A stretch of DNA of 64,000 bases from Geosiphon pyriformis uo1 (lineage: Eukaryota; Fungi; Glomeromycota). Positions 1 to 64,000 of this stretch are shown here, in pieces. The stretch covers positions 387,115-451,114 of the forward strand of contig JAAOMT010000566.1 in assembly GCA_016748015.1 (NCBI GenBank). The letters are read 5' to 3'. The notes under the pieces are model-generated. The model was not told the origin of the DNA. It worked only from the letters and a program-made list of their open reading frames with translations, and did not search any database. How positions within the stretch are numbered: the stretch's first letter is position 1; each line of letters starts with the position of its first letter. The position numbers were made by a program, and so were the translations under genes.

Positions 1-1217
1 AGAGTGAGAAATCGGGTGGTTTATGCTTTTCTGCTCATCATTCTTTTAAATAGTGAATTTCGAATCGCGCAGTGATCAGCCCAAGAGTATTCTTGATTGG
101 ACTCAGATTTTTTGTTGTCAGCTATGATTCTGCGATAGGCAGTATTTATGAATTTAAAAAATTAATTAATGAGCCAAATGTGATTAAGAATTATCAATTC
201 ATTTGTCATATTCTTAAAGTTTTATACATATGATTATACTCATTATATTCTGTATATAAGTCAATATATATATTAATCCTATTGAAACAGATCATATCTC
301 TTAAAGCATAAACATACTACATTGTCACAAGTCTCCCTATCTTGACCCTTATTTACCTTCGCTAGAATACAATGGAATAGCATAGAACTTTAAAAAAATC
401 TCTTGGAAGATAAAAAGGATGACGTATTGCATCTACCAGTATTTTAACCCAGGTTTCTTTTGTTTAACAGTCTGCTATTAGGTTCTTGTAGCTAGTACCG
501 GGGAATAGTAACATAAAACTTCATATTGTTGTGGATGCTTTTTATCATTTTCGTGTGTTTATAGAAAAATTAAAATGCTAATAATGAATTAAGATATATT
601 AAAAAAAAATATAATCAAGTTAATTATTTATTAAAAAAATTTTTTTTTGTTACATAAAAACAAATTTATAACTATAAATAAATTCATCATCATAATCAAG
701 ATAATTGATTAATATATAGACAATATCAAAACTTTTGCTGTTGAAATTTTGGTTTAAAAACAGCTCTACTGTGATTGAAAAATAGCCAATTTCCATAACA
801 CATAAAAAATTCAAGTAATGAAATTAAAATTTTTCTAAAATAATAGAACTTATTGTTTGGATTTTTACAAATGCAAAAGTAAGTAAATAATTAATTAAGT
901 AAAATATAATACAGTTAATAGGTGAGCTTCAAGTCTGGAAGTCAACTTTTTGATTCAGATTCTTTACTGGGAGCACTTTAAGTTCATATTGCATGAAATA
1001 AGAAAGTTTGCCAGCTTCAGTATTAAAACCTGAGATAAAAAGCTTATTGTACTGTATTTATAAAAATTTCTAACATATTAAGAATAAATTCCTGAGTATC
1101 TTAGAGAGCAAATTTAATATCTGAGATCTTTTTTCTTTAAAAACAGTCACCCTTCTCGTTTTTGTGTGATTGATTGAAGCCTCTTGAAATCCAAAATAAA
1201 TTAAAATTTTCAAAAAG

Positions 1218-1885
1218 TTTCCCAGACGCCTGACGTTGCTGCTGAAGTATATCGACTGGAGAGGGCAAATCTTTATTAAACACTTTTTAAAAGTAAAGTT
1301 CGGCTCTTCAGTTGAGAAAAACTAAAAAAAAACTACCATAGATGTGTTAGATATTGGGTATGCATTTCTATCTTCGCTCTATGTAAATTTGATTCTAATA
1401 TTTAGTCAATCTCATTTTTTTGGAATACAAGATGTGGAACAGAACATTGGGTAATTGAGATGACAAAAATGTATCCAACTCGGATCTATATGTCACCGAT
1501 TTTTTCAGGAAAATAAAGTGATTGAGCGTCTATGATTAACAGAACCTGGTGGCTTGAACAAATCTTAAAAAGGTTTGAAGGATATGACAATATTGAGCAT
1601 TCTCAGCTCATTATTGTACTTGGAAAGCATGGTGACTTTTGGGAAAAGTGGTAAGAGGCAGACTGTTTTAGTTGCTATTCCCTAAATATAAAAAAAACCT
1701 TTTCTTATTATAGGCGTTAGAATTTCTAATGGAAGCATGGAAAGGAGAGCATTTGTTGTTCCAGTAATGAATATAAGCATTTAATATTATCATGGACTTA
1801 TAGAAGAGATGAAACGAGTGGCTGGCATTAGATCATGTATGGTTTTTAAGTATAAAAATTTCTTTTGGCAAGGCTCAATTATGGA
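1218..1885 (+). pseudogene. Decayed class I SAM-dependent methyltransferase (LaeA-like/Methyltransf_25-type)
   Basis: Hand translation gives EVYRLERAN..FIKHFLKVKFGSSVEK, then DVLDIG|GT intron|CGTEHWVIEMTKMYP..MSPIF (motif I VLDIGCG), then C-terminal fragments (LEFLMEAWKG, GLIEEMKR). Multiple stops, frameshifts and an internal deletion. Confidence 0.7.
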
Positions 1886-2334
1886 AAGGGGTCAGAACAA
1901 AATATTATAACCAGTATTTAACTCGTGGTCCCAATTCTTTTCGTTCAACCCAAGGCTATTTTTATGATCAGCATGACCATAGTAAAATTGGGATTTGTCA
2001 GTGAGGGATCAAAATAGGTCTAAATTCGTTTTGTTAGCGGTCGATCGTTATTCACTTGTTTGAAGTATAATTAAACGTAAAGCCAATATCCAAAATTTTT
2101 GGCCGTCATTTCTATTTTAAATTTTATTCTAGTTTACCATTTTAAGATATAGAGGATCACTCCTGAATAATTAAGTGCTAAAAATTTAATTAGCCGCTTG
2201 CGGTAGGAAGCTAATATTACGTGCCAATCAGATGTTAAGCAAAAGGCCGAGCACTTTATCTTCTTTTCAACCGAATAGATTTCTAAAATTGATCAGTTCG
2301 AAAAAATTATTAAATGAGAATATCATGAATACTC

Positions 2335-2342
2335 TATAAAAA
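2335..2342 (+). promoter_or_regulatory. TATA box of Cys-rich gene
   Basis: TATAAAAA ~105 bp upstream of ATG 2443. Confidence 0.45.
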
Positions 2343-2442
2343 GACTCATTTTTCTCCAGCTTTTTATCCTTATTCAAAAGTTCACTTTATCAAGAACCTT
2401 TTATTCCATCACACAGCTGAAAAACGCGTAAAAAATCACGAG

Positions 2443-3270
2443 ATGGCCAAAGGAAAATTAGTTTTCAAAATTCTTCTCATATCCACTTTTCTTGCTTATG
2501 CTTTTCTATTCACTTGCGTAGATGCGTTCCCAAAGGAAAAAAGTATGAGTTGATGTATTACTATTTTTGACAAATTTAAAAAGTTTCGAAATTTTTACTT
2601 TTCTGATTATGTGTAAGAAAATATGCTAATTATATTTGGCATATTGTAAACATCACTATTAGGGTGCGTGAGCTGTTCTCAAACCGTTCGAGAATGCCCA
2701 GAGTGTGGTCCAGGACAGTATTGTAAGGTTATTAAAGGGGATTGTAACCATTGTTCATCGGCAACTTGTGAACGTCTAGCTGGAGATCACCCGACGAACG
2801 ATTCAGACGGTTTAATTTGTATACAACAAATTCCTCAATGTCCTACCTGTTTCCATGGTGAAGAATGTGTCAAGTCCCCGAAAACCGCTAATACCTGTCC
2901 TACTGCCACATGTCAAAAAATAAGGGGGAAACCAGGATACGATAGACCAGTTAGATATAACCAGAAAAATGAGCTTGATACTCCTACACTTGAGAAACGT
3001 TTGATTTGTCCAGCCGTTGTACCAAAGTGTCCACCATGTGATGAAGACCAAGAGTGCGTAATTTTAAGAAAACCAGATGCTTGTCCCAAAGGAATCTGTC
3101 AGAAAAAAAACATCAAACCACCACCAGAAACTGGACCTTGCAAAATTCCTTTGAACTGCTTCTGGGCACCTAAATGTCAAAAAAATACTTGCCCGGAAGG
3201 ACAGATATGCCAAGAGTTGCCACAAACATGCAAACAATGTGCTTCTACTTATTGCTCAACTCTTGCTTAA
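2443..3270 (+). CDS. Secreted Cys-rich protein with 4 tandem Opy2-like modules and two Kex2 (KR) sites, ~235 aa; exons 2443-2542, 2663-3270
   Basis: Exon 1 encodes signal peptide MAKGKLVFKILLISTFLAYAFLFTCVDA-FPKEK. The GTATGA..GCTAAT..TAG phase-1 intron joins in frame to give EKR|CVSC. Modules follow Cx2Cx6Cx2Cx5Cx6Cx2Cx4C; second KR at TLEKR. Confidence 0.85.
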
Positions 3271-6200
3271 TCTGTATTTGTGTATTGGATACCAATTATC
3301 TTCTTAAATATATCAACGATAGCATGTTCCGTTTTCAAGATATTACAATTTAGACTTAACGGACTTTTATCTATTAACGTTTTATGAGCATCTTTATCTT
3401 AGACTACAAGGAACTTTGTATTTTCTTAGAGATTATCTGCCGGAGCTTTCAATTTAGCGTTATTAAACAAAAAATCAAGGACTTTAACATATCAATGAAA
3501 AATCTGAATTTTATAATTGATTCAATTAGATCCAATGAGTTTCTAGAAATAAATAATTTTTCAGTGATCATTTTACTAATTGCCGATGAAAAGATTTTCC
3601 TGAGGTAACTTCTGAAAATGCTGCTACCAATACCGCCAATAAAGGGTCACCTCTACACCCGTGTCTCTAGTACGAAGCAAAAAAAGCTTTTCCTATGGAG
3701 CCTTAGTCCTACAGTGACCATGCAGGGGTTAATAACAAAGAGCACGTGTCTCAATATGCTTCTTTCAGATAATTGCATCGGGTATATTGAAAACCATTAA
3801 TGGATCTGCCTCTCATATTGATCACATGCTTTCCCAACCTAGTTTTTAACAAATATTTTTCAAGATTACAAGGCCTTAATACTAACCAAATAAGTATTTA
3901 AAACTTTCCCGATTTCTCAAAAATAGGTTTTTCTACTATTATTATTAATTTTTTTATAGTTAGAAAGGTTAGCTCTCAAATTTCAGTCAGAATGGAAGCT
4001 TTTTTCCCTTATTATTGTTCCCAAAAATAAAAGCAAGTTTTAGGCCAGGAAAATTCAACAATTTTGAACTTACTCCAAACCGTTTAATTCTCTTTTAATC
4101 CTCGTGAGAGCATAGATATTGAAGGAGTAAAACGTAAAAAATTTGTGCTATCTATTTTTCAATTATTAATTCACAAGTTTATAAATAATTTTGCTAGTAT
4201 TAGATGATTCTTGATGAGAAGCACTAAATATGTATATACAGCGCTAGCAAAATAGCTCCCGGCAAATAAAAAAATGACTAGTTTAATGTTTGAGCGAAAA
4301 GCATCAATTTTTACTGAATTGAAGAGTTTCAGCAATTTTGCAAATTTACCAAGATTTCCAAAAAAAATTTCAATATTTAATTGGGGATATTCTGTGCGTA
4401 TAGCAGGAAGAATTTTCTTGTCTTTCTTACCAAATTGGTGGGAATATATTTTCTCTATAAAATTATTGAAACAGAAAACGGTTGCCATGCAACTTCAGTT
4501 TATCGTTCAGGAGCTGGTTCTTTGCGTATTAAAAGATAGGTCAAGAAATCTTCATAACCATTTATGGCATAAATGCACACATAATATTTATCAATCTTAC
4601 TTTAGAGCTAAGTTTTGCAATGAATTCAGAAATGGCTTATAAAGAGTGCGCGATTAGATATTTACCAGCTCAAAAAGTATTTTAAGGTTTGGGAAATTTT
4701 ACTGCATAATATATAAAAGTTCTTTGAAAGTATTTGACAATAATTTTTTAGTTTAGAGATCAAAACAAGGAAGGTGAAAGGAGTATGCTCAATTAGATTT
4801 TGTAAAAATAATTTACATGTATATGGAGCTTAGAAAGATTTGAGAGCTTTCGATAAGATAATTAAAATTAAGGTTGAGAAATATTCACGTACTAGAAATG
4901 CCAAAGGATAGAGCCAACTTTATTCTGTTTACAAGGTGTGTCACCTGCCTAACAAGACATAAGTTGAATCCAGATATTTTTCCAATATGATGTAAAGCAC
5001 ATAAAGAGATTCTGAATTAATAAAGAGATACAGTGTGACAAAAAAAAACTAAAAAGTCTGTGATAGACATTATTCAAAGCAATTCTACTTCTGGAGTGAA
5101 AGATATCAAAAGTTAGAAAAAAAGAAAATTACAGACATATATCAAAATATAGCTCTATAAGTTTTCAGAAATTGTTTGTCTTTTGTAAATAATTGCTTCT
5201 AAGCTAGATACAAAAGAAAAAGACGTTTAAAATTATTTAAGTATATGAAAATTAGACATTTCCATAAACAATTCATTTTAATGTTATTAACTGCAATAAT
5301 ATATTAAAAAATTTGAACTTATTTAATTAAATTCACATTTTCTATTTTGTATAGTGTATTTGGTATTAATATTCTGATTTCTGTTGCTAAATATCAAACT
5401 CATTGTGTTTTATAAGTAAAAAGCAAAAATAGCAAAGTAGCATTAATTCTGGGTTTGCTAATGCTAAAGGCTTAATAAAGTTATTGTTTGTACACAAAAC
5501 ATTAAACTTGCAAATAATAAAATAATTTTTAATCAAATTTTTAATAAAACCTATCAGATTGAAAACAAATTCCATAAACAATTTTCTTGCAAGTGTAATA
5601 ACTTTTTTTTGTTAAATGAGCATGTTAATAACAATACAGAAACACTATTTTTTAAATAAAACAGTTAATACATTATATTAAAAATACTAGAAAATGCCAA
5701 TCTACCAAAAACATTAATATGTATAAATAACTAAAAATTTATCTAAATTTCTGAATATTAAACAAAAATTGGTGAAATGTAAAATATGCAAAATATTGAC
5801 ATACACTAATAAGTTTGTAAAAATTTAAATTGGATTAAATAACTAGAAAATTTTAATGTTATATGTTTTAAATAAAAAAGTTATAATTTAAAACTACACA
5901 TTTATACCTACAGCCAATACAAAGTTAAAAATTAATATAACAAGTGAATGATAATAATTCCATAATTTTGTAATACTTAAAAATTTTGATATTTAAATAT
6001 GCTAATTTCTATATTAATAATAATAAATTTATGTATTTTTCTAAAAAAAATAGTATGTTAAATTTTAAAAAATTGCAAATTAACTAAATCAAAAAAAATA
6101 AATTTGGTTTGAACGTTTTTGGTATATACTATAAAAAATTGATTATTAATAATTAAGTTAAAAGCAAAACATAAAAAAATTGGTTTGTGTAAAAACTAAA

Positions 6201-8275
6201 ATAATTAAAAAATACAATATTTTGTTAAACCACTCAAAATTTATGAATTAAAAAACTAGTATTTATAATGTTAAATATTTAAATAAAATTAAATAAGATT
6301 CTTAAACATGTTTTATAATATGTAATTTAGTTTTGTTGAATAAATGTAGTTTTAATTGGTTTTAATAGTTAGTTACATATAAAATCCTTTATTTTAAAAT
6401 ATGTATATGTTTTATGTATATAAATAATAATTAAACTAAGTTCAATAAAGCATAAAATATCAAAATGTTATAAATTAAGATAACATACTAAGATGTAGTA
6501 AAAAATAGATATTATATAATGCTAAATTCAATATGTAAAATCAGTTACATAAAAATCTCATTTGTTAATTTTTCAAAAATAAAGAAATATTTTATATTAT
6601 TGACAAAAGATAACACAACTAATATAATTATTGTTAATATTGTAAAAATAATATTTTTTATAGCTTTGAGAAATCTTGTTTATATATTTTTTAAAAGGAA
6701 TAATTAATCAATTCAATAATCAAATTAATAATTCAGTCGATAATTAAGTTAATAATTAGATCAATAATTAATTTTAAAAATAGGGTTGATAATCTGTATA
6801 ATTAAATATAAATAAATAGTTACTAAAAATGAAAAGATTAAACTATAACAATATTTTCTTTTTATTAATGCTAATTTTTACATAGTTAAAGCCCAAAAGA
6901 TTAAGGCTAAATTGAAAGTTTCTAAAATTATAAAAAAATTAAGACTTTGCTATTTTAATATTAGTGTGTTTTTATAGAATTAAAATTCCTAGAATACGTT
7001 TATTATGATATTGACATATTTGTTAAAGGCATATTTAAAGATATTATTTATATAAGACCAATTCATATTGTTAATAAATAAAATATATTTATATTCTTTA
7101 AAAGTTTTAAAGACATAAATTTTCAAAGCAAAACCAATTTTTTTTACTGCTTTATTAAAAAGCAAGTTGAAATTGAAAATTGTAAAATAAAAATAAAATT
7201 AGTATTTGCAAAATTTTCAAAACTTATAAATATAAATTATTAAACTTGCAACTAAGAATTTGTTTATATAGAAACTTTTTTTAGTAAAAATATCAAAACA
7301 ATTAAGATAAATTTAACAATAAAAATTAAAGATTTTTATGTAGAAGTTTTCTATTAAGTATTGTTTTGGCTTCTAAAAAAGACTTAAGTAACAAGTTACT
7401 ATTTGTTACTTATTATAAAAAACAGAATATTAAATTAATTTGAAAAACTTTAAAAAACTTTTGCTAAGTTTTTTTAATATAGTTTTTAACTAATTAATAA
7501 AAGAAAAAAAGATCTTAAATATTATACTTATGTTAAAGATTTAATGGCTTGAAAATTTCAATATCAACTGATAGGCTTGATTACAGGCCTAATTATGATA
7601 CTACTGGATTTAATTAGTAATTTCAAAAATGACGACTTTGTTAAGACTGCTTAGAAACATAAGAAAGTACTTCAGTTTGCTTACTCAAATTAATTTACAT
7701 AGTAAATATTGAATCATTAAAAAGTTGTAAGCAAAAGAATAACAAAAATAAAATCTTTGAGCTAATGCGTTAAGTAATATCAAATGTTTAATTTGTTTGG
7801 TTTTGTTGCAGCAAATCTCATATGACATTTTTAAATTAAATTAATTAAAAATGCTATTTTTTAATAATAAAGTATATTCTATCTGAGCCAATTATTCTAC
7901 AATAATGCCCTAATTCAGCATACATATCTGCTTTGTGGTTTCTAAGAGCTTTTTTCTTTTCAAATAATCTGTTGTTACGTCAAAATCAAAATTTTTGTTT
8001 TCTAAAAAACTATTAATCATTGTCGTTAAAACACCCACACCACTACCAAATTTTGCTATCATTGTTGAAATTTGGGCTATCGCATTTTCAAGAGCTTTGA
8101 TGCAGTCAACAGGTAACTTACTCTTTGAATTTTCTGATAGGATTTCAATTATTTTTTTCAAATAAAATTTTTCATTTATTTATATTTGACTTATTATTTT
8201 TGGCAAATTATTTTTATGTTTAATTTTTACAAAAACTTGACAAACTCTTAATATTTTGTAAAATTAACTAATTCA

Positions 8276-11097
8276 TATTTAGAATAAATTAAACTAAACG
8301 GTTGTAAATCAAAGGTTCGTGTGAATTAATTTTCAATTTCAGATTAATACAGATCTATTTAGAAATAAAAATGACATTGATCGAGGAAGATATCTTTGTC
8401 AAATGCTATCAAGGTATGGCTAGGATGCCACCTAAATGATTAAGAGATATTTCCACTCTGTTAACAGTTTCCGCTTTGTATAATCAGATTCAATTTTTTG
8501 GCTTATACCTCCCAGATTTTCTGTGTAAACACGCTGACTTTGAAATTCGGATGAAAAGACACAACTGAATCGACTTAACAACTCACCATTATTAAAGTTG
8601 ATCTTTTGTTTGTTTGAATAGAAGCAATATTAACAATCGACTATTCTGGCCTTTTGATTTCACAGCAAGATAATTGCGAAAAGTTAAAACAAAGCTTAGT
8701 TTTAACGAATTGCTTTTACAAAAGATCTAATGCGGTTTATCTTCTCTTTATTGCGATTCAACTTAATTGATTTTGATAACTGATTTAAAACATTTTATTA
8801 TGAATTGATTGTAGGTTTCAACATGAACGTGAATTCGTATAATAATAAAATAGATGTTCTAATGCTAAGATTGATAATTCAAATTATTTACATTAATATG
8901 GGGAAATTCTAATATAGTGGCTTTTTAAGAGGGATTGAAAGACTAGTATATTTATCTCTGTAATTTTAATGACTCTTTAAAGTTAAATTTTCGGAAATCA
9001 GACATTTTGTTGTTGACAACGAGATAAGTAAATGGATGCCTTGGAATATTACTCTTACTTAAGCATTGAAACCTCCATTAATTGTACCAGCGGAGTTTTG
9101 ACCATTTTGTTGGTTACCAATTGCATTGGAATTATATCCATTTCTACCACTATTGTCGTTGAACCCTCCGTTAATAGTACCCAGGGACCACTGGCCATTT
9201 TGTTGATTACCAATAGCTCTCTTTACATTGAAACCACCATTAATAGTACCAGCGGAGTTTTGACCATTTTGTTGGTTACCAATTGAATTGGAATTATATC
9301 CATATCTACCACTATTGTCGTTGAACCCTCCGTTAATAGACCATTGGACCACTGGCCATTTTGTTGATTACCAATAGCTCTCTTTGCATTGAAACCTCCA
9401 TTAATAGTACCAGCGGAGTTTTGACCATTTTGTTGGTTACCAATTGAATTGGAATTATATCCATATCTACCACTATTGTCGTTGAACCCTCCGTTAATAA
9501 GACCATTGGACCACTGGCCATTTTGTTGATTACCAATAGCTCTCTTTACATTGAAACCTCCATTAATAGTACCCTGGGACCACTGACCATTTTGTTGGTT
9601 ACCAATTGAATTGGAATTATATCCATATCTACCACTATTGTCGTTGAACCCTCCGTTAATAAAACCATTGGACCACTGGCCATTTTGTTGATTACCAATA
9701 GCTCTCTTTACATTGAAACCTCCATTAATAGTACCCTGGGACCACTGACCATTTTGTTGGTTACCAATTGCATTGGAATTATATCCATATCTACCACTAT
9801 TGTCGTTGAACCCTCCGTTAATAAAACCATTGGACCACTGGNNNNNNNNNNNNNNNNNNNNNNNNNNNNNNNNNNNNNNNNNNNNNNNNNNNNNNNNNNN
9901 NNNNNNNNNNNNNNNNNNNNNNNNNNNNNNNNNNNNNNNNNNNNNNNNNNNNNNNNNNNNNNNNNNNNNNNNNNNNNNNNNNNNNNNNNNNNNNNNNNNN
10001 NNNNNNNNNNNNNNNNNNNNNNNNNNNNNNNNNNNNNNNNNNNNNNNNNNNNNNNNNNNNNNNNNNNNNNNNNNNNNNNNNNNNNNNNNNNNNNNNNNNN
10101 NNNNNNNNNNNNNNNNNNNNNNNNNNNNNNNNNNNNNNNNNNNNNNNNNNNNNNNNNNNNNNNNNNNNNNNNNNNNNNNNNNNNNNNNNNNNNNNNNNNN
10201 NNNNNNNNNNNNNNNNNNNNNNNNNNNNNNNNNNNNNNNNNNNNNNNNNNNNNNNNNNNNNNNNNNNNNNNNNNNNNNNNNNNNNNNNNNNNNNNNNNNN
10301 NNNNNNNNNNNNNNNNNNNNNNNNNNNNNNNNNNNNNNNNNNNNNNNNNNNNNNNNNNNNNNNNNNNNNNNNNNNNNNNNNNNNNNNNNNNNNNNNNNNN
10401 NNNNNNNNNNNNNNNNNNNNNNNNNNNNNNNNNNNNNNNNNNNNNNNNNNNNNNNNNNNNNNNNNNNNNNNNNNNNNNNNNNNNNNNNNNNNNNNNNNNN
10501 NNNNNNNNNNNNNNNNNNNNNNNNNNNNNNNNNNNNNNNNNNNNNNNNNNNNNNNNNNNNNNNNNNNNNNNNNNNNNNNNNNNNNNNNNNNNNNNNNNNN
10601 NNNNNNNNNNNNNNNNNNNNNNNNNNNNNNNNNNNNNNNNNNNNNNNNNNNNNNNNNNNNNNNNNNNNNNNNNNNNNNNNNNNNNNNNNNNNNNNNNNNN
10701 NNNNNNNNNNNNNNNNNNNNNNNNNNNNNNNNNNNNNNNNNNNNNNNNNNNNNNNNNNNNNNNNNNNNNNNNNNNNNNNNNNNNNNNNNNNCCGATAAAT
10801 TCTGGTAAAATATGCATTTTAATTATATTTCTGCCTAATTTAACAACATGGCCTATTTAGTTAAAAAATCATACATAAGATAAGGTATAGCTATGAATTC
10901 TTATAATTTTCTTTATGCTAGTTTCTCTTCGCTAATAAGCTTAAAATGGATTTAGCTTCTCATGTTACATTAATTGGGGAAAAAATGTCTTTGTTTTTTT
11001 TTCAAAATCGTTCACAAAGTTAAATAAACCATATATTATAAATAAAAGTATTCTAATTTCATTTATACTGTTATATTTCATATTAAATTTGCATACA
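8276..11097 (-). repeat. Left arm of inverted duplication (contains KR-repeat gene copy 1 and an N gap)
   Basis: 8276-9058 is the near-identical reverse complement of 17226-17984; 10970-11097 is the reverse complement of 15238-15366. Confidence 0.9.
9059..9841 (-). CDS. Kex2-processed repeat precursor copy 1 (5' part lost in gap; 1-bp frameshift near 9338)
   Basis: About 4.8 visible 162-bp units encoding AIGNQQNG..INGGFN..(A/V)KR. Same stop and 3' flank as 16155-17225. One unit reads GGTCT-ATTAAC instead of GGTCTTATTAAC. Confidence 0.85.
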
Positions 11098-13016
11098 AAG
11101 AATTCTTGCCTACTTAAGCACTAATTTGTTCGTAGAAAGAGATTAAACACAGCCTCTTGTGAATTGTAAATTTTTCTCATGCTATCAGATCTAATTTGAA
11201 GACTAATTTTTAAAAAAATATATTCAAGGCAATTCATTAACAGATATTAGAAAAGGGAAGTATAGAGTTTATTTTAATTAAAGAAAGATAATGGAAGGTT
11301 AAAAGATAAATCCCGCTTCTTAGGTTCGCCACAGAAGAATATTGTCATTAAATCGTCATTTGGGTTTTAAAAAAAGCAATGGCGCAATCATTCGAGTTGC
11401 AAAAAAGTTTAGGTTTCAATAAAATATTACGTTGTTCTTTTACGTGATGGTTTAAGCCGCACATTATTATTCCGATACTTTTGTTTTTTTCCAAAAGAAA
11501 TATGACCTATTTAAATTTTGAAGAAGTAAATACATTAATGTTAATTTGAAGAAATCTCTATTATAGAGTATCAGAAATTAATGATTTATTCAAAGACGAA
11601 TTATTGATGTAAAGCTTTATGATCGGAAGACTGGGTCCCAATTTCAAATATAAGCCCATTCATTTTTTGGAAAAATTCAGTCGGCTGAAAAATTTTTAGA
11701 TGTCAAAAACAGCTACTTACAAAAATTATTTACGTTTTAGAAACCCCTTGAATTGTTGTTTCTTTTATAACATAATTTGGATAAGCCATATTTTTTTTTC
11801 ATTTCTCTATGATGGCATCATGAAAGTACATATCTCAAAGCGTTTCAATGTTTCTCAATCTATCATTTGGATAAGCCATATTTTCTTTCATTCTTCTATG
11901 ATGACAGCATGAAAACCGCATTAAAGTTTACAGCTTTTTGAAGCAAAAGTACATGTGAATATTTTTCAATCAATCATTCTATCAAGCATTAATTTGATGG
12001 CTTAAAAGAAATCAAATAATTCCCTAATCTAAATTTAGTATTTCTTCATCGACAACCGAAAAGTCGTGGCTGGGATAATCAAAAATATCATCATAGGTGA
12101 AAAATCATTCGTGGCTAATCTGAATCAATTTCTATATTAATAATTTTGAATGATGTGATTTTACTAAATATAGTATATAGATTGTTTGAGGCATTTTAGT
12201 TCTAAATATAAATTGATTGTCCAATATTCTCGATCGCCTTATGATCCCACATAAACGCCACTGGCTAAAACATAATAGGAAACTGAAGAACTGTTTTACT
12301 TGCAAAACAAAGATAGATATAATTAGTCTAATTTTTACCACAAAAGAAAGTCTCAATAGAGTTTTATTTTCTTTAAGCTTTTCATAGGAAATTATTGTAA
12401 GTAAGATTTCATGTAGGAGCATTATCAAATGCAATATGTTTTAGAAATATTTAAAATATCTATCCATAGATAAAAATATTATTCTATATAACCCTTCGAA
12501 TATTTTTTAGTTTAATCTAATAATTGTTTCGCCAAGAAAGAATCAAATAGGCTCAAATCGATCACAGATTATTATCTATGATTTGATCATGTTTAAATAT
12601 ATTGATAATTATTAAAAGTGATAGAATAACTCAGTGTTTAATGTTTCACTATCAAAATTTTGAATTAAAGATTCTCAAGTTATTAGTTTAAACAAGTTAG
12701 CTGGCTTATTAACCATCTTTTAAGGGTTCTGTCTATTGTGATGAGTAAAAACGAGCGCAACTTAAAAAAAAATCAATTTTTCAGCTCAAAGTAATTTCTA
12801 AATCATTATAAAGAGTAATAAAAACAGAAATTAATAATTTATTCTCCTTAAATCAAATTATACTCTATGTTCAAAAACTCGGAGGGTTAGAAGATGAGTG
12901 AAATAGCCACGTGATTTAAATTTTTTAGCAAAAATATGATAAATATTTTATTATTTAAAAATCGAGATAATCTGTAAAAATAGATTTCATCAAAAAATTA
13001 TCACATAATTAAAAAT

Positions 13017-14096
13017 CTAAAACGCTAACCACAAAACAACCGAAGCAAATAAAATCCCAGCTAACTTCAAACTTTCATAGATTTTTGAAATCTCAGCAAC
13101 AGCAATGGAACTAAAATCGTTACTAGTATTATTGAACAAGGGATTAAATTTTACACCACATTGAGAGGTCAAATTTCCTTCAACTGGAGCCAAAGATTGG
13201 GAGAATTCATGTCTCAAATTAGGGATGGTAAGAGGAGTCTGGGTATCCCAATCAACCCATATTTGAGTAATATCTTTGTAGTCTTCCCCGCAGAGAATAT
13301 CCTTTGGCACATTAACGACATGTTGAGTTTCATTATTTAATGATTGATAAGTTAGTTGGGCAGTTGGGGGATTGAAATCTTTTTTAAAGTCAGTCAGAAA
13401 ACCGTCATGATCCTTGGGGAGATTTGATACGTAAACATTCGCTTGATTTAGTAGCTGGAGAAAGACATACTCTACAAAAAAAAAATAGTTTTGTGAGGCA
13501 AGATAGTCTAGATAGGTAAGTATAAGTAAAAAAAAATTTTATGAAAAAATGAAATAATTATTCTAACAAGTTTTTCTGTTCTTACCGTTATTATCATTTT
13601 TGAGACAATATGCATTTCTTGTGGGGATTGAAGTATAAAATTCCAATAATATTCCTTTGAGAATTGAGCCAAAATTCTTATCCTTCGCTGACATAATATC
13701 TGATTTACAACCATCTTCAAGTTTTTGGACAGAAGTCGCTACGGCGTTCGAATCACAATTCTCTCCACAAAAACTATCAAATTGAGCCTGATAACTTGGA
13801 TTAGCATTTGGATTAGGGTTATTTCTGATTCTATTCCTTGATAAGCATTTATTTATAGGATTAGGTGAAACTGAATAAATCGCTTTCTGACAATTGCTAC
13901 AACTAGATACACCAAATTGTTTTTCGCATGACTTTGGTTTGTTGGAACCAGAAGTAAAACAAATCTTAAAATTGTCATTATAACAAAGCTCATTACTTTC
14001 GTTGAAATCTGGAGTGGCATCATTTCTTTGAATGAAAGTTGAAAGGGTTAAAAAAAAAAGTGGGATGAATATTTCCGTAATTTTAGTGATTTTCAT
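13017..14096 (-). CDS. Secreted Cys-rich protein with C-terminal hydrophobic (GPI-anchor-like) tail, ~321 aa; exons 14096-13586, 13471-13017
   Basis: N-terminal signal peptide. GTAAGA..TTTGTAG intron links the two track ORFs in frame (NNE-YVFLQ..VPKDILC). Ends with Ser-rich segment then LAGILFASVVLWLAF-stop. Confidence 0.8.
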
Positions 14097-16038
14097 GTTG
14101 AAAATTGAATTTTGAAATCAAGTAGTTTTTAAGGTCAGGGAAAAAGTTGAAATAAAAGCTTATTTATGGTCGTAAACTCATTAGAAAATCAAAAACAAAT
14201 AGGAAAAAAAATTTCCTCTCATGAAAAGTGGAATTTATATTGATTCCTTTATTCTCCTGAAAAGGAATTTTTTTTGAAACAAGTAAACAATTAAAGATTT
14301 CAAGTCTCAGCCTCCTTTATGATTCATGACCAAGCTTCATATGTTATTTTTATTTTCATTTTCAATGAGAAATCGTCATTTGGTTTTATTTTCTACTACT
14401 AGTCAAGGCTTGGGACCATTCAATAAAAAATCTTTGGAAACCTTTGAATGATTCCTTTTGAACGAATCTTGCTTGCCTATTCTCAAAAAAGGATCTAACT
14501 CATGATAAGGCTGCAAAATAAAGTATTACCACATGAAGATACGATCTATGACGTATCTTACTGAAATAAGATGTTTCATAACACTATAGCTTTGTGAAAT
14601 CATAAACAAAACTACCTTTTCATTTGTTTTGATCTAGGACCTAAAGTTTCCATCCCAAAACCTATCTCCATCAAAAGATTTTGGGAAGAAATTCTCAAGG
14701 GATATCCTTTGATTTATTTTTCGTGAGAAAGGCTTGTAAATTTTTAATCTATTTTTAGGTATAATCAAAAGCCTGGTTGAAATTTTACAGCCTTAGTGAA
14801 ACTGAGTGTTTTAGCATATCGTATAATTTTACCCTTTTATGTTATCAATACGAAGGACTTTTGCTTAATGTCGAAGAATCAGAATTGATAATAACAAAGC
14901 GCGGCAGATAAATAATTAAACCAAACAAGTTTAATAAGATTCCAACTTTTTTTCGGCTTTTTGCTTAGCAATTTCCCAAAAAAAACTGAAAGTAAAAACA
15001 TATATCTTTATTTTTTGAATAAAGCTTATTTCGACTAATAGCTTTGATTTTTCTTGGGCTTATGTCGCAATTGAAATACAATTCATGTGTTTAAGATATT
15101 AGAATACCAAAAGTTTACACCAAAGACTTAATAATCAACACATATGGTAACTCTCGTTATTCCAAAGTTGATTGTTCTTCAGTTTGATAGAATCATTATT
15201 AAATATGTATCTTTGTTTTATATAACAAAAATTATAAATGTTTGCAAATTTAATATGAAATATAACAGTATAAATGAAATTAAAATACTTTTATTTATAA
15301 TATATGGTTTATTTAACTTTGTGAACGATTTTGAAAAAAAAACAAAGACATTTTTTCCCCAATTAANNNNNNNNNNNNNNNNNNNNNNNNNNNNNNNNNN
15401 NNNNNNNNNNNNNNNNNNNNNNNNNNNNNNNNNNNNNNNNNNNNNNNNNNNNNNNNNNNNNNNNNNNNNNNNNNNNNNNNNNNNNNNNNNNNNNNNNNNN
15501 NNNNNNNNNNNNNNNNNNNNNNNNNNNNNNNNNNNNNNNNNNNNNNNNNNNNNNNNNNNNNNNNNNNNNNNNNNNNNNNNNNNNNNNNNNNNNNNNNNNN
15601 NNNNNNNNNNNNNNNNNNNNNNNNNNNNNNNNNNNNNNNNNNNNNNNNNNNNNNNNNNNNNNNNNNNNNNNNNNNNNNNNNNNNNNNNNNNNNNNNNNNN
15701 NNNNNNNNNNNNNNNNNNNNNNNNNNNNNNNNNNNNNNNNNNNNNNNNNNNNNNNNNNNNNNNNNNNNNNNNNNNNNNNNNNNNNNNNNNNNNNNNNNNN
15801 NNNNNNNNNNNNNNNNNNNNNNNNNNNNNNNNNNNNNNNNNNNNNNNNNNNNNNNNNNNNNNNNNNNNNNNNNNNNNNNNNNNNNNNNNNNNNNNNNNNN
15901 NNNNNNNNNNNNNNNNNNNNNNNNNNNNNNNNNNNNNNNNNNNNNNNNAAACATACCAAAGAATTACCGAAAAGGAAAATAGTCATGTTAAATTGATTTT
16001 GTTTCAGAATCAAAACCATCATGAGAAAGAAAAAATGT

Positions 16039-16046
16039 TATAAAAA
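16039..16046 (+). promoter_or_regulatory. TATA box of repeat-precursor gene
   Basis: TATAAAAA ~115 bp upstream of ATG 16155. Confidence 0.5.
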
Positions 16047-16154
16047 GAGAAGAGGTTCGCCTGTTCAAAATCTCCTCATCCACACTCTAAAACATCAAAA
16101 AGAGTCTTTTCTATACATTTATAAAAAATCTCCAAAACACCAAGATTAATTAAA

Positions 16155-17225
16155 ATGCCTGCTAAATTTTTTATCACCCAAATTTGCACAGCTATCTTTC
16201 TCTTGTCTTCTCTTTCAGCATCTAATGCTGAACCAAATTTTTTCTCTAGCAAGAGAGCTATTGGTAATCAACAAAATGGCCATTGGTCTCAGGGTACTAT
16301 TAACGGAGGGTTTAACGACAATAGTGGTAGATATGGATATAATTCCAATTCAATCGGTAACCAACAAAATGGTCAGTGGTCCCAGGGTACTATTAATGGA
16401 GGTTTCAACGCAAAGAGAGCTATTGGTAATCAACAAAATGGCCAGTGGTCCAATGGTTTTATTAACGGAGGGTTCAACGACAATAGTGGTAGAAATGGAT
16501 ATAATTCCAATTCAATTGGTAACCAACAAAATGGTCAGTGGTCCCAGGGTACTATTAATGGTGGTTTCAACGCAAAGAGAGCTATTGGTAATCAACAAAA
16601 TGGCCAGTGGTCCAATGGTGTTATAAACGGAGGGTTCAACGACAATAGTGGTAGATATGGATATAATTCCAATGCAATTGGTAACCAACAAAATGGTCAA
16701 AACTCCGCTGGTACTATTAATGGTGGTTTCAATGCAAAGAGAGCTATTGGTAATCAACAAAATGGCCATTGGTCTCAGGGTACTATTAACGGAGGGTTCA
16801 ACGACAATAGTGGTAGAAATGGATATAATTCCAATTCAATTGGTAACCAACAAAATGGTCAGTGGTCCCAGGGTACTATTAATGGTGGTTTCAATGCAAA
16901 GAGAGCTATTGGTAATCAACAAAATGGCCAGTGGTCCAATGGTGTTATAAACGGAGGGTTCAACGACAATAGTGGTAGATATGGATATAATTCCAATTCA
17001 ATCGGTAACCAACAAAATGGTCAAAACTCCGCTGGCACTATTAATGGTGGTTTCAATGCAAAGAGAGCTATTGGTAATCAACAAAATGGCCAGTGGTCTC
17101 AGGGTACTATTAACGGAGGGTTTAACGACAATAGTGGTAGAAATGGATATAATTCCAATGCAATTGGTAACCAACAAAATGGTCAAAACTCTGCTGGTAC
17201 TATTAATGGTGGTTTCAATGCTTAA
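16155..17225 (+). CDS. Kex2-processed repeat protein (KEP): signal peptide + 6 x 52-aa N/Q/G-rich peptides separated by KR
   Basis: Intronless 356-aa ORF = 34-aa leader ending SSKR + 6x52 + 5 KR. Each unit is (A/S)IGNQQNGxxSxGxINGGFN twice, joined by DNSGR(Y/N)GYNSN. Confidence 0.95.
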   Translation: MPAKFFITQICTAIFLLSSLSASNAEPNFFSSKRAIGNQQNGHWSQGTINGGFNDNSGRYGYNSNSIGNQQNGQWSQGTINGGFNAKRAIGNQQNGQWSNGFINGGFNDNSGRNGYNSNSIGNQQNGQWSQGTINGGFNAKRAIGNQQNGQWSNGVINGGFNDNSGRYGYNSNAIGNQQNGQNSAGTINGGFNAKRAIGNQQNGHWSQGTINGGFNDNSGRNGYNSNSIGNQQNGQWSQGTINGGFNAKRAIGNQQNGQWSNGVINGGFNDNSGRYGYNSNSIGNQQNGQNSAGTINGGFNAKRAIGNQQNGQWSQGTINGGFNDNSGRNGYNSNAIGNQQNGQNSAGTINGGFNA

Positions 17226-20093
17226 GTAAGAGTAATATTCCAAGGCATCCATTTGATTATCTCGTTGTCAACAACAAAATGTCCTATTTCTGAAAATTTA
17301 ACTTTAAAGAGTCATTAAAATTACAGAGATAAATATACTAGTCTTTCAATCCCTCTTAAAAAGCCACTATATTAGAATTTTCCGATATAAATGTAAATAA
17401 TTTGAATTATCAATCTTAGCATTAGAGCATCTATTTTATTATTATACGAATTCACGTTCATGTTGAAACATACAATCAATTCATAATAAAATGTTTTAAA
17501 TCAGTTATCGAAATCATTCAAATTGAATTGCAATAAAGAGAAGATAAACCGCATTAGATCTTTTGTAAAAGCAATTCGTTAAAACTAAGCTTTGTTTTAA
17601 CTCTTCAGAATTATCTTGCTGTGAAATCAAAAGGCCAGAATAGTCGATTGTTAATATTGCTTCTATTCAAAGAAACAAAAGATCAACTTTAATAATGGTG
17701 AGTTGTTCAGTCGATTCAGTTGTGTCTTTTCATCCGAATTTCAAAGTCAGCGTGTTTACACAGAAAATCTGGGAGGTATAAGCCAAAAAATTGAATCTGA
17801 TTATACAAAGCGGAAACTGTTAACAGAGTGGAAATATCCCTTAAACATTTAGGTGGCATCCTAGCTATACCTTGATAGCATTTAACAAAGATTATCTTTA
17901 TTAATCTGAAGTGCTACTCAAATTGACAATTAATTCACACCATGTGTTTGATTTACAACCGCTTAGTTTAATTTATTCTAAATAGCAACCAATTTAATGA
18001 TTAAGTTAATTAAATTAGCAACCAGAATAAAAATTAAGTTAATTAATATTATCTAAAGATAAAATGGATAATTATATAAAATAATGGTTAATATATGTAA
18101 TAATCAATTAAAAATAAGATTTTAATTATAATATTATTCATGTTAAAGAAAGTAAACCTTTGCAAAATGAAACTATCTATAAGTAACGTTATCTGTAATA
18201 TGTTTTTAAATTGAAAATAAATAATCTAAAAAAGTCTAAATATATAAATTGTTTTTTTTAAGAATTTTATGTTTTTTATATAACAAGTTTTTATTAATAA
18301 GTAGACTTTTTAAATGTTTTTCAATATTTTAAAGAACAATAGCATTATTGTTATTATGTATTTATTTATGTTAATTTTTATCAATTATTAAAGCTATTAT
18401 TACAACAAATAATTATTTAGATTATTTTTGATATTTATAATATTTCTTAAGTTTGATTCTATTAATTAATAATTTAAGTAACTAATAATTTTTAAATTAA
18501 ATAATAATTATAAACTTTTGTTTATATAATAGTAAAAAAAATAATCACTTTAAAAAATATTTTAAAAAATTAAAATTAATTAAAGCTTAATAAACTAATA
18601 ACCAAATTTGCCAAATAATTAAAAATATTTTTACAAATTGAAATAATAAACTAACAAATAACAAAGAAAATTTTAATTAAAAGGTAAATGAATGTGTATA
18701 AATTCAATATATAAAATTAACTTTATAATTATCTTATTTGCTAATTTTTAAAAATAAAAAGATAGTTTGTATTGTTTACAAAAAATAATATAGCTAATAT
18801 AATTTTATGTCTTAATTAATGTTTTTAATGTTTAGTAATTGTTTTATTCAATAATACTTTTTAAAAACTAGCAGATACAATTTAAGAAAAAATTTTGTAA
18901 TTTTTTAATCTTATATATTTAGATTGAAAGGTATAAAAAGAATTAAAGTATTAATTCTTAGATTGTTAGATTTAAAGAATAATTATAAAAATAGAATAAT
19001 TAAAATATATAATATCAATAATTAATAAATAGTTGAAATAATTATTGTTAGAAAAAAAAAATTAGAACTGAAATAATATTATTGTTCTTTTTCAAAAAAA
19101 AACTTATAAAATAAAAAATTATTAAAAAATAAACAATATTTGTCTAAAAACATTAGTTAAAACATAAAATTATTGCAGTTGTATTATCTTTGTTAATAAC
19201 TATAAACTATTTTTCAATTTCAAATTTTTTGAAAAATTAGTAACTATAATTTTAACTAATTACATTAATTAAATTACTTATTTATTTAATTTGCTTAGTT
19301 AAAAAATTTTTATTTATTTTATTGTTTTGTAATAATTATTAAAAAATAAATGATTAAAAAACTTAAATTCAAAAACAAAATATTTTACTTAAGATAAATA
19401 ATTATTTTTTTAATAAAAACATTTAAAACATGTTCAATATTTTTCACAATTATATATACAATTATTATTTTTATTTTTATTAATTAATAAGTGCAGCAAC
19501 TCCAAGCAAAGCTCACACTATAAACAAAATTCTACAAGTCAAGCATTACTAACTCTATCAACAATTAATCGCCCAAATAGAAAAAGCATGAACATTAACC
19601 AAAATCAAATTATTATTAACAATCAGATCTGTTTTTTGCATTCAGCTCTTAGCTTGAAATTTGACAACTGAATGTTTATTTTATAGTATACAGTTAAATT
19701 CCAGACAAAATTTATAATGCATAAATTAGCTTTGATCACATTCTTAAATACTAAAAGTAATTTAGAAATCTAATTTTAAAAACAATTATATAACAAATTA
19801 AATTGTATAGAAATTTTATAAAATATTTAATAATATAAAAACAAATTAAAATAATTTTATTAAAAATTTTCAAAAATTCAAAAATATTATACAAAATTAT
19901 TATAAATTCTAAATTAATTATCTTAAATTTTACAAAATTTACATAATAAAAAATTACTAAATTAAATCACCAAAAAAGAAAACTTTTTTTTCTATGTTCT
20001 AAATTCTTTAAAGAGTATATTTTTAAAGAAAAAAAGTTTTTGTTTTTTTTTATTATTTTTTTTCAATATTTTCAACTTAATAATTTTTTTGTT

Positions 20094-23000
20094 ATGAACT
20101 TAAAGACTGTTTTAAGTAATAATATGTTTAAGAAAAAGATGTCCAAAGGAGCTTTTTTTCTCAAAAAAAAAGATCATTCTTAATAATATAAAATACTTAA
20201 GTAATGAAAAAAATATATTATAAATTAGGGTTTGGTCTTAATAATATGTATTTAAATATAGATAATAAATCTAATAATGGTAAAAACAATCATATCATAA
20301 ATAGTATTGATAATAAATTTTTTTTGGACTTAGTTACTGCTATTTCCAAAGCCAAAAAAATGATTATTGATATAAATTGTAGTTTTTTTTTTGGTTCTCT
20401 CAAGTTTAATATAGAAAAAAAAGTTGAACCACTTTTATATTCTCTTAATATTTCTTTGAAAAAAAAATGAATTGATTTTAAAATTGCAAAAACTCTAGTT
20501 AAAATAGTTATTAAAAAATCTTTTGCTTTGAATATTAATTTATTGGCAGTGAAAACAAATCAGCAATAGTTAAAACTTAAACTATTTGGAAAATTTTTTT
20601 AGCAATTAATAATTTTGAAAAAGTCATTATTTTTTTAAAATTTGAAGAAATTATTAGATTTATGTTTACTTCAAAAAAAAGTATAAAGAAGACTGTATTA
20701 TTGGCCAAAAAAAAATTCTTATAAACAATAATTTTAAAAGACAAAAAATGCATTCAGATTAGACTATAGTTATTAAGAAAATTTTTATAAATATGTTAAA
20801 AAAAATGATTATTGTCATAATATTCATGTTTGAATAAATTAAGTCAATCCAATTACAATTAATTAGACTATGACAGAAAACTATAATAAAGTTTGCAAAA
20901 TTAGCTTAAGCAGATTAGTTAACAACAAAATGGTTATTTTTAATTAGAAAAAATTCAGTATGTATAACAAAAACTATAGAAAATTACAATATATAAATGT
21001 TAAGAGATTATTTTAGGTTGTTTTTATTTATCTTGCCTGTAAAAACAATTATTTATAATCTTGGTATTTTATTAAAAAGAGTTAGTAAAAAAACTTGTAT
21101 TATCAATTAATTGCTTAATATTGGCAATAGAGTTTGTTGTATTGTGATTGGCTTTAAATCAAAAAAAGAATTGAAGTTAATTTTTTACATAAAACCAATT
21201 CTTGGAGATGTAAAACTTTTTTAGACAAGATTGAGTTTAGTTTGTTATAAAAAATATGAACATTTTAAACACTTTGTTTTGGAATATAATGTATTAGATA
21301 TATTTACTTCTTAGTTTTCGAGAGTTTATAAAAAATTTGCTTCAGATAATATCTACTTGCAGTTAACAAGATTATATGTTAGAAAAAGTATTTTTATATC
21401 TTATTTTGCTGCTTTTAGTAACAAATAATAAGCACAAATAGTCTTATTTGCTGTTTTTTTTAATGCTATTTATCTTAGTTTTGGTTTTGAATCATTTTTT
21501 TTGGTGCTCTACATGTTAATAAAAAATTTTTTGTTGTTTCAATAATGTGTTCATTGATGTTTGTTTGGTCTCTTTGGAATACTTTTTAAAGTTTTTAATT
21601 AATCAAGTATTTAATATTATGCAAAAACTAAGCAATATAAATTTGGTATTTTTGGTGTCTACTTCTTAAACTTTTTTCTTATTTGTTTTTGTGCCATTAA
21701 ACTTAAAATTGGATTTGGACATAGTCTCAAACAACTCATTAATATTACTTTTTTTTTAGTCACAAAGGATAAGTTTTCAAATTTGAATTTGAGTAGCTTA
21801 AAGCTTTTAATTACCAAAATTGGTGGCTTAAAATTGAAGATGATTGCTTTTAAGATTTTTGTTAATTTAGTTTTGAAAAAATTGAATCAGTTGTGTTTTG
21901 GCTTAGGTTTTTTATTGCTTTTTTTATCTCAATAACTAATTTAATATGAAAATTTGCTATATGTAATATTTAAAATATTAATATTTCTACTAAGTAAAAA
22001 GATGTTATTTGTTAATATATAGATTTAAATAATATGGTTTTTATTATTATAGAAACAAAATTAAGATCTGGTATTAGACTGTAGATTGTGAATAAGTTTG
22101 ATAAAATAAAAATTTTTATATTTGGTTTGAACAAAAGTTTTTTTAATACTGAAATAGTGATTATTATAAATAATTCTTTGGCTTAATATATATTAAAAGT
22201 GAAAAAAATTCTTAATTAAGTCATTTTAGTATAATTTTTGTTTAAGAGTAAATTTTTAATTATAATTTTGGGTTTGTATACTAGTGTTTTTGCTAAAACT
22301 AGATTTGATTAAGCATTAAAAGTCAATTTTTCATTGCTAAAACAATTAATTATAGCATTTTTGTAATATTAGATAGAGATTTTAATAAGAATAATTTAAA
22401 AAAAAGTACAAGTTTCAAGTTTTGTTTAGATTTGAGTTTAGTTAACTTATTTAGTAGATATTGATTAATCAAGACTCTTACTTAAAGCAATTTTAAGAAC
22501 ATTAAGAAATTTATAGATTTTATTTTTGTAAATTAAACCTAATATTACAGTTGCTAATTATAAAATTAATACTGTATTTGATTTTTTTGATATTAATCAC
22601 AGGACTGTTTTAATTATAATTGATTTAAATAGTCTTTTAGATGTTTATTCTAATACTAATTATAGATAAACTAATAAAAATAGATGGAAGTTCAAAATTA
22701 AGAATACTAAGATTGTTAAGTAGTTATAGTTTAAAGAATGTTTATTAAATAAATTCTTAAATAAAATAGTTGAATTCAATAATGCAAAGAATAATAATGA
22801 TTTAAATGCAATATAAAAGATTTTAAAAAAGATATTAGTCAGTTCTACTGATAAAATGTTTTTAGACTTTGGTTCAGTAATTTTAAATATTTAAGAAACA
22901 AGCAATTATCTAAGTTTTTTAAATTAGAACTATTAATAACAAAAATTATAAAAAGTTTAAATTTGAATCAGAGTTTAGAAACTAATTGTCTTATTAGTAT

Positions 23001-26000
23001 TTAGACTATTATTAATAAAAAAATAGTCTTTAAGATAAGCATTATAATCAATAGTAGTAAAAAGTTAAAAAAAATTCTATGTTATCTGTTAAAAGTCAAA
23101 AAAAATATTACAAATTTAAAGTTGTTAAAAATAATTTCATTAGAAAGATAATAGATAAATATATAAAAAAATTTTGTTTTAATAAAAGACAAATAATTAG
23201 AAGTATTTTGGAATAACTATTTTAAAAAGTAATACTTGATTATTTAATAGTAAATAATCTGATTCTGAAGTCTTGTAAGGTCAAGTTTATGATTGATGTA
23301 ATTATAAAAAAATAGACAAAAAAATGTATAATACTTAGTATTTGACTTAATCAATAGTCTAATTAATATATTCTTCTGAACAATATTAATAATAGTATAT
23401 TCTTGAAAATTATGTGTAATATTAAGTTTGATAAGTTTTTGTAGTTGGTTAAAAATCTGCTTAATAAAAAACTACTGGCTTTTCTGGTATTTTTAATGAG
23501 CTTTAAAAACATAGTAATGTGCAGATTTTAAGAGATTTGTTAGATATTTTTAATATGTATTTAGTGTCAAATACAGTTTTTATACAATAAAAAAAAGTCT
23601 GAATTTCTATGATATTAAAATTATATGATTAAAAAAAAATCTTACTAATACTAAGCCAATAACTTTAATTAAAATAGTTTATAAAATTTTGTTTAATATT
23701 CTTTTAAATAAGATTTTTTTAGTTTATAGTAAGTTTAATATCTTGTATGATAATAATTTTTCAATTTTGAAAGACATATTTATTCAGACTCCAATTTTTG
23801 CTGTTGGTTTTATAATTGAGAATATATTAAAAAAAACAGAAAGTTATAGTTGGTCCTTCAAAACATGTATAAAGTATACAATTCTGTTAAGTAGTATTAT
23901 TTGCAAAACAGTTTAATTAAAATTAAGATGTGTTCTTATTTTATTAGGTTTTTTAGAAGTATATATAATGATAAAATTAATTAAATAATAAACTTACAGA
24001 TAAGTATACTGTTTATAATAATCTGAATTAGAGAGAGATTTTCTTGTTACTGCTATAAAAAATCTTTTATAATAATTTGCTTTGTAAAATTAAAAGACAT
24101 AACAATTTGTTTAACTACAAATTGGATTTAAAGTTTATTATAAGAACTAATAAGTAAAATCTTAGAGGTAATAAAACATTTTTTTTGACAATTAGAACAT
24201 TTATGAACAATATAATCTGAATTAAAAATAGCATGTTTACTATTCAATATATCTTGAACATAGCTAGTAAATTTTTTTAAATCAATAATATTTTAATTAA
24301 CATAAATAAAACAGTTGCTATACTTATTAATTAAAGAATAGAAACTTTTTATTTGTTAATAAGTAAATTAGATATTTTAATAGCAAAAAAAAGTGATTCT
24401 TATAGATACTTAAGCTTTTTTTTGTTTATGAATAGTCTTTTTAACTAAATCTTATTAAAACTTATTTGAATGTTAAATTTTTTACAAATCTGGTTTTGAG
24501 AAAGACTGTTTTGAACAAGCAATTTTTGTATCTGGTGTTTGTGGTTTTCTATTTCATAATTGGTTATAGAATGTAATTTAGTTATATATCAATAAGTATA
24601 TATAAAAAATAAGACAAAATACTGAGAAGAAAATTAAAGTTCAAGACCAATTTGCTTAAAAACTTTCCTAACAAAGCTATTTTTTATCTTAAGTTATATA
24701 ATTTCAAGTTATTTGGGCAAATGCAAGCTAAAAATCTGCTGGCTAATTTGGTTACTTTTGTCAATTTAGGAGAATTCTTAGCAAATTATTTAAATATAGA
24801 GCTATAAATTTATAGGCTGTTAGCTAAATACTTTAGTATTCTTCTAATTTTCTGGTCATATTGTTAATTAGTCCAATAAATTGTTTTTTAATGAATATAA
24901 TTAGCACTTTAGTGTTATGTAATTTGTTTTTAGATAATGACTTACTTAATATATTTTAAACTGGTAGTAATATTGTTATTACTAATATTTTGGGTTTAGA
25001 ATGTTACATAGATGTTATAAGATTGTTAAAAAAATTTAGTATTGTTTTTGCTAACCAACTTTTGAATTATCATAACATATGCTTTACATAAAACACATTT
25101 CACAAGTAAAAAAGACTTAATCCTAAAGGTTCTGTTTCTGATAGGTTTAGTTTGCTTGTCAAGTTTATTGAAAGAAGTGATTTGGTTAACTATAGTGCTT
25201 TGACTTTTTATCCTGCATTTGTTGGCCATCTATACAACTTTGATTTTGTTAAAAAACAATAACTAAGATATAAAGCAAATAAAATAGTTGTTTATATGAA
25301 TATTTCAGTTAAAAATTTGAATTCTGTGAATATTTATAGTAATATAGCTGCATATTTTTCAAATATTAATATGAGTATAAAAATAAAAATATATGGCTTG
25401 TTTTTTTTAACTTTAAGAAAACTACAGATTATTATACTTGTATTAAAATATGTTGTTTTGTCTAACTCAATAGTATTGTTTACAAATGTAAAATATTATT
25501 AGATGTTTGTGTCTCAAATAAAAAATGTGTTAATTCTAATTTTTGTAATAAATACTGAATAGAAAAAGAATATATTTATTAGGCCATTGTGTCAAAAAAC
25601 TTGTTAATTAGTTGGAATAAGATCAAAAATTACTTTGGAATTGTTGGTAATAAATATGTAAACTTTTTTGCCAATATTGCCATTATGTTTGATTTTACAA
25701 TATTTGTTTAGATACTATGTTATTTTTTTGTTATTAAAAAAAGACTTGTTTTTGAAAATGTTCATTATTTTATTAGGTATTTGTTTAAGGCTATTAGTTT
25801 TGTTAACTAAAAATTCAAATATACTAATAATGTTGTGAATATAATACTATACAGTTTTTTTAATATGTATAGGACTTTTAACATTTGATATCTTAATAAT
25901 TGTGTTCAATTTGGTTTTATTAGCTCTGTTTCTGTAATGCTTTAATTTTATTTTATAAAGATTTTGTACTATTATTTGTCTATAGTCAAGAAAAAAAGAC

Positions 26001-26735
26001 TATATAATTTAAGTTATTCTAATGTATTATGCATTTGGCTTAAGTTGATTAAGAAATTTGATCACATATTTTTATGTATTTATGATAATTGTACTAGAAA
26101 AAACCTGATTTTGAGCATTTTTTAAGTATAGACTGATTTGCTAAATACTTGTATTGCTAATTATAAGATAATTTAATTTCTATATAAAGCAAAATTTTTT
26201 GGTTGTTTATATATATTGCTTATTAAAAGCTTTGTATTAAAGAAGTGAGCAGCTAATACAGTGTAATTGTTGGGTCTTAAATCTAATAATAGTAAATTGA
26301 TTGTTAATTTGGTTTATGGTTTGTTAAAAATTACAAATCTCCTATATGATTGCCAAATACAAGACTAAAAGCATATTATAAAAAGCATAATCTTCTGTTT
26401 CATAATAAATTAGTTGTTTTATCTATTTTAAATTATTATCTTTGTGAACTTTCAAGATAATTCAAATAATGGTATAAAATCTTCTAAAATATTATGCAAT
26501 TTCGAAAACCCATCTTCATTCCATTGACCACACCAATTCTTAAGATCTTGTGTTTAAGCGGCTCCCCAGCGAATCACATGATTCCAAAGATCGACTTCTT
26601 CTATTTCCAAGTCATTTTGTCAATTTTGGTATTAAGTTAAATATATATATTTGTTTTAAATTGTGTTTTTTTTTGTTTAATATGTATTTTGGTTTTATGT
26701 GAAACTCTTTTATAGTAAATAGTTTAAGTATATAG
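20094..26735 (+). mobile_element. Full-length, heavily degenerate non-LTR retrotransposon (LINE): gag-like/CCHC, AP endonuclease, RT, RNase H, C-terminal zinc finger
   Basis: Mutated motifs in the correct order: zinc-knuckle relic ~21240; ETKL ~22052, GDFN-like ~22375 and DH ~22595 (endonuclease); TKPITL/DNNFSILK/LQNMYKVYNSV ~23645-23890 and FMNN (from FVDD) ~24200 (RT); VYMNIS (VYTDGS-like) ~25290 and KIKNYFGIVGN (KVKGHSG-like) ~25620 (RNase H). Riddled with stops. Confidence 0.85.
26464..26620 (-). pseudogene. BTB-associated BACK-domain gene fragment inserted into the LINE
   Basis: Minus strand reads QNDLEIEEVDLWNHVIRWGAA*TQDLKNWCGQWNEDGFSKLHNILEDFIPLF, matching the EEvxlWxxVIxWG..W...F..L..IPL pattern of BACK domains. 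More GC-rich than the flanks. Confidence 0.75.
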
Positions 26736-29700
26736 TATTATTTTGATTGGCTCAAATAACTGGTTATATATAGAAAAGATATGAGCCATACTTAATTTAG
26801 AATTTTCTATAATTGTATGTTTTTAGATAGTAGTTAAACTGTATTTGTAAAACTTAATAAAAAAAATAAATTAAACCACTATTATTATACATATTTTTAT
26901 TTTGTCAAAGTTCAATTTTCTTAAAAAAGATATTATTATTTTATTTTATTTTTAGTATTTAATTATTATATTATTTAATTATGTATTAGATAATATTATA
27001 TAATTAATTATTTTATTTTAGAATTAATTGTTAATTTAATTATTAACTTAATGTTTAATTCAATTATTAAATTAATTATTGATTTAATATTTAACTTAAT
27101 TATTAATTTAGCTATTAATTTGATTATTTGTCTTTTTTATTGGCTATATAAGTAAGATTTATCAAGCTATGAAAAAGTAATAAATTATAAAATAACAATT
27201 ATTTTCTTAAAAAATAAGAAATTTGCTTTTATATTCGTTAATTAAACTAATATTGAAAATAAAAAATATTTGGAATAAAATAATAACAGTTGTGTTATTT
27301 TTTATTCTTAAAAAAATTAACAATTTTTATTTTAATACTGATTATTAAATTTCTTAAAAATCAATTTTTTTTTGATTGAATTTTTTTTATCAAATTTTAA
27401 AAACAAGATTTTTAATTTGTTTCAATATTTTTGTAAAATTAATTGCTTAATTTGCTTAATTGATGAACTTGTTTAAAATATTTATTATTATTATAGCTTA
27501 TTTAATTTACTATATATTAAACTTATTTTTTGGTATCTAAACTAAATATTTTTTTAAAAAAATATATAATAATTTTGTGTAATTTATAATTGCAAAAATT
27601 ATTAATTTAAATATTATATTAAAAATAATAACTCTAATTTACAAAAAGTGGTATTTTTTTGGAAACAAATGTATTAAAATGTTATATACAACTTTTTGTT
27701 ATATGTAAAAAGTTTTTTAATAGTTTTAATAATAATTTTACAATTAAATATTGTTTAGAAATTTGATTGACTTGGTCAATTTAACATTAATTTTTTAATA
27801 AAAAACACTAAAAAGATATTATTTGTTATTTTCAGTGATTTAGTAATAATTGATTTATTACAAACCAAAAAATGTATTATCTTTGTAAATCAAATTAATA
27901 ATTATTAATATATAAACTAAACTTTATTTGGTAAATTTGTGATAAAATTTATAAAAATTAATTATTATTAACAAGCAAATGCTATAAAAATTAAAATAGT
28001 ACATAAAATTAATGCTTTAATGTTTTTGTATTTGAACAAATATTTTAAATTGAGATTATTAAAAAATTCGATAATTAATTTAAGAGTTTTATCAATTTCA
28101 AAAGTTAAACTGTAAATAAATTATGTTAATTTCTAATACTTAAAACTTTAAAGTTATATTAAACATTTAATTATTTATTTCTCAATAAAGATTTATTTTC
28201 AAGTTTTAACTATTACAATTATCTTAAAGTATTGTTAAATTATTAAAATTTTTCAATATTTTTAATTTTTAAATTATTTTAAAACCGAACTTATTTGTTT
28301 AAAAATAATGTTAAAAAATATTGTATTTATGAAAATAGATAAAAATTTTAATTAATATTGTTTATTGTTAACTAAAAGTTTATTTGCTATATTTATTTTA
28401 TTTAATAATGTTTTTTAATATCAATTAAACATAATAATTATTTTTGCAAAAACATTAATAAAATAAGAATTTTTAACAAGTAATTAAAATATTAAAAAGT
28501 TTGTAAATTGGTTTAAATAAATTTGAATATTATTTACTAAGTTAATAAAACAATTATATGAATAATGTTTTAGATAGAATATTTTTTTATATCAAAATCA
28601 TTTATAAATTGTTATATTTGTATAGTTAAAATATTTATAATAAGCATAAAAATTGTTTTTTATTGATTTTAAAATTTAATCTGAACAAAATTATAAATAT
28701 TTTTAAATGAGTTTTAAGATAAAATAAAATAGTTGCAAATTTATTGAAAATTCAAAATCAAAAAATCAATGTTTGCTAATTAATTTTATATTTTGTAGTT
28801 TTATTGGTCAAAATAAAAATAAAATAATAATAGTAGAAAATTTAATCAATTTATTAAAAGTAATAATAAATTTTACTATTAAGAATAATAACATTTATTA
28901 TAACATAAAATTGGAAATCATTAATTTTTGGTCTTAAAAGTCTATAATATGTATTGTAATTAGTATATACTTAATTTGTTATTAATTTTATTAATTTTTT
29001 ATTGGTTTTGTCTGATCATCAATTGAATAAACAAATAAAAAATTATTATTAAAAAATATATTTGATAATTTAAAAGAATAAAATTTATTTATTATAATAT
29101 TATTATTTAAATTTTTATTATCAATTTTATTACATTAAAATTGAAAGGATTAATAATGAAAATACAAAATATTTGAGTTTGTATTAAAAAATTCTTAAAA
29201 ACTTTATTTTAATTAAATTAATTAATAAGATAGATTAAAATTTTCTATTTTTGTTAAAAACGTTGTTTAAATGATTTAACATAAATTTTTTTTACAAACA
29301 ACTATATTTATACAAATGAAATTGCAAAGATTTGATCTAAAAAACTGTTTTTAATATAAAATTTCTTTACTAGTTAAAAACCAAATATTTAGCTTTTAAT
29401 ATTATACTTAACCTTTAAATTTTAATCATAATTATAACTTAATTAATTAATATTTCGAAGGTGATTAATGTTGAGAATTCTCTACTTATAAAAAAATTTT
29501 TTATATTTTTTATTTGTTTTGTGCAAGTTTTATTCTGATTTTTATCTGCTTCAATTTTATTTGTTCAAATTTTTACATATTTCAAAAAATTAATTGTAAT
29601 CTAATCCATCTTTTAATTGACTTATTTACATAGCCAACTTTATTAGTAATTCCTTTATTAATCATATATAAAAATTGCTTGCATAACACAAAAATTAGTT

Positions 29701-29952
29701 ATATTAAAAATACTATCACTGAAATTTATTTTGGCAAAATATCCAATTAGAAAGTTCAATTTTAAATCTTTTGCGGAGATCATTTCTATTTTTATTAAGA
29801 TCTAATGAGAAGTGTCGATTTACCGGGTCCCAGTTTTTCTAAAAATTAATTGGTCATCGGGGCTTTTATTCTTACCAGTGTAACCATCAAAAACATTTAC
29901 GTTGATTTTAAATAGAAACAACAGGACTCCCACGCTATCTGTTCTGCTTAGA

Positions 29953-31542
29953 ATGTCTGTGATTTCTTTGCCAACGGAAACTCTGGTTGAAATATTTCAA
30001 TATTTCCAGGATGATAATCATTCGCTCTTTTCTTGCTTAAAAGTAAACCGATTATTTGCGCGAAATAGTGTTTCCATTTTATGGAAATTCCCGTTTAAAC
30101 GCTTCAAAAATGTAAAATCTCATAAGTCTGTTGTTCGAGCACTCCTTTCTTCCATGGATGATACAGAGAAACATGAACGACTTGGCAATATTTCAAACGA
30201 TTTATTGAATGACCTTCCAAAAGCTATTTTCGATTACACGACCTTTATTGCTGAACTAGACGTTGCCAATTTATCAGAAAGCGTTACCGAATGGTATCTT
30301 GGAACACGTCAAAAAGATAAACGTGTTGATTGGCAACATGCTAATATTCAAAAAGCCGTCACTGAACTTTGTCGAACTGTTTTAATATCGTCAAACTGCC
30401 TGATTAGTCTCAAATTATCCGCTCAAACTTCCTTTGTTGTCTTGCCGCATTTCGCCAATTTCCTATATGATCGACCATTGAATTTAAAAAATTTGGAAAT
30501 CTTACGAATTGAAAAACATATGTCCGGGAAATTGGAAAACGCTTTAGAAATTTTTCCTTTACTGACACGTCATTGTCAACATTTGAGCTTGCTATCAGTA
30601 ATGTTCGATTTCAATTATCCCTCAATGATCGATCAAGTCGCTTCTATAATCAAAAATCAATTATACCTTCAAACAGTTCTGATTAAAAACATGGAAACAG
30701 GCTGGGCACCACTTGTATCAGCTTTATCAACCCAACATAAATCTTTAAGGAGAATCGAATTTCATTCATGTGATTTGGATGAACTTCCAGTTAAAGACAT
30801 ATCCTCATTCAATAACTTGAATACACTGGTGTTTATTAATTCTTCCAAAAATCGATCATCAAGCCAACTTTGGACGCCCCTCATGAATGCCAATATCAAA
30901 ATTGAGAAACTTTTTTTCAGCTTCGACATTACCATAGGCTTTGAATTGGAAATTTCGCCCATCATTCAAAAAGCTGGAAAATATTTGCTCGATTTGGTTT
31001 TGCCTGAAAATTGTGAACCTCAAATTTTCAATTATGTTCGGTTCTCGTGTCCTAATCTGCAAAAACTTTCAGTAATTCTTGATAAACTCGATGGTGAGCG
31101 GTATAGATCAGCTCTTGGACTTTTTGCTAACTGTGGAAATCTCAAAGAATTATCATTAAACTATATCAGTGACAATAAGCAAATTCAATATTCTGAACAT
31201 TGGTGTCAACTAGCCAGAATTTTACCAGCAAGTTTGACTGGCATCAATTTTGGGATCGAAATCAACGCAAATGATTTATCTAATTTTTTCGCCAACTCAA
31301 GTTTGCCCAAATTACGAAAAATTGGGTTTTCTTGTGGTGTTCGATACGTTTCAAACCTAATACCTGCCATTATTTCTTTTGCGGAAATTAATCAATGTCA
31401 AATCGAAGTTGGGATCAAACATCGAAATTTTGATTTCTCAGATTTGCCTCAGTATTTATCGCAAAAAGCTGAAGGAAGAATCAAGCCGTTTAGTAATATA
31501 TGGTTTGATAATTATGGCGAATACGATGTGGCTGAATTTTGA
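29953..31542 (+). CDS. F-box / leucine-rich-repeat (RNI-like) protein, 529 aa
   Basis: First ATG at 29953 gives MSVISLPTETLVEIFQYFQDDNHSLFSCLKVNRLF..SILWKFPF (F-box), followed by LRR-like repeats (LKNLEILRI, CPNLQKLSV, CGNLKELSL). Intronless. Confidence 0.9.
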   Translation: MSVISLPTETLVEIFQYFQDDNHSLFSCLKVNRLFARNSVSILWKFPFKRFKNVKSHKSVVRALLSSMDDTEKHERLGNISNDLLNDLPKAIFDYTTFIAELDVANLSESVTEWYLGTRQKDKRVDWQHANIQKAVTELCRTVLISSNCLISLKLSAQTSFVVLPHFANFLYDRPLNLKNLEILRIEKHMSGKLENALEIFPLLTRHCQHLSLLSVMFDFNYPSMIDQVASIIKNQLYLQTVLIKNMETGWAPLVSALSTQHKSLRRIEFHSCDLDELPVKDISSFNNLNTLVFINSSKNRSSSQLWTPLMNANIKIEKLFFSFDITIGFELEISPIIQKAGKYLLDLVLPENCEPQIFNYVRFSCPNLQKLSVILDKLDGERYRSALGLFANCGNLKELSLNYISDNKQIQYSEHWCQLARILPASLTGINFGIEINANDLSNFFANSSLPKLRKIGFSCGVRYVSNLIPAIISFAEINQCQIEVGIKHRNFDFSDLPQYLSQKAEGRIKPFSNIWFDNYGEYDVAEF

Positions 31543-34229
31543 GCAATCGATAATCTAAACTTGAATTTGAAAGAAAAAGCCGAATTTCCCATAGTTATTT
31601 AGGTTTTTGGTCTTGCGTAGTTGTGAAGATTTTTCATTTCTTAAAATCTAGTTTCTTATTTACCACACTTATTAAAACTTTGAACAATCAACCAATAGAA
31701 AATTAAGCGCAAGTGAAATTTAACCCTAATAAATTACCTCAAATTAATATTAAATATATACTATCACAATAAAGGGGCCAATTAGTTTAATGATTCCAAT
31801 TTTATTAAATTTGACCAAAAAGTTAATAGAATAAAAAGAAGTTGATTTAAAATTGAAACAAAAAAGAAAAAATTGTAACAAATTTCAAAAATAGAGATTT
31901 TGATCAAAAAGTAAAATTCATATATCACAAAATATTATAATTTATAATTTTTGTTTTAAGTTTATTCAAAAAAATTTTATTTAAATGCTTTTCTGAATTT
32001 GGCTGCATTACTTTGTAAAAAATTTCTTAAACAAAAAGCTTTGCGATGTTATTTCAAAAAATTCATTTTCCTCTTGTTCACCTTCGAAGAGTCGTAATTA
32101 TAAAGTACCTACAGGTATTTTGAAAAAATTGAATTTTAAAATATAAATTTATAATAGCTTTTATTTTAATCTAAACATAGTTTTTATCTTTGAATTTGTT
32201 ACCAGTGCTTTATGTTAAAACAATGACAGGAAAATAAGTTTTTAATAGCAAATGAAAAATTATTTCAATTCAAAAAGAATGAAGTTAAATATATATAATT
32301 TTAAAATCAAATTTTCTTAATTTAGATAGAAAACTAATGGTGGCAACACATTTAGCAAAATTTGTCGCGTTACCAAGAAAAGACGATGCGTAAAATTATT
32401 TTTGGTTTACCTCTGATGACGCATAACTTCCTATTTATTCCTCCGCCATCCCACTTTGATCTTTCCATCCATTTTCTTTACTTACCTAATGAATTCTAGC
32501 CTCGTAAGATTAAAACGTGAAGTCGTTGAGTACTTTTGGCCCAAAGGTCACCACAATGCAACTGAAATTGCCAAAAACAAAACATAGGTTAAAGAAACGC
32601 ATCCGAACTTCAAATGAACTGTCCGCAATGAGCTTTTAAGGCTTGTCTATATTTCAATTCTGCTCAGACCTGTCTCCATTTAAACTACGTAAGGTCTTAT
32701 TCTTCTAAAAACACTTTTTTATTATGTTCTCATGATAGACAACTTATACATGTAGCACTAATTGTAAAGCAGCGAACATGAAAATATTGATTTTTATCTA
32801 TTTGAATCATCATATTTATGATAAAATACTAAACAACTATTTGAAAATGTCGTCAGGAGATATAGACATTAGGGGGTATTTCAACAGGATAATTCCAAGA
32901 AAGACTTCTATGTTGTGTTCTACGATGAGCATTACATAGTTCAAAATTCTTCCATTGAGAATATTTGTGTTTTGAACCATAACATAGTAAAAAAAAGAAA
33001 TATATTATGGCAAAAAAGCATGTTTCAGGAAGTTTTTATTGAGCTAGTGGAAAAAAGTGGCCAAACCTTCTAGAGTAGATCCTTTCTAATATTTGCAGCA
33101 TGCTTTTTGGTGTTCAATATTGTTTAGATGCAGAAAAAAGCTATAATACATATTTATATTATAGAATATCAAGGTATGTTGAATAAAAAAATTTTCAAGG
33201 GTTTGTGATGAAAAATTGTGCCATACAAAAAAATTGCTCACCATTACTTTATACTAGGAGACAAAAAAATATATATTAAGAATATAAAATATTATCAAAT
33301 ATATATGAATCAAAAATCCCATTATAACTATTGCCTTTTCTTTTAATAAATCTCAAAGAATGAGTCAAAAACTTTCACTTAGAATTTATTTTAATTTGAA
33401 AAAGTTTTTTCAAAATTTTTTATTCACGTATTTAAAGAAATTAATTATTAAGAATTCTATCATTTAATTTTTAAGAAATAGCACTGCAATTAATTTTTAA
33501 TTTCTCAAAACACCCCGCCATTATAAAAATAAGTGTCAGCAATAATTACATTTAAATACATTATACAATATGGAACAATTGCTTTTACAAAATTATGGGC
33601 ATATTATGAAAACAGAAAAAAATGGCAAGATTCAACTATCTCGCCATTGAGGAATTATGAATGAGATGTAGATTAAATTTGAAATATTTTTTTTTCTTAA
33701 GAAAACATTAAAAAAACTATATTACATATTATTAAAATATCTCTTTGTTTATAATAAATCAATCAACTTTTTGCAAAATTCAATTAAAGATGACATCTCA
33801 ATTAATATAATATTTAATTGCAATTACAAATTAATTACAACTTATTTGTCACATTTGTAATTTTATTTTATAAACAATTTTTTCCACAATCATATTAAGC
33901 CAAAATCATGATTAAAGCTCATTTCACTTTTTCCAATAATATTTTTATTTGCTTTATTTAAATAACTGATATTTTATTTTCATCCAACAAGACTATTTAT
34001 TTTTAATTGTCAATTGATCAATTTTTGTATTTTTTTTATTCAAGAAAAATTAATAATTTAAAAAAAATTGCAAAATTAATCAAATTTTGGTTTATCAAAA
34101 CTATAATTTTTTTTTGTTTATATATTTATTAAAGTAAAGTTATTTGTAATTGTTTTAATCTTATTAATTTGTGTATATATATTTTGTAATTATTTGTTGT
34201 TTCAGTCACTTTTATTAAATTTTTTAATT

Positions 34230-34231
<2 letters not shown>

Positions 34232-34266
<35 letters not shown>
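34232..34266. repeat. (ATT)n microsatellite (imperfect)
   Basis: Run of ATT units seen directly. Confidence 0.7.
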
Positions 34267-34268
<2 letters not shown>

Positions 34269-34390
34269 TAAATTATCAGTACAATTATAATCAAAAATTG
34301 CTAAAAAATCTTAAATTATATTTAATTGTTGCATAGGGAACGGGTCTGATTACCCACGGCGAAATTGAGGACGGCATTATGAAAAAATTA

Positions 34391-35102
34391 CCGTAAACTC
34401 CCGTGAATAAGCAACACCCTACGTCATCAATTTTGGATCGATTTTTTAGGGGGGTTGCTTATTTACGAGACTTTTTGAATACTTAATGCCTATTGGTCCA
34501 ATGGTTAAATTATTCACTGTGCATATATCTATTACGAATTTCAATCGCGTCGCTAATTTATTGACCATCTGGTTGAGCCATTTCATTGGTATTAGAAGCT
34601 GATATTTCGATTATTATAAATGTGATGAAATAGATACTTGTGTGAAACGCAACAACACAAAAATAATACCTTTGGATGAGGCATGATTTCGAGCAGTATA
34701 TACTGTAGCACTTGTAATGTTGATCTTAAGAAACTTGGGTTCATTGTAGCAAAAATTATAAAGTCGAGTTTCGAATTGGAAATTGGATTATGAGACTCAG
34801 AATCTTAATAAATTTCTATTTGATCAATATACTATATTAATTCCAAAGGATTTCTAATTTGTGATTACGTAACCTCTTTGTATCCTAAACATGTGATTTG
34901 ACGTATTCGTCTAATTTTTGGCACTTGTTCCCATTAAATTACTGTAGCGAAATTAATAAGAAGAATTTCGACTTAAATAAATAAATAAAAATTTATTTTG
35001 GTATATATAAAGGGGTTGCTTATTCAACTTTTCTAAGACTTTTAGACTTAAAGAGGGAGGGTTGCTTATTCACAGTGATTGCTTATTCACGGGAGTTTAC
35101 GT
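34391..35102. mobile_element. Non-autonomous Tc1/mariner(pogo)-type MITE, ~712 bp
   Basis: TIRs CCGTAAACTCCCGTGAATAAGCAA / TTGCTTATTCACGGGAGTTTACGT flanked by TA on both sides. Internal GGGTTGCTTATT copies at ~34452, ~35013 and ~35059. No ORF. Confidence 0.85.
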
Positions 35103-37331
35103 TAAGGTTAATTAATGTAAAATTTGGATTTATTTTTTTTAATAAAACAAAAAAAAATTGCATTTTTTAATTTTATTTTATTCTGATTAGCAATAACAAA
35201 TTATTATTTTTTGGTAAATATTTGTTTTTCAAACTATTTATTTTCATTAAAAATTTATTTTTTATTTTTTAGAATTTACAAATTAAATTAATTGGTGAGA
35301 AAAAGTAAATATATAAATCTTATGTTTTACAATTTGATTTAATTTGATTAATGATAATCATAATTTTTATCTTTGAATATTATTACAATTGAAAAAACTT
35401 TTTTTTTTATTAAATATTTGTTTTTTTAGAAATTTTTTCTGGTAATATTTTTTTTCTGCAAAATATTTTTTATACTATGGTATACACCCATTTGGACTCA
35501 TTGATAATTTTGAGGTTTACAACTAATAAAAAGACAAAACTAGCTTATTTTTTTTTAAATTATTGGAACAAGTTTTTATAAATTGTATATTTTCCAAGAA
35601 AATTATTATAATTGAATAAACTTGAGATGACTTTAAACAAATATGTAGAAAATAGCGTCAGTAATCGAACTTTGGTTAGGTTCATTACAATACCAAAATT
35701 AATGCATGCTCCCATTGGCAACTTACAAACAGACAAACAAACAAGCAAACAAACAAGGGGTTAATTAAATCGATAAAGTGGTAGTGTGAGTTTATGATCC
35801 AATAAACATCTTACTAATATATATAATTCCAATGAATTTTACTGACCTGAATTGAGGTTGAACCCAAAAAAGTCCAGAGTGTTTTATAATTTAATATTCA
35901 ACTAAGTAATGAAGCAAATTTTTTTTATATCGAAAAAAAGAGTTTTAAATATTTAAATTTTGGGTGCAAATATATATAAAGATTTACGTAATTTTTTTTA
36001 AAGTATAGTTTTCTTGAAAAGCTGCTGTTTCTATACTTTCCCATTAGTTTCCTGTTATACAATTCATGGTAACATTAAAATATGACAATATTTATTAACA
36101 AAATGAGAATAAAAATATGAGAATAAAAATTCATTGTAACATTAAAATATGGCCCTTGATCCACAATATTCATTGGCAAAATGAGAATAAAACTAGACGG
36201 ATAAGGAATCATTGAGATTTCAGGCTTCTAGACCATTTTATCATATTGGATGGTTTCTTAAAAGTAGTTAGATTAAAATAGCTTTTTCAGAAAATATATT
36301 TGGTCAAAATTTAGATTGTTACCTATGAAAAATGATAATATCTCTTGTAGAGTTAAAATTTACATTAATCCAATTTAGATATAAATTAATTTACCAAAAA
36401 AAGTTTAAAAAACAAAATTTGATTCTTTTTTAAATTAAATTATCTCCTAGAGGCCAAACAGAATAAATGAGAACTTTTATTTGTTGTTTCATATCCTTTT
36501 GTAAAAAAAATATTAATGTAAATAATGACTTAATTTAACATAAAAAAAGTAAGATTACCTTTTATATCAGAGAGTTACTATATTTTCTTTTCTTTATAAA
36601 AAGGGTTTTAACCAAAAAGTTAACTGAAAAGAAATGAAATTGAATAGTAATTTTTGACATTTTAATCATGCGGGTCTTTTGGAATATATTTAGAAAGAAG
36701 TGCTCATATCATCACAAAAAAAACATGATTTTTTGCTTATTCTATACGTTTCTTGTTTATGTATTTCTGTAAGCATAGGTGGTGTTACTGTCTGTTGGTC
36801 AATTGCTATCGTAATTATGATCGCTTTGATGCTTCTTCAAAATTTTTAGGCAAGGCACCTGTACGCCAATTTCCTTGATTCTTTTGAAGGACTTCTTCTG
36901 AAAGTGTTGGAGACGGAGTTTTGTGGAGATGACCAACACGTTTTTGTGACCTGTACTTTCAATTTTTTTTATTTCATTTACCTTATTTTACAAATTTTTG
37001 AATGATTTAGGGCTGTGCATTTTATTTTTCTATCTTTTGATAGTTCTGTACAGTCATTCAAAAAATAAATCTTTTTTTAACATCTAACAGACGAGTTGCA
37101 CGAATTTATTTTTGGTTCGTAAAATGTTCAAAGCCATTGGAAATCATAATAAGAATAAGAATAATATGTATTTCCCGATTCGTATAGCGCACACTATGGG
37201 TCAAGTTCGCTATTTGTATACATAAGAGAATGACAACCAAACTTAATTTAGCTGATTAAGAACCTTCTTTACCCTATTCCTTTTTTAAAATAAAAATTAT
37301 TATGATCATTACGTCTATTTTTTTGTATTTA

Positions 37332-37353
37332 GGTTGTTGTTGTTGTTGTTGTT
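37332..37353. repeat. (GTT)7 microsatellite just upstream of the TATA box (37372) of the 37502 gene
   Basis: Seen directly. Confidence 0.8.
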
Positions 37354-37501
37354 GAATAACGGAGAAAAGGGTATAAAAATGGTGAATAGACTACGATAAA
37401 AATTTAAAAAAAGAGATTTTTAGCTCTCTAATTACAAATATTAATATAATTCTGGTTCTTCTTTAACTTTTATAACGAAATCCAAAAGCTAAATAAACAT
37501 A

Positions 37502-38131
37502 ATGACTACTAAATTAATTTCTATTACGTACATCTGTATCGTCATTCTTCTTTTATGCAAATTCTCGGCATCAATCCCTATTCCCCAAGACGTCAACGCC
37601 GACCCAAAGAAAGTGGTAACTGGCAACGAGAATAATGGTGATGACTCTAAAGGTATCATTAACGGAAGCTTAAACTTTAATAATCCCAATAGCACCACGG
37701 ATAAATTTACTGCTAACAAAAACAATGGAAGCAACTCCAAGGGTGAAATAAACGGAAGCATAAACATCGATAAGTCAAGGAATGGCGACAAGCCCAAAGA
37801 GATAAATCTTAACGAGAATATTGGCAGTAATTCTACAGGTGTTATTAAAGGAAGCATTAATTATATTGCAAAGGGTCCTATTACTATTCCTACTACTCCT
37901 ACTACTACAAAGCAAGGTGCTATTGGAGAAAGTCCCGAAATTCCTGCAAGTGTGGCTGCAACCAAGGAACAAAATGTTGGATCCTTCAACATAGTCGATA
38001 ACGGTATAGATCCACTTCCTATTGGTAACTCAAAGGAGTGTATTTTAGAAGGATCTGTTCACTATGTTGGTCCAGATCCAGACCGTCTTTTATCCAAGTG
38101 TAAAATTATTGGAACCTTTGCTGCTAACTAA
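37502..38131 (+). CDS. Secreted protein with 3-4 diverged copies of the KEP repeat motif (no KR sites)
   Basis: Signal peptide; motifs GNENNGDDSKGIINGSLN, ANKNNGSNSKGEINGSIN, LNENIGSNSTGVIKGSIN and weaker GNSKECILEGSVH; Thr/Pro linker; TATAAAAA at 37372. Confidence 0.85.
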   Translation: MTTKLISITYICIVILLLCKFSASIPIPQDVNADPKKVVTGNENNGDDSKGIINGSLNFNNPNSTTDKFTANKNNGSNSKGEINGSINIDKSRNGDKPKEINLNENIGSNSTGVIKGSINYIAKGPITIPTTPTTTKQGAIGESPEIPASVAATKEQNVGSFNIVDNGIDPLPIGNSKECILEGSVHYVGPDPDRLLSKCKIIGTFAAN

Positions 38132-39769
38132 TTAATTAAAAAGGAAGTAAACCATTAAAATTTTAATATAATTAGATAAAATGTATTTTATTCTTCACTA
38201 TTAGAAAATTTTGAAATAACTATGTAAACTAGCTTTGTATTTAGTATTAAAAAATTAAAAAATTATTTTTGATCTAGCTTCAGCTAAAAGTTTTCAAAGA
38301 CAACCTCAAAGAGAATAGCTTGATAAAAGATTAATCCGCTAGTGGGTGTTTTACCATGTTCGAAGAAATTTTTTTTCATGCAAGTTGCCCTCATTTCAGT
38401 TCGAAAAATAAATGAAGGCGGTAATATTTTTTTCATAATGTCAAATAATCATTTATTAGATCCAACATGTACATGTATTAAAAATAAATGATGTGTTTAT
38501 GTTTTAAATAAATAAAGAACATACCTTTCTGATTTAGATTTAGATTTAATTTGAAACTTATGATGATATGAAACTTATTTTGATTTATTGTTTTAATTAA
38601 GTAAAATTATTCAAAAATAATTAGGGGTGGGAAATCAAATGATCGAGTCACATTTATCAGAAATTCCTTTATTATAATAATAATAATAATAATTATTATT
38701 CAGATGAGGGATTCATGAAAGTTTGAGTAAATACTCTCTCAAAATAAAATTAGCTATTTTTACCATTTCTGGTAATAATCCAAAACAATATCTAATTTTT
38801 AAAGAGATTGTGGTCAAGAAAAAGCAAAAATTCACGCATGCTTCTATGGGAAAAAAAAGAAATGACGGTTGAATTTTGATGTCAGCTTAAAAGAATATTA
38901 GATTAGAAATTTGGCGCTGTTTGACAAGAAATTAAAGGGTTTGAAATTTTGCAAATATAGCTAGCTCTCAATTTACCATTATTAAAAGCTAATTATTTCA
39001 GCTCCGTTTGGAAGGGATATAATTTAAGTAATGGATCGGACCAACCTTTTAAAGGACCGGTAACAAATTTTGTTCCATTGAAAAAAAGTAGGGAAAAACA
39101 TACCTTTTTGAACATTCTAGAACTATAATACAAACGAAAAAAGTCATAAATCTGTGTTAGTGAAAAGCAAATATCAGACTCTAGTTCAGAAAAATCTGGT
39201 CGTCAATTTTTTTCATCCTTCATGTTAATACTTGCTAATACCTTATCAGAAATATAAAATTAAATTAAAAATATTGACCATTTGAAATTCAATTGGCTCT
39301 CCAAAGTTACCTTCATTAATATATCCAAGTTAATGATAAAAAGATTATTTCTTAACGTAAGCTTGATAATTTTCTATTTGAAAAACTATGCTCATAAACA
39401 ATTATTATAGTTCATTTAAGAATAATTAAAGTTTCAGTTTTACACGAAATATCAAACTAGTTTTATCAATTAATTTTAAAATAAAACAATGATTCATTTA
39501 AGTTATTCGACCATTTTGTTATTAATATATGTCAAAATTTAAACAGCATAGAATTTTTTATTTATTAGTATAAAAAATAGAATTGTTTTTCAAAAAATGG
39601 TTAATCATACTTATCTTATTAAAAATAAATTTTTAAAGTAAAATTTATACATAAATAACTTTTCAAAATTTTTTTAGTTAAATAATTGTTGAATTCTAAA
39701 TTAATTGACAAAATATTCAATCAATTTGCTCTATTTTTAATCAATCATTTCATTATTACCCAATAATAA

Positions 39770-40240
39770 GATGGCCAGTTTGTCTAAGATACTGAAAACA
39801 TTTTGGCAGATCAGTTATTATGTTGCTTAATTTATTTAATATGATTTTAATCAAAGAGGAAATGCCTAATGTTAAGCTGATCGCTTTGATTAATACTGCG
39901 AAAAAAAATACTTTTAAAGATACTAGTAAATCGAATTTCTGAAATATGTAAAAGCAAAAAATTCTTATAGATGATAATTTTCAGTTCTGAAAGAAACTTT
40001 AACATGAATACCTATCTTTGCCATTGAATTTTTAATCAAGGATGCTATAAAGAAAAATAAAAAACTTTGGATCTTTTATAGAACATGAAAAATGCTTATA
40101 ACTCAGTAGAATAGTCACATCTAAAATGGTGTTTTGAACAAATAAAATAAAGGTTTTTAAAATTTTTTTAAAAAGCTGCACAATAACAGATACAATAGAA
40201 TTATAACTTTATTTGGCTTTATTGAGGCTATATAGTTACA
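39770..40240 (+). mobile_element. Degenerate LINE reverse-transcriptase fragment
   Basis: Fragments KLIALINTAKK..DDNF/SVLKETLT*IPIFAI..KKLWI..NMKNAYNSVE*, homologous to the RT segment at 23645-23890. Confidence 0.75.
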
Positions 40241-41988
40241 ATAGTTAATATAATGATAGTAATAAATTTAATCAAAAAATATCACTAGAACTGAATTTTA
40301 ATCATTCTTTTATAGAAAAGTAAAATTTGTTATCTTGAATTACAATCAACAATAATTTTTAAAACTCCAAAAATGTCATTTTTATTCTAAAATATTGACT
40401 TAATTAATTAATGAGTTTTGCAAAAATAATTCTTGTATGATATGATAATTTTTTTGTTAATTGTTTTTCTATCTATTTTATTTTTGAAAATAAAGTTTAA
40501 TTATAGCTTAACAAAAAACTTTAAATTAGATCAAAATTAAATACTTATTAAAATTTTAAAATTCTTTTTATATTGTTTTTATCTTATTTTAAACAATAGT
40601 TTTCAAGTTTTTTTTTGAATAAAGGGTTTTATAAACTTTATCATCAAAATAAAACCATCATGTTTTGCAAATAAAATTTTATTAAAAATATATTATACTT
40701 ACCTTTCAATATTTAATATTATTTTTTGATTCTAAGTTTTTAATATATTGAATAAGTCATTTTTTAAATAAAAAATATTTCTTTTATTAAAATACTTTTA
40801 TTTATTGAAATATTTTCTTGCCCCTTCAAAGTTTTATTTACTTACTGAAAAAAATTTCATCTTATTCAAGACAAGTTTTTCATTTGTTATTGACAAGACA
40901 CAATAAATAGAATATATCGGTTTAATAAATTCTTAAACTTATTTCGGCAGACTTGAAATTTGATTATCGTGCAGTTATTTTACCATTGTTGAGATCGACG
41001 TCTAAGTACGTGCATGTGGTGATTATGCATTCCAAAAAAAAAGGCAAGATGCAACATCAAATGTGACTTTGAATTTGTGGCAATATTTACTAAATTTGTA
41101 AATTCAATTGAGCATTACCAATATAACTAACTTCATTCCATCAAGGAAACAAATATTAAAAGCATGTCTTTATATTAGAATTAATTTTTTTTTCCATTGT
41201 TTACGATAATATAACCCCAAAGTTACACAAAATTCTTCAAGTTAATTTTGTAAATTATATTATATTTGTACATTTTTATCAAGAAATTAAAAGAAATAGG
41301 GATATTTGAAATGAAAAATATGAAATCATTATGATACTGAATATCTATTTTATTATTTATTATTAAAAAATATAGAAATTATTAATAGGAAAAAATAGGA
41401 ATTGAATTACTTTATTGAGTGTAATCCAACCATTATTTACTTACATACAACATGTGCATAGTATATAATGGATGTGTCTCATGCACTTTTTAAACGTGAT
41501 TAGCCTTCCGAAGGTTTTATCTGTAAACAAATTTTGAGTTCAAGTAATGCTAGTTTATAATATTTTTATAGTAATGGTAAAACTACAACACTTAAATCAA
41601 ATATAGATTTATTACAAAACAAAAATAAATTTAAACTAAAATCAACTTAATTTTTAGCACAAAATTTCGTTTTTTTATCCGATTCTAAAGTTAAATTAAT
41701 ACTGATAAATTTTTTTAATAAAAATTTATAATACTTTATCCTCATTTTTATTTTAAGACAAAAAATTTGTCAAATCAAACTCAGATAAAAATATATTCCA
41801 AAAATTTTTCTTTTATTGAAAATTTGTATGCTTTAAACTATTGATATAATAAAAGTAAAATCAAATTTATCCCTTTCAATATCTTCAATATCACTGTAAC
41901 TATATTTTCTAAGCTAATTTTACAAATCTCTACATGACTTATTACACTAATAATAAAATCTTTAGCAGATAACTACCTAATCACGAAT

Positions 41989-42435
41989 CTACCACCATTG
42001 GCGCCACCACAGAGGGACACAAACAGCATAGGAACAACTGTAACAGTTACTGGGAACAATAAGACATTGTTCACGATATCTTGACCAACAAAACCATTGT
42101 TGCCACCAGCTACAGCGACTAATGTAAGGGCACCAGCGGCAATACCGCTGCAGGCCTTTAGCAGATGGTTTATTTTCTTCCTCCTTTGGTTTTTCGGGAA
42201 TCTGATGAAGTGGCGTCACATCATTATCCTTATTTTCAACGTAGTTAGGAAATCCTCCACTTCCTCCATCTCCTCCCGCAGAAATGGGATTATAAAGACC
42301 TGGATTGGCTTGTAAGGGATTGCCTTGGAATCCTTGTGGCTCTGGTTGAGCTTTCACCTCAGTCAAGGTATTAATAGCGATTAAGGCAAAGAGCAAAATA
42401 GTGATAAGAAAAAGATTAAAAGTTTTCTTGAACAT
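41989..42435 (-). CDS. Secreted protein: signal + acidic/Pro-Gly pro-region + Trp-rich Opy2-like 8-Cys module
   Basis: Intronless 148 aa. C-terminal Cx2Cx5Cx7Cx7Cx6Cx2Cx4C with 9 Trp. Paralogue of 44759-45202. Confidence 0.9.
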   Translation of the reverse strand: MFKKTFNLFLITILLFALIAINTLTEVKAQPEPQGFQGNPLQANPGLYNPISAGGDGGSGGFPNYVENKDNDVTPLHQIPEKPKEEENKPSAKGLQRYCRWCPYISRCSWWQQWFCWSRYREQCLIVPSNCYSCSYAVCVPLWWRQWW

Positions 42436-42514
42436 TTTGAAAAGTAAATCTTCAGAAATAACAAATGAAAAATATTTATTTGAGTTCTAAGGATGAATTT
42501 AAAAATTATTCGAC

Positions 42515-42532
42515 TGAGGTGGTCTTTATATA
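42515..42532 (-). promoter_or_regulatory. Conserved TATA core TATATAAAGACCACCTCA
   Basis: Matches TATATAAGACCCCCTCA upstream of the paralogue. Confidence 0.6.
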
Positions 42533-44645
42533 AGAACCAAAAGATCATTTTATTTTTAACTAAAATTTATCATCTGAGCTTTTCTCTAAAAGGGAGTTTC
42601 ATAGAATGCACAACAATGAAAAAAGTCTTTCATTAATCGAATTTCGAAATAAATATAAACAAAAAACTTGGGTTTTTTGATATAAAATAATATAGCTGGA
42701 AATCTTAAAAGTTTATTAATTTTAACTAATCATGCATATGCAAAGCTAAAATGATTGCGCATTTATCAAAAATAGTTTCCTTTATAGAAGGAAATTTTGA
42801 TACTAGATCCATATTTATTTCTCTCAATGAAAATTAGAAATTTCATTGTCCCATTTAGTAATTAAGGTGGGAAAATTTCTAAATTAGAAGATTATTTAAG
42901 GTTTGCAAATCAACCTTTATTTGTAATAAAATATCTTTTATAATTTGTCAAATTTAAATATTTTAATATAATTGGTGAAAAATTGGATTATTCAGAATAG
43001 GAATAGTTCAAGATATTTTTAAATAGCGGCTAAGGGTATAGAAAATAAAAATATTAAATAGGTTACAACCAATTTATAAATAAAAACTTTTATCCAATAA
43101 AATTGTCTATGTGATTCATAATGCTGAGAATAGGAGAGGGTTCGTTTAATTGGCATCTTTGTCGATTCTTTTTTCTTCAATTTATTCTTATACTCTAACA
43201 ATAATTTTCAAACCAATACCGAGAAAAAAAGTGATTCTTATTGGTTTATAAATATTGCTTCATGACAAATTATATTTAAAAATTCATATTTTTAAAAAGC
43301 TATCTATTTAACTAGTGTTTAAAAGATTCTAAAATCAGATTTGAACCATAATCAAGACTTTAGATTTTAGTCAAAAAACTGTTTCTCTGTTTAATGTTTT
43401 CTTAAAGATATATTGAGTCATTAATTTAATTATGCTAGCTTCTAAAATGTTAACATAATTTTGGAAACTTGGGATTTATTGATATAATTTTTTTTACCCT
43501 TTACAATTAGAAAATTTTGAAACTAAATCATAAATTGAGGACGCGAGCTCAATAGTTAGCTATTTTCAAATTATTTTTAGATTTAACAGATATAAAATTC
43601 AGAAATGTTTCTTCAGCTATAGAATATGAAATGCAATAGATTCTAGAATGTTCACTCGGGCTCGAAGTTTTCTTACTTTGTTTTTTTTGTGAAAAGTTAA
43701 AATCGGCATCAAAAGTTCGTAATTGACAGAATTAATTTAGAAATTTTCATAGTAAACTGTTGAACCATACAGAAATTTTCAGAAAAACAAGTTAGATTAA
43801 TTTTAATTTGACTATAAAATAACAATTAATCACTGAAAAGGTTTGTTCGAATGATTCGATAGTCTGTGCAAAAAAACCGGAAATACCCTTTATTGAAGAA
43901 TAGATAAGATAAAAAATATTGCAGATATATTGTGAGAAGAAAATAATCCAAATTTCATGTGAGTATGAAAATTGCCAAATTTAGAAAAGCATACACTCAA
44001 GACGATTATGATTGGAAGTACATTGATTGTATCAAGAGGATATAAACTTTAGTGTAACTCTCAATTTTACACGAAATTTATGTTTTATTCTGTGAATTAA
44101 AATTACTGCCTCTCGCTTGATAAAGATAATTTTTTTGGAGATTAGCCCATCATTGTGAAATTATGATAGAGATCTACAATTGATGAGATAAATATAGAAA
44201 GACATTTTTAAATGACTAATTCGTAAAATTTTCAGACTATTTAATGCAGCTTTTCAAAAAATGACTATAAGAATTTTGGTTGAGGGCTTTCAATCAAAAT
44301 TCCCTTTATTAACTGAGAACGTATATCAATTTTATTTTTAGGAGTTCTTAAGCTCTCATGGGAAAATTCTAAAAATTTTAGCACAATACACCTCTATTAA
44401 TTTTAGAAGTGCTAAACTAATTTTATCTTTGGACTCCTACTGGGAAGATGGGGGGTTCACTTAAAAGCTTGAAAACCTATTCTTAATTTGTTAATTTTCA
44501 TAGTTTACAAAATTTAACGACAATGAAATTAACGTAAACTGGAGAACTCACTTAGATGGAGTCTTTGTTAGATGCAGCTTATCTTTTAGTCAATTTTAAT
44601 ATTCATAAAAACAAAATCTCCATCTTTCTTAATGATAAAATTTGC

Positions 44646-44662
44646 TATATAAGACCCCCTCA
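44646..44662 (+). promoter_or_regulatory. Conserved TATA core TATATAAGACCCCCTCA
   Basis: Shared with the divergently transcribed paralogue. Confidence 0.6.
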
Positions 44663-44758
44663 ACCCATCAAATTTCAAATCATCCTTGAAAACAGAAGCA
44701 TAAACAGAAACAAAGTAAAAAAACCCTTAAATTACTAGTTTTAAAGATTCTTTCAAAA

Positions 44759-45202
44759 ATGACCAATAAAACTTTTAATTTATTTTTCGTGGCTATTTTC
44801 CTTTTGGCTTTAATTGCTGTCAACACCTTGACCGTGGTCACGGCCCAAGGTGGGTTTGATCCAGTTCCAGCCACTCCAGGAAATCCAGGAGGCTCAAGCA
44901 AAGATCCATCTGGCACTTCTTATCCTAGTTATGTTGCGAACACTAACAATGATCCTACACCATCGGAGGAGAATCCACCAGAAGATAATGGTCAAGCAGA
45001 TGGACACCCGAATGCAAACTTCAATGGAGTTGTGAGTGGGCCGCAAGGGTTTGGGTGGGGTTGCATTACTTGTGGTTGGACATCATCATACTGTAGTTGG
45101 TGGCAAAGATGGTTTTGCTGGACGCACTATCATAAGCAATGTATTGTTACACGTAAAACCTGTTATCTTTGTCCTAAAGCTATTTGTGTTCGCTGGTGGT
45201 AG
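44759..45202 (+). CDS. Secreted protein: signal + acidic/Pro-Gly pro-region + Trp-rich Opy2-like 8-Cys module
   Basis: Intronless 147 aa. Shares KTFNLF..LALIAxNTLT signal, YVxNxxNDxTP and CSWWQxWFCW with 41989-42435; ends in WW. Confidence 0.9.
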   Translation: MTNKTFNLFFVAIFLLALIAVNTLTVVTAQGGFDPVPATPGNPGGSSKDPSGTSYPSYVANTNNDPTPSEENPPEDNGQADGHPNANFNGVVSGPQGFGWGCITCGWTSSYCSWWQRWFCWTHYHKQCIVTRKTCYLCPKAICVRWW

Positions 45203-46242
45203 TAATTAAGCTTAACGTTTGGCAATTGAAGTTCAATATCAGCTAATTTTGTATTTTAAATGTAGCCAAAAATTTTAGCAAATTTATTTAAAAGTTTCCC
45301 TAGTTTTTTTAAAATTTAAAATTTATATCGAAAGCGTAATTGCTATATATTTATTTGTGAAATTTCAATAAATATTGGCTAAAAAAAACATATCATTTAA
45401 TTTCCGATCCGCCCTCTGCGAATTACACTTTTTAATTTAAAATGTTGGATAAGCGTTTTTGTGTGTAAATGGAAATAGTTATCACTCCCATTTCATATTT
45501 CATTGGCTGAAAATCATTTAATATGCTAAAAAAAGAATCTAGAATTTTCTTATCTGCAATCCTATAATCTTTAAAGTTCTGATGAAAACGGTCCTATTTT
45601 TAAAAATTTAGAAGGAGATGAATAAGACTTTTTGATTTATCACTGAAATTTTAGGATCTCTACCTCTTTATAGCAGGCTCAAAAGGATGCCAGATTGGGC
45701 AAAGGTGAGCTTTTTTGACTCAAAAGTTTTATATATTTTAAAAATGTTAAGATTCAAATAGCCCGATTCTAAATAAGTAGAAAAGTTTTTTCAAAAGGCA
45801 ATTCTCAGACAAGGTAGAAAGGTCGCAAAGACACTAAAAAACTAAAATTTGCATCGTAAAAATCTACGGAAATGAATGATTTGATTAAGGTTTCATTAAT
45901 TCTCATAAATAGAGATACAGGGGAGTAAACAGGATAAAATTTATGAATCAGGAATTCCTGATTTATTGATTAAAATAAAAGAATTCTCTAAATGGGAAAA
46001 GGAATATTAGTAAAACACCCAAGATATGACTTCGCTAAATATAGTCTCCTAAAGTTTATTCAATAATCTAAAGAGTTATTTTGATTCTTATCATATGTAA
46101 AAATTTATTTGAAGTGAAGTTTTATATCAAAAGAAACAATATCAGAAAGATTGTCGTTTTCTAAACACCTTGTTTAAGTCGTAATGAGTTATAAAGTAAC
46201 TTTCTGTCATTTTAAGAATTGCACTATTGTCTAAGCCCACTA

Positions 46243-48056
46243 TTAAAAACCTCCATTCCCAGCATCATTACTTATACTCTCAATACTAGGATTTTGGAGA
46301 TCATCATTTAGAACAATACTATCATTTCTTTGGGAAAGATGTCGCAATATTTCATTCACATGTGGGTCTTCTACTGCTGACTTATCAATTTTCGAGTAAA
46401 TTGGATTATCTTGGGGTTGCTCTTGAAACAAAGTCATTTGATCTGCCATATTTTCTTCGGCTGCTTCTAGAGTGAATGCTGGTTGATAAGGAATACCAGT
46501 AGACGCAATATCAGTGCTCATAGAACTTATATGATTGTATTTTGAAATATCTAAAGGATCGATTTCAACAAATGTAGAAATTGGAGGCGAGAAAGGTCGT
46601 ATGACCCTATAAAGTGGGTCATTTTCTGAATTCTGCTCAAATGGTTGACTCATTTCACTTTTGTCATAGGATGACTGAGGATTTGAGGTTTTTGGTTTAT
46701 TGCTTTCAAGGCTCTTTTCTCTCATCTCGGGGGGCTGCGATCGATGAGCTTGTATCTTGATGGACGATATCTCTCTATTATTAGACGGTACTGAAATTTG
46801 TGTTTCCACTTCAGACTCTTATAAAATTATTAAAAATTTTCAGCTAGGTAAAATTTATCAACGAACCTTTCGAACAAGTTATTGATCCACAGTTATTACA
46901 AGTGGGCTCTTTAATAGTACAGAACTCTCCTGAAGCACACGAATCTTTGGTGCAAGCAATACATTTCAAACATTTCTCTTGAATATTTGATTTAACTAAT
47001 GACTTTGTGTCGTTTTTCTTCATCTCAAGACTCTTTTCTTTTGATCATAGTATAAAAAAAATCTAAATTAATAAAAAGCAATATGAAAAATGAGATGCAG
47101 CAGAAAACTTAATCAATAATACCAATTGTTGAAATTACAGGGGGAAATTCACAAGTAACACTTCCACAGTCCATACATGTTGCCGGAATAACTTTGCAAA
47201 TTTGACCTTCTTTACATGTGTGATCTTTACATTGGGGTTGCAGCACTGAGCATTTTAAACACCCTGGTTGTAATGTGGGGAGGTTGAGCTTGGGAATTTC
47301 AGCACAATAGGCTTCACCGCAAGTATTACAATTTCTTGGTTTGTATATGCACTGCTGTCCTTCTAAGCAATCTGGACAAATTGGTTCTTTTGCCCTAGAG
47401 CAATCGCGGCAATTTTTGGCTGCAAAATAATTTGAAAAAGGGTTATAGCAAATCCCGTTTCATATGAAAATTGAGATCCACCAACCTTCTGGTTCTTCAA
47501 CTTTAATTTCATCTATCGGAATAAATTTGTTTAAAATTCGTGAAAGGTTAAAATGTAGCAATTAATTGATCAATAAATACCTTTTTTTAGACACAAGACA
47601 CCCCCGCAATCATTACATTTAACGTCCAATAACACACAAATCTCATCGTCGTCACAAACGCCCTTTTGACAAACGGGATCATTACACTTTTTGCACTTTG
47701 CAGGTCGATTCATGAAAGCATCACGCTTTTCACATTGCACCGTGTCACAGTTTTTACACGTTCTACCTTGACGTACACATTGTTCATCATTATTGCAAGC
47801 TGGACATTGCGGGGGTTTGGTGCAGATTGCACATTGTTCTGGAAGAGATTGTCAGATGAAAATTAAATAATTTTTTTCCCTTAATTTTTATTGATACATT
47901 TCTTGTTTTGAAAGCAAAATTCAAACAAAAGTCATTCCTTTTCTTGCAAATACCATTTGAAATTCCAGGTAGTCCTATGACTGACTTCACTAGAGAGAAT
48001 AAAGCTATGGAAATAATCCATAAAGCTACGACTCTATGGGAAATATGTATAGCCAT
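46243..48056 (-). CDS. Secreted protein with 5 Opy2-like Cys modules and an acidic low-complexity tail, ~476 aa; exons 48056-47954, 47838-47581, 47512-47486, 47419-47123, 47037-46867, 46817-46243
   Basis: Hand-spliced through GT..AG phase-1 introns: CAICTKPPQCPACNNDEQCVRQGRTCKNCDTVQCEKR, CKKCNDPVC.., CRDCSRAKEPIC.., CLKCSVLQPQC.., CLKCIACTKDSC... The last two acceptors are AAG and less certain. No transmembrane segment. Confidence 0.75.
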
Positions 48057-48807
48057 TGATATCGACCTTTTGAAAAAGCGATTTTCTGGCTGAAATTTTT
48101 AATGAAATAGTACAAGCTGTTTTTTGATGCGTTTATTATAAATTGCAGACCTTAATTGCAAAAAAGGTATTACTATAATAAGCTATATATTCAGAAATAA
48201 AAACAAGATTTCTTTTAGTGTTTTCCCGTTTTAAATATTGTTTTCTCTATCGAGGAGAATGTAAATTATGTATGCTAGATAAACAAAACCAGTTTATTAA
48301 ATTAGTATTCTGATTAACTAATTTTGACCGGTCATACTATAAAGATTGAGGTAAATAATTTGGTCAACACCGCAAATTGATATCGAAATTATGTTTTTGT
48401 TTGGGAAAATATGCGTTGAGGGATTCATGTCGGAAAAAAATTGGGGTACAAACATTCGATGAATGAATGATCACTCGAATCTCTACAATAGCTGACTTTC
48501 ATGATTTTGTATTTGATGTCAAAACCTGATCAGTAACTAAATGATGTATTTTCATACTTTATATGGAAACAATTTCGGATGTTTTTTTAAGATCAAATGA
48601 AAATTTTGTTTTTCCGAGATAAGAAAACTTTTTTTTTTGCTCTAGCAATGACAAGTTTTTTAATTACCCTCCCTATCACCTTTATAAAATAATTATTTCA
48701 ATATACATGTATATACCAGAAAGGGTGAAGATTTCTTTTCCGTTATAGCATTATCACCTGTGTATTCCTTGAGTAATTCATTCTAATTAATAACTATTCT
48801 CCCAAAT

Positions 48808-49409
48808 TTAACCATCCAATCGCATACTACTACATTTGCGTTTTCCAAAACACTTTTTTGATTTGGAAACTTTTGAATTTAGATGTTTCATCCCTCAATA
48901 ACATCAAGACATTGGGTTTAAAGTTTAGAATTATAAAAAAAGTTTAAAATCAACATTTTCAATTTTTAAAAGTATTGTAATTTCAAACACACTCACCATT
49001 CTTTTTCACATCTTCTGTGGGTTGGCAGAGAATATATCCACAAGCATTGCAAGTTTGTGGAACTATGACACACACTTTTCCTCCACTGCATCGATTTGCC
49101 GTACATTGAGGAGCTAATAAACAACTCACACAAATATTTCTTTCAACATTGTTATAAATGTCGTCAGATATATTCTTGGATCCGACTTTTCAAAGATTCA
49201 GAAGATTGACATTGCAAGCAAGTTTATGAAAAGGAAAGAGAGATTGGAGTCTGTTAAAATTGAAAGTTTTACCATTGATCAGAAGATTAAAAATTTGACA
49301 TACCTAAAGTATTTTGTACTTTGAGGACTTTGGCACGTGTTGTAAAAATTTCTGCTAGTAAGATTATGACTATTGAAACGATCAGTATGTTGTAATTTTT
49401 TTTTGCCAT
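48808..49409 (-). CDS. Small secreted protein with one Opy2-like module, ~118 aa; exons 49409-49304, 49185-48997, ~48869-48808 (missed by ORF track)
   Basis: MAKKNYNILIVSIVIILLAEIFTTRA signal; GTATGT and GTGAGT donors; exon 2 encodes CVSCLLAPQCTANRCSGGKVCVIVPQTCNACGYILC. Acceptors uncertain. Confidence 0.7.
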
Positions 49410-49703
49410 TTTCAAAACGAGATTCAAGTAAAAAGTTTGCATTGACAAAGAATAGAAAGTTTTAATTTTTTGATATCATTTTTTTTTTGCAATTTGTTTC
49501 GAATTTATATTCGAAAACTTTTTAATTGTAAAAATTAAATATTTCTATATCTGTTAATATCTTAACCTTTAATTGAGATAAATTTAAATCCATGATCCTT
49601 TTGTTTATAATTATATGAACTTTTTTTAGTCTTCAATTTTGAATAATTTGAAAATACATTTCTACTTACAAAAATATTTCGGTTAACTCCAAGATTGCAT
49701 AAT

Positions 49704-49934
49704 AAGACTGATAAACGTATTTATTTGTGATATTTTTAATTTTCGTTATACTCCGAAACACAGACTTTACTGATTACAAGAAGACTGATAAACGTATTTA
49801 TTTGTGATATTTTTAATTTTCGTTATACTCCGAAACACAGACTTTACTGATTAAAAGAAGACTGATAAACGTATTTATTTGTGATATTTTTAATTTTCGT
49901 TATACTCCGAAACACAGACTTTACTGATTACAAG
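49704..49934. repeat. Tandem repeat, 3 x 77 bp
   Basis: Units start at 49704, 49781 and 49858 (AAGACTGATAAACG...); nearly identical. Confidence 0.95.
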
Positions 49935-51964
49935 ATTAGTATTTTCTAGCTATATCAAAAACAGAATTTTCTGTTTATTAATCAGTGGAAAATTGAATTG
50001 TATGAAAGAAACAATAATGAGATAAACATAATAGATAATTAATCTTTTTGTGGAGTGGCAAAAACAAATTAAAGCATTTCTTAAAAGAAATTATTTTAAA
50101 TCTGAAAGAATGATGTTTAAGGAGTCTAATATTATATATAAATTTTGAATTAGTTTTATCTTTTAGGATTTTTCGAAAATTTATAAACAAAAATTTATTG
50201 AAATTGGTAATCTTTTTCACGGAAGTAAAAATCTTCCGGCTAAATTTCAGAGTAAATTTTTTAGAATTGATACAAACAAAATAGGATAATTTTTAATGAG
50301 AAACGACATTTGACCGTATTATGAATTTCTTGAATTATATTTTTTATCAAGTCTAAAACTTAATTCAAAAGATTTTTGGCTATAAATAAACATTGATAGT
50401 TATAAATAAATATTGTAAATAGATTTTTGTAGTCTGTCAGGTTTTTTTTTCACTAAAATTTTTAAACTATTAAAACTCTTTGATGATTCTTTAAGTGTTA
50501 CATAATTACAAAGTTTTTTTTAATAATATCCTTGTAATCCTTGTTTTTGATTGGTTTTAACGTTTTGAATTTATTCAAAATAAATTCAAAGAATGAAGAT
50601 TTTCCAGAAGAAAATATTCTTTAATCCTGTTATTATTCAATTTCTTGCCCAAAAAAAATTATCAAGAGAATAGCTGATATTACTAATTGGAATTTTTTGG
50701 GAATTTTACTTATTTACCTTTATATAATGTGAGAATATAGGTTTCAAGAGATGTAAAAACTGCTGACCACCGATCCTTTGAAAATGATTTTCGTGACTTA
50801 CATAACCGACATTTTGCAATCTCGATCACTAATAATAATTTATTTTTAAATGCCGCTAAAAACTTTTTATAAACCTTTGTTTCCCGATCTAGAATTTACC
50901 AATTTTGGATTAGACTATTACCCAGCCAATGGTCTATTATGCTTTATAAGTGAGTAATTAATTTCTATTTATCAAAGAAGCAATCTCCTTTCATCTTGAC
51001 ACATTTTAGAGGTATTTAATCTACAGGTTTATAGAATTTATGAAAAAAGAATTATCTTAAACATTAAGCATCTGAAAAAGCAGCATTTTAAACTATAAAT
51101 TGGGTGGACAATTATTCACTTAATTTTGCGTTTAAATTGAAATAGTTCATATACTGAAACCCTAAAAAATATTAAATTATTAATAGCTTAAAAATTCAGA
51201 TATTTCAAAGGTAGGACAAGTTTTTAAAAGGGTTTTCAGACAAAATGAGTTCAAAACAGTCCAGTTAAAATATTTAATAACTAAGATTCATGAAATGTTT
51301 AAAAATTTCTGAGATTTGAATTTTCATAATAATTGATTAAAAATGAAATTTCGTTAGAATGTCAAACAATCAGAAATTAAGGTCCTATTGAAATGAACAA
51401 GTTTCAAAATTTTGTGGTCATCTATTACAACTGTCTTTGTCACTTTGTCTTAAAATTTTTCAAACCCAATGATGTTGAGCTAACTATAGAAGAAAATGTT
51501 AAGATAAGCAAAAAACTATAAGAAAATAACAAGTTATGATTTTTTAAAAGAAATTTTTAACCGCACGTTTCTGGTAAAAGCTGTATTTTAATCAATCTCA
51601 AAAGCAGTTCTCGAAATAATAAATGAACTTGGCAAGATCTATCTTTATAATCATGGTGAAATACAACTAAACATGTTTATTGAAGAAGTTGCAATTCTAT
51701 AATATTTAATTATTATATGGTTGTAATTTTAATTTTTTATCATATTATATAATAATATTTTAAAGCAAAATGTCATTATGGAGAGAAAATGGGTAAGGTC
51801 ATAACATTTAATAGAAATATCTACTTTTTTAGTTAATTGGGATGAATGAAAGTTTTGTAGAGCCTTTTTTAATATTGAAATGTTTTTATGATAACTTATA
51901 AAACTACTGATCAGTCATTGAGAACACAAGACAAAGTTATTAAATGTTATTTATACACAGTAAC

Positions 51965-52775
51965 AAGGTGGCTCAGCATATAAGCCCATTGCAACAGATT
52001 ATGACAAATCACGCCATTTCATCATTTCTTATTTTCAAACTTTCTCAATGTACGCCTGTGCACATCGTACATTTAAATTGCTTAAAAAATAATTCAAAAC
52101 TGGATCTTTTAATTTAAAACTTTCTCTCTAATACCTAAACATGTGTGTTATGATCTTTGAACTTTAAAACCAAGTACAGAAGCAATAGGTGATATCTAAT
52201 GGTAAACTTAGATATTTTCAAAAATTCAATGAATTTACATTTTCCTGGGTCTATAAGATGCAAAATCCAAGTGGGCAGCGCCATCAATGCAACCTTTATG
52301 ACCCTGGAATTTGTACATCCTTTACTTGTTATTTTCACCTAAAGGTATTGGTAAAATAGGCTTTGGTGACATCAGATGAATTGTTCATTTGTGTAAGTAT
52401 ATGGAGGAATTCATTTAAAAAAGACAAACTCGCCATCTCTACTTCAAAAGTGTAAGAAACACAGGTCCCGGTTACTCGACAATGCAGTCTCGCACATGTG
52501 ACAAAGAATTATGCATCTGCAGAGTGAAATCCATAGAAAAACGATCAAGTTCTTCACTTTTGTAAATTTTTATCGTAAGGCGAGAAAAATTACGCAAAAC
52601 ATTGTGCGAAAAAGGTTTCCATCAACATCTGATCACCAAGGCTGAGGAGTTGGGATCACGAATTGTCATCCAAGACTTGTAGCTTTTGTGGTAACATAAA
52701 AAGAATTGGAAGATCCAAAGTGTACAACCGCCGAAATTACGGCGTTGTAATGGACAGAGATGAAAATGACACTAC
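51965..52775 (+). pseudogene. Fanzor/TnpB-like (IS607-related, Fanzor2-type) RNA-guided nuclease relic
   Basis: Across frameshifts: DPGICTSFTCY at 52300 (RuvC-I DPG), SPKGIGKIGFGDI, RIMHLQSEIHRKTIKFF, RKARKIT..VRK, HQHLITKAEELGSRIVIQ, SKTCSFCGNIKRIGRSKVYN, VMDRDEN at 52747-52767 (RuvC-III). The 5' boundary is approximate. Confidence 0.85.
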
Positions 52776-53365
52776 TTATTATTGATGATTATAATAATCT
52801 TCAATGAGAAATTTTCATCTATTTTTCAAACAGGTCAAAATTTTATATCATAATATCCAAACTTTTACTTCATAAAATTTAAAAGCAATTGGATGTTTCA
52901 GAATTTTTGGTTGATAGAAACATTTTAAAGCCAAAATGATTGTTCTAATGACCCATAATTATTTTATATTACATGCAAATGCTTGCATTTCCTTTGTAAA
53001 AAAAAAAGTTTGAGAATTTTACTCTTTTTTTTTAGAAATAAGTAGAAAAAAGGTATACAAATTATGAAGCTTTTTTCGATTTGCTAATTTGAGTTTAGCA
53101 GGAAGATTTGAAAAGAAAAGTGATTTAGAAAAATTTGAAAATTTTTGGTAGTGAATAATAGTGAACATTTACTATCTAAAAATTCTAGGGCAAATAATAT
53201 TTTTAAGAAAGAACTCTTTTGGAGCTTAACTATTATTAAATTGTTGTGCTGCCTTTTTCGGCCAAGATTTTTTTTCTCATCGATTACTTTTTTAATTAAA
53301 TTAAAGACAAGGTCATTTCAAAATTTTCATATTCGTGCACATGTATTTTATGCGCTTTTAGAGTA

Positions 53366-53491
53366 CCGTAAAGTCCCGAAATTAAACAACCCTTTTAAAA
53401 ATTACCATTAAGTCCCAAAAATAACCAACCCCTCGAAATTTGGTCTAAAACTGATGGTTTAAGGGGTTTGCTTGTATTCGGGACTTAACTG
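53366..53491. mobile_element. 126-bp MITE related to the 34391 element
   Basis: TA-CCGTAAAGTCCCGAA...TTCGGGACTTAACTG-TA, with an internal third copy of the TIR core at ~53406. Confidence 0.7.
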
Positions 53492-53990
53492 TAAATAATT
53501 TTTTTTTGTAAATAACTCAAGAGGTTTAGCCATTAGCTCAAATTAAAACATAGTTTTATCTTACTATGAATGAATTTTTAATATCATCTTCTTTCTTCTT
53601 AATTTATGAGTTGGCCAATTTAGCTTTAAACTGTTCATCGAATAGATAGCATTTTTAATAAGCAACAGGAACCGTCTAAGTTTTGGTAATCCTTCCCAAT
53701 AAAGGAATTATAACATGGTTTAAGCAGCTTATCAAATACAATGGATGCAAGTTAGATGATTCCTAAACATCGAAACTTTAACATTATTATTATAAACTAG
53801 TTGAAAACCTGAATTCTGTGATCAGAATTTTTTTTGCAACCAGTTTTTGTCCCAGATTCTCTTTTTGCATTAGATCCTTTTAATGTGAGTATATTATTAA
53901 AGTAGAGAATAACAATTATTTCAAAAATATTTACAAAGATTAAATAGTCTGCCAAAGAATAATGTAAAAAACAAATAGTTGATAAAGTAA

Positions 53991-55782
53991 TCAGTAAGTT
54001 AACTCTGACTGTTCAGTTTCTTGAGGTGTAATCTTATCTCTCGCCACCCGTCTCAGTAGCAAATTCGAAACTAAGATCATGCTGATGAAACTACCAAAAA
54101 CGGTCGCCCAAAATACCAGGTTGTAGCAATTCACCCCTGAGCAAGTATTGTGTTGGTAATCTCTGTTCAAACCAAACAAGAGGTTAAAAACTTGCCCACC
54201 AAAGGCAAATGACTAAAAAAAAAATACAAATTTGTTTGATGGTGTTTGATAAACGCAGTAGCAAGGAAAGGAAATGATAGCAAAAGATACTTACATAGGT
54301 GAGAAAACCCCTAATTATGGAATCACCAAATTTATTTGAGAAAATAAAAAATGAAAACCGTTAAAAATATTTTCATCCGAATGCCTCAAGTTTTAAAATT
54401 TCACCCTACCAATTGGAACCAAATCTTCGTGATCCAAACCACTCGCTGCAAATAGGTGGAGTGATTCCGAATGTAACACCGTAACCAAGCCCAACTAACA
54501 TAGTTGAAATCCATAAAGCTTCCAATCGTGTAACAAAAAAGCCTCCAATCAACTGACCGACGCACATAATCATGCTCGCAAAAACAAGATACCAAAGACG
54601 TCTCAATTGGAATGCATTTTTTGTAATATCAGAAAAAAATCCGGTGGTTAGCCTACCAAGGCATGAGGAAATCGAAAGCAATGATACATGAAAATTTTGA
54701 ATCATTTGCAATTCTTGCTCCTTCTCATTTTCTTCAGATGTATCTTTGCTGGGATGAGAAGCTAATTCGAAAAGAGACTTTATTATCGAGCCCACATTGT
54801 TGATATACATGAGACCACTACCACCAAGAAGCAACATAATCAAGAACAATGTTCTTGCATCATTGTTATGGAACAATTGCCATCCTCCAATATCTAATTC
54901 ATTCTGAGAAGGTACCTTTTGATCTTTACTTATTAAAGGTGTGCGTTCGTTATGATGAGTTGTATTTGATATAGAAGAAGATTGATGCTCCTCATTGTGG
55001 TCGGTGGTTGATGAAAGAGAAGGTTGTGGTACAATGACCAAAAAACAAGTTCCAATAAAAGTACAAAGACCGGTACTTATGCCGAGGAATAAAATAAAAT
55101 TGAAGGTATCACCTTGAAAGAAGAAGTTCTCAACTTGAGAGTATATGAAAGCAGAAAGTCCAAAAAATGCCGAAGGTGTTCCAAGGGCAACGCCTCGATT
55201 ATTAGGGAAATTTTTTCCTTGAGTGGTAAGAACTGACATGTAACCTACAGATATTGATATCAAAATCAAGGATGATTAGATTAGTGATTGAGGGGAAAAA
55301 TATTGAGCCGAGAATGGGATATACCTGCAGAAGACGCTGCACCAGTCAAGAAAAGATAAAGGGCACATAAAGCGAAAACAGGTGGAAGAGTCCCATTGTA
55401 AGTAAATGCCAAACAAAAGAAACTAGTAAAGATTACCACACTTGCAAACAAGGTTACTCTGTAATAATTTGGCCAAAATCAATTTCCAAGATATTAAAAT
55501 ATGTTGTGCGTAAGAGATTTTATAAAATCAAATTTAAAAGTTACTAAATTGTTGTTACTTTCTTGGGCCAGACATATCTGCTATATGCCCAAAGAAAGGA
55601 CTTGTGAGAAAGACACCATAATTTGTCGCACTTGCTATTGTATTTATTTGAACTGATGAAAAATTGAGACGATGAGCTAATGCTGGCCCATATACCGAAA
55701 AAAGGTATTGAGTGCCACATATTGCTGATATCAGAATAGCAGACAAAAATGATAATGTGAGAAGAATTGCTCGAGATAACAT
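53991..55782 (-). CDS. MFS transporter, Nodulin-like/MCH1-like (multi-exon)
   Basis: GTQYLFSVYGP, GHIADMSGPR, KNFPNNRGVALG..AFFGLSAF, GLMYINNVGSI, GRLTTGFFSD, EWFGSRRFGSNWG; GT-AG introns between the track ORFs, including a mini-exon near 54300. Confidence 0.9.
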
Positions 55783-58240
55783 CGTCTTAATGAGCTGTTT
55801 GAAGCGATTCTATACAATAAGATACCAGGACTGGATTATTTCGTTGCAAATTAGTATGAGAACAAAAAATTGTTTGATTTACAAAAATCTAGTTCCTCTT
55901 GAGCTTATTATATATTAATTAAAACTTCCTAAAACTTGATTTTTTTTTATTTCCTGCATCAGCAAATTGTTTATTTGTTAAAAATGGAGCTTGTGACTCT
56001 CATCATTTGTCAGGTGATCAGACTTGAATTTGCCAATTAAGGAATGTGTTGAGTTGGGGCAACAACTTTCCTCGGATCGTTAGACCAATCAAAATGGTTA
56101 AACTTTACGGCAAAAGCAGGAACACATTTTTTGAAAATGGAAAACAAGTCATAACAGAGAAATTAGCTGTAAATGGGCAAAAAAACGGTCATAATTGAAC
56201 CAAATGTTTGGTAGTGGGAGCGAAATAATTTCTTGATAGAATCGGGTAAAATTAAATTTTTATAGGTAAACAGTTTTTTCGATCCAAAAATTTCGTCACC
56301 TTAAAAATGCTCAGATTAATTTTTAATTCAGGCTTCAGAAATTCTTTTAATGACAATAAAAATAGTGAACCGTAAATTTTGTCATCAAAAAATGGGAAAT
56401 TCTACTTCTAAATCTGGTTACAATGTTACTTTTTGTATTAATCATAGACTCGTTGCGTAGTTGTTCTAAATTGAAAAATATTGTCTTGGAATTTAGAATT
56501 TATTAAATTTTTTATTTGACTTGTTTTTATTTAATATTGGCAATAATTTTATATTTTAAAAAAGCTTTGGAGGAAACAAAATTTGTTAAAGTCAAAATTT
56601 TTACAAAATTTTCAAATATTCCAATATTATTATAAATATCTTGTTAAAATTTAATTTTTTTTTTATTATAACAGTAATTATAGCATTATTAATATATAAT
56701 TAATTTTTGAAAAATAACAAATATAATTATTTTTATTAATAATTAAACACAGTTTAAGAAAAATTTATATTTAAAATTTTCAGCTCAAATAATTAATAAA
56801 TATATTTAAAATAAATAAATAAATTAATAAATAAAAATAAAACAAACAAACAAACAAATAATATTTATTATAATGTAAAACAGGTGCTTTTAAATTTGAA
56901 TAACAATAATAAACAGTTTTTGTAAATTTCACAAAATTTCAATGTTATATTAAATAATAATTTAACACAAGTTGAAAATACCGAGAATATTGTTAAAACA
57001 TTAATAAAATAATATTCATTTTTAAATTTACTTTAAATTTATTTCGGTAAAAATTTAAATTTAGATCTTTGTTCTGGAAAAGATAGTCGTAGATACATAC
57101 TGGTCTATCAATTTCCTGAGCAATGCTTTCTACCTGTCCAAATGACTCGTCCATTCAGTTTCAATTCCTCAAGGTAATCTTTTTTAATAATTGAAATTTA
57201 GAAAAACATGTAATATGAATCAAATAGTAAACAAATACCAAATCACAAAATTTTCAAAGATTCAAATACTCTTTAATCACTTGAGCCATACCAATAAAGT
57301 GAATTTAAAAGGGCATAACTGTCAAACCTGAGAAATGATAATGATTATTTCACACAAGATTATTTAATCAAAATAATGAATATATCCCCTTCTGTTAAGC
57401 AATAGACAAATTTCATATTATAGAGTAATTTGTTTGTACAATAAATATATAAAATTATAAAAATAATTACAATTTGAAGAAAAGCGTTGGATTTATGGTG
57501 TTTCGCCAGATTAATCAATCCATCACGCAAATCGTAATAAGTTCTAAACCTTCGGGTCGCTTCTTGTGATTGACCATTATTTTATTATATAATCAATTGG
57601 GATACTAAGCAGAAAGAGTGGGTTTTTACCAATTTTAAAACTTTCATTGTCAACTAAAAAACAGAAAAATTTTTTAAGTTCAATCTGAGATTAGGCATTA
57701 TTATAATATAAATATTCAGATCTAATAGTACGCTTTCAATACACACGCCATTGTGTACTAATTGGGAATAGTGTTATCATGTGTAGACACCACGAAATAG
57801 TAGATAAATTTTTTTTGTTCAAACATCTTTTCATAAAGTGTTATATAAGATGACTAAATTTCGGTTGGGAATATAATTTTCGTTTCCTATTTTTTGCAGA
57901 CATAACTATTGGTCACATGTTTTTTGTATTGATTTTTAATTTAATTGAATATGGTTTCAAGGCTACATGTGGCAGGAATTCACTCGAGTCTTTTGTTTTA
58001 GGAGAGATGTTTTTGTTAAAAAGTGAACGAATTTATGCATCATTAGAACTTTGTCCTAATAATGGCAAAACAGTCGTTCTCAATATTTTCTTAAGAAATT
58101 CCGAATTAAACTATTCGTCATTATGATATCAGGTATGATATCAAAGAACGACCGATTGATCTACTAATGATTTAACTATAAAAACACTAAGTAATCCAAC
58201 AAATTTATAACAAGAATTTCTCCCCCAACATTAAAAAATT

Positions 58241-59089
58241 ATGGAACGAGCCAAATCCGAAAGCCCAAAAAAAGATACTGAGCTGAAAAAATATCAAGAA
58301 CGCAAACATTTCTCCCTTGTTAGGTGAGTCAAAATCAGAAAACAGTCAAATTTTTACAAGGTCTTTTTTAGTTGATTGAGGTCGGCCATTAAAAATATAA
58401 CTCGAAAAGACCAATTAATTTCTTAGAAAATTTCATTTGGCAAACTTTATAACATTGGGAAATGGTGCTTGTGGTTCGTTCTCTCTATTTTCTACCATGC
58501 AATATCTGGTGACGAAAGATGAAGCCTGGCTATATCGATCAATTTATTTTATTGCGATCGGGTTTATTTGTGATTGTTTCGATGGTAAAGTTGCTAGATG
58601 GCAAAAAAATGCTAGTTTATTGGAACAAGAATTAGATTCTTTGGCAGATTTGGTGAGTAATATATCGAAAAGGAATTGCACAATTAGGAATGATTAATTA
58701 ACACCCGTGTAAATTTTAAGATTTCTTTCGCTGTCGCTCCAGCAGCGTGTGCATTCGCAGCTGGAATGAGAAGTTTAATTGATACAATTGTACTAGCAAT
58801 CTTTATCGTATGTGGAATCTCTCGCTTAGCCAGATATAATGCGACGACAGTATCAATCCCAAAAGATGCCTCAGGAAAAGTTCGTTATTTTGAAGGAACC
58901 CCAATCCCAACTAACTTGATACTAGTGTTTATAATTGCTTACTTACTCAAAACTGGAAAAACCGGGGTAAATCTTCCTGGAGGTTTAGTTGAATTGCCTT
59001 TAGCCGGGCCTTTTCATCCATTAATTTTGATTTACGCAGTTTTTGGTGCTGCCATGGTCAGTAAAACTATAAGAATTCCAAAGCTTTAG
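58241..59089 (+). CDS. CHO1: CDP-diacylglycerol--serine O-phosphatidyltransferase (phosphatidylserine synthase), ~225 aa; exons 58241-58323, 58427-58652, 58721-59089
   Basis: HFSLVRKFHLANFITLGNG, DCFDGKVAR..ELDSLADLISF, RLARYN, YFEGTPIP, MVSKTIRIPKL; canonical GTGAGT donors. Confidence 0.9.
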
Positions 59090-59955
59090 TTTGTTGGAGA
59101 GGGAGGAACTAGATTAGCTTTCCTCAGTAATTAAATGGATACCAATAGTAAATAGATTACATTTTAATTTATGAAAAAGTGTATTTACCTGATTATAATG
59201 TATCATAAATTTATTAAATTTCATTTTTTGTAACATTTTATTTTAGTTTAATTATTGTCTTTAAAGATAAGCTCTGTTAATTCAGTATTATAGATCAAAT
59301 TTAACTTTTTTATTATCAAATATTGGTTAGTAAAGTCTGAGCTCGGAAAAAGAGGATAAAAAAGTGGATATCAGGAGGCACCCTCAAAGATATATACTAT
59401 TTCTTAGTAATTTTTGCTAATAACTAAGATGAATAACGTAAGAGAATATTATCAGCATACTTGAGATATTACAGGTTAATAATAGCGGGGGCCTGGTGTC
59501 TTGCAACGATGTACGTAAAAATCAAAAAATATCTCTAGTAAAATATTGAGCACATGCAACGATAATTAAAAAGATTAAAAATAAAAGATGCATCACATGA
59601 TAAAAAATATTTCTCGCCTTCTACTACGCAATTCTGGCTCTTTTAAGAATGATGGAGATAATTTTGTTAATGAACGCCATGACTATTCCTTGTTGAGCGA
59701 GATCGGCTTTTATTATTTAGAACCTTTTTTTAGAAAGATTTGCCTAAGTGATTATCAATTTGGCATAGAAAGTCATGAATTCATTTTTTGTTATAAAATG
59801 AGTGAGTTTTGTCTTGGCTTGTTCCTTACCTTTGCAGTCATAAAAAAATAAGTTTTTTGAAAGTAAACATATAACTTCCTTTAATCGTTTTTAGCCCTTC
59901 TCCATTACCAAATTTCTTGCTTTTTTCTATACTTTTCTTCTCTAAATAAGCTACG

Positions 59956-60545
59956 ATGTCTAATGATGTTCGTTGTGAAGATGAAGAGGAAACACTTCTT
60001 AAACCTACACTCACACTAGTTTAAGAATAGGGGCTCGTTTACCTGATCCCTTTAACGATGACAAAATTTAAATAAGAGAATGGGCCAGTAGTACACCTGA
60101 TTGGAGAACTGCGGCAAGAGGTTTAAGTATTGAGTGTAAGTAATAGTAATATGTCGAATTGCTTTAACTAACCCTTAATTACAAAATTAAGTATACTAAT
60201 TCCTTGTTTTTCAAAAGCTTATTGCCAAAATTTACCCTGTCAAACCTATAATAAAGGACATCTTGTCAAATGGGGCTATCATAATGACGGTGTCTTCGAT
60301 TTTTTCCTTAATGACCAAGACTGTAAATGCCCAATGTGTGGTAAATATGTCCAACCTGAAAATTTCGACTTTTACGACACTCAATACAAAATCGTTGGTA
60401 GTAAAAAGACAAACCTAATGAATCCTACAAAAAAGTTGACACTGATTGGAAAGTTGCTCCTCGTAGTCATTATACTACTTTCAAAAATTCAAAAGAGGAT
60501 ATGGTACTTTGGGGTAAACTTGAAATTAGAGTGAGGAAACCATAA
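59956..60545 (+). pseudogene. Pseudogene of a small Cys-containing (putative zinc-binding) protein of unnamed family
   Basis: TLTLVxRIG, WASSTPDWRTAARGLSIE|intron|YCQNLPC..CKCPMCGKYVQP..WKVAP..WGKLEIRVRKP*; two frameshifts and an in-frame TAA. Confidence 0.55.
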
Positions 60546-61351
60546 ATTTTTCAAAAATAAATATCCCTAGAGTTTTTTTTATTAAAATTTAGCTTCATTT
60601 TTATACTTGACAAGTTTTTTTAGTTCCTGCTAACATTATTTTTTCTCTTAAGATTTTTCTTTTTTTGTATTTTGGTTAGGTTTTCCTAACTTCTATTTTT
60701 ATTTTATTTCTTTTCGTTTTTTTCTATGTATTTTTTCAAAGTTTTTGTTGCAACAGCTATGTTTTTTTAAAATAAAATTTAAGTGTTAAAAAATAAAAAC
60801 TAGGTTTTTTTGTAAAATGAAAAGATTAAACTCTGTCGGGTTCCAAGCGTAGAAATTTTGCCTCTAACTCTCGCATAAATATGAGTAAAGTTACGCGGAA
60901 ATACTCTTTTAGCTGTTGTCTTTCTACATTTCTATTCTTTTTGACTATACTCCTGAGATTTTAATGGGGGTTAATATCGTGACTATTAGATGGCCAGAAA
61001 TATAAAATGGTTTAAAGACGTGTGTTGCAATCTGATGGAGATATATAATATTTAATAAAAGATTGAACTTTAAAACAGTTTATTTAATTTCACAAATCAC
61101 TTTTGAATTTATAACAAGAACTTGAGAGCAAAATTTTTCTTCTCATAATATATATGGAATTTTTTTTAAAGCGAAAAAATGTACAGATTACTTTTTGGTT
61201 TAGTATCAATCTAAATAAATTATTCTTTTCAATAATTCATGATTAAAAATAGCGCGTAGATATAAATTTTATTTTTTATGTATAGCACTCAACCATTGCC
61301 CAAGATATTTACGAATCAATTTCCGCCCCTTTGCATAATTTTGTTTAGCAA

Positions 61352-63228
61352 TCAGGTCTCTGTGTTAGAGTTTTTCTTAAAACTGGGTTGAGATGAAGCG
61401 TTTTCATCAGGTTGAGAGCAAACTTGTGCTTCCTGATCACCATGATCTATTTTTGCTTTTCCTTTAATCCTTCTTGGTCCACCATTTGACTTTGAAACTT
61501 TTCGCTTTCTAAAATTTACTTGCCAAATGATATACATTGTGAAGATAGTAAGGCAGGCCATGATAGCTGCAACCAGTGGGAATTTCATTTCGCGTTTTTC
61601 ATCTGGTACATTGAATGGTAGTGTTTGAATGTTTTCTGCTGGTATAATTGAGTTCACCCATTTATAAGTTCCGTTTGAGATATCAAGTGCGTTTATTTCA
61701 TTGCTTTGGCGACGATTTCTCCATCCTAAAACCAAATGGGCATTATCGGAATTTTTTGATTTTGGAGGAAGTGAAAAAATGAAATTTCTTTTTCACTTAC
61801 CGAATGCTATTATCAGATATTCATTATACAATGTAGCTGTGTGTGAGCCAGGAGTATGTAATGGACCATGATTCTCGGTATATATAATAGTCCATTTCAT
61901 TTCTTCAGCATTTAATAATAAAAGATCATCTTTATCTGATCTAGAAATTAATTCGAGTCAGTACAAAAATGTGTTTCAAATAAGATGTTCTTACAGCTCA
62001 TTTATGAAAATATTTGCCTTTTGTCACCTTTTTTGAAAAGACCTCCGTATACAAGGATACCTCGCCCATCTTTTACTAATTATTATTATTGCCGCGAATA
62101 AAATTTTAAGAAAAGAGATATATATATGAATAAAAAGTAGTTGATGCAAACGCAAACTCACTTAAAACAGCTGTATGTCCAAAACGTGGAGCAATTTTTT
62201 TGGTCGAAAAAGCTCGCTATATTAGTGAATTAAGTATTAAAATGTATCTAATCGGGGAAAGTTGAGTTAACGGTTAAATTATAAATCTGGAAAAAATTTA
62301 CCTGAATATGCCATTTTCCTTCTAATGAATCGAAAACCAAAACCTCAATAGAAAGAGTCAAATTCAATGACACGAATTATGAATGCTTTATGGCTTCGAG
62401 CTTAGTGGGGAAAATTTACCTCATTCATATCCCTAAAGATCTTATCACGAGTATTCTTTCCACCCAAATAAATTATCTTTCCATTATCCAGCATGGTTGC
62501 GGTATAACCATAAATAGGCTGCACCTCCTTACTTATTGATTCAATCACCAACCATTTAGCACTTCTTTTATCAAAAGTGTACATATTATTATCGTCAATG
62601 GGAGAATAAAGTCCTCCAAATATATAAATGATTTCATTCTTGTCAATTACAGCATTTAGCATTTGACGGGGAGTTGGGCCATTAGATGAGTTACTTAATA
62701 GCGAGATTTTCGGCTGCTGTACCGAGGATTTTGAGAGTAATAGCGAATACAGTGTGTTGACACCTTTTGGTTGAAATTTTGAGATGGTGGTCATGGTACG
62801 AGCAAGTTTATCGGAAAAACTGGCGTTCTGACATGAGAAGAACCAAGGGAGTGACGATCCGTTAAAAATAAAAATACCATAAATAACCAGGCTCAAAAGC
62901 GAATCCAACTAACCCCTCCAAAAAAGTATATTGTTTCTTTATCTATTGATGATAAAACTGCTGCTGTTGAATAAATCCCTTGAAGTGGGGCAGGATAGCT
63001 TGGGACTGTTGGAAAAAATCGTGGAGAACGGAAATTTACGAACTTTGAAAGATTTAAGTAAAAAATGTCACCAGAAATTTTATTGTTCTTTAACAACCCC
63101 CCTACAAAGTATATTCTTTGACCAACTAAATTTGCAAAATGCCAATTTCGTGCAGCAGGAGTGAATGATGCAAATATTTCTTTATAAAATAAGATAGAAA
63201 TCAACAGAATTGTGTGTTTAAAGATCAT
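61352..63228 (-). CDS. Type I membrane kelch/galactose-oxidase-like beta-propeller protein (multi-exon)
   Basis: Signal peptide; kelch GG motifs (RIYFVGG, IYFFGG, IYIFGG, IIYLGG, PRFGHTAV, ILVYGG, HTATLY..IIAFG); TM helix FPLVAAIMACLTIFTMYIIW followed by a basic stretch. Confidence 0.9.
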
Positions 63229-64000
63229 TTTTGAATAGTTATCTTTTTAATGATTAGAAAACCTGAAGCTAACGCATTATATACCCTTACTGATGATAAT
63301 ATTGTCTTTAATCATCAAACTGTTTATTCAGCCCGCTTCATGTTTTTTTCATAGATTAGCTTTCGTCGATAATCCGAATACGTGTATTTGCTTTTGTGTA
63401 AAGTATGGTAAAAGATTTTTAGAATCTAAATTTTCTGAAAAGGGATGGCTCTTGCTGGTTTCGACTTTTTTAAAAATAGATGTAGCATTTCTTTGCTTAT
63501 GGAATAAATAAAATCGTAATAAAAATTATTGCAAATGACTTTTGGGGCAAAGTAAAAATTCAGTGAATAAAATGAAACAGTATGATCCTGAATTTACTTT
63601 TATCTTTCCTATTGCATGTATAATACCAAATTTTATCTCTTTAATTGGTTTTAATAAAATTTCATTTTCAAAATATTAAAAAAACAACTATTTTCTATGT
63701 ATTAGAAAAAGACTTTTCTCGAAAGAAACCAAGCTTTTAATAAGCCTGCTTTATATTATTATCATCAGTGACAGAAACAGACTCTTAAAATCTTGAAAAT
63801 AAGTTTAAAAGCAGACCAAAAATATTTTTCATCATGCAAAATAACAATACTAAATTTTCATGGATCGAATACAATTGGGTTTTTCAAGAATAACCTTTTA
63901 TAAACACTTTGGTACATTTAAGCATTTCCCAAGAAAAAGCCTAAAGTACATATAATTAGCTTCTAATTTTGAATTATAGAAATTTTACCTCACAGGCCAA

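Follow-up and report, generated by a model that had tools for sequence, protein, structure and literature searches.

A KR-free paralogue of the repeat-peptide precursors of Geosiphon pyriformis, compared with described repeat-protein systems

Closest described systems

Kex2-cut precursors of repeat peptides are common in fungi. KEPs constitute a defined fungal class that is abundant in Rhizophagus (Le Marquer et al., 2019, PMC6339444; see also Umemura, 2020, PMC7329392). The protein considered here (P0001, 209 aa) is encoded at positions 37502-38131 (+) of a window of 64,000 nucleotides, C549:387115-451114 of the Geosiphon pyriformis assembly, C549 being a contig of 451 kb; positions given without a contig or locus name refer to this window. 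A Kex2-type repeat precursor of 356 aa, hereafter the precursor, is encoded at 16155-17225 (+), 20.3 kb upstream of the P0001 gene. Like the KEPs, represented in this comparison by the precursor from the same genome and contig, P0001 has a homologous signal peptide and an 18-residue motif in tandem. Unlike them, it has no KR or RR between the motifs, which are only three in number and mutually diverged, and its conserved C-terminal part, with two Cys residues, is an addition. Since neither KR nor RR flanks its cores, P0001 lacks the defining feature of KEPs.

A second group of interest comprises the GN-rich secreted proteins of early-diverging Glomeromycotina, among them GpRIC1-3 of Geosiphon and the Pabra/Amlep "IDPs" (Schultz et al., 2022, PMC8786786, citing Hoffrichter, 2018). 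In the sections of that paper drawn on here, the GpRICs are described as proteins of 456-470 aa, all containing KR, amyloid-like behaviour is suggested for the class, and no KR-less homologue with a Cys-containing tail is mentioned among the GN-rich proteins of Geosiphon (PMC8786786). P0001 shares with this class a small size, predicted secretion, Asn/Gly-rich repeats and a lineage-restricted distribution, and the GpRICs come from the same organism. In being small, predicted to be secreted, high in Gly+Asn and restricted to Geosiphon, P0001 agrees with the GN-rich class. The GpRICs differ from it in being longer, GN-richer and KR-containing, a distinction drawn from their published description.

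In the curli system, a major repeat protein (CsgA) is accompanied by a diverged homologue (CsgB), and the identity of about 35-39% between P0001 and the precursor falls in the range of that pair. P0001 as modelled, with low confidence, also resembles curli in its strand-turn-strand repeats with conserved Asn, Gly and Ser positions, and CsgA is nominally the first structure picked by the solenoid-like predicted models. The curli repeat unit measures about 22 aa, compared with 30-32 aa, linker included, in P0001; the Geosiphon proteins differ further in their eukaryotic secretory pathway, in proteolytic release and in showing no Curlin-repeat match. Curli genes lie side by side and are co-regulated, whereas those of P0001 and the precursor are 20 kb apart and have no upstream sequence in common. 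Any fibre of the Geosiphon proteins, and its nucleation by P0001, would be putative.

The repellents of Ustilago maydis derive from Rep1, a secreted repeat precursor cut by Kex2, and the peptides form amyloid-like fibrils at the surface (Teertstra et al., 2009, cited in PMC6339444). Rep1 is the nearest precedent for an amyloid at the level of the whole system, and no sequence similarity between it and P0001 was found. Rep1 is not known to have an uncleaved partner protein.

Architecture and homology of P0001

The gene is an intronless and complete CDS (37502-38131, stop codon included; this and all features of P0001 given below are on the + strand) formed by one uninterrupted ORF, and a protein identical to P0001 was already present in the protein collection. 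The signal peptide (residues 1-24, 37502-37573) has a hydrophobic core, is drawn as a helix over residues 3-23 in the AF2 model and is probably cleaved after S-A-S, as judged by the -3/-1 rule. It is followed by an N-terminal spacer (residues 25-40, 37574-37621) containing KK36-37, by the three 18-residue Asn/Gly motifs, namely Repeat 1 (residues 41-58, 37622-37675), Repeat 2 (residues 71-88, 37712-37765) and Repeat 3 (residues 103-120, 37808-37861), by a Thr/Pro-rich insertion of 26 residues (123-148, 37868-37945) and by the C-terminal part (residues 149-209, 37946-38128), in which C180 (38039-38041) and C200 (38099-38101) are both conserved in the intact paralogue P0002. Residues 170-193 of this last part represent the longest near-invariant run in the KR-less subfamily. 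The three motifs are diverged from each other, the linkers between them are unequal, and the repeat region as a whole contains 23% N and 13% G. P0001 contains neither KR nor RR, KK36-37 being its sole dibasic site, and it lacks a hydrophobic C-terminal GPI-attachment signal, the sequence ending in ...IIGTFAAN.

The first-pass annotation of this DNA had proposed that the ORF encodes a diverged KR-less homologue of the precursor, with three motif-like stretches spaced by 30 and 32 aa. The three stretches were found at residues 41-58, 71-88 and 103-120, and the core pattern, which begins at residues 42, 72 and 104, gives the same spacing. The charged substitutions that it had pointed out are evident as well (22% of the residues in the repeat region of P0001 are charged, vs about 4% in the 52-mer predicted to be released from the precursor), as are the Thr/Pro stretch and the C-terminal part with two Cys, but the constant spacing of 31 aa ascribed to the precursor was mistaken, since the spacing there alternates between 31 and 23 aa.

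Searches with Pfam gave no match for P0001, its C-terminal part or P0002, the Curlin repeat (PF07012) was not matched in P0001 or in the precursor at E values up to 10, and a feature search of the ESM Atlas returned no usable match. When P0001 was considered as a HET-s/HRAM amyloid signalling motif, the NLR/HeLo context was found to be absent; P0001 has a signal peptide and Pfam finds nothing in it. The idea that the C-terminal part consists of further diverged repeats was considered as well, a "G-S-hydrophobic-x-hydrophobic" element recurring 5-6 times; it is not supported, as 86-215 of 1000 shuffles reach the score of the C-terminal part against the repeat profile.

By BLASTP with composition adjustment, P0001 matched the precursor with an E value of 2e-11 over the whole protein, the alignment starting at residue 1, and with an E value of 9e-9 when the repeats were used alone. 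In composition-preserving shuffles the repeat region scored z 8.4 against the precursor, with 0 of 2000 shuffles reaching the score, and the first 36 aa scored z 6.5, indicating that the signal peptides are homologous too. A non-significant alignment had been named beforehand as a possible refutation of the proposed kinship; the alignment is significant, and P0001 and the precursor are true homologues, the former diverged and KR-less (35-39% identity). The linkers can also be placed: the second linker of P0001, before Repeat 3 (...DKSRNG...), aligned with the long linker of the precursor (DNSGRNG...), and "DKFTA" in the first linker aligned with "AKRAI" of the precursor. P0001 is thus equivalent to roughly one and a half units of the precursor minus the cleavage site. 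When the 128-Mb assembly of the organism itself was searched in six frames, 13 places were returned, every one of them a family member, with the precursor genes at E values of 3e-6 to 2e-5. At the scale of a library of 1.84 billion proteins the match between P0001 and the precursor is not significant, and the homology thus rests on the within-genome comparison together with the colinear signal peptide and the order of the motifs.

The precursor contains 12 copies of the motif and six KR, one after every second motif, and the predicted peptides measure 52 aa. A second, inverted copy lies at 9063-9841 (-); it is interrupted by an assembly gap (N run 9842-10791), and two frames are needed to read it. 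Precursor-type genes are found on C549 at about 59.6, 60.9, 77.0, 396 and 403 kb, and also on contigs C727 and C778. In two of these paralogues, L006 (L006:1495-2223, C549 about 60.9 kb) and L009 (L009:1495-2247, C549 about 77.0 kb), KR follows every 18-aa motif, and DK--RSI stands in place of the long linker DNSGRxGYNSNSI in the alignment with the precursor. The peptide predicted to be released from both is about 21 aa long with a single motif, as it is for most of the precursor paralogues, which weakens the picture of an obligatory peptide of two pseudo-repeats. P0001 and P0002 have only linkers of the long, KR-free kind. The family thus forms a series with no KR (P0001, P0002), one KR per second motif (the precursor in the window) and one KR per motif (L006, L009), a series whose direction only an outgroup would set. 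Selection, as the series shows, has maintained the motif in two settings, within a releasable peptide and within an intact protein.

Some precursor loci deserve comment on their own account. The repeat arrays are evidently difficult to assemble, as seen from the N runs at 9842-10791 and 15367-15948. A minus-strand ORF of 202 aa (L010, C549 about 59.6 kb) goes out of frame after four units, and its tail is a repeated "DPSVINK.VSFRLGQLMEVST", i.e., the precursor repeat in another frame; this copy is either a frameshifted pseudogene or an assembly error. The same 242-aa precursor occurs on two contigs (C727:169666-169917 and C549:60942-61193), representing a recent duplication or separately assembled haplotypes.

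Range, selection and transcription of the KR-less subfamily

The KR-less subfamily has four copies in the Geosiphon genome, two of which are intact: P0001 and P0002, a 180-aa hypothetical protein (G9A89_004885, C549:275748-276269). A word-based protein search with P0001 returned these two; with the precursor as query it gave no match, the precursor itself included, a blank attributed to its composition. The two are colinear, have the same architecture and show 63% identity over aligned columns; the Thr/Pro insertion occurs in P0001 only and appears as a gap in P0002 and in the truncated copy. The latter is a 5'-truncated duplicate of P0002 (C549:283715-284038, 98% identical) annotated within a fused gene model (P0003), and the fourth copy is a degenerate fragment (P0005) on another contig (C597:211319-211408). 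The P0003 model joins the truncated copy (from "...GGFV" on) to about 100 unrelated residues and is probably a mis-prediction over a pseudogene fragment. An exhaustive HMMER search of 1.84 billion representatives, based on the profile of P0001 and P0002, recovered convincing relatives in Geosiphon only, these being the intact paralogue P0002 and two fragments. A bacterial Big_13 repeat protein of 765 aa (P0004) was discounted: a stretch of 25 residues of the C-terminal part matched it six times (E 2e-4), which was judged to be a chance or repeat-inflated match.

Members of the family are spread over 370 kb of C549. There is no synteny between the P0001 and P0002 loci, similarity being limited to the stretch from about 30 bp before the ATG to the stop codon. 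Other repeated DNA was observed around these genes. The flank of the degenerate C-terminal fragment on C597 (L012:943-1497) is 81-86% identical to positions 2443-4042, the region of a Cys-rich ORF (2668-3270), and is either a repeated element or a second gene family travelling with these genes. L004:2009-2964 and 61243-62135 share, at 66-76% identity, a dispersed repeat of some 0.9 kb that lies beside the truncated KR-less copy and near the end of the window, and an intergenic region (49704-49935) holds a 77-bp unit three times with 98% identity.

Comparison of P0001 with P0002 by the Nei-Gojobori method gave a dN/dS of 0.37 at a dS of 0.68, with values of 0.34 for the repeats and 0.46 for the C-terminal part. 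An old duplication thus produced two copies that moderate purifying selection has maintained ever since, and P0001 is not a decaying copy. The existence of truncated or degenerate copies in the subfamily (C549:283715-284038, C597:211319-211408) and its restriction to one species could be taken to mean that the P0001 gene is itself a functionless, decaying relic of a precursor gene. With the ORF intact in two copies at this dS and dN/dS, and with contigs from a probable cDNA run lying on the ORF, this reading is very unlikely.

These contigs come from the one public run (X1) that covers part of the stretch; both are short, of low depth and inside the P0001 ORF (37686-37837 and 37921-38129, + strand), with no X1 contig in the other 3.4 kb of the 4 kb examined. 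The second (37921-38129) has a loose 5' end, CGGCCGGG, which lies on the 5' side with respect to the + strand and reads like the 3' end of the SMART cDNA oligo. The type of run is a guess as far as cDNA is concerned. Illumina sequencing of the inserts from a cDNA expression library of Geosiphon is reported in PMC8786786. It is probable, if not proven, that the P0001 gene is transcribed from the + strand. Precursor genes have about 200 bp of upstream sequence in common among themselves and P0001 and P0002 about 30 bp, with no upstream DNA common to the two subfamilies; a shared promoter as a proxy for co-regulation was rejected on this ground.

The distribution of basic residues raises the question of whether P0001 could still act as a peptide precursor, with charged variants of the motif freed by another protease or by cleavage at KK36-37 and monobasic sites. 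KK36-37 is one residue off from the position of the first KR of the precursor, and K or R residues are present in both linkers. Yet P0002, which is without any dibasic site, has a single R aligned in place of the KK; purifying selection acts on the linkers and the C-terminal part as it does on the motifs, which is unexpected for spacers; and the motifs have diverged from one another, vs the near-identical cores of a precursor. Release of peptides from P0001 is accordingly considered improbable.

Predicted fold, composition and the curli comparison

In the AF2 model of P0001, which was built on a 4-row family alignment, mean pLDDT is 48, with 54-68 in the repeats, values under 45 after residue 123, and 31-40 over the Thr/Pro insertion (residues 123-148), where secondary structure is absent. 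Each motif is predicted to form a pair of strands, and the chain turns immediately after the conserved Asn-Gly: Repeat 1 falls inside strands 37-45 and 50-59, Repeat 2 inside strands 67-75 and 80-90 and Repeat 3 inside strands 99-106 and 112-122. The model of the precursor, based on an alignment of three paralogues (pLDDT 61, pTM 0.59), likewise has two strands per motif and a turn at the conserved Asn-Gly, the long linkers forming low-confidence loops. The models thus predict that P0001 and the precursor have a solenoid-like repeat unit of stacked beta-hairpins in common, keeping in mind that AlphaFold readily draws solenoids for repeats of this kind. The first-pass annotation had attributed the conservation of the N/G positions to a structural fold and had listed a different predicted fold among the findings that would speak against it. 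In the two models the conserved N, G and I residues map to one predicted beta-hairpin per motif, suggesting that these positions reflect a structural unit, and both low-confidence models are of the same solenoid-like class. As weak evidence, the solenoid-like prediction does not contradict the proposed structural fold.

No significant Foldseek match was obtained for either model. Among the weak rows, the top ones and most of the others are beta-helices or solenoids, and the first row for the precursor is a Pontibacter CsgA (E 6.8e-3, TM 0.24). When P0001 was compared with 48,161 chains by VIA-align, the E. coli CsgA fibril came first (Z 8.7, rmsd 8.7 A over 96 residues), followed by SufB/D-type helices (Z 8.0-8.1, rmsd 2.5-3.4 A) and, lower, by RTX rolls, FapC (Z 4.3) and Awp adhesins (Z 4.1-4.2); by the tool's own statement, models lacking a true match typically reach a best Z of 7-8. 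The CsgA matches of both models are thus at background level and provide weak evidence, by which curli is not singled out. The A-domains of the Candida glabrata Awp proteins resemble P0001 in that a secreted beta-helix-like body is followed by a Thr/Pro-rich stretch; P0001 differs from these adhesins in lacking a GPI signal and in being much smaller, and the structural matches are at background.

By analogy with CsgB and CsgA, the first-pass annotation had suggested that P0001 could serve amyloid-like fibres of the Kex2-released peptides as nucleator, cap or minor subunit. In one version, P0001 would present a ready-folded template of three rungs at one end, the other end being closed by a disulfide and unable to propagate. 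The repeat unit and the predicted hairpin register common to P0001 and the precursor are in line with this idea, as are the nominal ranks of CsgA (top VIA-align match of P0001, Z 8.7, and top Foldseek match of the precursor, E 6.8e-3), the FapC match (Z 4.3) and an identity between the two proteins that falls within the CsgA/CsgB range. There is, moreover, a fungal precedent for amyloid from Kex2-released peptides in Ustilago Rep1-1 (cited in PMC6339444), and GN-rich Glomeromycotina proteins have been called amyloid-prone (PMC8786786). Nevertheless, amyloid formation by the released peptides is itself only putative, the structural scores are at the background of the tools (rmsd 8.7 A, TM 0.24), and the Curlin repeat finds no match by Pfam. 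In addition, the two subfamilies lack common upstream DNA although the precursors share about 200 bp among themselves, and the genes are 20 kb apart in a family scattered on a 451-kb contig. Most precursor paralogues are predicted to give single-motif peptides of about 21 aa, weakening the two-rung peptide on which the pairing was based, and the repeats of P0001 are highly charged and aromatic-poor, with sequons in the second strand of the motif. On balance, a role of P0001 as nucleator, cap or minor subunit seems unlikely; the more specific proposal that the KR-less proteins are capped three-rung solenoids that template or end the growth of fibres from Kex2-released rungs appears quite unlikely.

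Aromatic residues amount to 3.5% in the repeat region of P0001 vs 9.6% in the released 52-mer. The repeat region of P0001 has 5 N-glycosylation sequons, located in the second strand of the motif, 3 of which are kept in P0002, and the precursor has 0. An enrichment of sequons in P0001 was rejected (5 vs a shuffle mean of 3.0, P 0.15), and their absence from the precursor is significant only if its near-identical repeats are counted as independent, the value for one 54-aa unit being P 0.19. The contrast in sequons is therefore recorded without serving as an argument. Taken together, the differences in composition and sequons are explained by a soluble intact glycoprotein no less well than by a template.

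Based on the available evidence, we favour, with a probability of roughly 0.55, the view that P0001 is an intact, folded and probably glycosylated extracellular beta-repeat protein, an uncleaved paralogue of the Geosiphon repeat-peptide precursors. P0001 would be an old paralogue that has retained the signal peptide and three 18-residue motifs from the shared family, with all its inter-motif linkers of the long, KR-free kind; consequently, the Golgi protease Kex2 would have nothing to cut between the motifs. Each motif may fold as a beta-hairpin, the three being stacked in a short beta-solenoid-like body that the C-terminal part, with a probable C180-C200 disulfide, may extend or close. N-glycans (5 sequons, 3 of them common with P0002) and O-mannose on the Thr/Pro insertion are probable. 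Outside the cell, where its signal peptide would direct it, P0001 would then act as a soluble or wall/matrix-associated glycoprotein and not as a source of peptides.

For the biology of this family, the finding means that uncleaved, every-second-repeat and every-repeat forms occur as a graded series in one Geosiphon genome, all based on the same repeat and the same signal peptide. This makes it testable whether a folded secreted repeat protein gave rise to a peptide factory or the reverse. Selection is also seen to maintain the repeat where it is not released. If the peptides form fibres, P0001 would be the obvious candidate partner; otherwise, it is another lineage-restricted secreted protein of an unusual symbiotic fungus. 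Should P0001 turn out to template or cap such fibres, the pair would represent a eukaryotic counterpart, fed by a protease, of the nucleator and subunit of curli, in a fungus that houses Nostoc.
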